Positions 1-49,400 of a DNA stretch of 49,400 nucleotides are shown piece by piece; within the stretch, counting starts at the first letter, position 1; each line of letters starts with the position of its first letter. The notes beneath the pieces are model-generated. The model worked only from the letters and a program-made list of their open reading frames with translations, was not told the origin of the DNA and searched no databases. The translations under genes were made by a program, and so were the position numbers. Location: IMG/VR virus record IMGVR_UViG_3300025852_000005, positions 1 through 49,400 of that record. The stretch is one strand, 5' to 3'. This stretch comes from a virus (lineage: Duplodnaviria; Caudoviricetes).

Positions 1-127
<127 letters not shown>

Positions 128-537
128 CATAGTACAGTGCATACTATGGGCATGAGTATGCAGTACAAACGCCATGCCAACATGGGTACAAATAGCGTGC
201 CATTGTGCATAGCCTAGCCTGCCATGCTACATGCATACAATACAAAGCATATACATAGTGCATAGTACAACGTATACCCCTAGTCATACAGCACAATACT
301 ACAATGTGATGCTATAGGGGATGGGGTAGACTAGGGCATACACTCTACCCTTGTAGTCTGATTGCAATGGATGCTATACCCCTCCCCTATTCTGTGCTTT
401 GCAGCAGCACGGCGGGTCGCCCTTCCGACGAATCGCCAGATTTCCAGAGTTAGTGCGCTAACCCATTGACACTTCCACACTCACGCTGACCTGCCCATTC
501 CCTCCAACTATCAGCCAACTATTAGGACTGATCAACT

Positions 538-566
538 TTGACATCAACACGGATTGGTGATATACT
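538..566 (+). promoter_or_regulatory. sigma70/sigmaA-type promoter
   Basis: TTGACA(538-543)-17 bp-TATACT(561-566), upstream of the endonuclease VII gene. Confidence 0.75.
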
Positions 567-608
567 GACTCCATGAAGTAGCAATCAAGTATTAGCCAAG
601 TATCAACA

Positions 609-1028
609 GTGAGGAAATACGGCATGGGTTATCCCACGGGTATTGAAAAAGACGGGCGATCCTACGCAGTTGATGGAATCAGAACATGTACGCTGTGTCT
701 GGAACAGATGCCCGATACCCCCGAGTTCTTCTATACGCACCCGACAGGAGAACGTCGAGCGTGGTGCAAGCGGTGCTTCCAAAAACAAACTCGTGCAACG
801 CGGTATGCAAAATATGGCCTCTCGGCGGCTGAGTATAACGCGATGGTCATTACACAGGATGGCAGGTGTGCCATTTGTGGAGCGGTGGGTGAACTCAGCA
901 TTGATCACTGTCATACCTCGGGGAACGTGCGGGGACTCCTATGCGGCACATGCAACACGGGTTTGGGCATGTTCAAGGACGACCCCAAACTGTTGCACCT
1001 TGCGATAGACTATCTCTCCCCGAACTGA
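609..1028 (+). CDS. Recombination endonuclease VII-family (His-Me finger) nuclease
   Basis: CAICG...LSIDHCHTSGNVRGLLCGTCNTGLGMFKDDP...AIDYL signature plus N-terminal CxxC pairs. Start may be ATG 624. Confidence 0.85.
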   Translation: MRKYGMGYPTGIEKDGRSYAVDGIRTCTLCLEQMPDTPEFFYTHPTGERRAWCKRCFQKQTRATRYAKYGLSAAEYNAMVITQDGRCAICGAVGELSIDHCHTSGNVRGLLCGTCNTGLGMFKDDPKLLHLAIDYLSPN

Positions 1029-1185
1029 CAGCCTACTCCCTGTCATCCCACTCCTGATCGACAGCATCTACCCTGTTGCCCCAACACCCTCTCAACACTC
1101 ACTCGTGATGGTATTATCTCCCTCACCCCGACAACTATCTGACCCCTGTTTCCCAATCGGGATACACACCCTGCGCAGGAAACAC

Positions 1186-1214
1186 TTGACACCGTGGCCA
1201 CGGAGGCGTATCAT
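1186..1214 (+). promoter_or_regulatory. sigma70/sigmaA-type promoter with no convincing downstream CDS
   Basis: TTGACA(1186-1191)-17 bp-TATCAT(1209-1214). Confidence 0.7.
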
Positions 1215-1220
1215 GTCACA

Positions 1221-1555
1221 CGGAGTCCCCCGTAGGTGGCGCGACACAGGCGGGGTGGAGCGGCGAGTATGCCTCAGCCGCACGTCGTCGGTAGTGGAGG
1301 GCCGGAAAGGCCCCGTAGGGGCCGACGACACACAGATCAATGCCGCCTCATCAGCGGCTACCCCGGAGCGCGATGCGCGAAGGGGCGAAGCCCTCGGTGA
1401 TGCCGAGGCCGGGGCGGGGAGCGGGGTGCATCCCGTCCGCCCCGCATATCAAGGCTCGTCGGCTTGCTGAGTAGTCGGATGGCGATGAAAAGCCCTGACG
1501 AGGCACAGCGAAAAGCCCGTTCCCGGAGTGGCCGAGAGCGGGCTTTCGCATGTCT
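1221..1555 (+). ncRNA. Putative structured non-coding RNA of unknown class
   Basis: Lies between a consensus promoter and a terminator hairpin. Contains many nested stems (1260-1281, 1284-1329, 1342-1358, 1251-58/1358-65, 1410-1444, 1455-62/1495-1502). No credible ORF. Confidence 0.5.
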
Positions 1556-1556
1556 T
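1508..1556. terminator. Intrinsic terminator hairpin, probably bidirectional
   Basis: GCGAAAAGCCCGTTC...GAGCGGGCTTTCGC followed by ATGTCTT. Also lies just past the end of the leftward operon (1597). Confidence 0.65.
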
Positions 1557-1596
1557 GAAAAAATCCAGCAGAATCCAACGAGTTTGTGCGGTAATA

Positions 1597-1812
1597 CTAG
1601 GCCGTGCGACCGATACGGACGATATGGACGAACCCCCACACCACATCCAGAATGATGCCGTTCGTGTCATACACGATGAACCCGTCACGCTCCCTGATCC
1701 GCCACACGTAGCCGATGCCGAGAATCGACACGGCCTCCGTGACGACGTTCGACACGTCCTCGCCGTTGAGATAGACCTTGTACCGCCAGCCGTCCCCCAC
1801 GTTGGCTCTCAT
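1597..1812 (-). CDS. Hypothetical protein (MRANVGDGWRYKVYLNG...)
   Basis: ATGA overlap with the upstream ORF at 1809-1812; last gene of the leftward operon. Confidence 0.6.
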   Translation of the reverse strand: MRANVGDGWRYKVYLNGEDVSNVVTEAVSILGIGYVWRIRERDGFIVYDTNGIILDVVWGFVHIVRIGRTA

Positions 1813-2045
1813 GCCTGCACCCTCCCGAACACCTTGACCACGGGGGTCGTGACCCGCGCCGTCAGCACTTTCTCCGCCACGCCGTCGAGCACCATACGCA
1901 TTGGCTGCCCGAGGGTGATGTCGCTGCACTCGACGAGGCGCATCCACGCCCCGTCTTTGCGCATCGGTGCTCCACCGAACCTGCGGACGAGCACGCCGTC
2001 GTTGGAGAAGTCGTACACCGTCCCACTCTTTGTAGTCACTAGCAT
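1809..2045 (-). CDS. Hypothetical protein
   Basis: GGAGGAG RBS and tight operon packing. Confidence 0.7.
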   Translation of the reverse strand: MLVTTKSGTVYDFSNDGVLVRRFGGAPMRKDGAWMRLVECSDITLGQPMRMVLDGVAEKVLTARVTTPVVKVFGRVQA

Positions 2046-2254
2046 ATCGGGTCTCCTCCGTTGAATAGTTGTTCGAGCACCCCAACGAACTCATACGCAG
2101 CCTCGACGGACGAGAACGAGGCGATCTTGTGACTGGTGTTGCCTCGCGTCACCATCAGAGAGGGTCGCTTGCCGAACTCCGGCATGTCGGTGGGGCCGAT
2201 GGACACGTGGCCGTTGCCCCAGTGGAAGAAGATGTGCTTCTTCGCGTCAGCCAT
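2039..2254 (-). CDS. Hypothetical protein
   Basis: AAGGA RBS and overlaps with both neighbours. Confidence 0.65.
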   Translation of the reverse strand: MADAKKHIFFHWGNGHVSIGPTDMPEFGKRPSLMVTRGNTSHKIASFSSVEAAYEFVGVLEQLFNGGDPIC

Positions 2255-2681
2255 TGTACCTGTCCTTCGCCTCGACGACTTCGTAGAACACCGGGATGTT
2301 GCGCAGGTGCGCGAAGCCTATCTCCTTTGCTACACCTGTCGAGCGCGCGGTGAGTAGGTCGGGACAGACGTACACCGCGTCACAGCGCATCAGCAGCGCG
2401 AGATCGTACGCGTACCAGAACTCGGGTGGATGCGGCGAGAGCATGTCCACGACGAGACTGGCGTGCGGGACGAGCGGTATCCATCCGACCGCGAGCAGCG
2501 CGTCGAACGCCTTGATGGCATTGGCCGTGCCCTGTGTCGGGCACGCGCTGTAATAGCCTGCGATATAAATGACCGGACGCTCCTCGATGGGCCACGTCAG
2601 CGGGTCGCTGTCGAGCGAGAATCCATTGGGACAATGGATGAGTTCGCGCAGGATGGACTCTTCGTGTTCCTTGATGCTCAT
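2247..2681 (-). CDS. Nucleoside 2-deoxyribosyltransferase-like (DUF4406-type) protein
   Basis: IYIAGYYS...PLVPH...DLALLMRCDAVYV...STGVAKEIGFAHLRNIPVF pattern. GGAGG RBS before ATG 2681. Confidence 0.7.
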   Translation of the reverse strand: MSIKEHEESILRELIHCPNGFSLDSDPLTWPIEERPVIYIAGYYSACPTQGTANAIKAFDALLAVGWIPLVPHASLVVDMLSPHPPEFWYAYDLALLMRCDAVYVCPDLLTARSTGVAKEIGFAHLRNIPVFYEVVEAKDRYNG

Positions 2682-3184
2682 CGTACCTCCCAGTTCGGCA
2701 GACTGTTCCACATACAGCAGGACAGGCACGGCTCGTCGCTACCCGCAACTGGAAGATAGTGACACGTTTCGCAGTCGTGTACCGCACTCGCCTGACTCGG
2801 CACATGCCCCATCGCGTCATTGAGCCGCTTCACGATGTCGATTGTCTGCTCAGTGTATGGTCTATCATCCTTCTCGGGGTGGGTCTTACCGTATTCCATC
2901 AGCGCGAAAGCGTGGAACACGACAGCTGCGAGGTGATGACTGCCGGTCTCCTCGTCGATGTCCTCGCCACGCCAGAACGCCCACGCGTGACGCATCATCG
3001 CGCCAAAGGACTTCGACCACGCGTACCCGCGCTCCCAGTTGCGATCCGCATACTTCTTGGCACCGACGCCATAATGACGCGCAACGGCTTCGAACGGTGC
3101 AGCCGGAATGAGGTCGAATCGCTCCAACTTCACGCCCTTCTCCGCCCCCGTATCGACATCTACAGTGTGGACTTCGCTACTCAT
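2678..3184 (-). CDS. dATP/dGTP diphosphohydrolase domain protein (DUF5664 family)
   Basis: RFDLIP...VARHYGVGAKKYADRNWERG...AMMRHAWAFWRGEDIDEETGSHHLAAVVFH motif, plus a C-terminal Cys-rich tail. Confidence 0.85.
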   Translation of the reverse strand: MSSEVHTVDVDTGAEKGVKLERFDLIPAAPFEAVARHYGVGAKKYADRNWERGYAWSKSFGAMMRHAWAFWRGEDIDEETGSHHLAAVVFHAFALMEYGKTHPEKDDRPYTEQTIDIVKRLNDAMGHVPSQASAVHDCETCHYLPVAGSDEPCLSCCMWNSLPNWEVR

Positions 3185-3399
3185 CGCCGTCCCGCCTTCT
3201 CAACGATGAATGCACACAGACCCCACAGCATGATGAGCGCAATGAATCCAAGAGGGATGAGTGTCGGTGTCCACACCCACCACCACGACCACGTAACGAG
3301 ACCTGCCAACTTCAGGATGAGAAACACTATCTGCACGACTGTCAGACACCCCATACTGCCGTTGTTCGGCTGCGTGCTCTCCATGAACTTTCCTCTCAT
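3181..3399 (-). CDS. Small membrane protein
   Basis: IVFLILKLAGLVTWSWWWVWTP, a common phage two-TM protein pattern. Confidence 0.7.
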   Translation of the reverse strand: MRGKFMESTQPNNGSMGCLTVVQIVFLILKLAGLVTWSWWWVWTPTLIPLGFIALIMLWGLCAFIVEKAGRR

Positions 3400-3596
3400 T
3401 ATGGCCTCCGCTTTCTCTCCTTGAAGAACTCCCGCGTCGTGCCGGGGTACCACGGGACGACAGGAGGATTCGTGAATACAAGTTTCCCATCGGCCCCGCA
3501 CTCGGGGCACGGAGCAGGATCGTCGCACTCGCTCATCGCGCGCTGGACTTCCCACCGCTCGTCACACAGCGGGCACTTCATATCATAGCGAGGCAC
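3399..3596 (-). CDS. FmdB-family zinc-ribbon protein
   Basis: MPRYDMKCPLC...E....M.E.....CPECG; AAGGAG RBS. Confidence 0.8.
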   Translation of the reverse strand: MPRYDMKCPLCDERWEVQRAMSECDDPAPCPECGADGKLVFTNPPVVPWYPGTTREFFKERKRRP

Positions 3597-3786
3597 GAGA
3601 CATCCGCTCCTTCAGATGGCCGTCACACGCGGGTGGTTGCATGTCTGTGGTCGTGTCCAGACGGATAGCAGGTTCGCCGCCGCATCGCCAGCACGTCCAA
3701 CGATGCCACACGGCCCCGTCGTGATCACGACTGACGGTATGCGAGTGCCAGTCACACGTTTCGCAACTTCCGTGGGGGTTGCTCAT
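3583..3786 (-). CDS. Small Cys-rich hypothetical protein
   Basis: CxxC motifs and ATGA coupling to the upstream gene. Confidence 0.55.
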   Translation of the reverse strand: MSNPHGSCETCDWHSHTVSRDHDGAVWHRWTCWRCGGEPAIRLDTTTDMQPPACDGHLKERMSRASL

Positions 3787-3947
3787 CTGCGTGCCAGTTG
3801 GTCGATGATGACCAGCATCGCCGCGAGGATGGCGCGGAGAAGGTCGGTGTCATACGACTTTGGCACAACATACGGCTGTGTGGCCTCGTGCTTGTTGGCA
3901 TCGGCCAAACGGTCATCAAGTTGTGATAGAAGTGTGCGGACTGCCAT
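3783..3947 (-). CDS. Hypothetical protein
   Basis: GGAG RBS before ATG 3947; operon packing. Confidence 0.55.
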   Translation of the reverse strand: MAVRTLLSQLDDRLADANKHEATQPYVVPKSYDTDLLRAILAAMLVIIDQLARR

Positions 3948-3948
3948 G

Positions 3949-4371
3949 TCAGTTCTCCACGTTCTGCCAACAACGACCATTGGCTATGTCGTAGACGGTT
4001 TGGTCGCATACTCCGTATCGCGCAGCAATGACCTGCCCGGTGATGTTCCCTGTGCCCAAGAGTTCTTTGATTTCTCGAACCTGTGCCGTCGTCAATGTGG
4101 TTCCTGCACCGCGTCGCATGTTCTCAGCGTGGGTCACGGGTTCGAGGTGCGAGGGTCGGACGCAGGGTCGATTTCGACACAGGTGATCCAACTGCAACCC
4201 GTCGGGAATCGGCCCGTTTTCACGTTCCCAGTAGACCCGATGCGCGCCCCTATACCGCTTGTTTATCCGCATATGACCATATCCGCCGTAATCGAGCGCG
4301 CGTTGCCACACCCAACACGGGGTCGTGTAGCCGCAGTCCTGTTCAAGATATTGATTCGGGGATAGGGTCAT
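3949..4371 (-). CDS. HNH homing endonuclease with C-terminal HTH (copy 1)
   Basis: CWVWQ...GYG...AHRVYWE...GPIPDGLQLDHLCRNRPCVRPSHLEPVTHAENMRRG. Confidence 0.9.
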   Translation of the reverse strand: MTLSPNQYLEQDCGYTTPCWVWQRALDYGGYGHMRINKRYRGAHRVYWERENGPIPDGLQLDHLCRNRPCVRPSHLEPVTHAENMRRGAGTTLTTAQVREIKELLGTGNITGQVIAARYGVCDQTVYDIANGRCWQNVEN

Positions 4372-4372
4372 G

Positions 4373-4552
4373 TCAGTTCTCATTCAGAAGATACTGCACC
4401 CAGCACGCGGTACACTCAGATTTTTCGGGGACGTAGGACTTCAAACCTCTTTCGTTGAGACACACGTGTCCTCGCTTCGGACACGTCTGCTCGCCCTCTG
4501 CTTGCTCGATTGCGATACGGATTACGCGGTCATATGGCAATGTGACGAGCAT
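4373..4552 (-). CDS. 59-aa Cys-containing hypothetical protein (absent from the ORF track)
   Basis: Translated by hand: MLVTLPYDRVIRIAIEQAEGEQTCPKRGHVCLNERGLKSYVPEKSECTACWVQYLLNEN. Purine-rich RBS; first gene after the leftward promoter. Confidence 0.55.
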   Translation of the reverse strand: MLVTLPYDRVIRIAIEQAEGEQTCPKRGHVCLNERGLKSYVPEKSECTACWVQYLLNEN

Positions 4553-4591
4553 TCCTGCCCCTTCCTCGGTCTGTTGTGCTTCAATGAGACT

Positions 4592-4658
4592 AGTCTACCA
4601 CCCGAATCCGGCAAAATCAACCTTTTTCTCGACATTCGGCACGTATACCTGCTATAAT
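4592..4658. promoter_or_regulatory. Back-to-back divergent promoters
   Basis: Minus: TTGATT(4620-4615)-17-TAGACT(4597-4592) with TG extension. Plus: TCGACA(4629)-18-TATAAT(4653-4658) with TGn extension. Confidence 0.65.
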
Positions 4659-4697
4659 GGGCGCGGAAATAGCAACTATAGACCCCACGGAGGGCCG

Positions 4698-5306
4698 ATG
4701 TTGACACTACTGCTGCCCGTGATCCGGCCTTGGACGCGCACCGCCGTCTGTGATGCCATTGCCGCGTCTGACATTCCTCGTGAGAAGTGTATCGTCATTC
4801 TTGACGCGCCCGATTGTGAATCGTGGTTGCTCACACTCTGGTCTCTAGGCTTCGACGTCCACTCATACGTCCGGCACAACCCATATCCGCCCGAGGGACG
4901 GGTCGAACGGCGTGACCGGCACCGTGCAATGGTGAAATACAGCCAATCTTTGGTACCTGACGGCCCGTTGCTGTGTCTTGAGGACGACGTACTCGTCCCT
5001 CCCGACATTTACGCTCGTCTCACGACACTTGCACCCACGAACATGACGGGTGTGCAGGTCGCGCGGCACGAGAATCGCAATCCTGTCGTCTATCCGCTGC
5101 GTCATACCTACAGCACGGGTTTTGAGACTGTCGATGGCGCTGGCTTGGGCTGTTTGATGACCACGGGCGAGGAGTACCGTCACGCGCTGCTTGGTGACGG
5201 CCCCGGCCCTGTAGACTACGAACTCACATCGCAGTTGGAGGAGTTGATCATCGACTGGGATTGCATCTGCGGTCATCTGACGCCGGATGGGGTGTTGCTC
5301 CCGTGA
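4698..5306 (+). CDS. Putative GT-A fold glycosyltransferase
   Basis: N-terminal LLLPV strand, LLCLEDDVLVP (DxD-like) and VDGAGLGCLM motifs. GGAGG RBS before ATG 4698. Confidence 0.65.
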   Translation: MLTLLLPVIRPWTRTAVCDAIAASDIPREKCIVILDAPDCESWLLTLWSLGFDVHSYVRHNPYPPEGRVERRDRHRAMVKYSQSLVPDGPLLCLEDDVLVPPDIYARLTTLAPTNMTGVQVARHENRNPVVYPLRHTYSTGFETVDGAGLGCLMTTGEEYRHALLGDGPGPVDYELTSQLEELIIDWDCICGHLTPDGVLLP

Positions 5307-6781
5307 TTCCGAAGATCATCTACACGACTTGGATTTCCGACAAACCGATGCCCGCGAAGTTCGAGCCGTACATCGAGTCGTGGCGCAAGGTCATGCCCGA
5401 CTACGAGATAGTCGTCCTCGGTCTCGACAACATCAAGCACAACCCGTGGGTGGACGCGGCCTTGGCGGCAGGCAACAACGTGCTTGCGAGCAACTACGCC
5501 CGCTGTCAGGCGGTCTACGACACGGGTGGCGTGTACCTCGACGTGGACGTGGAAGTGCTCAAGTCCTTCGATGACTTGCTCCACGATGCGTGTTTCGTCG
5601 GCTCAGAGGAGGAAAAGTGGCTCGGCTGCGCCGTATTCGGTGCCGAAGCGGGACACCCATTTCTCGCTGAGTGTATGCGATACATCGAAGGTTTCGACAT
5701 CGCGTCGAAGCATGTCGAGAATGAGACCGGGCCGCGCGCGTTCACCGAACTCCTGCGTCGGCGCGGGTGGTATCACCAACGATCCGTTCCAATGGTGTTC
5801 GGTGATGTCAAGGTCTACCCGCGCACGTACTTCTACCCGTACCTCTACACGGAGACGTTCGATCCGCGCTGCATCAAGCCCGAGACGGTCGCGGTGCATC
5901 ATTGGGCGCACTCGTGGAATCCCGTGCTCAAAGAGCCGGTATCCATCATCATCCCCTGTTACAATCAGGCCGAGTATCTGTGTGAGGCCATCGACAGCGC
6001 GCTCGCGCAGACCGTTCCGCCACACGAGATCATCGTGGTGGACGACGGGTCGAAGACGGGATGGGTCGCCGCGCTCACCGCGCCCTACGGCGACACGGTG
6101 ACGACCATCGTCACGCCGAATCGTGGTGTGGCGGCGGCTCGAAACATGGGTATCCGCGTCGCCACGGGGAAGTGGATAGCCACCCTCGACGCGGATGACC
6201 AACTCGCGCCGGAATACATCGAGAAGATGATCGGCAAGAGCGACATCGTGTCCGCCGTCCTTGAGACCTTCGGTTCCGAGAATAGGCGATGGGTACCACC
6301 GAAAGTGAACCCGACGTGGCAGGACTTCGCCCGTCAGAACCACATTATGTGCTGTTCCCTCTACAAGCGGGAGATATGGGAACGCGTCGGCGGGTATGAC
6401 GAGTCGATGCGCGACGGGTACGAGGACTGGGATTTCTGGACGCGGGCCACGCACAAGGGGTATGGGGTACATGTCGTGCCCGAGACCTTGTTCTTCTATC
6501 GCAAGCACCCCATCGACCGCAAGCACATCCGTGGCTCGGTAGACGGGGCTAGGGTCAAAGACGCGGCACTTCGCACGTACATGCACAACAAGTGGGCCGC
6601 GCTCGGTATCCCGTCGCAGCCCGCTGCCGCGCTGCGTACCGCACCGCTTCACTATCCCGTCACGCTGGCCGTGACAGTCGAGTACAAGAGTAAGACGTAC
6701 CCCAAGGGTACGAAGATCGACCGCCCGACCGCTGTGGCCCTCAAAGCCGCAGGTCTACTCACAGACCCGCGTATCGAGTAG
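5303..6781 (+). CDS. Two-domain glycosyltransferase: GT32/OCH1-like DXD domain plus GT2 domain
   Basis: IPKIIYTTW...SW....PDYE...YDTGGVYLDVDVEVLKSFDDL...TGP (GT32). VSIIIPCYNQAEYL...IIVVDDGS...NRGVAAARN...LDADD...GGYDE...EDWDFW (GT2). GTGA overlap with the upstream gene. Confidence 0.9.
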   Translation: MIPKIIYTTWISDKPMPAKFEPYIESWRKVMPDYEIVVLGLDNIKHNPWVDAALAAGNNVLASNYARCQAVYDTGGVYLDVDVEVLKSFDDLLHDACFVGSEEEKWLGCAVFGAEAGHPFLAECMRYIEGFDIASKHVENETGPRAFTELLRRRGWYHQRSVPMVFGDVKVYPRTYFYPYLYTETFDPRCIKPETVAVHHWAHSWNPVLKEPVSIIIPCYNQAEYLCEAIDSALAQTVPPHEIIVVDDGSKTGWVAALTAPYGDTVTTIVTPNRGVAAARNMGIRVATGKWIATLDADDQLAPEYIEKMIGKSDIVSAVLETFGSENRRWVPPKVNPTWQDFARQNHIMCCSLYKREIWERVGGYDESMRDGYEDWDFWTRATHKGYGVHVVPETLFFYRKHPIDRKHIRGSVDGARVKDAALRTYMHNKWAALGIPSQPAAALRTAPLHYPVTLAVTVEYKSKTYPKGTKIDRPTAVALKAAGLLTDPRIE

Positions 6782-6807
6782 ACTGATACGCCAGATTGCT
6801 GTATAAT
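6779..6807 (+). promoter_or_regulatory. Promoter upstream of holin
   Basis: TAGACT-17-TATAAT(6802-6807). Confidence 0.55.
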
Positions 6808-6837
6808 GTGGGTACGTCGATACGAAGGAGAAACGAC

Positions 6838-7095
6838 ATGGCGTGGTTCACACCAGAACGGCGTAAGGCCATTTATGGAATCGTGGGTGCAGTCTGTATT
6901 GCGCTCACCGCGTTCGGCATCGTCTCGACCGACGATCTGCTGCGGATTCTGGCGGCTGTCACGGGCGTACTCGCCGGACTCTCGAACTTCATGGCGTTCC
7001 TCAAGACCAACGTGGATACCGGGACGCAGGAGTTCGTGGATTCGTGTGGTGCTTCCGCGCTCGATGGAGACCCGACCGAGGATGGCGACGCGTGA
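6838..7095 (+). CDS. Putative holin (two TM helices)
   Basis: MAWFTPERRKAIYGIVGAV...FGIV...LAAVTGVLAG resembles actinophage holins. AAGGAG RBS. Confidence 0.65.
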   Translation: MAWFTPERRKAIYGIVGAVCIALTAFGIVSTDDLLRILAAVTGVLAGLSNFMAFLKTNVDTGTQEFVDSCGASALDGDPTEDGDA

Positions 7096-7181
7096 TGAAG
7101 AACAAGGCTGCTCCGTTCACCAAGAAGGACGGCAAGGACAAGGCCGACAAGAAGAAACTGAAAAAGGTCGGCAAGAAGTAG
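7095..7181 (+). CDS. 28-aa Lys-rich peptide
   Basis: TGATG coupling to the holin stop; MKNKAAPFTKKDGKDKADKKKLKKVGKK. Confidence 0.4.
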   Translation: MKNKAAPFTKKDGKDKADKKKLKKVGKK

Positions 7182-7264
7182 GGACATGGGCGGTCGCGCA
7201 CACGGTTCTGCTCGTTACGGGGTGCGACGCGGTGCGTAAGGGGCAAGGCGCGCCACCGATTTTC

Positions 7265-7298
7265 AGACGACGGACAACCGTCGTCTTTCGGCGTATCT
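7265..7298 (+). terminator. Terminator hairpin
   Basis: AGACGACGG-ACAA-CCGTCGTCT followed by TTCGGCGTAT. Confidence 0.6.
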
Positions 7299-7369
7299 AG
7301 GAGTCCCATGTATGGCCACGAAGGAGTCCGCACATGAACAACACACGCGGACACGCGGAGGTGGGCTAG

Positions 7370-7663
7370 ATGACGCTCTCACTTACGACCGCTGGCTTCC
7401 ATGCCACTGGTGGCAATACCGTCACTCGCGACGGCCTCTACGCCGTCCACAAGTTCCTCGGCTCGTCGTCGTTCGTCTGCACCGGCTCTGCCACGGGTTC
7501 GGCGCTGGTCGTGGGCGGTGGCGGTGGCGGTGCTGGTGGCAACGCTGGCAACTCGGGCGGCGTTCGCAAGACCGACTGGCAGCTCCTCGACACCGTGAGG
7601 ACGCTGCTCGCCGGGGATGGCACGAGCGCAGTCGCCGGGGCCCTCGGGGTCTCGCTCACCTAG
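7370..7663 (+). CDS. Short glycine-rich domain protein, possibly a truncated tail or decoration protein
   Basis: ATGGN....G.Y.VHKF..SSSF......ALVVGGGGGG is the start of a glycine-rich phage virion domain. GGAGG RBS. Confidence 0.55.
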   Translation: MTLSLTTAGFHATGGNTVTRDGLYAVHKFLGSSSFVCTGSATGSALVVGGGGGGAGGNAGNSGGVRKTDWQLLDTVRTLLAGDGTSAVAGALGVSLT

Positions 7664-7688
7664 AAGGCCACGGAAGAGGTAAGACTCG

Positions 7689-9305
7689 ATGGCGCTGAAC
7701 AGAACCGTACAGGGGCCCTCCACGTCGGCAGGCGTTCAGTCGGTCGCCGACGTGCTGATCGGGTTCCTGAGCACCGGGGCCACGGCGGCCATAGATCTCC
7801 GCGTCTCTGGATCGGTCGACTATCAGATTCAGGCGGGCCCGAGCGCGATCTACCTCTATCGGTGGGCGAGCGGGTCTGCGTACAGCCTCGGTGGCTCCGG
7901 CTCGACAGGCGCCCACTACCGCTTCGGGATCCTCGGATCGAACATCAGGGTCTACTCCTCCCCTGACGGGCTCGTGTGGGCGAAGATCGCCGACCTCACG
8001 AACACGGTAGTCTCAGCTCCGGGCGATGTCATCATTGAGCAGCAGGCGACGGAGGAGCTCTACACCACTCGTGACGCCGTCGTCGTCACCGGGCTCCCGA
8101 CCGGCTACTACGCACGCCTCAGCGACGGGACGAACAACGTCGACGCGGCGGCCTCTGGCGGCACCGCCACGCTCTCCCCGTCGGTCGCTCAATGGTTCGG
8201 GCCGTGGCCTCTGAGCATCTACGACGGCAACCCCTCATCGGGAGGAGTGAAGCAGGGCGCCAGTCGATCCGTATTCGGGGGAGACTCGTGGGCCTACTCC
8301 GTCGACATCCCCTCGCCCCTGTCTAGGACGACGCCGGGAGGGCTCGCTACCCGCTTCCCGAATCTCTCCGACACCGTCGGCCTCTGGAAGTGTCTCGACG
8401 GGGCAGGCACCACCGTCGTCGACACGACGGCGAACGCGAGGAATCTGACGATGCTCGGGGGATCCTCATGGGGATCCGTCGGGGGCGCACCCGACCTTAT
8501 CTCCAACGGGACGACCATCGGGGCGCACGTCCTCTCGTCTCCGCTGACGGCCGTCTCCAACTTCACGCTTGAGGCCGTCTTCAAGCTCGGCACGCTGCCG
8601 GGCAACGGAGCCGACGCGATGATCGCCTACAACGGCACAGACTCAGGCGGCTACGGCCTCCTCGTGAGAGGGACGGCCGGGGGAACGGCGGTCTTCGGAT
8701 CCCTCTACGGGGGCACCGTCTACATCATCCCGAGCGACACGCCCGTCCTCGCCGACACTTGGTACTACGCGGCTCTCGTCAGGGAGTCGGGCGGGACGAC
8801 GAGGATCTACCTCAACGCGCTCGTGTCGGCGACGACCTCGAACAACGCGCCCCTCTCCATCCCTGCCCGCTTCACCATCCTCGGGCGGTATTGGGATCTG
8901 ACCTCCCCGGCCTCCCTGACTCCCGGCACGGTCGCGGGTGTCAGGATCTCGAACACCGCGCACGCGGCAGCAGCGATCACCTCGACCTACGCGGCCCTCA
9001 GGGCTAACGTCACCGTCACGGCGCTCCCTGCGGGCTACTACGCCCGCCTCAGCGACGGCCTGCATACCGTAGACGCGGCGGCCTCGGGCGGGTCGGCAAC
9101 GCTCTCCCCCTCCTCGATGACGGGCGTCGGGCCGTGGCTCTTGCAGATCTACAACGCGAACCCGGCGACGACGGGCGTGCAGCAGGGCGGCGACGAGATC
9201 AACGTCTTCGGAGGCGACTCGTGGGCTGGCAGCGAGTTCGCAACGACGAACTATCCCCTCATCACCCGCACCTCGCGCGGCTTGCTCAACCTGATTGGAG
9301 CGTGA
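7689..9305 (+). CDS. LamG/concanavalin-A-like lectin domain virion protein with a duplicated flanking domain
   Basis: GLWK..DGAGTTVVD...NFTLEAVFK...DTWYYAALVR.....IYLNA...G.VAGVRISN.A (LamG). The unit VT.LP.GYYARLSDG...VDAAASGG.ATLSPS....GPW.L.IY..NP..G..QG....VFGGDSWA occurs twice. Confidence 0.75.
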   Translation: MALNRTVQGPSTSAGVQSVADVLIGFLSTGATAAIDLRVSGSVDYQIQAGPSAIYLYRWASGSAYSLGGSGSTGAHYRFGILGSNIRVYSSPDGLVWAKIADLTNTVVSAPGDVIIEQQATEELYTTRDAVVVTGLPTGYYARLSDGTNNVDAAASGGTATLSPSVAQWFGPWPLSIYDGNPSSGGVKQGASRSVFGGDSWAYSVDIPSPLSRTTPGGLATRFPNLSDTVGLWKCLDGAGTTVVDTTANARNLTMLGGSSWGSVGGAPDLISNGTTIGAHVLSSPLTAVSNFTLEAVFKLGTLPGNGADAMIAYNGTDSGGYGLLVRGTAGGTAVFGSLYGGTVYIIPSDTPVLADTWYYAALVRESGGTTRIYLNALVSATTSNNAPLSIPARFTILGRYWDLTSPASLTPGTVAGVRISNTAHAAAAITSTYAALRANVTVTALPAGYYARLSDGLHTVDAAASGGSATLSPSSMTGVGPWLLQIYNANPATTGVQQGGDEINVFGGDSWAGSEFATTNYPLITRTSRGLLNLIGA

Positions 9306-9307
9306 CC

Positions 9308-12300
9308 ATGTACGCAAAGGCCGGGCAGGCGGGCGTCCTCATCGCCCACTTCGTCGCGTCGGGAGCAGCCGCAACAGGGCTGACCGTGACGGGCAAGGTG
9401 TGGGAGATAGCCGACAACGGTACGAAGAACCCGAACGACACCACTGGCACGACGCTAACCGTCACCGAAATAGGCGGCGGGGCGTACAAGGCACCATACA
9501 CAATGGGCGCGGACGGGGTGCCTATCGGGGTGCTCTCCACCACGGGCACGGCTGACGTGAAGTCGGTACCCGCGTCGTTCGTGCATCTCGGGACGCTGGA
9601 CACCATCGTGACCGCCGTTGGCGACGTTCACGCGACCGACCTGCCAGCGATAGCATCGATGCTCACGGACATCCACGGAACCGACCTGCCCGCCGTCAAG
9701 GCGGACACGGCGGCTATTCACACCGCGATTGACGACGGAACCAACGGCTTGTCCGCAATCAAGGCGGCTATCCCCGCTGCCGCGCCAACGGCTGATGCGA
9801 ACGCGACCGCGCTGCTTGACAACGCGCTGTCTGGTCACACCACGGCTGGAACCGTCGGCAAGAAGTTGACCGACCTCGCCAACGCCGACCTGTCTGGGGT
9901 CGCCACCGCGTCCGCACTCGCCACGGTCGATACTGTCGTAGACGCCATCCTTGCCGACACAGGCACCGATGGAGTCGTGGTAGCCGCCGCGAGCAAGACT
10001 GGCTACGCACTCACCACCGCACCGCCCACCGCAGCCGCCAACGCAAGCGCGGTACGCACCGAACTCGGTACCGAACTCGGACGGGTGGATGCGGCTATCA
10101 GTACTCGGCTGGCAACTGCGGGCTACACCGTTCCGCCGACCACCGCACAGATAGAGGCGGCATTGCTCAACGAGGGCGACTCCTCGGCGCTGTTGCAGGC
10201 CATCGCGGATAAGGTATCCGGTGACTGGTCTGCTGGCGACGTGTCTGCTACCGCAGTAGCGTCCGCAGTACGGACGAACCTCGCCACAGAACTCGGGCGT
10301 ATCGACGAGAACGTGTCCTCCGCCAAGGCGCTCACGAGCGCGTACGACGCTGCAAAGACAGCGGCGAGTGCTACGGCCCTTGCCGCCATCGACACACTCA
10401 TCGACACTGTTGATACTGTGGTGGATGGCATCGCCACCGACGTAGCCGCCGTCCACGTCCACGTCGGCACCATCGAAGGGTTTGGCGCACCGCCGTCCAT
10501 CGCTTCACTCGCCACGGCGACGGCGGTTTCTGACCTGCACACGGATGTCGGAACCGTCATCACCGCCATCGGTGGAGTGAATACCGACACCGACGAGATA
10601 CTGACGCGCATCCCCGACGCTACGGCTGGCGCGACGGGTGGCCTCGCAATCGTCGGAAGTGCGATGGGCGCTGTCGCATCCGTGACCGCAGCCGTCTCCT
10701 GCACCGACGCGACCGCCGCCAAGGACGACCTCGCCAACGCGACGGACGGCCTCGGGGCGCTCAAGGCGATACTCGACACGGCTGGTGTCAAAGTAGCGAC
10801 CCTGCCCGACGTACAACTCGCTGCAACACAGGACCACATCACGCCCATCTCCTCGCTCACGGGCATCGCTACCGCGACGAACGTCTCCGACGCGCAGACG
10901 GCCATCATCGCCACCCTGCCCGACGAAGCACCCGCGATGATTACCGCTGATGCTATCGCTGACGAAGTGCAGACGCGCACCATCGCGCGCGTGACGCTCG
11001 TGGACACCACGACGACCAACACGGACATGGTGAGTGTGAGCGGACTGTCTACCTTTGCGCCCGCCACGGATGTTGTGGCGCACGTTACATTGGTGGACAC
11101 AACCACAACCAATACGGATATGGTATCCGAGCCTCCCACGATGGTTGACCTCAGCGACCTGCCGACTAACGCCGAACTTGGCTTGGCTATCGCCGCCCTC
11201 GCCACCGTACAGGCCGCGCCTGACATCAGTGGACTCTCCACGTTCGACCCCGCGCTCGACACGGTGGCTCACGTTACACTGGTCGATACAACCACCACGA
11301 ACACTGACATGGTTGCTACTGCGCCGTCCATCGCGGACCTGCCGACGAACTTGGAACTCGCAAGCGCAATCGCTGACCTCGCGCATGTGGACGCGGCACC
11401 GGACATCAGCGGGCTGTCCACCTTCAATCCCACTATTGAGACCGTCACACTCGGTGTAGCCTACGACCACGCCAAGGACGACGTGCTCACAGGTATCGCT
11501 GGTCTGTCGGCGGTTCAGTCCGCACCCGACATCAGTGGTCTTGCCACATCTCTGCAAGTCGCCGCGCTCAACCATGTGGACGCAGCGCCTGACCTCAGTG
11601 GTCTCGCCACCAAGACGGAAGTGCTTGCGCTCTCCCCCGTGACCGCCGCCGCAGACCCGGCTGACGTTGCCGCGCTCATCCTTGTCACTCCTGCCAACAA
11701 ACTCGTCACGAACGTAGACGGCTCCGTGAACGCAGACGCTACCGTTGATACCGCCGCCATCGCCTCCGATGTCGTGGATGCGCTGGCGGTCGCGGGCATC
11801 CCGACGCTTGGTGTTATCGAAGCATCGACGGTACTCGCCATGAAGGCTGACGTGGCGGCGATACAGGCACCGACGTTCTCGGGTACGGTCACATTCGACG
11901 GTACTGTCGAGGCAGACATGACTCCCGTCACCGAAGCCATCGCCGCGATTCCCGCTCCGACATTCGACGGCACTGTGACGTTCAGCGGCACGGTCTCGGC
12001 TCCGAGTGTCACCGTCAATCCGACGGTGCTCTCGACAGGTGAACGTGCAGCCATCGCTGCTGCGACAGATGGTCTCATCACAACCAATCACGGTACGGGC
12101 ACCTATGGCTCAGCCACTCTGGCGGAGGGCGTCACCATCACCCCCGCGACGCTAGACACTAGCGGCGAGGTACTTGGCCGCGTCATGCCCTATGGTGTCG
12201 TGACGGTCTACCACGGCGAGGACGCTGAGTACCAGTTCACCGCTGACGCGGATGGCGACTACTCTTACGACCTACCTGCGGGCAGCGTGTGGACACTCAT

Positions 12301-12616
12301 TGCACGAAAGTCTGGGTATCTGGATACCCTCGCCATCACAGATGGTCTTGCGACCGGGACGTTCAACCCCACACCCGACGAACTAGTCATCATCACACCC
12401 GCGACTCTCGACACGATGGGTGAGGCGCTTGGTCCAGTCATGCCCTACGGGGTCGTGACAGTCTCGCTCAACACCGTGGCTAAGTATCGCTTCACGGCTG
12501 ATGTTGATGGAGATTACACTTATGCGTTGCCCGTCGGTCATGTTTGGACGCTGCTGGCGCGACACGCTGGCTACGAGGACACCTCGGCTGAGGTCTCGAC
12601 TGAGGGCGTGTCGTAG
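9308..12616 (+). CDS. Large Ala/Thr/Asp-rich repetitive virion (fibre or decoration) protein, about 1100 aa
   Basis: GGAG RBS before ATG 9308. Repeats VTLVDTTTTNTDMV x3, APD[IL]SGL x4, PTFxGTVTFxGTV x2, and two tandem C-terminal beta-sandwich-like domains. Confidence 0.75.
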   Translation: MYAKAGQAGVLIAHFVASGAAATGLTVTGKVWEIADNGTKNPNDTTGTTLTVTEIGGGAYKAPYTMGADGVPIGVLSTTGTADVKSVPASFVHLGTLDTIVTAVGDVHATDLPAIASMLTDIHGTDLPAVKADTAAIHTAIDDGTNGLSAIKAAIPAAAPTADANATALLDNALSGHTTAGTVGKKLTDLANADLSGVATASALATVDTVVDAILADTGTDGVVVAAASKTGYALTTAPPTAAANASAVRTELGTELGRVDAAISTRLATAGYTVPPTTAQIEAALLNEGDSSALLQAIADKVSGDWSAGDVSATAVASAVRTNLATELGRIDENVSSAKALTSAYDAAKTAASATALAAIDTLIDTVDTVVDGIATDVAAVHVHVGTIEGFGAPPSIASLATATAVSDLHTDVGTVITAIGGVNTDTDEILTRIPDATAGATGGLAIVGSAMGAVASVTAAVSCTDATAAKDDLANATDGLGALKAILDTAGVKVATLPDVQLAATQDHITPISSLTGIATATNVSDAQTAIIATLPDEAPAMITADAIADEVQTRTIARVTLVDTTTTNTDMVSVSGLSTFAPATDVVAHVTLVDTTTTNTDMVSEPPTMVDLSDLPTNAELGLAIAALATVQAAPDISGLSTFDPALDTVAHVTLVDTTTTNTDMVATAPSIADLPTNLELASAIADLAHVDAAPDISGLSTFNPTIETVTLGVAYDHAKDDVLTGIAGLSAVQSAPDISGLATSLQVAALNHVDAAPDLSGLATKTEVLALSPVTAAADPADVAALILVTPANKLVTNVDGSVNADATVDTAAIASDVVDALAVAGIPTLGVIEASTVLAMKADVAAIQAPTFSGTVTFDGTVEADMTPVTEAIAAIPAPTFDGTVTFSGTVSAPSVTVNPTVLSTGERAAIAAATDGLITTNHGTGTYGSATLAEGVTITPATLDTSGEVLGRVMPYGVVTVYHGEDAEYQFTADADGDYSYDLPAGSVWTLIARKSGYLDTLAITDGLATGTFNPTPDELVIITPATLDTMGEALGPVMPYGVVTVSLNTVAKYRFTADVDGDYTYALPVGHVWTLLARHAGYEDTSAEVSTEGVS

Positions 12617-12639
12617 ACCTCCTCATTCGCCAACCGCAT

Positions 12640-12671
12640 AGAAACCCCGCAGAAACGCGGGGTTTCTTGTT
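12640..12671 (+). terminator. Intrinsic terminator
   Basis: AGAAACCCCGC-AGAAAC-GCGGGGTTTCT followed by TGTT. Confidence 0.8.
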
Positions 12672-12695
12672 CTAGTCTCGAAAATCGTGTATAAT
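12667..12695 (+). promoter_or_regulatory. terL promoter, probably giving a leaderless transcript
   Basis: TTGTTC-17-TATAAT(12690-12695). ATG 12703 lies 7 nt downstream with no SD sequence. Confidence 0.55.
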
Positions 12696-12702
12696 GTGGC
12701 GT

Positions 12703-14388
12703 ATGAATCCAAACGACGAGCGGGCTGGTCTAGAGATAGTATTCCACGACACCACCCGACCCGTCGTCGAACGGGTGCTCGCGGGCGACGCGCTACGCTA
12801 TTCTCTCGCCAAAGACAAGCAGCCCGCCGACGCCGTAGCCGCTGAGGTCATCGCCCTTGGGTTGACCTGCGCGACGGACCATCAAGTTTACGACGCTCTG
12901 GAGCGTGCGTACATAACCCGCGCTCCCAACAATTTCCACGACTACCTCATCGCACTCGAATGGAACCGTCCGGCGAAGTCACGGTTCTACCAGCCGCGCA
13001 AGGCGGTGATGCGCGAGTTTGCCGATTCGTTCACCGAGATGATGGTCAACGACGTGTACGACATCATCCTGTTCTCGATGCCCCCGCGCGTGGGCAAGAC
13101 GACCATCTCGCTGTTCGGCCTCTCGTGGCTCATCGGTCGCAATCCCGACAGTCCCATCCTTGGGTCGGCATTCGCTGAGAAAATCACCACGATGCTCTAC
13201 GGCGGACTTCTCGAAATCTACGATGATCCCATCTACAACTACCACGAGATTTTCCCTCACATCAAACTCGTCAACACGTCCGCAAAGGACTTGACCCTCG
13301 ACTTCCGCGATGACGGCAAAGAGTCGTCACGGAAGTACAAGTCGGTCACATGCCGTGCCATCGAGGCGTCACTACACGGCTCGACCGAGGCGCGTCAACT
13401 GCTCTACTGTGACGACCTTGTGAGTGGCATCGAGGAGGCATTGAGTCCTACCCGACTCACGATGCTGTGCGACAAGATGACGACGAACCTCTACAGCCGT
13501 CGCAAAGAGGGCTGCAAGGAACTTCACGTCGGTACTCGTTGGTCGATTCACGACCCCATCGGACTCGTCGAACGGCAGAACGCGGACAACCCACGCTGCA
13601 AGATAATCCGCATCCCCGCGCTCGACCCCGAGACGGGCGAATCGAATTTCGATTACCCATACGGTGTAGGGTTTTCCACCACGTACTACAACGAGTTGAA
13701 GCGTCTCGAAGACGATGTGACGTGGCAATGCGTCTACCAGCAGGAGCCAATCGAGCGTACGGGTCTGCTGTTCCCCGCAGATTCGCTCAAGTACACACTC
13801 ACACCATTCACCGCCGAGTACCTGAAAGACAATCCGCCTGACGACATCTTCGCATTCTGCGACGTGGCGTTCGGTGGGGGCGACTTCCTCTCCATGCCCA
13901 TTGCCTACCAGTGGGGCCTCGATCCGCCCGTTATAGCAGACGTGGTATTCACGAAGGGCGGATACACGGAGAGCGAGCCGTTGGTATCGGGAACACTCGT
14001 GTCGCGGCAGGTGCGGCGTGCGGTGTTTGAGGCGAACAACGGTGGTGACTTCTATTCCCGCGATGTGGCCCAACTCGTAGCGGCAACTGGACATATGTGT
14101 CAAATTACTGCCACGAGAGCGGCATCGAATAAGAGCAAAGAGACGCGCATCGTGCAGCACAGTCCTGCTATTCGCGAGTTCGAGTTCCTTGACCCATCTA
14201 GTAAAGACGCGGATGGCAACTACCTCGCGTCACCGATGTATCGAGCATTTCTGATGGGCCTCACGTCATACACGATGAGTGGCAAGAACCCGAATGACGA
14301 CGCACCTGACTCGCTGGCCGGATTGGCGGCGATGATGCGTACGAACCTCAATGCGACACTCACGGTCTTTGATCGCAAGCACATCTGA
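12703..14388 (+). CDS. terL: Terminase large subunit
   Basis: Walker A SMPPRVGKT, Walker B LLYCDDL, VGTRW...D, YQQEP, nuclease motifs FCDVAFGGGDF, FEANNGG, NDDAPDSL. Confidence 0.95.
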   Translation: MNPNDERAGLEIVFHDTTRPVVERVLAGDALRYSLAKDKQPADAVAAEVIALGLTCATDHQVYDALERAYITRAPNNFHDYLIALEWNRPAKSRFYQPRKAVMREFADSFTEMMVNDVYDIILFSMPPRVGKTTISLFGLSWLIGRNPDSPILGSAFAEKITTMLYGGLLEIYDDPIYNYHEIFPHIKLVNTSAKDLTLDFRDDGKESSRKYKSVTCRAIEASLHGSTEARQLLYCDDLVSGIEEALSPTRLTMLCDKMTTNLYSRRKEGCKELHVGTRWSIHDPIGLVERQNADNPRCKIIRIPALDPETGESNFDYPYGVGFSTTYYNELKRLEDDVTWQCVYQQEPIERTGLLFPADSLKYTLTPFTAEYLKDNPPDDIFAFCDVAFGGGDFLSMPIAYQWGLDPPVIADVVFTKGGYTESEPLVSGTLVSRQVRRAVFEANNGGDFYSRDVAQLVAATGHMCQITATRAASNKSKETRIVQHSPAIREFEFLDPSSKDADGNYLASPMYRAFLMGLTSYTMSGKNPNDDAPDSLAGLAAMMRTNLNATLTVFDRKHI

Positions 14389-14402
14389 CCAAGGAGGCCG
14401 GT

Positions 14403-15308
14403 TTGGAACCACACGAGTATTGGGTGTCATTGGCTCCGCTGAGTGGTGAGGAAGTCGGACGACGACTCGGCATCGATGGCGGCAGTGCACGACGCAAGAT
14501 ACGCGACGCGAAACGTGAATATCCGAAACTCGATTGGTTCGGCGGCGTGCTCGCACCCGCCATCACCACGGCGAAGACCCGCATGGGTATCGGCTACTGG
14601 GACATGCACCATCCGAAGCACGACAAGAAACTGTGGAGCAACGTGCTTCGGTATGTCGCAGACACCGACCCCGACATTTTCGTCTTCGGTGGCGACAACG
14701 AAGACCTCGAAGTCGTCTCGCATTGGGTCAAGGACAAGCGAAAGGTCGTCGAAGGCAAGCGACTCAAGCGAGACTATCTCGACTTCAACCGGGATGTGCT
14801 CGACCCGCTCGATGCGATTCTGCGTGAGAACGTCGAGCGAGTGTTCCACCTCGGGAACCACGAGGATTGGGTACGACAGTACCTCGACGTCCATCCTGAG
14901 ATGGAAGGCATGATAGAGTTCGAGGAGTATCTGCATCTTGACGGATGGCGAGTCATCCCGTATGGCGAGATAGCCAAGTTCGGACATCTTCACTCGATGC
15001 ACGGAACCTACACCAACATCCATCACGCCTACAAGACAGCACAGGTCTACAATCGAAGCATGATGTACGGGCATATGCACACCCTTCAGACTCACACCAT
15101 AGTGACCCCACTCGATTCATTGCCCTACGCGGCCACCTCGGTACCGTGTGCGTGCGAACTGAACCCGTCGTACCGGCTCAATCAACCCAATAGTTGGGTG
15201 ACAGGCTTCACAGTCTTCTACATTCGTCCCGATGGTCAGTTCAACCTTTTCCCGGTCGTCGCTATTGATGGATGTTTCACCGCCCCGGACGGTACCTACT
15301 ATGGCTAG
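14403..15308 (+). CDS. Calcineurin-like metallophosphoesterase with N-terminal HTH-like segment
   Basis: DMH, GGDNED, GNHE, MHG and GHMH metal-binding motifs. Confidence 0.85.
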   Translation: MEPHEYWVSLAPLSGEEVGRRLGIDGGSARRKIRDAKREYPKLDWFGGVLAPAITTAKTRMGIGYWDMHHPKHDKKLWSNVLRYVADTDPDIFVFGGDNEDLEVVSHWVKDKRKVVEGKRLKRDYLDFNRDVLDPLDAILRENVERVFHLGNHEDWVRQYLDVHPEMEGMIEFEEYLHLDGWRVIPYGEIAKFGHLHSMHGTYTNIHHAYKTAQVYNRSMMYGHMHTLQTHTIVTPLDSLPYAATSVPCACELNPSYRLNQPNSWVTGFTVFYIRPDGQFNLFPVVAIDGCFTAPDGTYYG

Positions 15309-15317
15309 GAGACGGCA

Positions 15318-16895
15318 ATGATTACCAACATCCCGTCCGACGTGTCGAGTGGGCGCAACGTGCTGCGTACCGACTTGACGACATTCACCGTCGAGAGTCT
15401 GAAGACAGACCTCGCGCGCGTGCTCCCGCAGCACGCGTACAACCGCCAGCAGATTCGCGCGCTTCAGGAATACCTGAAGGGCTGGCACCCCGTCATTCAG
15501 GACAGGGAGAAGACCACGCGCACGGACGTGGACAACAAGATAACCGTTGACTACGCGTACTCCATGACCCGCGACATCGTGGGCTATTTCCTTGGCAAGC
15601 CCATCCAGTACACGAACCGTAAGGGCACGTTCCGCAAGCAAATGGAGAACTTCGTCGCGTGTCTGACTGCCGAGAACAAGGCACTCGTGGACTATCAGAT
15701 AGCCCAAGACTGCTCGATCTGCGGCGTCGGCTACCGGGGGACGTTCAGTGAGAAGAATCCCCTCAATGGCACACATCTGAAGTTGCTGCGTCTCGATCCC
15801 CTCGACACGTTCGTCGTCTACCCGGCCAACCCCGTCCTGCCGCCCGCATACGCTGTGACCACTTACGAGTCGGCACCTGATAACTTCTTCGGCCCAGCCA
15901 TGTCGCCGGGTGGGGCCATCACGTATTACAAGGTCTACACCCCTGACAAGATGTTCACGTTCAAGGATGTTTCGCTCAACGGTCAAGACCCGATGGTGGG
16001 TGGATTGCTCGAAACCGCAGACGAGCCGGTTGACATCAACTTCGGTGGCGGACTGCCCATCACCGAGTATCAAAACAACTTGTGGCGACTCGGTGACTGG
16101 GAGATGGCACTCTCGCTCATGGATGCGCTCGACGGCGTGGCGTCTGATGGTGCGAACGATATCCAGCAGGCCGTCAACTCCGTGCTGGTCGTTCTCGGCG
16201 CTACGATGACCGATGAGACGTTCGCCAACCTGTCAACGCATGGATTCCTCTCTGTGTCCGATATTCCCACGGGAGTGAAGCCCGAGATCAAGTTCATCTC
16301 AGAAGCGATGGATGCCCCTGTCGGTGTCGCCATGCGTGACTATCTCGAAGCCACCCTCCGTGTCATCGTTGGCGTGCCTGACCGGAAGACGCGCGGCGGT
16401 GGCGGTGGCGACACAGGCGACGCTGTGTTCATGCGTGATGGCTGGCAGGACATCGATTTGGTGGCGTGCGCCAAAGAGCCGTACTTCATTCAGGCCGAAC
16501 GTGAGGCTCTATCCGTCATGCTCTACATCCTCGGGACGTTCGATGAGGTATCAAGCATCAAGGCTACGGACATCGCCATACACTTCAATCGCAACAAGAC
16601 TGCAAACCTTCAGAGTAAGGCGCAGGTCTACCAGAGTCTCACCAGTGGCGATTCACCTATTGCTCCTATTGACGCACTTGACATCGCTGGTTTGACGAAT
16701 AACGTCCATGATGTTATAATGCGTATGGAGACTTTTGCTACAGAAAATGCAGCAAAGGCCGCAGAAGCGTTGAAAGTAATCAATGCCAACACGAACTCAA
16801 CTACCGACGGTGCAGCCACGACTGACAAAACGGCTGACCCCAAGGTGAAGAAGGGCGTGAAGGTAACTACAGGGGCGAACACCAAAACTGCGTAG
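15318..16895 (+). CDS. Portal protein (SPP1 gp6-like)
   Basis: DNKITVDYA....VGYFLGKPIQY, SICGVGY, PITEYQNN....GD.E....L.DA.D...SD..N motifs; follows terL. Confidence 0.92.
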   Translation: MITNIPSDVSSGRNVLRTDLTTFTVESLKTDLARVLPQHAYNRQQIRALQEYLKGWHPVIQDREKTTRTDVDNKITVDYAYSMTRDIVGYFLGKPIQYTNRKGTFRKQMENFVACLTAENKALVDYQIAQDCSICGVGYRGTFSEKNPLNGTHLKLLRLDPLDTFVVYPANPVLPPAYAVTTYESAPDNFFGPAMSPGGAITYYKVYTPDKMFTFKDVSLNGQDPMVGGLLETADEPVDINFGGGLPITEYQNNLWRLGDWEMALSLMDALDGVASDGANDIQQAVNSVLVVLGATMTDETFANLSTHGFLSVSDIPTGVKPEIKFISEAMDAPVGVAMRDYLEATLRVIVGVPDRKTRGGGGGDTGDAVFMRDGWQDIDLVACAKEPYFIQAEREALSVMLYILGTFDEVSSIKATDIAIHFNRNKTANLQSKAQVYQSLTSGDSPIAPIDALDIAGLTNNVHDVIMRMETFATENAAKAAEALKVINANTNSTTDGAATTDKTADPKVKKGVKVTTGANTKTA

Positions 16896-16931
16896 CAGGG
16901 GTGTTGTTCGACAACTGACGGGAGCGTTGCA

Positions 16932-17495
16932 ATGCTGAAAAGAGAAGATTTCGCAACTGACGAACAGTGGGCCGCGTATGAGGCCGATCTCGACCGGGAA
17001 CGCACGCAGGCGTCTGTCACCGCACGCACGAACGCGCTGAAGGATGCCGACAAGGACGTGGATGCCCGAATCGCGGCGGCAATCTTGGAGGAGCGAACCA
17101 AACTCGAAGCGAGTGAGACCGAGCGCCTTGAGATGGATCGCAAGAAGATTGAGACTGAGCGGGCCACCCTCGCAACCGACCGCAAGAGTTTCACAGCCAG
17201 AAAGACGTTGCTGGGTGCGGGTTTCGGTGACGAGGATGTCACCAACCTTCTCCCGTTGTTCACATCAGTTGCCGATGCAGTCTTCGACACGACCATCGAG
17301 TCGTTCATCAAGGTGAACTCGGCCACGGTGAAGTCTCAGGTCGATGCAGCAAAGCAAGCACTCCTGACCAATGCAACACCCCCGAACGGCCAGACCACGG
17401 CCCAGACCGATGCGTTGCACTCCGCGAACGAACTGGCCGCAAAGGGTCAGGATGTTGCAGCCGTGGACGTGCTACTCAAAGACGCGGGCTACTAA
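16932..17495 (+). CDS. Capsid scaffolding protein (DUF4355-like)
   Basis: Charged coiled coil (DRERTQAS.TA...N) between portal and capsid genes. Confidence 0.75.
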   Translation: MLKREDFATDEQWAAYEADLDRERTQASVTARTNALKDADKDVDARIAAAILEERTKLEASETERLEMDRKKIETERATLATDRKSFTARKTLLGAGFGDEDVTNLLPLFTSVADAVFDTTIESFIKVNSATVKSQVDAAKQALLTNATPPNGQTTAQTDALHSANELAAKGQDVAAVDVLLKDAGY

Positions 17496-17514
17496 CCACT
17501 AAGGAGCACTACAG

Positions 17515-18531
17515 ATGGCCCTTTCTCCCGTTGGAACGCAGGGTGTGTTCGCGCCCGTCAATATCGCAGGTGTCCTGTTCGCCAAGACCGATGTGCGTAC
17601 CCCGCTGTTCAACATGCTCGGTGGGGTCGCGTCGAGTGCTCGTGAGTTCCTGTGCAGCGCTGAATACAGCCTCGGTGCAGCCTCGCAGCCTGCCATCTCT
17701 GAGGATGCGTCGCAGACGGCCCCCGCGCCGACCTACGACACTCCCACGCAGGACAAGAACGTCACGCAGATGTTCCACCGTTCCGTTGCTGCGACCTACC
17801 GCAAGATGTCTAACACGGACGAACTGACTGGTCTGAACCTCGCCGGTCAGAGCAACAACGTCCAGAATCCGCTCGCGTTCGCCATCGCCAACCGCACGGC
17901 TGAGATTCGCAATGACATCGAGTTCACCATCATCAACGGTGTGTACTCGCTTGCCACGACCTCCGCGACCATCGACAAGACTCGTGGCCTGAACGCAGCC
18001 ATCGAGACCAACGTGGTCACTGGTGGTAGCGATGAACTCGGCGGAGACATGCTCATCGAACTCGCGCAGGGCGTCGTCACTGATTCGCCGTACGGCCTGC
18101 TCGGTGTGACGGGTGTTCTGAACCCGGAGCAGATGGTTCAGTTGAACAAGATCATTCTCAATCAGGGTCAGCGCGCCTCCATGAGTGACGCTGGTTCGGC
18201 TCTGACGACGTACCTCACCCCGTTCGGTCGCCTGAACTTCATGGCTCACCGCTATCAGCCCAACGGCACCGCTGGTTTCTACAACCTCGGCATCTGCCGC
18301 AACGTGCTTCAGGGCGTTCCGGGCAAGGGCAACTTCTTCTACGAGGCGCTGGCCAAGGTCGGCGCTGGCGAGTCCGGTCAAATCTTCGGCCAGTGGGGTC
18401 TGGATTACGGTCCCGAGTGGATGCACGCGAAGATCACGGGTCTGAGCACCACCACCACGGCCACCACGGCTCCGCAGGTCTTTGTCACCAACGGTTCTGG
18501 TTCGCCGGTCTTCACCGACGAGGTTTCGTAG
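17515..18531 (+). CDS. Major capsid protein (SU10/DUF5309-like)
   Basis: TPLFNMLGG, NVTQMFH, EIRNDIEFTIING, TRGL, Y.TPFG, LAKVG..E.GQIFG..GL.YGPE..HAKITG. AAGGAG RBS and strong codon bias. Confidence 0.88.
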   Translation: MALSPVGTQGVFAPVNIAGVLFAKTDVRTPLFNMLGGVASSAREFLCSAEYSLGAASQPAISEDASQTAPAPTYDTPTQDKNVTQMFHRSVAATYRKMSNTDELTGLNLAGQSNNVQNPLAFAIANRTAEIRNDIEFTIINGVYSLATTSATIDKTRGLNAAIETNVVTGGSDELGGDMLIELAQGVVTDSPYGLLGVTGVLNPEQMVQLNKIILNQGQRASMSDAGSALTTYLTPFGRLNFMAHRYQPNGTAGFYNLGICRNVLQGVPGKGNFFYEALAKVGAGESGQIFGQWGLDYGPEWMHAKITGLSTTTTATTAPQVFVTNGSGSPVFTDEVS

Positions 18532-18540
18532 GCATCTGAC

Positions 18541-18870
18541 ATGGCCTTCGATGTCACAGCCATAGCCTCTGACATCCCCGATGCTATCTTGGTGTGGTGT
18601 GGGGTCGCAAGCCCCACACCCGCCGAGGTGGCAGCGGCAGAGATGGCTGCTACGGCTGCAATCGACACCATCAAGTTCTACCGCAAGGTAGACGACTTTG
18701 AGGCCGTGTATACGTCATTGGCAATCGAGATGGGGGTCTACGCCTTCTCGAAGCGCGGCGTGGATGGCACCATAGCCTTCAGCGAGAATGGCGTAGTGCG
18801 CAGTTTCGAGAAGGGTTCGTTCCCGCCGTCGATGCTCGCACGCATCGCCCTTTCCGTCGAGACTGGATAA
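18541..18870 (+). CDS. Head-tail adaptor (connector)
   Basis: K.G.DG..AFSENGV.RSFE motif; follows the capsid gene. Confidence 0.8.
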   Translation: MAFDVTAIASDIPDAILVWCGVASPTPAEVAAAEMAATAAIDTIKFYRKVDDFEAVYTSLAIEMGVYAFSKRGVDGTIAFSENGVVRSFEKGSFPPSMLARIALSVETG

Positions 18871-18871
18871 G

Positions 18872-19225
18872 ATGCCGACTTTCGCCGCAGGACTGAAGCG
18901 GCCCGTGTGGATAGCCCACGGGACGATGGTCAACGGCGTACGGCGGTACGGCACACCTGTTCTACATCACTGGAACTGGCGGGGATTGAGTTCGACCATC
19001 GGCATGATGACGTTCGGACCTGAGTACATGGACTACCGCCGTGCGGTCACTGACATATCGGAGACTGTCGGCATCTCGCAACTTGACAGGGTTTGGCTTG
19101 ACGAGACGCCACTTGAGACAGTTGACGCGCTGGCGAGCACCGCAGAGTTCTACGTGCTTGGCGTCGTGCCTAGTGCGGGTGGCATCGCAGACGTGACGTT
19201 CAAGCGGTTGAGCCACGATGATTAG
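18872..19225 (+). CDS. Head closure / head-tail joining protein
   Basis: Synteny; YG.PV...DRVW....P......Y.V pattern. Confidence 0.65.
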   Translation: MPTFAAGLKRPVWIAHGTMVNGVRRYGTPVLHHWNWRGLSSTIGMMTFGPEYMDYRRAVTDISETVGISQLDRVWLDETPLETVDALASTAEFYVLGVVPSAGGIADVTFKRLSHDD

Positions 19226-19736
19226 AGTCCCGCTTCCGCTGAGTGTCGAGAATGTACGTCAGTTGAAGACACAGATAAAGGCACTCGCCAAGTCGTTGAA
19301 CGACAAAGTGAAGGTTGACATCGAACGGGCCGTCTGTGGTTCCATCGCAGAAGATGTCCAAATAGGCATTGCGATGATTCAGGACGTTGACGGCAACTAT
19401 CTCGGTGGAGACCCGTCTGCCGTAGGCGTAGAGGTCGGACTGATTGGGCACGATGTTATTTGGCGGGGTAAGCAGATAACGTACCTTGAGTTCGGAACGG
19501 GTGCGGTGGGTGCAGCGGGGCACTATCCGGGTGCAGCCATGCCGATGTCCGGCTACATGCCCGACCCAACCAAAACTGCATGGAACTACAAGAATATGGG
19601 ACACCCCGTTACATCATTCGGTGAGGTGCCGCACGCCCCGATGTGGAACGCGGCGATGGCCATGCGTCGAGCAGGCGCGCTCATCCCTGCGAAACGGATA
19701 GTAGAGGAGGCGTTGCGACGTGCGGTCACTCTATGA
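19218..19736 (+). CDS. Neck / tail-completion protein (HK97 gp10-like)
   Basis: YLEFGTG..G...P motif and PMWNA. Confidence 0.8.
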   Translation: MIRVPLPLSVENVRQLKTQIKALAKSLNDKVKVDIERAVCGSIAEDVQIGIAMIQDVDGNYLGGDPSAVGVEVGLIGHDVIWRGKQITYLEFGTGAVGAAGHYPGAAMPMSGYMPDPTKTAWNYKNMGHPVTSFGEVPHAPMWNAAMAMRRAGALIPAKRIVEEALRRAVTL

Positions 19737-20130
19737 CGACATCGTGACTGCCCTCAGCGAACACACCTTCACGATAGCGAATGTTGCTGTCCGTAAACCG
19801 TACGAGGATTCACCCAAGGAATATCCGCTCATCGTGGTACATGAAATCACAAACCTTCCGACAGACCACGCCACCGTGAGCGGTGAGGAACGAACCATTC
19901 TCGCGTATCAACTGGACATCGTTGCACGCGACTGTCTGGACAACGCGGGCAACGTAGTGGGTCGAGCAGATGCGTCAAGACTGTTGATGTACGAAGTCAG
20001 CGACCTGCTCGACACCATGAAGGTGACACGTAGAACCATCACGCCGGGGGCACCTACCCTTGACACGGTAACGACGATATGGCGTGGCGAAGGCGTGTTG
20101 GACTCGTACGGGTACACGTACAGACGATAA
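19720..20130 (+). CDS. Tail terminator protein
   Basis: YP.IVV.EI.N......YQLDI pattern; precedes the major tail gene. Confidence 0.7.
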   Translation: MRSLYDDIVTALSEHTFTIANVAVRKPYEDSPKEYPLIVVHEITNLPTDHATVSGEERTILAYQLDIVARDCLDNAGNVVGRADASRLLMYEVSDLLDTMKVTRRTITPGAPTLDTVTTIWRGEGVLDSYGYTYRR

Positions 20131-20142
20131 GGAGCAATCAGC

Positions 20143-20601
20143 ATGGCACAGATTACTGCTGGAATCAAACTGTTCTTCGGTGACGCTGCTGTCAGCGGCT
20201 CCACCATCACCATCCCGACCTCGTGGACTGAGATTCCCGACATCACCTCGGTCCCGGCAATGGGCACGGCCCCTGCGAAGATCGAGACGACCACGCTCGC
20301 GGAACTGCGTCAGAAGACGTACATCAACGGTCTCATGGACTTGGGTGGGTCGTTCACCTTCGACGCGCACATGACCCCCGCGCTGGTCGATGCTGTCAAC
20401 CTCGCAGCCGCCGACGCCGCGTCAGGCAAGACGCGCGCGTTCTCCGTCCAGTTCCCCGCGCCGCTTGCGATGCGCTACTGGTGGACTGGCACCATCCTGC
20501 CTGTGGCTCCGGGCGATTCCAAGACCGACGCTGCTGTCAGCACGATGCTCTACATCTCGCAGGCGACTTCGCTGGTTGAGGTTTCCGAGGCTGTTTCTTA
20601 G
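20143..20601 (+). CDS. Major tail (tube) protein
   Basis: EIPDITSVP.MG.AP.KIETTTL....KTYINGL.DLGG...F; AAGGAG RBS. Confidence 0.88.
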   Translation: MAQITAGIKLFFGDAAVSGSTITIPTSWTEIPDITSVPAMGTAPAKIETTTLAELRQKTYINGLMDLGGSFTFDAHMTPALVDAVNLAAADAASGKTRAFSVQFPAPLAMRYWWTGTILPVAPGDSKTDAAVSTMLYISQATSLVEVSEAVS

Positions 20602-20670
20602 CAGGAACGAGGGTGGGCGACCAGCCCTAAGTGGTCGCAACGCATTATCCATCTGTGAAGGAGAGAGCAC

Positions 20671-20964
20671 ATGACCAGCGTTGACTATGAGGGAAACACG
20701 TACGACCTTAGTCTGACTCGTGCGGGCGTACGCGCGGCAGAAGCACAGGGGCTTTCATCGTCGGAGATTGCTGACAAGCCGTTCTCCGCGCTGAACCTCC
20801 TGTTTTTCGCTGCGCTGTATAGCAAGTACAAGATGAACCCGAACAAGTCCGGCGCGATGCTCGACGCGCTGCTTGATGCAGGCACCGTCACGTTCGAGGA
20901 ACTGTTCACCGAACTGTCGGAAGCCTATGTCGAACTTTTCAACTTGGGCGGGTCGAAGGAGTAG
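20671..20964 (+). CDS. Tail assembly chaperone (gpG-like)
   Basis: Between the tail tube and tape measure genes; Y.L..TR..V...E.QG pattern. Confidence 0.75.
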   Translation: MTSVDYEGNTYDLSLTRAGVRAAEAQGLSSSEIADKPFSALNLLFFAALYSKYKMNPNKSGAMLDALLDAGTVTFEELFTELSEAYVELFNLGGSKE

Positions 20965-21023
20965 ACCTCGGCTCGCAACCTGACGCGAAAGTCTACACCA
21001 GTCTCAGTGAGTATTTCTCGGAT

Positions 21024-21386
21024 TTGTGTCCACAGGTCATGGCTATCGGTGTCTCGTACGAGGAGTTCTGGCACGGCGAGCCTGCGATAGTCGGATACGC
21101 CATCGAGACTGAGAAGTTGCGTCAGAAGAACACCGCGATTCTCAGCGACGTGGCAGCATGGAATACGGGTCTGTACGTTATGATCGCGGTGGGTGTGGTG
21201 CTGTCTCAAGCGTTCGACCGCAACAGCCAAGCCGCCTATCCGAGTGAACCGTTGCTCGCCACGGAACTCGACGAGCGGTTGAAGAAGGATAAGTACGAAC
21301 GTGATCTGCGTAAGCAGCGAGACGATTTCCTCGCCCTCGCAGCGGCACTCTCGTTGCAGAACTCGAACGGGGCAGGCACAGCATAG
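21024..21386 (+). CDS. Tail assembly chaperone second part (gpT-like), probably reached by a -1 frameshift
   Basis: MAIGVSYEEFW...AW..G.Y......YP.EP motif. The frame is open from 20877 and overlaps the gpG end in the -1 frame. No clear RBS. Confidence 0.7.
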   Translation: MCPQVMAIGVSYEEFWHGEPAIVGYAIETEKLRQKNTAILSDVAAWNTGLYVMIAVGVVLSQAFDRNSQAAYPSEPLLATELDERLKKDKYERDLRKQRDDFLALAAALSLQNSNGAGTA

Positions 21387-21404
21387 GCGTGTCTGCCCCG
21401 TTCG
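21364..21404 (+). terminator. Hairpin between chaperone and tape measure genes
   Basis: CGAACGGGGCAGGCAC...GTGTCTGCCCCGTTCG inverted repeat. Confidence 0.55.
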
Positions 21405-21425
21405 TTACCTGAATGGATGTTCTAG

Positions 21426-24400
21426 ATGTCTAACGCCACCACGGTAGACGAACTTGCCATCAACGTAGTTGCGGAAGCGAAACCCGCTGCTGATAGTATT
21501 GGTCTGCTTGTTACAGCGCTCGAAGGTCTTGATGCGATTCTGGCCCCTGCGGTTGCCAAACTCGCAGCCTTGGCTGTTGTTATCCCTAAGGTCAGCATGT
21601 CTGCGCTCAAGGGTACTATCGCCTCGGGTTCTGTTGAACTCGGCAAGACAGGTACCGCCGCAGACAATGCGCGTGCTGAGTTGCTTAGATTGGGGAATCA
21701 GTTTAGGGAGACCCAGACCGGGATGGCGGCTGGCACCATTCCAGCCAACACAGCCTTCAAGCAAATGGGCACTATCTTGGGGAATACCAATACCCAGATA
21801 ATGCAGATGAAAAGAATTGGCACCGACCTAATCCCGTCTAGCGAACTTGAACTTGCCGACGCGGGGTTCAGTAAGATGGACTTCGAGGTTAAGAAGTTGG
21901 CGTCAAGTCTCGGCGTTGTTCCGCCTTCGCTGAACAAGGCATCTATTGCGGCAGAGCGTTTCGGTGGGTCGCTGAAATCCTTTCAGAACAACACTAAGAA
22001 CGTTGACCCCATCTCTCCGAACTTCCCGGTGCAACTCGACCAAGCGAAGCGTGCGCTCGCACAGATGAAGTCGCAGTTGTTCGCCGTCTCCCGTGAACAG
22101 TCAACGGGAGGCGCATTCAACACGACCCAAATCTCGCGGTATAGCAGCGCGATATCTGCTGCCACGAATCGTCTTCAGAAGTTGACGACAACCGCAGCGT
22201 TCGCACAGAAGATGCAGTCTTCTACTGTGATGATGGGTGGCGCGGGTTTCCCAGCCGCGCCGTTGGCATACACCCCCGCCTTCACGCAGTCGGCTACGGT
22301 GGCTAGTGCTGCCATGAAAACCACCACAGCAGCCATCAAGGAAACCGCGCCTGCACTGGCAACCGTGCAAAATAAGGTCTCGTCCTTCACTCAGAAACTT
22401 CAGGCGATGGGGACGGACGGCACGAAGGCAACGAACATGTTGGGTGGCTCGTTCATCCAGTTGCGCTCTACTATCTTCTTCGCCTTCTTTGCCATCGGCG
22501 CGTTGGTCGTGCTGTTCAAGGCGTTTGTCGGCGCGTCGGCTATGCTCATTGAGAAGATCAACCTATTCCAAGTCACGATGGGCAAGGGTGCCGAAGCCGC
22601 GAGTGCGTACGGTGACGCAATCACCAACGCGCTCGGACTCGACCCGATGGCGTTCAAGACCACCAATGCAAACTTCCAACTGTTGGCTGTTTCGCTCGGG
22701 ATGACGGCAGAGAAAGCGACCATCGTCTCGCGCAACCTTACCCAGTTGGCTTACGACTACGCCTCGTTCAAGGATATGTCCTTCGCAGATGTCGAGGCTA
22801 AGTTCACCTCGGCGCTCGCGGGGCAGACCCGCGCTGTGGCTCGGTTGGGTATTGATGTGACGCTCGCCGCGCTGAAGGTCGAAGCCCTCAAAGAAGGCAT
22901 CAAGGGAAACGTAACTGAGTTCACCAAGGCGAACAAAGTCATCCTGATGCACAACATCATGCTTCGGCAGTCCACGTTGGCGCAAGGCGACCTCGCACGA
23001 ACGCTGGCCTCTCCAACGAACATGATGCGTATTCTGGGCGACCAGTTCCAAGTCGCCGCACGCACCATCGGCTATCTGTTCATCCCTGCGTTGAGCGCGA
23101 TTCTCCCCGTGCTCATCGCTATCATACAGGGGATTACATCGCTCACACAGCGATTCCTCGGGTTGTTCGGAATCGAGATGCCCTCGTGGACGGACATGAC
23201 GAATCAACTCGGTCAGGCTGCTGTGGGTACCGACGATCTGTTCAACGACATGACCGGCACGGCGGCTGCGACCAAGGCTGCGGCAGATGCCGCGAAGAAA
23301 CTCAAAGACTATACGATGGGGATTGACGAACTCAACATAATGAAGCCACCGGAGGCCGACAAGGGCGCGGCGGGTGGTCCCAACATCAATCCCTTCGGTG
23401 TCTACGACATGATAGGCGGGGCGAAAGGACTGAGTGCCATCGTTGCACCAGTCCTCGCTGAGTTCAAGAAACTCGGTGTCGTGTTCAAACCGTTCCTCGA
23501 CGCCCTTGGCAGGGTATGGGACGCGCTCAAACCGTTCGTCAAGAACGTGTGGCAGGGTTTCGTGGACTTCTGGAACAACACGATGAAGCCGATGGCTGTG
23601 TGGACGATAAACACCATTGGCGTTGCCGCGCTCGAAACCATCAGGAAGATACTCGAATGGTTTAATGACCACCCCAACGCCGCCAAACTGCTTGGCGAAG
23701 CCCTCGGCGCGTTCGTCGCGCTGAAGGGTCTTGACATGACCATAGGCATCCTGAGCACCTTTTTCGGTCTGTTGGGTGGGGCGTTTGGCCTATCCAACAT
23801 CACGGGAGTCATTGACGGAGTAGGGCGTGGCATTGGCGGCATCATCGACGTTGTGGCGGGTATATCCACTATGTCTATCCCTATCAAATCGGCTCCGTGG
23901 GTACGTGACCTAACCAACACAGGTATAGGTATCAAAGACTTGTTTGCTGGGTCTGGCGCAGTCGGTGGGGTCGGTACCGCAATCAGTGGGATATTCGATG
24001 CCTTCGCTACGGGCGGCGCGTCGGAAGGGTTCACCGCGCTTGGCGCGGCCCTTGGCCCCACTGGTTGGATAGCGATTGGTGTCGCGCTTATCGCCACCGT
24101 CATCTGGGCGAACTGGGACAAGATAAGCAAGTGGGGCACGGACTTGTGGGACTCGCTCGCGCCCATACGACAGTTGTTCACCGATACGGTAGCCACGATG
24201 AAGACGGCAATGGCACCCGCGATGGACGCGTTGTCCAGCGCGTGGGATCAGTTGAAAGTCGCAATGTCGAACATCTGGGATATAGTCGTGCTAGTGTGGA
24301 ACTTGCTCGGTCAACCCGTCATTGAACAACTCGGAACGGCCATCAGCGGAATCCTTCTGGCAGCGCTGTATGCACTCGTCATTGCGCTGAGTATCGTTGC

Positions 24401-25175
24401 GGGTGTTCTGCCGGGCATCATCCAGTTGATTGCCGGATTGGCTGAGGTCATCATCTCGACATTCAACCTCGCGGTAGCCACAGCGACGTTCGATTCCAAG
24501 GGCATAGCAAAGGCGCTCGCTGGTATCGGAAAGGGTGTAGCCGACTCCATCGGTGGGTCCGTGAGCGCCGCGACGGGATTTGTGTCGGGCGCAAAGGCGG
24601 GCATCACCGCTGTCAATACCAGTATGCAGAAGTTCGCCGCGAACACGGCGACGACCACTAAGACCGTCTCTGCCAACGCGGATAGCATGGGTAAGCATAT
24701 CAAGGGCGCGCTCACCATCAACACAGATGGGGCTATCAACAACCTCCACAAACTCTACGACAAGTGGGCGAAGATCGCCAAGATTGCGTCCACGGCAGGT
24801 TCTATCCAACACGAGGCACTTCTCAACTCGTTCTCGGACACCTTCTCAAATAAGTTCACGAATGCCCCTGCATTCGCCGCAGGCGGTATGCCGACCTCGG
24901 GAACGATGTTCCGGGCAGGCGAAACCGGACCGGAACTCACGGGTTCGTTCAACGGCAATCCCAACACAGTCATGCCGCTGGCGAACAGCGGATTCGTCGA
25001 GGCGATGGCCTCGGCTGTCTACTCCGCTACCGTCGCTGCGATGGGCACGACGAAGCAGAACAGCGGTGGCACGGGCGATGTGTATATCGACGGTGTGAAG
25101 GCAGGTAAGGTCATCAAAGCCAGCACGACTCGTGCTGGTCTCGGTGGCATGGTCTCAGTCGGACAGGCGGGATAA
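21426..25175 (+). CDS. Tape measure protein (1249 aa)
   Basis: Long Ala/Gly-rich helical protein; NLTQLAYDYASF, AQGDLARTL.SP.N..R, W/F-periodic repeats, C-terminal FAAGG...AGE.GPE. Confidence 0.93.
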   Translation: MSNATTVDELAINVVAEAKPAADSIGLLVTALEGLDAILAPAVAKLAALAVVIPKVSMSALKGTIASGSVELGKTGTAADNARAELLRLGNQFRETQTGMAAGTIPANTAFKQMGTILGNTNTQIMQMKRIGTDLIPSSELELADAGFSKMDFEVKKLASSLGVVPPSLNKASIAAERFGGSLKSFQNNTKNVDPISPNFPVQLDQAKRALAQMKSQLFAVSREQSTGGAFNTTQISRYSSAISAATNRLQKLTTTAAFAQKMQSSTVMMGGAGFPAAPLAYTPAFTQSATVASAAMKTTTAAIKETAPALATVQNKVSSFTQKLQAMGTDGTKATNMLGGSFIQLRSTIFFAFFAIGALVVLFKAFVGASAMLIEKINLFQVTMGKGAEAASAYGDAITNALGLDPMAFKTTNANFQLLAVSLGMTAEKATIVSRNLTQLAYDYASFKDMSFADVEAKFTSALAGQTRAVARLGIDVTLAALKVEALKEGIKGNVTEFTKANKVILMHNIMLRQSTLAQGDLARTLASPTNMMRILGDQFQVAARTIGYLFIPALSAILPVLIAIIQGITSLTQRFLGLFGIEMPSWTDMTNQLGQAAVGTDDLFNDMTGTAAATKAAADAAKKLKDYTMGIDELNIMKPPEADKGAAGGPNINPFGVYDMIGGAKGLSAIVAPVLAEFKKLGVVFKPFLDALGRVWDALKPFVKNVWQGFVDFWNNTMKPMAVWTINTIGVAALETIRKILEWFNDHPNAAKLLGEALGAFVALKGLDMTIGILSTFFGLLGGAFGLSNITGVIDGVGRGIGGIIDVVAGISTMSIPIKSAPWVRDLTNTGIGIKDLFAGSGAVGGVGTAISGIFDAFATGGASEGFTALGAALGPTGWIAIGVALIATVIWANWDKISKWGTDLWDSLAPIRQLFTDTVATMKTAMAPAMDALSSAWDQLKVAMSNIWDIVVLVWNLLGQPVIEQLGTAISGILLAALYALVIALSIVAGVLPGIIQLIAGLAEVIISTFNLAVATATFDSKGIAKALAGIGKGVADSIGGSVSAATGFVSGAKAGITAVNTSMQKFAANTATTTKTVSANADSMGKHIKGALTINTDGAINNLHKLYDKWAKIAKIASTAGSIQHEALLNSFSDTFSNKFTNAPAFAAGGMPTSGTMFRAGETGPELTGSFNGNPNTVMPLANSGFVEAMASAVYSATVAAMGTTKQNSGGTGDVYIDGVKAGKVIKASTTRAGLGGMVSVGQAG

Positions 25176-25181
25176 CCCACC

Positions 25182-25613
25182 ATGATGAGCGACTACATCC
25201 AAATCAGCAAGACCCGTGGTGGTAGTTCGGGTAGTTACACCTACTCGTGGCAGAATATCCCTCTGCCAAAAGTGGACTCGGGCGAACTCGTCTTCTCGAC
25301 CAACGTCGATGGCGGACGTAACGCGACGGGTACGTTCATCGGTCAGACGGTCGGGTCGGACAAGTGCAAAGTGACACTTGCCTTCCCGCCTCTGACCGAC
25401 ACTGAGTTCCACACGTTCGTCAGTCTCTTTGATCGCTCGCAGGGCGGCACCTTCACCTTTTGGGCGAAGTTCTACGACCCGCGTGTGCGGGCCAAGGTCA
25501 TCAAGAAGATGTATATTGGCGACCGCAAGGGCGATCCGTTCCGTGTTGGCACAACGTCCGGTGGCGTGCCGAGTCACTGGCTCAACGTCTCCGCAGACTT
25601 GATCGAGGTCTAG
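25182..25613 (+). CDS. Distal tail protein (DUF6711-like)
   Basis: GRNA.G...G..V...K......FYDP......MY.GDR.....W.NVS..LIEV; follows the tape measure gene. Confidence 0.75.
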   Translation: MMSDYIQISKTRGGSSGSYTYSWQNIPLPKVDSGELVFSTNVDGGRNATGTFIGQTVGSDKCKVTLAFPPLTDTEFHTFVSLFDRSQGGTFTFWAKFYDPRVRAKVIKKMYIGDRKGDPFRVGTTSGGVPSHWLNVSADLIEV

Positions 25614-25616
25614 AAT

Positions 25617-28250
25617 ATGGCTGAAGTCGCATACAACGTCTACGACACCCACGTCACTCGGACGGGCGGCAACGAGATATTCCATAAGTTGCCGGGTGTC
25701 CACAGCCACGGCTGGTATCACCAATGGGACGCGGCGGGTAACGATTCCATCACATTCACGGGCACGCGTATCCGGCTCTACGCCGTCAAATACGCGCATC
25801 ATGGTATCGCCACGGTGTCAATCGATGGTGGGGCGGCTACTGACGTAGACCTCTACAGCGCTGACACGGTTGCAAGCACCACGCCCGTCTGGGACAGCGG
25901 TGTACTGGTGAGCGATACTCATACGGTCGTGTGGTCGTGGAGCGGACGCAAGAACGCGACAGCGGTCACTGACACCTACGCTGTCGTGCTTGATTGGTTC
26001 GACATCCTCCCGCCCCCAAATGCGAATCCGATAGCCACGGGAAACTTCGGCACAATGACGGGGCGGACCACGGCGGTCACGGGAGGCTATAGCGCACAGG
26101 TGCGCTACGCTGCCGACGCGCGCAACTACCTCGACTTCATTGTGAATATTCTCACATCAGGCACAAGCACCGTGGCTATCAACGCTGTGCTGGATGGGGT
26201 CTCGACAATCGGTGGAGACACGACGTGGACTGCGCCCTACCACATCCCGCTTCCCACGGGTCTCGGACAAGCGTATATCAAGGTCGTGGCGCGTGAAGCG
26301 GGCAACTACAAAATCTTCGAGGTGTGGACTGCTCCGTCGGCAGCACCGACCGAGTGGGTGTCCGCCTATCTGTCGTTGCCACTGTTCGCGCTGATGGGGA
26401 CGAATCAGTGGAGCAACCCATACGCGCTCGGGAGCGGGTATGCGTGGACTGATGTCGCGGCGGCTGACGCTATCGTCCCAAGTCCCCCAAATACCGAGTG
26501 GTATGCCAAGAACTTCGAGACTTCGCTGGACGGAGCATACGGTCGAGTGACAATGCTCGGTACGGACGGCCTACCGACGACCAGCTACAGCAATGGTGTT
26601 GATGGCAACGATTCCCTCGTGTCTGTGGATACGTCTGAGTATTTTGATCCGACCTCGACGCTCGCGCAGATCAACTCCTGCCAATTCTCGATTCATACCC
26701 CGTTCACTAAAGAGACACCGCAGACGACCATCGCTGCATTTTTGGCCACCTTCGCACAAGATCAACCATTCGAGGTCGAACGTGGGTGGATGACCGTTGT
26801 GGCGGGTGTGGAATACTACGACATCGTGACGATGGGTCGATTCTTCGTCACCGACGCGACACTGGACAAGAACCAGTGGATATTGAATGTGTCGGCGCAG
26901 GATGGGATGGGGCTTCTTTTGGACGCAGCCTATCTGAACTCACCATATGGCGTCATCACCATCGGGCCATATCCCGATGATCCGTTTATCCCACTCCCAC
27001 CGGGTGATGCGTATGTTCCTCTCCTCGACACCGAACCGCCCTCACAAGTGACGGGCCTTACTGCGTCCAATGGCAATACCACATCCTCCCTGACGTGGGA
27101 CGCGGCGACCGACAACGTGGCCGTGGTGGGCTACGCGGTCTATGAGGACAGTAGCCTGCTCGCCACTCTCGGGGGGGACACACTGACCTACGCCGCGACG
27201 GGACTTACGAACGGCACGACGTACTCGTTCACGGTGGCGGCTCGTGACATTGTTGGCAACTGGGGCGCGGAGAGTGATGCTGTGGAGGCGACGCCTGTGG
27301 CGCTAGAAGAAGCACCAACCCCCCAGTGGGTCGTCATTGGTGGCGCAGGCGCGGGCAGTACTGGTGTTGGAGTCAATGACATAGCCACCTCGCCCGATGG
27401 CACGACGTGGACTGGCCGGACAAGTCAACTCGCCTCCGGGTATGGCGTCGCGTGGAACGGCTCGCTGTGGGTTGCTGTCGGTATCCGCGCAGGCGGGATA
27501 GCCACCTCCCCCGACGGCGTGACGTGGACTGGTCGGACAAGTCCGCTCACCACCGGTTATGGCGTCGCGTGGAACGGCTCGCTGTGGGTTGCTGTCGGCT
27601 ATGGCACTTACACGACAGCCACGTCACCTGACGGCATCACATGGACTGGCCGGGCAAACCCAATCGTCACCGGTCGTGCCGTTGCGTGGAATGGCTCGTT
27701 GTGGGTCGCTGTCGGCCTCAATAGCGGTGATGGCTACAGGATAGCCACCTCCCCCGACGGCGTGACGTGGACTGGTCGGACGAGTCCGTTTAGCACCGGT
27801 GGCTATGACATCGCGTGGAACGGCTCGCTGTGGGTCGCTGTCGGCTATGGCACTTACACGATAGCCACGTCACCGGATGGCCTCACTTGGACTCACCGGA
27901 GAAACCCACTCACCACCGGTCGCGGCGTCGCGTGGAATGGCTCGTTGTGGGTCGCTATCGGTGACAACACTGATGCAGTCGATGGCGTCGATGCGATAGC
28001 CACCTCACCCAACGGCACGACGTGGACTGGCCGGACAAGCCCGTTCACCTCCACCGGTCGTGACGTTGCGTGGAATGGCTCGCTGTGGGTTGCTGTCGGT
28101 AAAGGCTACGACTACAACTACGGCATAGGCGACCCCAACAATGTCACTGAAATAGCCACCTCACCCGATGGCACGACGTGGACCGTCCGGGCAAGTCCAT
28201 TTGCCGACTACCACGATGGCTATGGCGTTGCGTATTGTGTGCCATCGTGA
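25617..28250 (+). CDS. Tail-tip protein: carbohydrate-binding jelly roll, hub N-terminal part, FN3, 7-repeat beta-propeller
   Basis: ITFTGT.I.LY.....HGIA.VSIDG....VDLYS (CBM-like); MGRFFV...VSAQDGM (hub); DTEPPS...LTWDAATDNV.V.GY...GL..GTTYSFTV.ARD..GN (FN3); seven ATSP[DN]GxTW repeats. Confidence 0.8.
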   Translation: MAEVAYNVYDTHVTRTGGNEIFHKLPGVHSHGWYHQWDAAGNDSITFTGTRIRLYAVKYAHHGIATVSIDGGAATDVDLYSADTVASTTPVWDSGVLVSDTHTVVWSWSGRKNATAVTDTYAVVLDWFDILPPPNANPIATGNFGTMTGRTTAVTGGYSAQVRYAADARNYLDFIVNILTSGTSTVAINAVLDGVSTIGGDTTWTAPYHIPLPTGLGQAYIKVVAREAGNYKIFEVWTAPSAAPTEWVSAYLSLPLFALMGTNQWSNPYALGSGYAWTDVAAADAIVPSPPNTEWYAKNFETSLDGAYGRVTMLGTDGLPTTSYSNGVDGNDSLVSVDTSEYFDPTSTLAQINSCQFSIHTPFTKETPQTTIAAFLATFAQDQPFEVERGWMTVVAGVEYYDIVTMGRFFVTDATLDKNQWILNVSAQDGMGLLLDAAYLNSPYGVITIGPYPDDPFIPLPPGDAYVPLLDTEPPSQVTGLTASNGNTTSSLTWDAATDNVAVVGYAVYEDSSLLATLGGDTLTYAATGLTNGTTYSFTVAARDIVGNWGAESDAVEATPVALEEAPTPQWVVIGGAGAGSTGVGVNDIATSPDGTTWTGRTSQLASGYGVAWNGSLWVAVGIRAGGIATSPDGVTWTGRTSPLTTGYGVAWNGSLWVAVGYGTYTTATSPDGITWTGRANPIVTGRAVAWNGSLWVAVGLNSGDGYRIATSPDGVTWTGRTSPFSTGGYDIAWNGSLWVAVGYGTYTIATSPDGLTWTHRRNPLTTGRGVAWNGSLWVAIGDNTDAVDGVDAIATSPNGTTWTGRTSPFTSTGRDVAWNGSLWVAVGKGYDYNYGIGDPNNVTEIATSPDGTTWTVRASPFADYHDGYGVAYCVPS
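27381..28230 (+). repeat. Seven near-identical intragenic repeats (about 115-145 bp, Asp-box-like propeller blades)
   Basis: Recurrent GCCAC(C/G)TC.CC...GGC...AC.TGGAC and GCGTGGAA(C/T)GGCTCG(C/T)TGTGGGT.GCT blocks. Confidence 0.9.
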
Positions 28251-28279
28251 CCAACTACAACGGCTAGGGGGTTCCCGCC

Positions 28280-29383
28280 ATGATTCATTCAGGCTTGTTT
28301 CTCGGTGCCGATGTGTCGGGCGGCGAGTTCTCCGCTCCCATTTCCTCGACAGACAAGGCGAACGATGTCGTCGCTCACTTCGCCAACCTCCTCGGAGGTC
28401 GGTGGTATCTGGATAACACTGGCGTGCGGACACTCGTTTGTACTCACAACATCGACAAACTCGACTACAAAATCAACGCGCTCAACACGTTCGGTATCCC
28501 AATATACGAGAAGTACGACCAACCCGTCGCACCGTTCTCGGCGGCGGTTCACAACTACCAGATTGAGACCACATACACCGACATTCTCGATGTGCCGAAG
28601 TTCAGCGGATACGACTCAGTGGGATCGTCCATCGCGGTCTCCGTCGCGCACAGCGGATGTGCAGACCGGAAGGTCTACAGCCGCGTGGGGACAACGGACA
28701 CGGAGATACCAAACGCTATCGTCGAGATGAACACCTACAACACGGTGGTGCGCTCGGACGTATGGATTGCGAGCACCACCCCGCTGACGACGTACGCGCG
28801 ACTCGTCATCAAGGGCCAGAAGATTGATGACTCGGTGGCGAATGACGCGTCCACGGTCGCAGGAACGAATATCGACAATCCGTTTGTCACGACGCAGTAC
28901 AAGGCGGATGGCGTGTTGTCGTGGTCGTTCCCCGACTTCGCTGGACGGTCGTACCGATTCACAATGCGCGACGATCCGTCGCTGAAATGTGGAAACATCG
29001 TCCAACTCGCTGTGGACAATGAGTATCTAGACGTGCTGCTCATCGAAGCGAAGCGTACTTTCAATGGTGCGGGACGTGTCGAGTACCTAGCGGTCTATGT
29101 CGGTACGACCGAGGAGGCACCGTTCCCCGTGGCTGTGACGAGTCCGACAAAGACCATCGGGTCAACCTCGGCTACCTTTGCATGGGGTAACATCACAGGG
29201 TATGACGACTGGGACAACGTGGACATCGAATACCTTATCTACGACACCACGACAACCCCAACGCTGATTGCTACCGTGCCCTACCCTGCGACAACCGTGA
29301 CAGTCGATGGAACAGGCTGGTCGTCCTTCTCCATCGCTGTCCGCGTAGACAACTTTGAGTGGCCATCTGTGGCCTTCGTCTAA
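28280..29383 (+). CDS. Tail protein (C-terminal part of baseplate hub)
   Basis: NIDNPFVT...RFTMRDDPSLKCGNIVQL hub-type motif and a C-terminal FN3-like segment. Confidence 0.65.
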   Translation: MIHSGLFLGADVSGGEFSAPISSTDKANDVVAHFANLLGGRWYLDNTGVRTLVCTHNIDKLDYKINALNTFGIPIYEKYDQPVAPFSAAVHNYQIETTYTDILDVPKFSGYDSVGSSIAVSVAHSGCADRKVYSRVGTTDTEIPNAIVEMNTYNTVVRSDVWIASTTPLTTYARLVIKGQKIDDSVANDASTVAGTNIDNPFVTTQYKADGVLSWSFPDFAGRSYRFTMRDDPSLKCGNIVQLAVDNEYLDVLLIEAKRTFNGAGRVEYLAVYVGTTEEAPFPVAVTSPTKTIGSTSATFAWGNITGYDDWDNVDIEYLIYDTTTTPTLIATVPYPATTVTVDGTGWSSFSIAVRVDNFEWPSVAFV

Positions 29384-29425
29384 CTACCTGTACCCTCACT
29401 GAGCGAGACTCGGTGAGTGCATAGA

Positions 29426-29471
29426 AAGACCCCCGTTGCGAGTCCTCTCTCCTTCCCGCAGCGGGGGTCTT
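29426..29471. terminator. Bidirectional terminator between convergent arms
   Basis: AAGACCCCCGTTGCG...CGCAGCGGGGGTCTT. Confidence 0.75.
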
Positions 29472-29483
29472 AGTCGTGCCGAA

Positions 29484-30290
29484 CTAGATGGTGCGAAGGC
29501 GCGTCCGCAGGATGTAGCCGACGGTGGTCTTTGCCCACAGAATGGTGCCACCGGGAACGGCAGTCACCTTGTCACCCTTCGCCAGCGTCTTGAGCACACG
29601 CGAGGCGATGCTGGGGTTCAGGCGCGCGTACGCGGTCGGGAAGCCCCACACGATGCGGTTGTATGGCGTGGCCGTCGGCACGGGAACGGGCTTGGGTGCC
29701 GCCACGACGTAACCCCACTGACCCACATCGACGGACTGCACGATGTTCCAGTCGTAGTCAATACCGAGGTTGTACGGCTTGGCCCCGTTCTGCTGGTAGA
29801 GCGCAGCGGTGGCGAGCCGCTTGCCACTCGACCACGCGAGCGTCTGCCATGCCTTTGCAGCGGAGTGGTTCGCCAGCGCGTGCGCGCACACGTCGTACGA
29901 TCCGTAGATGCCGACGCGTGATGCCCCGAGCACTTCCGCTGCGCCCTTCAGATAGGCCTCGACCGCTGTGTGGTTCTGCGTGTTGGTGTCACAGGCGAAG
30001 TACACAAACGCGTTTGCCGGGCCACCTGCGGCGATGATTCCCGCCTTCGCGGTCTTTGCGCCAGCAACCCCGTCCGCGTGCGCGTTCGAGCCGACCATCA
30101 TCGTCGCAGTCGTCTCATAGACGGTTACGAGGTCAATACCCGCCTTGCGAAGCGCGTTGCACTCGGCTTTGTCCGCCGTCTTCCATGACGATGCGAGACC
30201 GAAATACCGTACGACGACGTTGATCCCCGCTTTCTTGAGCGCGGGGATGACGGCTGCTGCGCTGACCGCACAGTCAATGACCTTCATCAC
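29484..30290 (-). CDS. Endolysin: DUF1906 / GH25-like glycoside hydrolase with SH3b-like C-terminus
   Basis: LKKAG...VVRY......K.....E...L..AG.....VYE...VYFACD...GIYGS...WQT.AWS.G. A Pro-rich linker precedes AR..PS..S.V...L.KG..V.....W.K...GYI. Confidence 0.85.
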   Translation of the reverse strand: MMKVIDCAVSAAAVIPALKKAGINVVVRYFGLASSWKTADKAECNALRKAGIDLVTVYETTATMMVGSNAHADGVAGAKTAKAGIIAAGGPANAFVYFACDTNTQNHTAVEAYLKGAAEVLGASRVGIYGSYDVCAHALANHSAAKAWQTLAWSSGKRLATAALYQQNGAKPYNLGIDYDWNIVQSVDVGQWGYVVAAPKPVPVPTATPYNRIVWGFPTAYARLNPSIASRVLKTLAKGDKVTAVPGGTILWAKTTVGYILRTRLRTI

Positions 30291-30592
30291 TCATTCCTTT
30301 CGTCGAGAGCGTGGATGATGCTTGCTACTTCGCTGACGCTGGTGACAACAAAGGCCATGCCACCCGCGTTTTGTATCTGGTTCATGCGAAGTTCCTGTGG
30401 TTTCGTAATTCCATACGAGCCATCGGGCCGCTTGACCTCGACGCCGAGAAAGTAGCCCCGATGACAGACAACGAGGTCGGGCGTCCCCTTCGCAGAGGAC
30501 GCCCCACCACCGATGTTGATGACGTAGGTCGAGTCACAGCCGCGCAGATACGCGATGATGTCTGACTGAATCTTCGACTCTACTCGGCCCAT
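30287..30592 (-). CDS. VRR-NUC domain nuclease (Holliday junction resolvase-like)
   Basis: ESKIQ..I...L...G.PDL......F.G.EVK......Q......I..AGG...V..SV. Confidence 0.88.
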   Translation of the reverse strand: MGRVESKIQSDIIAYLRGCDSTYVINIGGGASSAKGTPDLVVCHRGYFLGVEVKRPDGSYGITKPQELRMNQIQNAGGMAFVVTSVSEVASIIHALDERNE

Positions 30593-30595
30593 GCG

Positions 30596-31027
30596 CTAGT
30601 CGAAGTCCTCTGCGTCGTCCTCGACCGGAGCGTCCGTGTCTCCGAACGGGGTGCCCTCACCGATGGTTTGCTTGATGTTGGCGAAGACCGGGATGATACC
30701 ATTCGCGTTCTCTCGCGTGCCGTCCTTGTGGACGATCTCGACGAGCACGAACTGGTTGAGCAACTGGTCGATGTCGAATGCATCGCCCTCGTTGAGATCG
30801 ACGCCGAGACCGTTGAGCACGAGGAAGTAGAAGGCCGCGTACCCGCCGTCACTCGTGAGATCGTACTTGTTCTTGAGCGTGATACCCTCGACATCGACGA
30901 ACTTGATTTCGACGTTCGTGACGTTCGCACGGGGGAGACCCTTGACCTCGACGATCTTGAGGTTCTGCTCGCCCTCGTCCAACAGACGGAATCCCTTGGG
31001 CCGACCTTTTCCTACTACGTTAGGCAT
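30596..31027 (-). CDS. Putative single-stranded DNA-binding protein (DUF669-like)
   Basis: F.LL.EG....I..V pattern, beta-rich core, acidic tail (VEDDAEDFD). AAGGAG RBS before ATG 31027. Confidence 0.6.
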   Translation of the reverse strand: MPNVVGKGRPKGFRLLDEGEQNLKIVEVKGLPRANVTNVEIKFVDVEGITLKNKYDLTSDGGYAAFYFLVLNGLGVDLNEGDAFDIDQLLNQFVLVEIVHKDGTRENANGIIPVFANIKQTIGEGTPFGDTDAPVEDDAEDFD

Positions 31028-31559
31028 GACTGAACTCCTTTGATAGATTTTTCCATGTCCTGTGATGGACAACATCGTTGATGGTGCTGGCGGTTACGCC
31101 ATACATCCGTGCCAACTCGGCTTGCGATGTACCTAATACAGAACTCCTGATTTCGGCCACGATGGCACAAGTCAGTTTGGCGCTGGCACTACGTCTGACA
31201 TTCTCCGTCATCGAAACAGGTTCCAAATGTGATGGCCGGATGCACGCTCGGTTTCTGCACAGGTGATCCAACTGCATCCCAGTAGGGATTGGGCCATTCG
31301 CCCGTGTCCAATAAAACCGATGTGCATTCTGCATCTTTCCATGACACTTGGCCAATCCGTATCCGTTGTGCCCGAACGCCCGCTGCCAAACCCAGCAGGG
31401 TGTCTCGTATCCACAATCCCGCTCGATGTAATCCTTGGCTGCGTCTCGACACCGATGTCCCATCACAAATCGCATGGGCTGACCCTTGACCCAGCCTCTT
31501 GCTGCTCGGGTTATCGGTGCAGGCTTGGTGGTTTGGCCGCAGCCGCATTCGCATAGCAT
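31020..31559 (-). CDS. HNH endonuclease (copy 2) with N-terminal CECGCG and C-terminal HTH
   Basis: CWVWQ...AHR....GPIP.GMQLDHLCRNRACIRPSHLEPV...ENVRR. Confidence 0.9.
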   Translation of the reverse strand: MLCECGCGQTTKPAPITRAARGWVKGQPMRFVMGHRCRDAAKDYIERDCGYETPCWVWQRAFGHNGYGLAKCHGKMQNAHRFYWTRANGPIPTGMQLDHLCRNRACIRPSHLEPVSMTENVRRSASAKLTCAIVAEIRSSVLGTSQAELARMYGVTASTINDVVHHRTWKNLSKEFSHA

Positions 31560-31564
31560 GACGC

Positions 31565-32626
31565 CTAGTACTTCTCCTTTGACATCGTGTACGTTAGGGT
31601 AACACAGGTGTACTTCTCCAACAGGTTGTCTGCTGCTAGTGCCTCCTTGTCGATGGCTGAACGCTCTGCTCGTTTGACCTTCCAGCCATAGGCTGAAACG
31701 GTGTCGTCGTTGTCTGTGAACAGAGCCACGAACTCGGGCTTCATCTTGTCCTTCAGCGTCTTGAGTGACTTCTCAAGTGCGTCGAGGTCGGACTTGGAGC
31801 GTATGGTCTCTATCTTGGCTTCCAGAATAGCGGCTTCTTTCGCCATCGTCTCAAGCCCATCATGCTTGACTTCTGTCTTCCGCAGGATGTCGAGGAAGGT
31901 CTTGTCAGCCTTCAGTGACTCGTTGAACGCCGGTGAGATGTTGCCGACGACGTGCGCGTCATACCAGTCCATCGCACATGCCATGATGTTTACGATGTCG
32001 CTGTCGGATGTTCGCAGGTCGTAGAGTTGTGTGTTGTCGTCCGTGCAGACGAACTCCTCGGGATGGTTGTAGTCCTCGTCATTGAGGAACGCCACGGGGA
32101 CGAACACGCGCTCCACATCGAGCAGGTAGGCATACGAGAGACCCTGCACCGCGTACGACGCCGGAACGCCGTCGAACCAGTCCTGCGGTCGTGAGGAGGT
32201 CTTCGCCTCGATGACGGCAACTATCTTGACACCCGTGCGTGTACCCTTCCACGGCTTGTCGAGCACTAGCGCGTCCCACATGCCGCCGAAGACGGGTTCG
32301 CTCGGGAAGTGGTCGTACAACTTCTCGGGAGTGCCGAACCACTGTTCCGGTGTCACGATGTACGGACTGACGTTCTCCTTGCACCACGCGATGAGTGCAG
32401 GCTCGATTGCGATGCCAGCACGGGTGTACTTAGACTCGACGAACGGATCTTCCGCCACTCGGCAAATCTCGCACCACGCACCGAAGTCGGTCTTGTACTT
32501 GTTGACCCCTGCGATGGCACCGAGGCGTGTACCCGTCATCTTCTTGGGGTTCTTCGTCGGTCCGCTGTCCACGGTGATACGCGTGTGCGTGGAGTCGGCA
32601 TAGGCCCACGGCTGGAACTTAGCCAT
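31565..32626 (-). CDS. YqaJ / lambda-exonuclease family recombination nuclease
   Basis: TGTRL.AI.G.NKY.T.F..W, G..IEP, GGMWDAL, IEAKT, P..Y..Q...Y motifs. Confidence 0.85.
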   Translation of the reverse strand: MAKFQPWAYADSTHTRITVDSGPTKNPKKMTGTRLGAIAGVNKYKTDFGAWCEICRVAEDPFVESKYTRAGIAIEPALIAWCKENVSPYIVTPEQWFGTPEKLYDHFPSEPVFGGMWDALVLDKPWKGTRTGVKIVAVIEAKTSSRPQDWFDGVPASYAVQGLSYAYLLDVERVFVPVAFLNDEDYNHPEEFVCTDDNTQLYDLRTSDSDIVNIMACAMDWYDAHVVGNISPAFNESLKADKTFLDILRKTEVKHDGLETMAKEAAILEAKIETIRSKSDLDALEKSLKTLKDKMKPEFVALFTDNDDTVSAYGWKVKRAERSAIDKEALAADNLLEKYTCVTLTYTMSKEKY

Positions 32627-32795
32627 TGTCCAGCACCTTCCTCATCTTGAGCGCTTGCGCGTGCCGCGTGATTCGTGCAAGCCGACGCTTCTCAGCACGA
32701 TTGGGATAGTTGGTCTCGGTGCCTTCTACGAATGTCGGGGCAACGCCCTCCCGAATCTGGTTCATCTTGACTTCAACTTGTGCGCGTGTCGGCAT
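32619..32795 (-). CDS. Small basic hypothetical protein
   Basis: MPTRAQVEVK...PNRAEKRR; fills the operon gap. Confidence 0.55.
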   Translation of the reverse strand: MPTRAQVEVKMNQIREGVAPTFVEGTETNYPNRAEKRRLARITRHAQALKMRKVLDNG

Positions 32796-32796
32796 G

Positions 32797-33675
32797 TTAC
32801 TCAGCCGCCTTCTCGCCCTCAACGATGATTTCCTCGGCCTTGGTGAGTGTCGCAACGGCCTTGGTCTTCTTCAGGGTGGACTTGCCGTTCGCCCCGACCT
32901 TGGGCGTCCCGTCGGCCTCGAAGTGCTCCGCGACCAACTTGACGCAGAACTTCGGGTCGATCTTCTGAGCCGCGAGGATGTTGTCATACAGCGCCTTGGC
33001 GAACATGTCCGTGGCGAACGACGCGTCCTCGGCCTTGTCGTCAACGATGGCTTGCTTGATTTCTGCCTTGGCCGCACCGGAGACGTAGCCATTCTTGGCT
33101 GCGCCACTGTCGGTGGCTGCGCTGAACGCCTGATCGTCGCCCTCACGGCCCTTGTTGTCGAGCAGGTAGTTGTTGAGGATGAAGTTGCGGAGCATGTTCG
33201 TCTGCGCTGCGCCGTTGCAATACCCCGGCTGCATGTTGGAACCGAAACCTGAGATGCAGTAGGTCTCGAACTCGTCCGTGTAGACATCACGCATCGTCAC
33301 GGCACCGTCGGCCTGTGCAGCGAAGATATCGGCACCCTTGTTGGTCTTGCCGATGATACCGAGGAACTTGACATCGACATCCAACTTGAAGATGAGGTCG
33401 TGACTCGTGCAGAGCGCGCAGAGCCACATCTTGTACTGCGACGTGTCGGCGTACTCGTACGAGATGTTGTCAATCACCTTGTCGAACTTGACGCCCGACG
33501 CGGCCTTTGCCATGTCGCCCTGAAGCGCCAGAAGACGCTGCTTGAACGACGGAATCGGTGGCTGCTCGGGTACCTGTGCGGACTCCTTGGGGTCGGCCTT
33601 CTTGCGCGTCGGCTTCGCCTTCGGCTCGACGACCTCCTGCTGCAACTCGTTTGTCTTCTCGTCTACTGTTGACAT
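32797..33675 (-). CDS. ERF-family ssDNA-annealing protein from an internal in-frame start
   Basis: GAGGAGAGGG RBS then ATG 33675 (MSTVDEK). RLLALQ...K....YEYAD...LC....L...GAAQT.MLR.F..N.YL matches the ERF pattern. Confidence 0.6.
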   Translation of the reverse strand: MSTVDEKTNELQQEVVEPKAKPTRKKADPKESAQVPEQPPIPSFKQRLLALQGDMAKAASGVKFDKVIDNISYEYADTSQYKMWLCALCTSHDLIFKLDVDVKFLGIIGKTNKGADIFAAQADGAVTMRDVYTDEFETYCISGFGSNMQPGYCNGAAQTNMLRNFILNNYLLDNKGREGDDQAFSAATDSGAAKNGYVSGAAKAEIKQAIVDDKAEDASFATDMFAKALYDNILAAQKIDPKFCVKLVAEHFEADGTPKVGANGKSTLKKTKAVATLTKAEEIIVEGEKAAE

Positions 33676-35550
33676 TTGTTCCCTCTCCTCTTTCTTTCGG
33701 GTGATGAACGCTTTGGCCTTTTCCTTTGCCAACGTAATGTACCACGCCTTGTCCAACGATGTCAAGAGTTTTCCACTATCTCGTAGCGCGTTGTCGTTGT
33801 CGATGATACAATGCTCCGGGGTGAGTGGAATCCTCGACCGTCCAGTCTCCTTTCCGTCCTCCATCTTGACCTTGTAGATGCCGCCGTACCACGGCTCTAT
33901 CGTGGCGTACACCCGGTTGACGCGTTGTACGATGTCTTCGCGCTCGACACCTTCACAATCCACCCACGGTTTGTCGCCCAACGGGTACAGGAGTTGGTGA
34001 ACGACCTTGCTGAATGTCCGTCCGGCCTTAGCAACAATCTGGAACCGCTCGATGTCATTACATGCGTCTATCGTGTCTGCAACAGGCACGTTGTCCAACA
34101 GGAATGACACGACTGCCTCGTCTATGATGGTCGCGCTATTCGACTTGAAGTCGCCCCCGGCATACTTGGCGACGACACCACCCTTCGCCTTGATCTTGCC
34201 GTCAGCGAAGCGTAGCACGTAGTTGTTCACGTTGGCTTGTACGATGGACTGTACCTCGTCAGTCTCAACAACGAAGTGAGTCCGACGCTGCCATCCCTCC
34301 ACGACGCGCTGTACGGTCCGTAGAGACACACGGGGGCATGAAACGACCCATCCGTCGGTGTTGAGTTGGATAAGCGTCAGGTCGTCACCTATGACTCGGT
34401 GGATGTTCTCAATGAGGTCGATGATGTAGAGTTGCCCCGACAGACACACGCGGGTGGCCTGCATCGGGTCGAACATCTTGTTGTACTGGTCTTTCATCGT
34501 GCCGTACGTCGTATTCAGCACCAGTTTCGCAGCGTCGGCGGTAGCCTTGTCGCCGGACGCCTTCGCCGCCATGCGGGTGTCGTAGAACGTCTTGTAGACG
34601 GACGGGTCTGCGACAGCCCGCGACATGTACCCGTTGTTGATGATGAGCGACGGATAGTATGACCCGATGTCTTGCATGAGGATGATTCTGTCCTCGCCGG
34701 AAGGACGACTTTGCCCCGATGTCTCCTTGTACGAAGGACGGGCAGCGTGGATGCCACCCAGCCCAACGACACAGGGGCAACCGTGGAACAGGAACTCAAC
34801 CTTCGGCGCGTCATTGTCCATACAGTTGTCAGTGTTGACTTTCTCGACGTACACTCTGACACTTTCGGGGATGGCGGTGATGTCCACGTTCTCGGGGATT
34901 TCGTACGTCTCAAACGGAGCACGGAACTTCTGCGCTTCCATGACCTCGGACACGATGCGAGCATTGGTGTGCTTCAGCATCGTGAGCGGATCAACATGAC
35001 GCAACTCACACAGGTCTGACTTGGACTTGAGATAGTCGAATCGCAGGTCGTAGAGCGCGGCTGTCGCGTCCACGTCGTGGATACAATAACGCAGCACCTC
35101 GGTGCGCTCTATTGTAGTCAGCGGTCGGTCGATGTCGAACGGAACACTCGACTCGACGATGGACATGCCGATGTTCGCTTCGATCTCTTTGAGACCCTTG
35201 CGCGGCACGATGTCATGGAACAGGTCGATGACAGGCGGCAGTTCTATCCACGGCTGTCCGTTGAACAGACCCCATACGACAGTCTTGTCGTCGTGACTGT
35301 TGATGATGGTGTCGTTGACTATCTTGATGTCCTCGGGGCACCAGCCAAGCAGCACCGCTTTGAGGATATAGGAATCGTAGTCGCGGAAGTTGTAGCCACA
35401 GAGGACGGGATTGTACGCTGTGATGAAGTTCTGCACGGACTCGGTGTCGTTCCAGATAGAGATGGTCTGACCGTCACGCTGCCGTTTTGCGACCAGCAGC
35501 CAGTCGTTAGAAAAGACCTCAAAATCCGCGTACCATATCGGCTGTGTCAT
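32797..35550 (-). CDS. Family-B DNA polymerase with 3'-5' exonuclease, fused in frame to a C-terminal ERF-like ssDNA-annealing domain
   Basis: ExoI DFEVF, ExoII GYNFRDYD, ExoIII YCIHDV; polymerase motifs DIGSYYPS, KLVLNTTYG, QLNTDG. No stop before the ERF-like region. ATG 35550 overlaps the upstream HNH stop (ATGA). Confidence 0.88.
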   Translation of the reverse strand: MTQPIWYADFEVFSNDWLLVAKRQRDGQTISIWNDTESVQNFITAYNPVLCGYNFRDYDSYILKAVLLGWCPEDIKIVNDTIINSHDDKTVVWGLFNGQPWIELPPVIDLFHDIVPRKGLKEIEANIGMSIVESSVPFDIDRPLTTIERTEVLRYCIHDVDATAALYDLRFDYLKSKSDLCELRHVDPLTMLKHTNARIVSEVMEAQKFRAPFETYEIPENVDITAIPESVRVYVEKVNTDNCMDNDAPKVEFLFHGCPCVVGLGGIHAARPSYKETSGQSRPSGEDRIILMQDIGSYYPSLIINNGYMSRAVADPSVYKTFYDTRMAAKASGDKATADAAKLVLNTTYGTMKDQYNKMFDPMQATRVCLSGQLYIIDLIENIHRVIGDDLTLIQLNTDGWVVSCPRVSLRTVQRVVEGWQRRTHFVVETDEVQSIVQANVNNYVLRFADGKIKAKGGVVAKYAGGDFKSNSATIIDEAVVSFLLDNVPVADTIDACNDIERFQIVAKAGRTFSKVVHQLLYPLGDKPWVDCEGVEREDIVQRVNRVYATIEPWYGGIYKVKMEDGKETGRSRIPLTPEHCIIDNDNALRDSGKLLTSLDKAWYITLAKEKAKAFITRKKEEREQMSTVDEKTNELQQEVVEPKAKPTRKKADPKESAQVPEQPPIPSFKQRLLALQGDMAKAASGVKFDKVIDNISYEYADTSQYKMWLCALCTSHDLIFKLDVDVKFLGIIGKTNKGADIFAAQADGAVTMRDVYTDEFETYCISGFGSNMQPGYCNGAAQTNMLRNFILNNYLLDNKGREGDDQAFSAATDSGAAKNGYVSGAAKAEIKQAIVDDKAEDASFATDMFAKALYDNILAAQKIDPKFCVKLVAEHFEADGTPKVGANGKSTLKKTKAVATLTKAEEIIVEGEKAAE

Positions 35551-36065
35551 CGCACGTCGCCCCACGTTCGACCCCGGTGTATGTGATTGATAGCGCTGTT
35601 GCTCACACCGTACATCTTGGCGATGGTGGACTGTGCTAGTCCTTTGCAGTTCAGCCATTCTTTGATTTGGCTAACGTAGACCGCTGTAAGGTGAGCCACA
35701 CCACCCCGCCGAACGTTCTCGATATGGGTTGCTGGTTCGAGATGAGCGGGGTTACAACAGGCTCGCTGGCCGCAAAGATGATCGAGTTCCAAACCATCCG
35801 GGACAGGGCCAACCAATCGCTCGTAGTATAGTTGATGTGCGTGCCTAGGGTTCATCCGAGTACCACCCGAGCCATAGCCGTCAGCATTGATGCTTCGCTG
35901 CCAAATCCAACACGGAGTTTTGTAACCACAGTCCTGCTCGACATACTCGACTGGCGACAACCGGGTGTGATGGTTGTGGATGTATCGACGGGGATGGCCG
36001 TTGTGTATGGTGGTGCGTTCGCCGCAACCGCATTGACAGAATCCGTATTCGATGTCCTGTGCCAT
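35547..36065 (-). CDS. HNH endonuclease (copy 3) with N-terminal CQCGCG and C-terminal HTH
   Basis: CWIWQ...GYG...AH...YE..VGPVPDGLELDHLC..RACCNP.HLEP.T..EN.RRG; AGGAG RBS. Confidence 0.9.
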   Translation of the reverse strand: MAQDIEYGFCQCGCGERTTIHNGHPRRYIHNHHTRLSPVEYVEQDCGYKTPCWIWQRSINADGYGSGGTRMNPRHAHQLYYERLVGPVPDGLELDHLCGQRACCNPAHLEPATHIENVRRGGVAHLTAVYVSQIKEWLNCKGLAQSTIAKMYGVSNSAINHIHRGRTWGDVR

Positions 36066-36106
36066 GTGCCCAACTCCTGTGTCGAATCGCTAACGTGTTT
36101 GTACCC

Positions 36107-36310
36107 TTATTCGCCAACCTCGACAGCCAACTGCAACGATCTGTTCGGCTCGGGCAGTCGCCCACCCAATGCCGCTTCCAGACACGCTACACTACAGAAC
36201 GCCGCGCGTCCAGTCCCAGTTTCGTCGCTGCGCCAGATGATGGGCAACTTCCCGCGCCGTGCGGGATACCCGCAACGGTGACAGGGAATCTCAGTAGTTC
36301 GGCGTGGCAT
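36107..36310 (-). CDS. Small zinc-finger protein
   Basis: CHRCG...FCSVAC. Confidence 0.55.
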   Translation of the reverse strand: MPRRTTEIPCHRCGYPARRGKLPIIWRSDETGTGRAAFCSVACLEAALGGRLPEPNRSLQLAVEVGE

Positions 36311-36515
36311 GTTCGCAGCCTTCCAAATGGCACCCGTACTTGTTTCGGATGCAGTACCCGTCGCTGTCCCCGAAGCCGAAGTCGCATTCCGGGACATCAA
36401 CATAGTCGATGCCAGACGGGATGTCAAGATGGAATCCGTCAATCTCGTCCGCGTCGTCATCGAGCGCGTCTGGATCGTCGAAATCGTCCCACTGTCGATG
36501 ACCTCGCGGTGTCAT
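36291..36515 (-). CDS. Small highly acidic, Cys-tailed protein
   Basis: WDDFDDPDALDDDADEIDG...; ATGA overlap with the primase stop. Confidence 0.55.
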   Translation of the reverse strand: MTPRGHRQWDDFDDPDALDDDADEIDGFHLDIPSGIDYVDVPECDFGFGDSDGYCIRNKYGCHLEGCEHATPNY

Positions 36516-38935
36516 GCGTCCCCCTCTGTCGGCTGACTTGCCTGTGTCAACGTGAACCTGCGGCCACCGTCGAGCAACTGAAACCCGAACCATATCTTGA
36601 CAGTCGCTTTGGTCTCCTCGTCAAACCATTTCTGCTTGCCTATCCACCCCGATGTCTGCAACGCACGCGACAGCGCGTTCGTGGAGCGGACATACTCACC
36701 GTTGTTCTTGGCCCAATGCTGGTAGATGCGGTACAGGTCGTTGTGCTTCAGCACCACGGACTCGTCATGCGGATTGCCCGGTGTGCAGCACTCGCCCAAG
36801 AACCGCGCCACCCAGTCCTCGTCCACGCGGTACTCCGCGCTCACGCGCACGACGGCGGCGGGCTTGACTGGGATATCGCAACCCATGTCGCAGAACTTGA
36901 CAGCACCCTCGATGGCCCACGCCAAGATGCCCGCACCCTCGCGCTCCATGAGCATCGAGTGGAAATCAGTGATGATCTCCTCGGGCCGGATGATGGCCTC
37001 GAACGGAAGGACGACGATGCGTCGCCATGTACCCGTGTCGGTGCTGCTGATTTTGGGTAGATGGTTGGTGGACAGCACCAGCGTGTGGGACGGGACGAAC
37101 TCGTGGGGGTCTTTGTAGAGTTTCTTGGCTACCATCATGTCGGTGGAGACCATGCGCTTCAGCATGGACGACGACAGGCGTTGCCCCTCCTCGGTCTCCT
37201 GCGCCACGGCGAACCGCTTGCCCTGCATCATCGCCATGCCGACGGCCTGCTCGTTGGGCTTGCCCGACATGAGTAGGTTCGGGTCGATGGATGTGGCGTA
37301 GTCACCCAGCAGGTACTCGATGGTGTTGAACAACGTGGACTTGCCGTTGGAGCCACATCCGTTGGCTATGATAAGGTTTTCGGTGTAAACCTTACCAACC
37401 AGCGCCGAACCGAATGCCTTTTGTACGAAGTCGATGAGTTCCGCGTCGTGGCAGAACACCTTGTCCAGAAACGCGTCGAACAGCGGCGTCGGCATCTTCT
37501 CGGGGGAGACGGAAGTCATCGACGTGAGCCGGTACTTGGCGTCGTGGGGCATGAGTTCGCCCGTCTTCAGGTCTACGACGCCCGTCGGTGTGTTCAACAG
37601 CCACGGGTCGGTGTTGAACGTGTCAGCCGACGCTATCATGTACGCCTTGTTCAGCGTGACCATCGCGGTGATGCCGTGCTCTGACTGTGACTTCAGCGCG
37701 TGGGCGTAGAGGGTCGCAGCAGGCTTGAGCCTGCGCTTGCCCTCCTCACTGTCCGGGGCCAGTCCGTCAGCATCGAGCGAGTCGATGACGCGCTGGTGCC
37801 ACGCCTTCGCGCTGTCGAGCAACGCCGTGGCAACATCCTTCGCGGCCAGCATCGCGCGGTAGTTGACATCGGTCTCCCACCGAGTGCCATCGAAGTAGCA
37901 CCAGCCCCACTCGGGAGTGTAACATAGGCCGTCGCTGTAGATTTGCGCGAGTACGATGGAGTTCCCGAGGTCGGTGTAGTCGTGCAGCGGAAAGTCCTCG
38001 GGGTCACTGTCCTCGGTCATCGACCCCTGACTGAAAAAACGCACCGCCTTCGTCTCCAACTGCTTCGATCCCTCGTACGCCGTGGCGGAACAGAGTGCTG
38101 CTGCCTTGGCGATGGAGTCCGGCAGATAGTCGGAGCGTTCGAGTTTCTTGGCGTGGGCCGCGTCTTTCGTGCGTGTCCACGGAGACGACATGAACGCCGT
38201 CGTCATCGCGTCGGTGTCGCGGTTGAGCCAATAGGCCAGTTTCGACATGAGCGCGAAGTCCGACGACGACTCGTCGCCAGTGTGGTCGGTTTTGTTATAG
38301 GTCGAGATCATCTTTTCGTCACGGGTCAGCGCGAACGCCAGCCACTCCTCGGGCGTACGGTCGCCGTGCTCGATGGGGCGATGCTCGGCGTTGGCCGATA
38401 CGATGGGCGGCAGGTACGTCTCGAACAGCCAGTCGATCTCGTCCTGCATGTTCTCGGCGTCGAAGTTGTTGGAGTCGAGGATGTCGCCCGTGACAGTGAC
38501 GAAGTTGCTGCCACTGTAGACCTCGATGCCGAGTGCGGTGTCCTTCGTGCGGTCGTTGGGTTTGACGGCACGCATGAACCCGTGCAGGCCGTTACCGGAT
38601 GGGGAATATTCCCAGTAGGTGTCACTCAGGTGGTCGTAGATGTCCTGTGCCACAGGGGACATGACCCCCGCCTCGTCGAAACAGTCGTCGAGGTCGATGG
38701 CCAGAAACCCGTCGGTGAAGACGAAACCCACCCCGGCCAGATCGTAGCGTTCCATCCCAACGAGCGCTTCTTCGAGCGTGGTAAAGTTGGTGATGTCGTT
38801 CTTGGCGCAGACGATGCCCGTCTTCGGGGATACTGGCGGCTTGGACAGCCGACCCTTGCCTGTATCGACGGCCCGCCAGCACAGCCAGTTCGGTGTGATG
38901 GCCAGCGCGTGCGGGATGTTCTCGTAGGATGTCAC
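36512..38935 (-). CDS. NrS-1-like primase-polymerase (AEP) fused to a D5/SF3 helicase
   Basis: W.CW...KPP..P.TG, G.GFVF...AIDLDDC, Y.EYSPSG.GLH, IEVY....FVTVTG; helical bundle D.S..DFAL..KLA.W; D5_N TDLGNS...W..FDG..W; Walker A GCGSNGKST; STNHLP; WRRI..LPF. Confidence 0.92.
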   Translation of the reverse strand: MTSYENIPHALAITPNWLCWRAVDTGKGRLSKPPVSPKTGIVCAKNDITNFTTLEEALVGMERYDLAGVGFVFTDGFLAIDLDDCFDEAGVMSPVAQDIYDHLSDTYWEYSPSGNGLHGFMRAVKPNDRTKDTALGIEVYSGSNFVTVTGDILDSNNFDAENMQDEIDWLFETYLPPIVSANAEHRPIEHGDRTPEEWLAFALTRDEKMISTYNKTDHTGDESSSDFALMSKLAYWLNRDTDAMTTAFMSSPWTRTKDAAHAKKLERSDYLPDSIAKAAALCSATAYEGSKQLETKAVRFFSQGSMTEDSDPEDFPLHDYTDLGNSIVLAQIYSDGLCYTPEWGWCYFDGTRWETDVNYRAMLAAKDVATALLDSAKAWHQRVIDSLDADGLAPDSEEGKRRLKPAATLYAHALKSQSEHGITAMVTLNKAYMIASADTFNTDPWLLNTPTGVVDLKTGELMPHDAKYRLTSMTSVSPEKMPTPLFDAFLDKVFCHDAELIDFVQKAFGSALVGKVYTENLIIANGCGSNGKSTLFNTIEYLLGDYATSIDPNLLMSGKPNEQAVGMAMMQGKRFAVAQETEEGQRLSSSMLKRMVSTDMMVAKKLYKDPHEFVPSHTLVLSTNHLPKISSTDTGTWRRIVVLPFEAIIRPEEIITDFHSMLMEREGAGILAWAIEGAVKFCDMGCDIPVKPAAVVRVSAEYRVDEDWVARFLGECCTPGNPHDESVVLKHNDLYRIYQHWAKNNGEYVRSTNALSRALQTSGWIGKQKWFDEETKATVKIWFGFQLLDGGRRFTLTQASQPTEGDA

Positions 38936-39165
38936 GCGACAACTCCCTGTTTGATCTTCACGATGTCACTGAACCGTACCGAATGGTACCCCCCGAACGC
39001 GGTCAATGTCAACCCCGCCTCGAAGATGTCCACCACTCGCCCCACGATGAGAACGGGCTTATTGTATCTTGTCCGACAAGGGTAAACATGCGCGGTCACT
39101 ATGTCACCTTGCTGAAGCGTGGTCAGGTCGAGCGGTGGTTCCTCTGTCTTCTTGCGTCGTGCCAC
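38932..39165 (-). CDS. Hypothetical protein (SH3-like beta barrel possible)
   Basis: First gene after the leftward promoter; GAGGGG RBS. Confidence 0.6.
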   Translation of the reverse strand: MARRKKTEEPPLDLTTLQQGDIVTAHVYPCRTRYNKPVLIVGRVVDIFEAGLTLTAFGGYHSVRFSDIVKIKQGVVA

Positions 39166-39189
39166 CGTGGCCCCTCTCGTGGAACGTCT

Positions 39190-39257
39190 ACACTATCACG
39201 TCCATGTCGTCGCGTCAAGCACGAATAGTTGCCGGTCTATGCGGTTTGGTGTATAAT
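39190..39257. promoter_or_regulatory. Divergent promoters
   Basis: Minus: TTGACG(39218-13)-17-TAGTGT(39195-90) with TGn extension. Plus: TTGCCG(39229)-17-TATAAT(39252-57). Confidence 0.65.
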
Positions 39258-39303
39258 GACAGCGAACTATTCACGCTTGTTGTATGCCCAAAATCGGAGT
39301 AGC

Positions 39304-39909
39304 ATGACCTCCACAAAACAGCGTCGCGCGGGAGAGGCCCATCACGTGATATCCATTCCAGACCCGACCCAGCGCACGCTTGAAGTTCTTGAACGTGAAA
39401 TGACGACCATGCACGAAAAACTTGACACGTCCATCTCTGCGCTCGGTGCCAAACTAGATGAAGCGATGGAGCATCGGGCCGACCTCACGGAGGCTAAGTT
39501 CACAACGGTCTCTCAGCGATTTGACCTTGAGGAGTCATGGCGCATCGAGCAGAAACGGGATTCGCTGGATAGTCTGGCGGCGGCTCTCTCCGCCGCCAAG
39601 GAAGCGGTGAGGGAGCAGACTAACGCAAGTGAAAAGTCCATCGCCAAGAGCGAAAACTCCACGAATGAGGCAATCAAGCAGTTGTCCGTGACGTTTACAG
39701 CCGCGATTGCTTCTGTGGAGCGCGCCGTTAGCGACCTGAAAGAGCGGGTCGTTTCCATCGAGTCTGCACGTCACGGCGATCCGATGCGGGAACGGGTCGT
39801 GGCGGTAGAGTCGCAGAGGGCGGGTGCGAAGGACAACACCGCCGCCATCTACGCAGGGGCAGCCGCACTCGTCGGGGTCGTTGCCATCGTGATAGCCGTA
39901 ATCAAGTAG
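39304..39909 (+). CDS. Coiled-coil protein with C-terminal transmembrane anchor
   Basis: Long heptad-rich helix ending AIYAGAAALVGVVAIVIAVIK. The only + strand gene in the replication arm. Start uncertain. Confidence 0.75.
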   Translation: MTSTKQRRAGEAHHVISIPDPTQRTLEVLEREMTTMHEKLDTSISALGAKLDEAMEHRADLTEAKFTTVSQRFDLEESWRIEQKRDSLDSLAAALSAAKEAVREQTNASEKSIAKSENSTNEAIKQLSVTFTAAIASVERAVSDLKERVVSIESARHGDPMRERVVAVESQRAGAKDNTAAIYAGAAALVGVVAIVIAVIK

Positions 39910-39911
39910 CA

Positions 39912-40118
39912 CTAGCGCACCTGACTGGTGCAATGGTAGCCTTTGCAGATAGGGCAATGATAGAAACGCATGGGTCGAGCAAACGACTTGCTCGACCCTA
40001 TTGCTGCCCGGATGGCCGCACCGATGGACTTGTAACGCTTCTTGTTTCCGCACATATTCTGGCGGACAGAGGTCGGAATCACGACGATTCGCCCGCGTAG
40101 TTCACTAGCGCCATGCAC
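39912..40118 (-). CDS. Small Cys/His zinc-binding phage protein
   Basis: C..KKRY.S...A..A......R.Y.CP.C.GYH.TS. Start uncertain. Confidence 0.65.
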   Translation of the reverse strand: MHGASELRGRIVVIPTSVRQNMCGNKKRYKSIGAAIRAAIGSSKSFARPMRFYHCPICKGYHCTSQVR

Positions 40119-40453
40119 TCATCCACGAGTTCGTGGTAGTCGCCCTGCCACCCGATGAATGGGATGGCCTTGGTCAGCGCCTCACGCAGCGCGGCTACCT
40201 CTGCGCGGGACTCGGCAAGGTCGCGTTCAAGTCCCATCATGCGATTCCCCATACCGCCAACATCGAGTGCCAGCGATTCCGCGTCATCGCAGTAAGACCG
40301 TGCCATTCTCCGTGCTTCGGCAAGGCGGGTGGTGAGTTCGGTCAGGGCTGCGGTCGCGTCGTCCTTCCACGCCTCCTGAACAAAGTAGGCGTTCTCCTCA
40401 ATGAAGATTCCGACCTCTGCCGCCAACTCCGCGTCGGTGCGGTCGTCAATCAT
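40079..40453 (-). CDS. Coiled-coil hypothetical protein
   Basis: AAGGAG RBS before MIDDRTDAEL. Confidence 0.65.
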   Translation of the reverse strand: MIDDRTDAELAAEVGIFIEENAYFVQEAWKDDATAALTELTTRLAEARRMARSYCDDAESLALDVGGMGNRMMGLERDLAESRAEVAALREALTKAIPFIGWQGDYHELVDECMALVNYAGESS

Positions 40454-40650
40454 CGTGTTTCTCCTTTCGTTATGCGGCAGGTTTGCTTCTTCGCGGCAGG
40501 GGCCGCGAGCATCGCGTCCAAATCTGCGATCATCGCCTGTTCTGCTGAGAACGCACGGAACAGGCTCGACACACCTGCCTCGGTAGTGCAACTGAACGAC
40601 AGGGTGGGCATTCCCGTCTGTGGATCGTGAAGCGTCAGCGTGTAACTCAT
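40450..40650 (-). CDS. Hypothetical protein
   Basis: AAGGAG RBS and ATGA couplings. Confidence 0.6.
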   Translation of the reverse strand: MSYTLTLHDPQTGMPTLSFSCTTEAGVSSLFRAFSAEQAMIADLDAMLAAPAAKKQTCRITKGETR

Positions 40651-40838
40651 TGTGTTGTCTCCTTCGGTGCTTCCCAGATGCCAGTCTCAACCCATCGTTG
40701 CGACCCTTCGGGGTCTTCTTCGTGACGGCTCACGCCACCCAGCAGATGTGCGAGACGGATATTCTCGGCTCGCTTGGCCTCGCGGGTCTTCTGGTAGTAG
40801 CGAACTGGCATCTTGGATTTCGGAGAGTTCATTGTCAT
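40647..40838 (-). CDS. Hypothetical protein
   Basis: ATGA couplings on both sides. Confidence 0.55.
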   Translation of the reverse strand: MTMNSPKSKMPVRYYQKTREAKRAENIRLAHLLGGVSRHEEDPEGSQRWVETGIWEAPKETTQ

Positions 40839-42226
40839 GCCCCTTTCACTTGTGCTATGGCTATTTCCCGGTACGCTTTCTCACTGAAGTCCTCGTGCCC
40901 TTGCAACTTCTTATACATGTCAACCTCGATGCTGCCCTCGGTCAGCAGCCACACGTACTCACAACTCTCCGTCTGGCCGTTGCGGTCGGTGCGAGCGCGG
41001 TACTGCTCGACTATCTCAGACGAGTCTGACGGCTCCATGAATATCGTGTACGACGACGCGAACAGGTCGATGGCCCGCGCTGCCGACTGGTACTGTCCGA
41101 TGAACACGGGCGTGTTGTCCTGCTGGAAGTCCTGCCAGATGTTCTTGTCGTTCTGCGCGCCGTTGAGTGTGTAGTACTTGATGCCTTTGGCTTTCAGCGC
41201 GCGCTCTAGCGCATCGCAGGTCGCGGTGAACTGATACGCGACCACCGTCTTTTTCGGCAAGTTCGCCTCGATGAGTTCGACGGCGTACTGCGTCTTGAGA
41301 GACTTGAGCGCGTAACGCTCACCCTTGACCTTACGTCCAGTCTCATCCATCGTGCCGGATTCACTGACATGCCCCGCTGCTATCTGCCGCAGCCTGAGCA
41401 TCCGCGTCAACGGATTGTCCATCACCATGTCAAGTGCCTCGACGTACGACTGAAGTGCGTCGTCGTAGAGTGCCTTCGTCGTCTTACCGAACGGAGCGGC
41501 ATTCTTGGTGTCAGCGAACGGCACCATGATTATCTCATCGTCCTGCACCTTCGGCAGATCGAGACAGTCCTTCTTCAGCACGCGGTACGAATACTGCGCC
41601 AGCACGTCCAGCAGTTCGGCGCGGTGACGGTATCCCACGATGATCTCGGCGTACGAGCCGGGGAGATTCTTGGTCACAAGGTACTGCCGCTTGAAGTCCG
41701 CCCACGCGGGCCACGCGTCACCGAGGACGGCACGCAGCGGTGCCCATGCGTCTTCGAGGTGGCTGTTGGTGATGAGTGTTCCGGTGAGGAGATAGACGTA
41801 CTTCGCTTTGCTCACCAGCCCGAGTGCCGCACCTTTGCCGATGAAATACTGCGTCCGGTTGGCCGTGGGTTTCTTGATCGCGTGCGACTCGTCGAGCACG
41901 ATGAAGTCCCATGCGCGCCATACGTCTTTCTGGTACTTCGACCCCTTGCGGGACAACTTGTCATAGTTTATCAGGGTGGTGCCCGCGTTGATGAGCCGCT
42001 GGCGGTCGGGTGAGAGTTTGGCGATGTCCCGCGCCCATGCACCGAGACCAGAGAGTGGTGCGACGATGAGCGCTGTGGACACCTCACCCGCAAGCATCAG
42101 GTTCGACAGATGAACGACTGTCGGAAGCGTCTTGCCCGTACCCTGCTCGGGTAGGAGCAGGAAGCGATCATGCTCCGTGAGCAGTTCGAGGATTCGCTTC
42201 TGATGCTCGAACATGATGTAGGCCAT
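40835..42226 (-). CDS. SNF2-family (SF2) helicase
   Basis: HQ...EQGTGKT, INYD, LDESH.IK, LLTGT, LRLRQIAAG, AIDL, Q...R..R.GQ. Confidence 0.9.
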   Translation of the reverse strand: MAYIMFEHQKRILELLTEHDRFLLLPEQGTGKTLPTVVHLSNLMLAGEVSTALIVAPLSGLGAWARDIAKLSPDRQRLINAGTTLINYDKLSRKGSKYQKDVWRAWDFIVLDESHAIKKPTANRTQYFIGKGAALGLVSKAKYVYLLTGTLITNSHLEDAWAPLRAVLGDAWPAWADFKRQYLVTKNLPGSYAEIIVGYRHRAELLDVLAQYSYRVLKKDCLDLPKVQDDEIIMVPFADTKNAAPFGKTTKALYDDALQSYVEALDMVMDNPLTRMLRLRQIAAGHVSESGTMDETGRKVKGERYALKSLKTQYAVELIEANLPKKTVVAYQFTATCDALERALKAKGIKYYTLNGAQNDKNIWQDFQQDNTPVFIGQYQSAARAIDLFASSYTIFMEPSDSSEIVEQYRARTDRNGQTESCEYVWLLTEGSIEVDMYKKLQGHEDFSEKAYREIAIAQVKGA

Positions 42227-42540
42227 CAGTGCTTCTTCCTTGCTTCTCTGGCGGCGTGGTACAGTTCCTCGGTGCGGTAGAGCCAGATCGAACGCTGGTT
42301 GCGGTAGACCCACACCGAGTCTTTGAGCCAATGTCCGCGCAGCGCCATCGTGTAGACGCGCTGGTGGACGCGGAACGGAGTCGCGGCAGGGGTATCGACG
42401 TATCGCATACCGTCGAGCACGGTGCCGGGTTCCGGCACGATTATCTCCAACGAGTCCTTTCCGCTGTCAACGAACGACGAAACAAGCATGGCCAACGGGT
42501 CTCGGGAGCACAGACGCGCGCGGTCGGCCTCGAATGTCAT
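42226..42540 (-). CDS. Hypothetical protein, paralogous domain to 45360 and 45851 genes
   Basis: Shares the ..FV.S......I...V.V.R....I.L pattern. Confidence 0.6.
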   Translation of the reverse strand: MTFEADRARLCSRDPLAMLVSSFVDSGKDSLEIIVPEPGTVLDGMRYVDTPAATPFRVHQRVYTMALRGHWLKDSVWVYRNQRSIWLYRTEELYHAAREARKKH

Positions 42541-42863
42541 CGCGTGGTCACCACGTCGATGACATTCGAGGCGACGGGTGTGATTACGAGACGCCCCGTT
42601 CCGCCGCTGATGTGAAGCATTCCCTCACACACATACACCGCGATTTCCCGATGCGCGTCAAGGGCAAACGCGATGCGTGCGCCGTTCGGCAAGGTCTCGT
42701 CCTCCTTGTCCCAATGGTGAATGCGTGTGTCGGTCTCACCCGCGTCGAGGCGGGCGTTGCGCGTGTTGGCTTCGTCCAGCCGCATTTCCAGAACGGTGAT
42801 CTCGGTGCGCGCCCACTTGGGCAGGGTGTCGAAGTTGCCCTCGTATCGTTTCATTGTTGTCAC
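42537..42863 (-). CDS. Hypothetical protein
   Basis: LPKWAR..I..LE coiled coil followed by a beta region; coupled starts and stops. Confidence 0.65.
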   Translation of the reverse strand: MTTMKRYEGNFDTLPKWARTEITVLEMRLDEANTRNARLDAGETDTRIHHWDKEDETLPNGARIAFALDAHREIAVYVCEGMLHISGGTGRLVITPVASNVIDVVTTR

Positions 42864-43225
42864 CCCGCCTTACGAATCGTCACGGTGAATCCCTCGCGGC
42901 GCGTGCGCTCCACCATCGTGACGCGGCCCTCGGCGTGCAGGCGGCGCAGACGCTTGATGAGTGTGGTCTTGGATGACAGACCCAGTGAGGCGAGGAGCAG
43001 GTTGGGCGTGTTGCGCCCGTGTTCGATGAAGAACAGCAGTTCTTCGTCGGTGTAGGTCTGCGGGCGTCCGGGGTTCTTGGCCTCGCGCGGCGCACAGGTG
43101 TTACAGGTCATGGCATTGCGTCCTTTCGGTCGGGTGTAGCAGACAGGGCAGATAGTGTCGGTGCCTAGAACCACCGCGCCGGAACGCGCGTAGCGGCGTA
43201 TCTCGTCAGGGTCGGTGGTGAGCAT
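42860..43225 (-). CDS. Zinc-finger plus winged-HTH DNA-binding protein
   Basis: CPVC...CNTC, GRP..YTDEELL, LA.LGLSSKTT..KRL..L..EG.V. Confidence 0.65.
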   Translation of the reverse strand: MLTTDPDEIRRYARSGAVVLGTDTICPVCYTRPKGRNAMTCNTCAPREAKNPGRPQTYTDEELLFFIEHGRNTPNLLLASLGLSSKTTLIKRLRRLHAEGRVTMVERTRREGFTVTIRKAG

Positions 43226-43341
43226 CACAGGAAGATGGCACACGCGGCGAGACCGATACCCAATCCTTGAACAACAGGCTGGTCAACAAGGATAGCGATG
43301 TTCATACCGATGATGAACACGATGAGTCTGAAGATGGTCAT
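43225..43341 (-). CDS. 38-aa membrane peptide
   Basis: AAGGA RBS; fully hydrophobic; TGATG coupling. Confidence 0.5.
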   Translation of the reverse strand: MTIFRLIVFIIGMNIAILVDQPVVQGLGIGLAACAIFL

Positions 43342-43352
43342 GTCGTTCCTTT

Positions 43353-43748
43353 CTAATAGTAGTGGTGAGTGTTCCAGAAAGCAAGTGCTCTGGTCGGTGT
43401 GCGGTAGTGGTGAGACGAGTACCGGATGTAGCGGATCGCTCTGCGTGTGTTCCATGTCGGATGATACCACGGAGGGCCTATGCACATCGAACGTTTGAGT
43501 TGGAAAGTGCCGAGGAACCTGCCGTGATTGCTGCTCGTCGCGTGCCAGTTCGATTCCCTGCGGGCCAACTCGACGAGTGCTGCCGTCTGGATAGGGCCGT
43601 ACCCTTCGTGATGTGCCTCGGCCCGGATCATCGACCGAACCGTGGCTTGCGTCAGGTGTGACGCTTGGTGATATGTGAGGGTGAGGGCTTGTGAAGGTAT
43701 GAGTATCAACGTGAGGGTTAGGGTTGCAAGGATCAGTCGGGTTCGCAT
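43353..43748 (-). CDS. Secreted lytic transglycosylase (SLT/Rpf-like lysozyme fold)
   Basis: Signal peptide; L..L..RESNW......G.F.G.FQ...P..N.R..IRYI...Y.TP..A.AFW..H.YY. Confidence 0.8.
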   Translation of the reverse strand: MRTRLILATLTLTLILIPSQALTLTYHQASHLTQATVRSMIRAEAHHEGYGPIQTAALVELARRESNWHATSSNHGRFLGTFQLKRSMCIGPPWYHPTWNTRRAIRYIRYSSHHYRTPTRALAFWNTHHYY

Positions 43749-43827
43749 ATGTCTCCGATGTTCGGGGGCCGGGTCACGAGCCGTTCGTAGGCGGCTCTCG
43801 CCACCTGCTCCCGCGTCAGTTCGCTAC

Positions 43828-43959
43828 TCATGGCGATATGTCCCTTCCATCTACGAACCGCTTGCCCTCGTGCCATCCTATTGACAACCAGAACCCGACG
43901 AATACAGGGGCGGCGAAGAACGCAATCGCCGCTAGGAGTGCAAGTATCCATTCGCTCAC
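43828..43959 (-). CDS. 43-aa membrane peptide (absent from the ORF track)
   Basis: Translated by hand: MSEWILALLAAIAFFAAPVFVGFWLSIGWHEG...; GTGA and ATGA couplings. Confidence 0.45.
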   Translation of the reverse strand: MSEWILALLAAIAFFAAPVFVGFWLSIGWHEGKRFVDGRDISP

Positions 43960-44324
43960 GACGCACCGCCCTTCTCGATGATGGCGCGGAGGGCGTTGAT
44001 AGCTGGCTCCCAGTCCAAGTGGTCGCCGTATGTCGCAAGTTCCATTCGCGTAGCGGCAGCCAGTAAGGTGTCGTAGGCGTGCCTAGCCACCGCTTCCTCC
44101 GCCTCGCAGATAGCCAGCCGATGCGTCTGCTCGCCAGCGAAGGTGCGCTCGGCTCGGACGTACTCAACCGAGACGCTTCCTGCGCCGAACTCGTAGGGTT
44201 CGCAATACCCCTGACTGTCGTACTCGGGGCACTCCGCGCACGACAATCCCGCACCGTTCGCTATGCAGATGTCCCTATACGATTCCACCTTCGCCAACTC
44301 TTCGTCACTCATGCGGTCACTCAT
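43956..44324 (-). CDS. Hypothetical protein with Cys cluster
   Basis: AAGGAGG RBS; C..CPEYD..GYC. Confidence 0.65.
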   Translation of the reverse strand: MSDRMSDEELAKVESYRDICIANGAGLSCAECPEYDSQGYCEPYEFGAGSVSVEYVRAERTFAGEQTHRLAICEAEEAVARHAYDTLLAAATRMELATYGDHLDWEPAINALRAIIEKGGAS

Positions 44325-44622
44325 CGTCGGCCTCCTTCGGGGTGAGCGCGGCGAGGCACGCCTTGCTGCTGTTCAGGTCGCAGGCGTCTTGGAGCGAGGT
44401 CTGCAACCGCTCACGCAGCGCGGCCACCTCTGCGCGGGACTCGGTAAGATCGTTGCACACAAGGCCATAGCACACCCGCAAATCAGCAAGGGCGACTTCG
44501 AGGTCTAACATGTACCCCCGCGCGTACTGCTCTTGCCCGTCGAACACCCGGTAGAGGTCATTGCAGTCGCACGGACAGGGGCATGTAATCCATTCCGTGT
44601 TGTTACGCTTGGTGTCGGTCAC
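44317..44622 (-). CDS. Coiled-coil hypothetical protein
   Basis: GGGGAG RBS before GTG 44622; CPCPCDC. Confidence 0.6.
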   Translation of the reverse strand: MTDTKRNNTEWITCPCPCDCNDLYRVFDGQEQYARGYMLDLEVALADLRVCYGLVCNDLTESRAEVAALRERLQTSLQDACDLNSSKACLAALTPKEADDE

Positions 44623-44750
44623 TTCTGGCACTCCCCGTCTTCGTCGCCATTCGGACAATCCGAGCAGTCGCCCGTGCATATGTCCTCATTGTTGGGTGTG
44701 TCGAGGTCATAGTCGTCGTCCATGCCGTGCTGCTCTAGGTACTCGTCCAT
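44619..44750 (-). CDS. 43-aa highly acidic Cys-containing peptide (absent from the ORF track)
   Basis: Translated by hand: MDEYLEQHGMDDDYDLDTPNNEDICTGDCSDCPNGDEDGECQK; GTGA overlap with the next gene. Confidence 0.5.
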   Translation of the reverse strand: MDEYLEQHGMDDDYDLDTPNNEDICTGDCSDCPNGDEDGECQK

Positions 44751-44760
44751 GTTCACGATA

Positions 44761-44970
44761 TCATCCCTTCTTCACGTACAGACGACACCGCAACCACTGA
44801 TTCGCGTAGTGGTCTACCGGGGAGCAGCCTGCTGTGTCGGCACCCTCGGACGTGCAGACCGCAGCGTACTCGGCCAGCGTCCACTTCTTGACGATCCGCT
44901 CCCACAGCCGAGGCTTGCGCCCGTACAGGCACAGCCGACAATCGTTGTGCTTCACCGCGTAGTCCTTCAC
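44761..44970 (-). CDS. Small Cys-rich hypothetical protein
   Basis: GGAGGAG RBS before GTG 44970; CRLC...C...C...C. Confidence 0.55.
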   Translation of the reverse strand: MKDYAVKHNDCRLCLYGRKPRLWERIVKKWTLAEYAAVCTSEGADTAGCSPVDHYANQWLRCRLYVKKG

Positions 44971-44974
44971 GCTG

Positions 44975-45274
44975 TCACTCTCCTCCGTAGGGTAGTTTCT
45001 TGGCCGCATAGTCGGCCCGACGCCATGCGTTGTCGCCGGTGAACCGCTGTGCCTTGTGCCACTTGGCCGTATCCTGCTCCCACAACACCATGCCACGCGG
45101 ACCGATGTAGACACGGACGCCGAGCGGGACGGCATGGATGCCGAGCGGGGTGAGGATGGCCAAGTGTGCGAGACCGGAGACCGCGTTCACCGTCCCTTGC
45201 AAGATGATAGGGATGCGGCACTCGCGTGCGTGCTTCTCGGTCGCGGCTGTCGTGAAGATGTCATACAGTGGCAT
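44975..45274 (-). CDS. Hypothetical protein
   Basis: GAGG RBS; first gene after the promoter at 45322-45350. Confidence 0.65.
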   Translation of the reverse strand: MPLYDIFTTAATEKHARECRIPIILQGTVNAVSGLAHLAILTPLGIHAVPLGVRVYIGPRGMVLWEQDTAKWHKAQRFTGDNAWRRADYAAKKLPYGGE

Positions 45275-45321
45275 CGTCCTCTACTCCTCTCGTCCGGCGT
45301 TTGTCTTTCACTCACGACTAC

Positions 45322-45350
45322 ACACTATCATGCTTGTGCGCTAATGTCAA
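45322..45350 (-). promoter_or_regulatory. Leftward promoter
   Basis: TTGACA(45350-45)-17-TAGTGT with TGn extension; same TGATAGTGT as the 39190 promoter. Confidence 0.7.
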
Positions 45351-45359
45351 TAGGCAGTT

Positions 45360-45851
45360 TCACAGGTCTTTTGTCAGCACGATCAGACCGCCACGCATGG
45401 CAATATGTACCTGCCCGAGCCGCAGCACTTTGCGCTGATAGTTGAATGCGTTGTGTGCCGCGCGTGTCTGGTCGCCATAGTCCACGGTTAGCGACAGATT
45501 CTCGTTCAGGTCACTGACAAAATCCTCCAGCGTCGTGACGACGCTGCGGCGCAATGCCGCGCGGTCGTAGGGGTGCTGCCGCAGGAACACCCGCGCGCCA
45601 CGCAGCACCACGTCCACCGGCGCACCCATCTTCAATCGTGCAGACCGTAGACCGCTACATATGGTCTGTGGGGGCGCGGTGTCGGTGTCGTAGATGACCT
45701 CCACAATCGCTCCGTTGTCACCCGCCATGAATGCGCGGATCAGGCTTTGATACCCGCTGTGCGGCGTCTTGTCCGTGTGGATACGCCACTCGTCCCACTC
45801 GGGCGTGTAGTCTCCTGCTACCGGGATACGGTCGATCGGTTCTATCCGCAT
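45360..45851 (-). CDS. Hypothetical protein with two copies of a small alpha/beta domain
   Basis: MRI..IDRIP...F......V.V..RG..V.L occurs twice. Confidence 0.7.
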   Translation of the reverse strand: MRIEPIDRIPVAGDYTPEWDEWRIHTDKTPHSGYQSLIRAFMAGDNGAIVEVIYDTDTAPPQTICSGLRSARLKMGAPVDVVLRGARVFLRQHPYDRAALRRSVVTTLEDFVSDLNENLSLTVDYGDQTRAAHNAFNYQRKVLRLGQVHIAMRGGLIVLTKDL

Positions 45852-46312
45852 CAGTCCCTCGCTTCTCTGAATGCCAGCACCTTGTTGTGCTCTTTGGTGA
45901 ATAGCCGCTCGAAGTGATCACGGCTCGTTTTGAGCACATCTATCTCACCGAGCAATGTCACCTTTTCTGTGCTCAGACGATACACCTTCTCGGTCAGGTC
46001 GGCAAACTCCTTGTCGAGTGCGTCGGCAGTCGTCGGGGCGAAGTGAAGCAACATACTGTTCGTGATGTATCCCGCTCCGGGTTTGGCCAGATAGACATGC
46101 TCTCCTCGTCGCATCACGCTGATCTGTCGAAACGCTTTGTTGGTCTTGCACTGGTAGCGCAGGGCCGCGCACATGACGCGCGCGGTACGCTGTCCTGTAT
46201 CATCTACGAGTTCTGCGACGTGTTCTGGCATATCGACGAATGAGTGCAACGTGTCGGGATATGCCGTCTCGGGGGTGGCGCGGGGTATGCCGTCAAGCGT
46301 GTTCAGACGCAT
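45851..46312 (-). CDS. Hypothetical protein: the same domain plus a coiled coil
   Basis: MRL..LD.IP...L.SFV......ISV.RRG..VYL.K. Confidence 0.7.
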   Translation of the reverse strand: MRLNTLDGIPRATPETAYPDTLHSFVDMPEHVAELVDDTGQRTARVMCAALRYQCKTNKAFRQISVMRRGEHVYLAKPGAGYITNSMLLHFAPTTADALDKEFADLTEKVYRLSTEKVTLLGEIDVLKTSRDHFERLFTKEHNKVLAFREARD

Positions 46313-46329
46313 TTTTCACCGTTTCTCGA

Positions 46330-46610
46330 ATATCGGTCGTTTTGACCGGCTGGTACCATTGTACCATAGGGGAAAGAGAAATGCAACGAAAACGCTAAAC
46401 ATTTTACATCGCTGCCAGTGGCATTTTCTTCTGACCTGCGGAAACTAGTTTTGTTTCTCTAATGTATAATGTTGTAGCAAAGTTTCTCTATAGGAAGAAA
46501 AACAAAGTAAAACACTAACAGTCATTAGAGAAACTTCCTGCACAACATTTTACATTCTGGAAAAAGGGCCTCTGACCTGCGATAAGCGTTTTACATTCTT
46601 GCCAGTGGGC
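46330..46610. other. AT-rich repeat-laden intergenic region, candidate replication origin
   Basis: AACATTTTACAT x2, TCTGACCTGCG x2, TGCCAGTGG x2, and a perfect inverted pair GTTTCTCTAATG(46453)/CATTAGAGAAAC(46523). Confidence 0.45.
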
Positions 46611-46658
46611 TGAAATACGAGGAATCGACGCAAAAGCGAGGTTTCGAGGTCCAAGGTC

Positions 46659-46687
46659 TTGCAACGCGAGTGCCACTATGGTACAAT
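46659..46687 (+). promoter_or_regulatory. terS promoter, probably giving a leaderless transcript
   Basis: TTGCAA-17-TACAAT with TGn extension; ATG 46695 lies 7 nt downstream with no SD sequence. Confidence 0.65.
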
Positions 46688-46694
46688 CGCGTGT

Positions 46695-47405
46695 ATGGGC
46701 AGACATGGACCAAACGACAAGGTAGAGCCGAACCCGCTGGCCGCGTCAGGCTCGCGGGCAAGAGTGCTGGCCGATCTAGCAAGGTACATGGCCTCACCGG
46801 ATGCTCCGATGGTAAGTGACGGATTCGCGCGTACACTGAAAGAGACACGGAACATGAACGTGTCGGTCAATAAGATGTACGAGGACGACGGATACAAGTT
46901 GAACGTGATTCAATACCTCGCGTCGCGTGGCGCGGGCAGACCGTTCCCAAGGACGCCGCTGGAACTTATTGACAGTCTTCAGGATTTCTTCACGTTCTGC
47001 GGACTTCACAAGGTACCTCCGACAATCAGTTGCTTCTCTGTGTGGAACGGTGTAAGTGTGCCATACGTGAATCAGATAGAGCAAGACAAGAGCGATCCGA
47101 GGTCTTCGATAATCTCCGCGTGCAAGGAAGCGATACGCGGTTTTCTGGAACTTTCTGCCATGGATGGTAGCCTAAATTTTACCATATATCTTCACCAGAA
47201 CAAAGTGTACTATGGCGCGGTAGAGAATCAGAGCGTTACGTTCAAGGTAGAAGACAACACCTCCGACCTAACACCGGACGAATACAAAGAGCGTGTACTC
47301 ATGTTGCAAAGTGATGAATACGAGGTTACTGATGTAGATCCGGAATCAGTGTGCGAGCAAGTAGAGCACGATGATAGAGACTGCGATGCTAGCGCCGAAC
47401 GCTAG
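46695..47405 (+). CDS. terS: Putative terminase small subunit (P22 gp3-like DNA-packaging protein)
   Basis: GRP...TP.EL...L.DFF..C.....PTI......GVS......E......I...K..I...LE.......N....Y..K.YYG pattern. Confidence 0.65.
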   Translation: MGRHGPNDKVEPNPLAASGSRARVLADLARYMASPDAPMVSDGFARTLKETRNMNVSVNKMYEDDGYKLNVIQYLASRGAGRPFPRTPLELIDSLQDFFTFCGLHKVPPTISCFSVWNGVSVPYVNQIEQDKSDPRSSIISACKEAIRGFLELSAMDGSLNFTIYLHQNKVYYGAVENQSVTFKVEDNTSDLTPDEYKERVLMLQSDEYEVTDVDPESVCEQVEHDDRDCDASAER

Positions 47406-47639
47406 CGCCTCCCGTGTATCCTGCCGACGCGCACCGTAACGCTCCTTCCTCGATAGTGGCTGCGAGGCCACAGAATGCTCTGTGCGGCCCGTTGCGCCTG
47501 TGAAGGTGTACCGGGTCGAATCATTGTATGGGGCGCTTCTGTGAGACACTGAATGCACCGAGCAGTCCTCGAACATGGCACACGTGAGACCTATGCAAGA
47601 ACCTTGGACGTGTTCGCAGTAGTGCATCACAACCCCCAT
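47346..47639 (-). CDS. Hypothetical Cys-rich protein with C-terminal TM segment
   Basis: End of the leftward small-gene operon; overlaps the terS 3' end on the opposite strand. Confidence 0.45.
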   Translation of the reverse strand: MGVVMHYCEHVQGSCIGLTCAMFEDCSVHSVSHRSAPYNDSTRYTFTGATGRTEHSVASQPLSRKERYGARRQDTREALAFGASIAVSIIVLYLLAH

Positions 47640-47767
47640 TCGTAGTGTAGCAACGCGAGGTCGTCGGCCGTGAGCGGTTCTACCTCACGTGTCGAGTAAT
47701 ACCCGCACTCTGGACAATCCTCGAACGCGTCGAGTGTCGCGCCACACTCTGGGCAAGTGTCTAGCAT
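47627..47767 (-). CDS. Small zinc-ribbon protein
   Basis: MLDTCPECG....DCPECGY; GAAGGGA RBS. Confidence 0.55.
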   Translation of the reverse strand: MLDTCPECGATLDAFEDCPECGYYSTREVEPLTADDLALLHYEWGL

Positions 47768-47967
47768 GATACTATCCCTTCCGGCTCGTCGGTCGGCCCG
47801 TCGGGGTAGGTATCGTCCACAACGACGCGAGCGTATCCAAAGGATTCTAGACACTTGCATCCGAGTCGGTGTGCGTCCGCCCATGTTGGTGCATTGACGC
47901 GCACGCGACAGCCGGAGTGTATCACGTCGTCCGCAACGCCTGTGAGATAGCGTGTGAAGGCGTACAT
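47761..47967 (-). CDS. Hypothetical protein
   Basis: TGATG coupling at 47967. Confidence 0.5.
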   Translation of the reverse strand: MYAFTRYLTGVADDVIHSGCRVRVNAPTWADAHRLGCKCLESFGYARVVVDDTYPDGPTDEPEGIVSC

Positions 47968-48350
47968 CAGTGCACCGCGATTGCAACGCCACGCGCATTG
48001 TCCCATACGCTGATTTCGTCGTGAATGGCACCGATAGCGCGTGCCACGCCGAGGAAAGGCGTGTAGACCACTACGTCAATCCATACGATGGACGTTGCAG
48101 GGTCGATCCACGTACCCACAAGCGAACCCTCGCGAGGCCATACGCGCTCGAACCATGACACGTCTGCATCCTGAACGTAGGTATGCGCCACGCCACGGAT
48201 GGCCACAGTGTACCCGTCCGAAAAGACCACAGGCTGAAAGGTCTTTCTATCAAACGTGCCGCCATGATTGATGGAGGTATCCACGTACACTTCACCGATG
48301 TTGCGCTTCTTCGGAGCAGTCGCACCGTCTGATACGGGATGATCGAACAT
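47967..48350 (-). CDS. Conserved-looking phage early protein
   Basis: GG.T....GY.VA......G.W.D......DV......A..IG......WD pattern; AAGGA RBS. Confidence 0.65.
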   Translation of the reverse strand: MFDHPVSDGATAPKKRNIGEVYVDTSINHGGTFDRKTFQPVVFSDGYTVAIRGVAHTYVQDADVSWFERVWPREGSLVGTWIDPATSIVWIDVVVYTPFLGVARAIGAIHDEISVWDNARGVAIAVH

Positions 48351-48443
48351 GGTACACGTCCTTCCTGTTGCGCGAGTGCCGCGTCGCGGTACTCTTGTCT
48401 TTCCACTAGACCTCCACCTAGTGGAAAGCCGAGAGTGTCGAGA

Positions 48444-48731
48444 CTAGCCTGCTATCGGGTAGATGATACACGCATCGTAGTACGTCCCTCCCATTCCAAA
48501 TTGATCGCGTATCATGTTCTGAAGTCGTGAGGTCGTGACGCTGTAGTAACGATGATCGAAGTACGTTAGCGCGTCTCCATCCGAATCGAAGTCACAGTGC
48601 AGAATCAACGTCCCATACGAGTAGACGAGATACGCGCCCGAATCGTATCGTATCGCATGGCAGGAACCATGCTCGAACGACTCACGATAGTAGAGCGCGT
48701 CCCTGACTTGCGCATAGTTGACGGTGGCCAT
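48444..48731 (-). CDS. Conserved-looking phage early protein
   Basis: Y.VYSY.T.I.......YYS.TTSR.QN.I pattern; AAGGAG RBS. Confidence 0.7.
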   Translation of the reverse strand: MATVNYAQVRDALYYRESFEHGSCHAIRYDSGAYLVYSYGTLILHCDFDSDGDALTYFDHRYYSVTTSRLQNMIRDQFGMGGTYYDACIIYPIAG

Positions 48732-48736
48732 GATAG

Positions 48737-48997
48737 TTACTCCTTTCCGCAGTCACTGAATGTAGCGAGCACGTAATCCACGACGCCGTTATCGAGTCCG
48801 TGCGTGAAGATGTTGCCGAACGTGGACGGCCTGCCGCATATCTCGGACTTGGTAACGGTAATGCGAACGTTGCTTCCGTCCGGTAGGCGAACCGTGATTG
48901 TGTCATTGACTGCCGGACCTTCGGCACTCTCGAATGCACCGTGCTCCAGCCGGATGCGGGCATCCGTCGTGCTCTTCAGTGTGCGTGTCGTGGTCAT
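48737..48997 (-). CDS. Hypothetical protein, first gene of the small-gene operon
   Basis: AAGGGAG RBS. Confidence 0.65.
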   Translation of the reverse strand: MTTTRTLKSTTDARIRLEHGAFESAEGPAVNDTITVRLPDGSNVRITVTKSEICGRPSTFGNIFTHGLDNGVVDYVLATFSDCGKE

Positions 48998-49012
48998 TGC
49001 GCATCTCCCTTA

Positions 49013-49028
49013 TCGAACGTTTGTTCGT
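49013..49028. promoter_or_regulatory. Putative Gram-positive LexA (SOS) box
   Basis: TCGAAC-GTTT-GTTCGT matches CGAAC-N4-GTTCG and lies directly upstream of the RBS of the 48997 gene. Confidence 0.55.
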
Positions 49029-49058
49029 ATAACTCACTATCTATGTTCGGGCTTCGAT

Positions 49059-49145
49059 GTGTAGAACGTGTGGATTTGTTGTGTAGAACGTGTGGATTAG
49101 TCGTGTAGATTCTCGATCTATTCTGCACATAATCATGTGTAGATT
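49059..49145. repeat. Phased direct repeats (operator- or iteron-like)
   Basis: GTGTAGAACGTGTGGATT at 49059 and 49081; GTGTAGA again at 49103 (22-bp period) and 49137. Confidence 0.7.
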
Positions 49146-49273
49146 TGGCAACATCATGCCTAGACTGCCCATGTTGGCACGCGTATTGTAGACTTTAGAA
49201 TAGACGCACTAGTACAGTCGTGCCATTGTTCGATCTCCCTGCCTGTATGGGCACTACGTGCGCTCACAGGGGT

Positions 49274-49400
<127 letters not shown>

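Follow-up and report, generated by a model that had tools for sequence, protein, structure and literature searches.

Purine-riboswitch aptamers have two short hairpins that stand on the base of a third helix and touch through their loops, the P1 C4 and P4 CI antisense RNAs carry loops complementary to sites in the phage's own transcript, and HEARO and omega RNAs stand in fixed linkage to a nuclease gene. The VS ribozyme comes from a fungal mitochondrial plasmid, in contrast to the bacterial phage considered here. At its I/V junction, two loops of the U-turn type are joined by three Watson-Crick pairs, and loop V carries the bases U696, G697, A698, C699, and U700 (PMC4138328). Among phage RNAs, ROOL is 659 nt long and was reported to be nonessential in one strain (PMC12286853), and Racrs (PMC10651486) and viral sgRNAs (10.64898/2026.06.01.729453) are small stand-alone decoys that bind a host defense protein.

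The locus analyzed here lies in the window, the whole stretch of 49,400 nt under study, which is an entire 49.4-kb tailed-phage record (IMGVR_UViG_3300025852_000005) with overlapping contig ends. The original prediction described a structured RNA of ~330 nt bounded by a promoter and a terminator; the conserved unit proved to be about one third of that size, namely, a ~105-nt core at 1342-1444 composed of four hairpins (H1 to H4) that are the same in the window and in one relative, phage G002 (Table 1). As in the VS ribozyme, two hairpin loops of the U-turn type would be paired, and loop 3 of G002 has the five bases of VS loop V, whereas five pairs are predicted for the core compared with three in VS, and neither the VS substrate internal loop nor its three-way junctions were seen by eye. 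U-turn sequence motifs of the VS type fit both phages, although the U-turn is a three-dimensional feature that is judged here from sequence alone; the likeness would be that of a recurrent motif and not of a ribozyme. The core also resembles the phi29 pRNA in being phage encoded and ~105 to 120 nt long, with two complementary loops and a 3-nt bulge in one helix (PMC3753930), and the pRNA hallmark of two mutually complementary loops was found in loops 1 and 3 (five covarying pairs). In contrast, the core has no 5'/3' helix that would close a three-way junction, it is absent from the complete relatives G001 and G012 whereas pRNA is an essential motor part, and the terminase large subunit and portal of this phage are of the siphophage type (PHROGs 38 and 64). 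ROOL and GOLLD are likewise phage borne and have kissing loops, but the core is at most one sixth of their size, its phage has no tRNA genes, and no Rfam match was obtained.

For the decoy mechanism proposed below, Racrs and viral sgRNAs would offer the best functional analogy, although the loop-loop fold of the core is no repeat hairpin; CRISPR-repeat and tracrRNA families gave no match at E values up to 10 in a search that covered the Rfam models. The parts of a purine riboswitch would be present in permuted order, while the junction is open, no gene lies downstream, and Rfam gave no match. With respect to tRNA, H1 has the geometry of an anticodon arm and H4 a 7+5/6-bp helix, whereas the core has no canonical T-loop. 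Hammerhead-like elements (CUGACGA at 1495-1501 and GAAA at 1510-1513) occur 3' of the core, and a hammerhead was rejected by eye, stem II having one pair and stem I not being formed; these elements had no Rfam match and are absent from G002. A comparison by eye with noncircular hammerhead permutations (PMC10085705) likewise gave no match.

The four-hairpin core and its covariation

All local hairpins listed in the original prediction are present, with 66 Watson-Crick and five G-U pairs in 13 helices and no mismatch in a coordinate check. The complementarity of loops 1 and 3 had been missed: the last five bases of the two loops are CAUCA/UGAUG in the window and AGUCA/UGACU in G002, fully Watson-Crick in both phages. 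Loop 1 in both phages starts with what we take to be a U-turn-type YUNR motif. In H4, the G-U pair at 1421/1436 is conserved, and the UGCA loop is palindromic in both phages. No helix surrounds H1 to H3 in the favored folds, and the G-U pairs of both cores favor the plus strand.

Table 1. Positions of the features discussed in the text (window numbering)
Feature	Position	Strand	Remarks
Endonuclease VII (HNH) gene	624..1028	+	PF02945, E 1.5e-24; own promoter
Sigma-70-type promoter signal TTGACA-17-TATCAT	1186..1214	+	11/12 consensus; equivalent site in G001, G002, and G012
85-codon ORF, probably no gene	1213..1470	+	GGAGG 6 nt upstream; ATG overlaps -10 box
5' leader, hairpins 1260-1281 and 1284-1329	1215..1341	+	Pair probabilities 0.99-1.0
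H1, 5 bp, 7-nt loop	1342..1358	+	Kept in G002, one C-G to U-G, loop altered
Helix of loops 1 and 3, 5 bp (predicted)	1349-1353 with 1398-1402	+	2/5 pairs change on both sides
H2	1361..1385	+	Closing pairs conserved; interiors unrelated, of unequal length, paired in both phages
H3, 6 bp, loop UGAUG (G002: GUGACU)	1392..1408	+	Kept in G002
H4, 7 bp, 3-nt bulge, 6 bp, UGCA loop	1411..1443	+	Loop-closing pair G-U to U-A
3' arm, asymmetric GAGUA/GAAA internal loop	1455..1502	+	z -2.2 on plus strand, -0.3 on minus strand
Terminator-like hairpin, short U-runs on both strands	1508..1549	+	z -5.0; faces convergent operon end
Last gene of convergent leftward operon	1597..1809	-	Codon score z 4.9; homolog in G012

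A model for which the window was the only input matched the G002 core at an E value of 1.5e-13, which was the sole other match among 15 sources. Identity between the window and G002 was 75% over the core (87% in H3-H4 and 82% in H1), compared with 66% and 72% for two neighboring genes and 43 to 46% for the core flanks. In the structural alignment, 70/70 cells were paired, with four pairs changed on both sides and one on one side; two of these four double changes lie in the loop-loop helix, and one depends on the alignment of H2. All nine substitutions in paired columns preserved pairing, while slid-alignment controls were 41 to 52% paired with no double change. None of 699 control loop pairs from this phage's folds reached five Watson-Crick pairs, the chance of such complementarity being 0.4 to 0.7% per random loop pair, and the kissing test was passed by two homologs and none of the 20 others among the 22 viral matches to the H1+H3 pattern. 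This covariation comes from two distinct sequences, from which the structure itself was derived, and 37/500 shuffles reached the observed level, a control that a two-row alignment cannot beat. The core is very probably a selected RNA structure. The covariation sought among homologs was thus seen between two sequences, and the claim of a phage-encoded structured RNA outside Rfam is supported for 1342-1444 by this covariation in addition to folding energy, but not for the 5' 120 nt or the 3' arm at 1455-1502, which are without a homolog.

Flanking sequence, folding energy, and the overlapping ORF

The promoter named in the original prediction is present at 1186-1214; promoter-like sites in positions 1 to 5000 numbered six, versus 2.5 in shuffles. 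No RNA run was listed for 1000-2200, a result that is neutral with regard to expression. The leader is found in the window phage only, its 46% identity to the G002 leader being the same as in shuffles, and three 5' regions compared among the phages showed no significant similarity (P values of 0.11 to 0.60). In the window phage alone, the loop UAUGC of hairpin 1260-1281 (1268-1272) is complementary to GCAUA at 1444-1448, directly after H4, a possible second long-range pairing. The 3' arm, for which no homolog was found, is specific to the window phage, and its internal loop may resemble a bulged-G motif. Of the predicted terminator, the hairpin is real, with position 1515 pairing with 1543, while the U-tract is too short for the terminator scan, whose list leaves the site out. 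Its 16-nt tail occurs in 43 viral stretches, G001 among them, 40 of which have a complementary arm beside it (a loose test with no control); because the tail is so generic, its presence in G001 is no sign of homology.

As predicted, the region folds better than its shuffles, with a z score of -3.77 for 1215-1556 and 0/100 shuffles equally stable. The score fell to -3.0 for 1221-1505, -2.2 for 1221-1447 (1/100 shuffles), and -1.4 for 1221-1372 (9/100), and a large share of the stability of 1215-1556 derives from the terminator-like hairpin taken alone. Among 120-nt tiles genome-wide, the terminator tile alone stands out (rank 9/411) and two 5' tiles rank 156 and 244, with the tiles being fixed, their edges cutting hairpins, and 10 shuffles being used per tile. 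The long-range stem at 1251/1365, which had been proposed to close a multibranch domain, was not upheld: it can be drawn and appears in the single minimum-free-energy fold of 1215-1556, but its probability is ~0 in the ensemble of 1221-1556 and 0.12 when the transcript stops at 1450, and it competes with a local hairpin at 1361/1385 that had been overlooked. The complete G002 transcript folds like its shuffles (z of about -0.7 to -1.1), and the G002 core has a z score of -2.8. Without a kissing term, the probability of H1 is 0.04 in the full window transcript, H1 is absent from the G002 centroid, and only in shorter transcripts is its probability high (0.83 and 0.91); forcing H1 and H3 together costs 2.4 kcal/mol in the full transcript of each phage.

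The statement that the region holds no credible ORF was too strong, since an 85-codon ORF with a ribosome-binding site is called by gene callers at 1213-1470. If this were the gene of an 85-amino-acid protein, read from a promoter at 538, the conservation would be that of a peptide. The GGAGG 6 nt ahead of the ATG, the absence of any terminator found between 1028 and 1186, a frame that in G002 is open over H2 to H4 with a 9-nt indel, 3/8 changed codons in H3-H4 that are synonymous, and a codon score of z 1.8 are in line with such a gene. However, its start codon overlaps the -10 box, its codon score compares with 2.2 to 4.9 for nine control genes, and its product is predicted to be disordered (pLDDT of 0.36; atlas matches below 0.8) and found no homolog other than itself among five candidates. 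Moreover, in the window register a stop falls within loop 1 of G002, a one-base indel follows H1, the ends are unrelated, and G002 offers the window frame no ribosome-binding site; the credible 40-amino-acid ORF of G002 does not align with the 85-amino-acid one. The original prediction would have yielded to homologs that conserve a reading frame rather than base pairs; the frame is indeed open over H2 to H4, but the nonsynonymous changes there are those that preserve pairs, and a protein-coding origin of the conservation is highly improbable.

The promoter slot, its relatives, and homolog searches

The annotated genes of the window include those for terminase, portal, capsid, tape measure, DNA polymerase, and primase-helicase. 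The nearest named phage is Eggerthella phage EL753P1 (capsid, 45% identity; terminase, 47%), and capsid relatives occur in 3/401 genomes from the phylum to which G027 belongs, a genome with a locus (L160) labeled Thermoleophilia; on these grounds, the host is likely an actinobacterium, perhaps of Coriobacteriia. Among ~50 listed capsid relatives with 56 to 91% identity, one with 68% identity carries the source label Deltaproteobacteria. Several further features of the genome were observed. A run of ~14 ATGCCC hexamers occupies 1-87 and 49275-49359, where the contig ends overlap; L067, an aligned copy, differs there by one gap, and no such run was seen in the equivalent regions of G001, G002, and G012. 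AT-rich intergenic repeats at ~46350-46620, possibly a replication origin, have the strongest folding z score of the genome (-7.9), and EL753P1 has an AT-rich repeat region at a similar end of its right arm. A two-domain glycosyltransferase gene (5303-6781, plus strand; PF04488 and PF00535) ahead of the virion genes suggests glycosylation of the virion or host surface. Three free-standing HNH-type endonuclease genes (624-1028, 3949-4383, and 31020-31559) have homologs at differing places in the relatives, as expected of mobile homing endonucleases. In G001 and G002, homologs of the endonuclease VII beside the locus lie at other sites, and the search of G012 yielded none; judged by gene order, the RNA element is not linked to this neighbor. 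An HNH-associated guide RNA was accordingly rejected, the G002 core having no endonuclease VII next to it.

A promoter aimed at the end of the leftward operon defines a slot that was found in four phages (the window, G001, G002, and G012), and the core is present in two of them (the window and G002). In G012, a complete genome with terminal repeats and a capsid of 71% identity, the slot holds the gene of a 29-amino-acid Lys-rich peptide and a plain terminator, while in G001, also complete with terminal repeats (capsid, 91%), it is filled by ~165 nt of different hairpins that end in the generic terminator tail; no model match to the core was obtained in either phage, and both slots were also read directly. 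In G002, which is 67% complete, the slot contains a credible 40-amino-acid ORF that has a GGAG at 6 nt, a codon z of 2.8, and two CxxC motifs; the core follows 5 nt past its stop, and no U-tract terminator lies downstream of the core. This ORF (L003 8086-8208, minus strand), for which no homolog was found, probably encodes a small zinc-binding protein. A Lys-rich peptide gene at 7096-7182 (plus strand) in the window resembles the G012 slot peptide (L316 2401-2312, minus strand) by eye, so this gene has moved. A conserved, C/T-rich noncoding block with repeated ACCCTGT boxes occurs at ~1030-1180 in the window, at 7960-7830 in L003 (minus strand), and at ~8630-8590 in L002 (minus strand); it precedes the promoter in the window and G001 but follows the core in G002, and therefore the modules of this region are shuffled. 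A second noncoding element of three hairpins is shared by G001 (L002 8150-8320, minus strand) and G002 (L003 7640-7810, minus strand), with 28 pairs and none changed on both sides, and is missing from the window.

The searches for known families were negative. Rfam 15, whose families include SRP RNA, RNase P RNA, 6S, Ms1, C4, riboswitches, ribozymes, ROOL, and GOLLD, gave no match in the window at the gathering threshold, while the best matches at E values up to 10 (E values of 0.13 to 9.5) were at chance level and far below gathering, and none was found at E values up to 5 in L313 and L071. The view that the element is not a tRNA, tmRNA, SRP RNA, or RNase P RNA holds, with no tRNA or tmRNA gene detected by ARAGORN in the 49.4-kb window and no family matched at threshold by the Rfam covariance models. 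By blastn against 50,697 named phages, the window had one match (46 nt; E value of 0.5) and G002 had 11 short ones at an E value of 4, and the plasmids searched gave 22 short matches with at most 35% coverage. Viral pattern scans returned 1, 2, and 22 stretches, the true ones being two of the 22; a metagenome scan by neighboring protein returned 15 loci, all of them either further copies of slots already known from the same three phages or distant proteins, and a descriptor search over the gathered loci returned the two cores and two unrelated matches. The RNA model found nothing in 5, 48, and 150 genomes, searches in which the top candidates per genome only were scored, and one true and one weak match (E value of 0.6) in 21 records. 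A genome pattern scan gave at least 120 of ~140 stretches, and 71/122 matches, the two phage copies included, have a 6-nt gap. Most of these 6-nt-gap matches, among those listed, are antisense to a conserved amino-acid motif that we take to belong to glutaminyl-tRNA synthetase, and by its coordinates the G029 match (E value of 0.004) sits at that same motif. An antisense role against a synthetase-like motif was dropped, as the window breaks the amino-acid motif yet keeps the hairpin.

No description of the core was found in the literature, of which the viral RNA catalog PMC10690425 was covered in part; one 15-nt core motif was not in the three searched supplements of that catalog, and its pipeline demanded three unique regions (Fremin et al. 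2023; PMC10690425). The core could be assigned to none of the families with which it was compared and, by sequence and predicted fold, appears to be an orphan phage RNA module.

Possible roles of the core

The evidence favors a selected, compact fold that would work by its shape. A packaging role, one of those first proposed, is disfavored by comparison of the relatives: an essential part of this kind is unlikely because G001 and G012, both complete and with capsids 91% and 71% identical, do without the core. Antisense action of the loops is also unlikely, the complements found in the window and 33.5 kb of G002 (67% complete) being of chance size (7 to 11 nt) with none at equivalent positions in both phages. 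Most of the conserved sequence is paired and the two loops covary, and with neither a long conserved unpaired stretch nor a syntenic target in the two phages, shape is favored over antisense. Our best guess, a tentative one, is an accessory early decoy RNA that acts in trans through its shape, a reading favored because the slot otherwise holds small accessory peptides, the promoter is of the host type, and the locus is near the genome end.

In such a decoy, the sigma-70-type promoter signal would drive an early transcript of ~330 nt, of which the core would be the working part. A 5-bp kiss of loops 1 and 3 within one molecule would lock the fold, with H1 and H3 side by side upon the base of H2, and the core may outlast nuclease trimming as a stable small RNA. 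It would be released from a 3' untranslated region in G002 and from the leader-and-terminator frame in the window. Like the small early accessory products in the slot of the relatives, the core would then bind a host RNA-binding or defense protein.

The position of the core in G002, directly past the stop of a credible 40-amino-acid ORF and with no U-tract hairpin after it, suits a cis role equally. The core could mark the end of the unit as a knot that either stops exonucleases or terminates transcription at the convergent leftward operon, which the slot faces in 4/4 phages. However, in the window a terminator-like hairpin distinct from the core stands ~65 nt past it and no credible ORF ends ahead of the core, G001 and G012 close the unit with a plain hairpin, and a terminator needs less than a covarying loop-loop helix, so that we consider this role unlikely, though worth keeping in mind. 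Covariation is blind to whether loops pair within or between molecules, and pairing of loops 1 and 3 between molecules would give dimers or rings comparable to those of pRNA, ROOL, and GOLLD, the last two of which have intermolecular kissing loops (PMC12286853). The lack of an enclosing helix around H1 to H3 in the favored fold and the palindromic UGCA of the H4 loop in both phages would suit oligomers, but a palindromic tetraloop is expected once in 16, H4 dimer energies do not discriminate (any hairpin scores alike), the core is far below ROOL (659 nt) or GOLLD in size, and its absence from two complete relatives speaks against an essential packaging part; we regard oligomers as improbable.

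It is distinctly doubtful that the core is a new self-cleaving ribozyme or a ligand-binding aptamer that processes or switches its own transcript. A compact module with sharp edges in two differing contexts would be expected of either, G002 loop 3 ends in UGACU as does VS loop V (U696-U700), and H1 and its alternative fold are 2.4 kcal/mol apart in both transcripts; nevertheless, no Rfam ribozyme or riboswitch appeared at E values up to 10, no gene lies downstream on the plus strand for a switch to control, and two sequences are too few to expose conserved catalytic bases. Finally, the stretch could be a DNA-level site or decaying GC-rich sequence in which the pairing arose by chance, given that 73% GC eases hairpin formation, two sequences only are at hand, the 5' tiles are ordinary genome-wide, and other noncoding blocks here are also conserved and shuffled among relatives. 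Against this, the loop complementarity survives two double changes while controls gave 0/699 and 0/20, G-U pairs fall on one strand, and the element stands behind a promoter in both phages, which leaves chance pairing very unlikely.

More broadly, it is possible, although on balance doubtful, that the core is the first example of a novel class of compact phage RNAs, a U-turn kissing-loop module that moves in and out of an early accessory slot otherwise filled by small proteins, where it would neutralize a host defense protein, form RNA-only rings, or self-cleave through a new chemistry. The two phages provide a natural pair of crossable loop variants of ~105 nt, in which the fold, the oligomer state, and self-cleavage are tractable in vitro. 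The phage decoy RNAs known so far imitate antitoxins or components of CRISPR systems. If the proposal is true, a small RNA trading places with peptide genes in a single early promoter slot would mean that RNA folds are exchanged as accessory genes.
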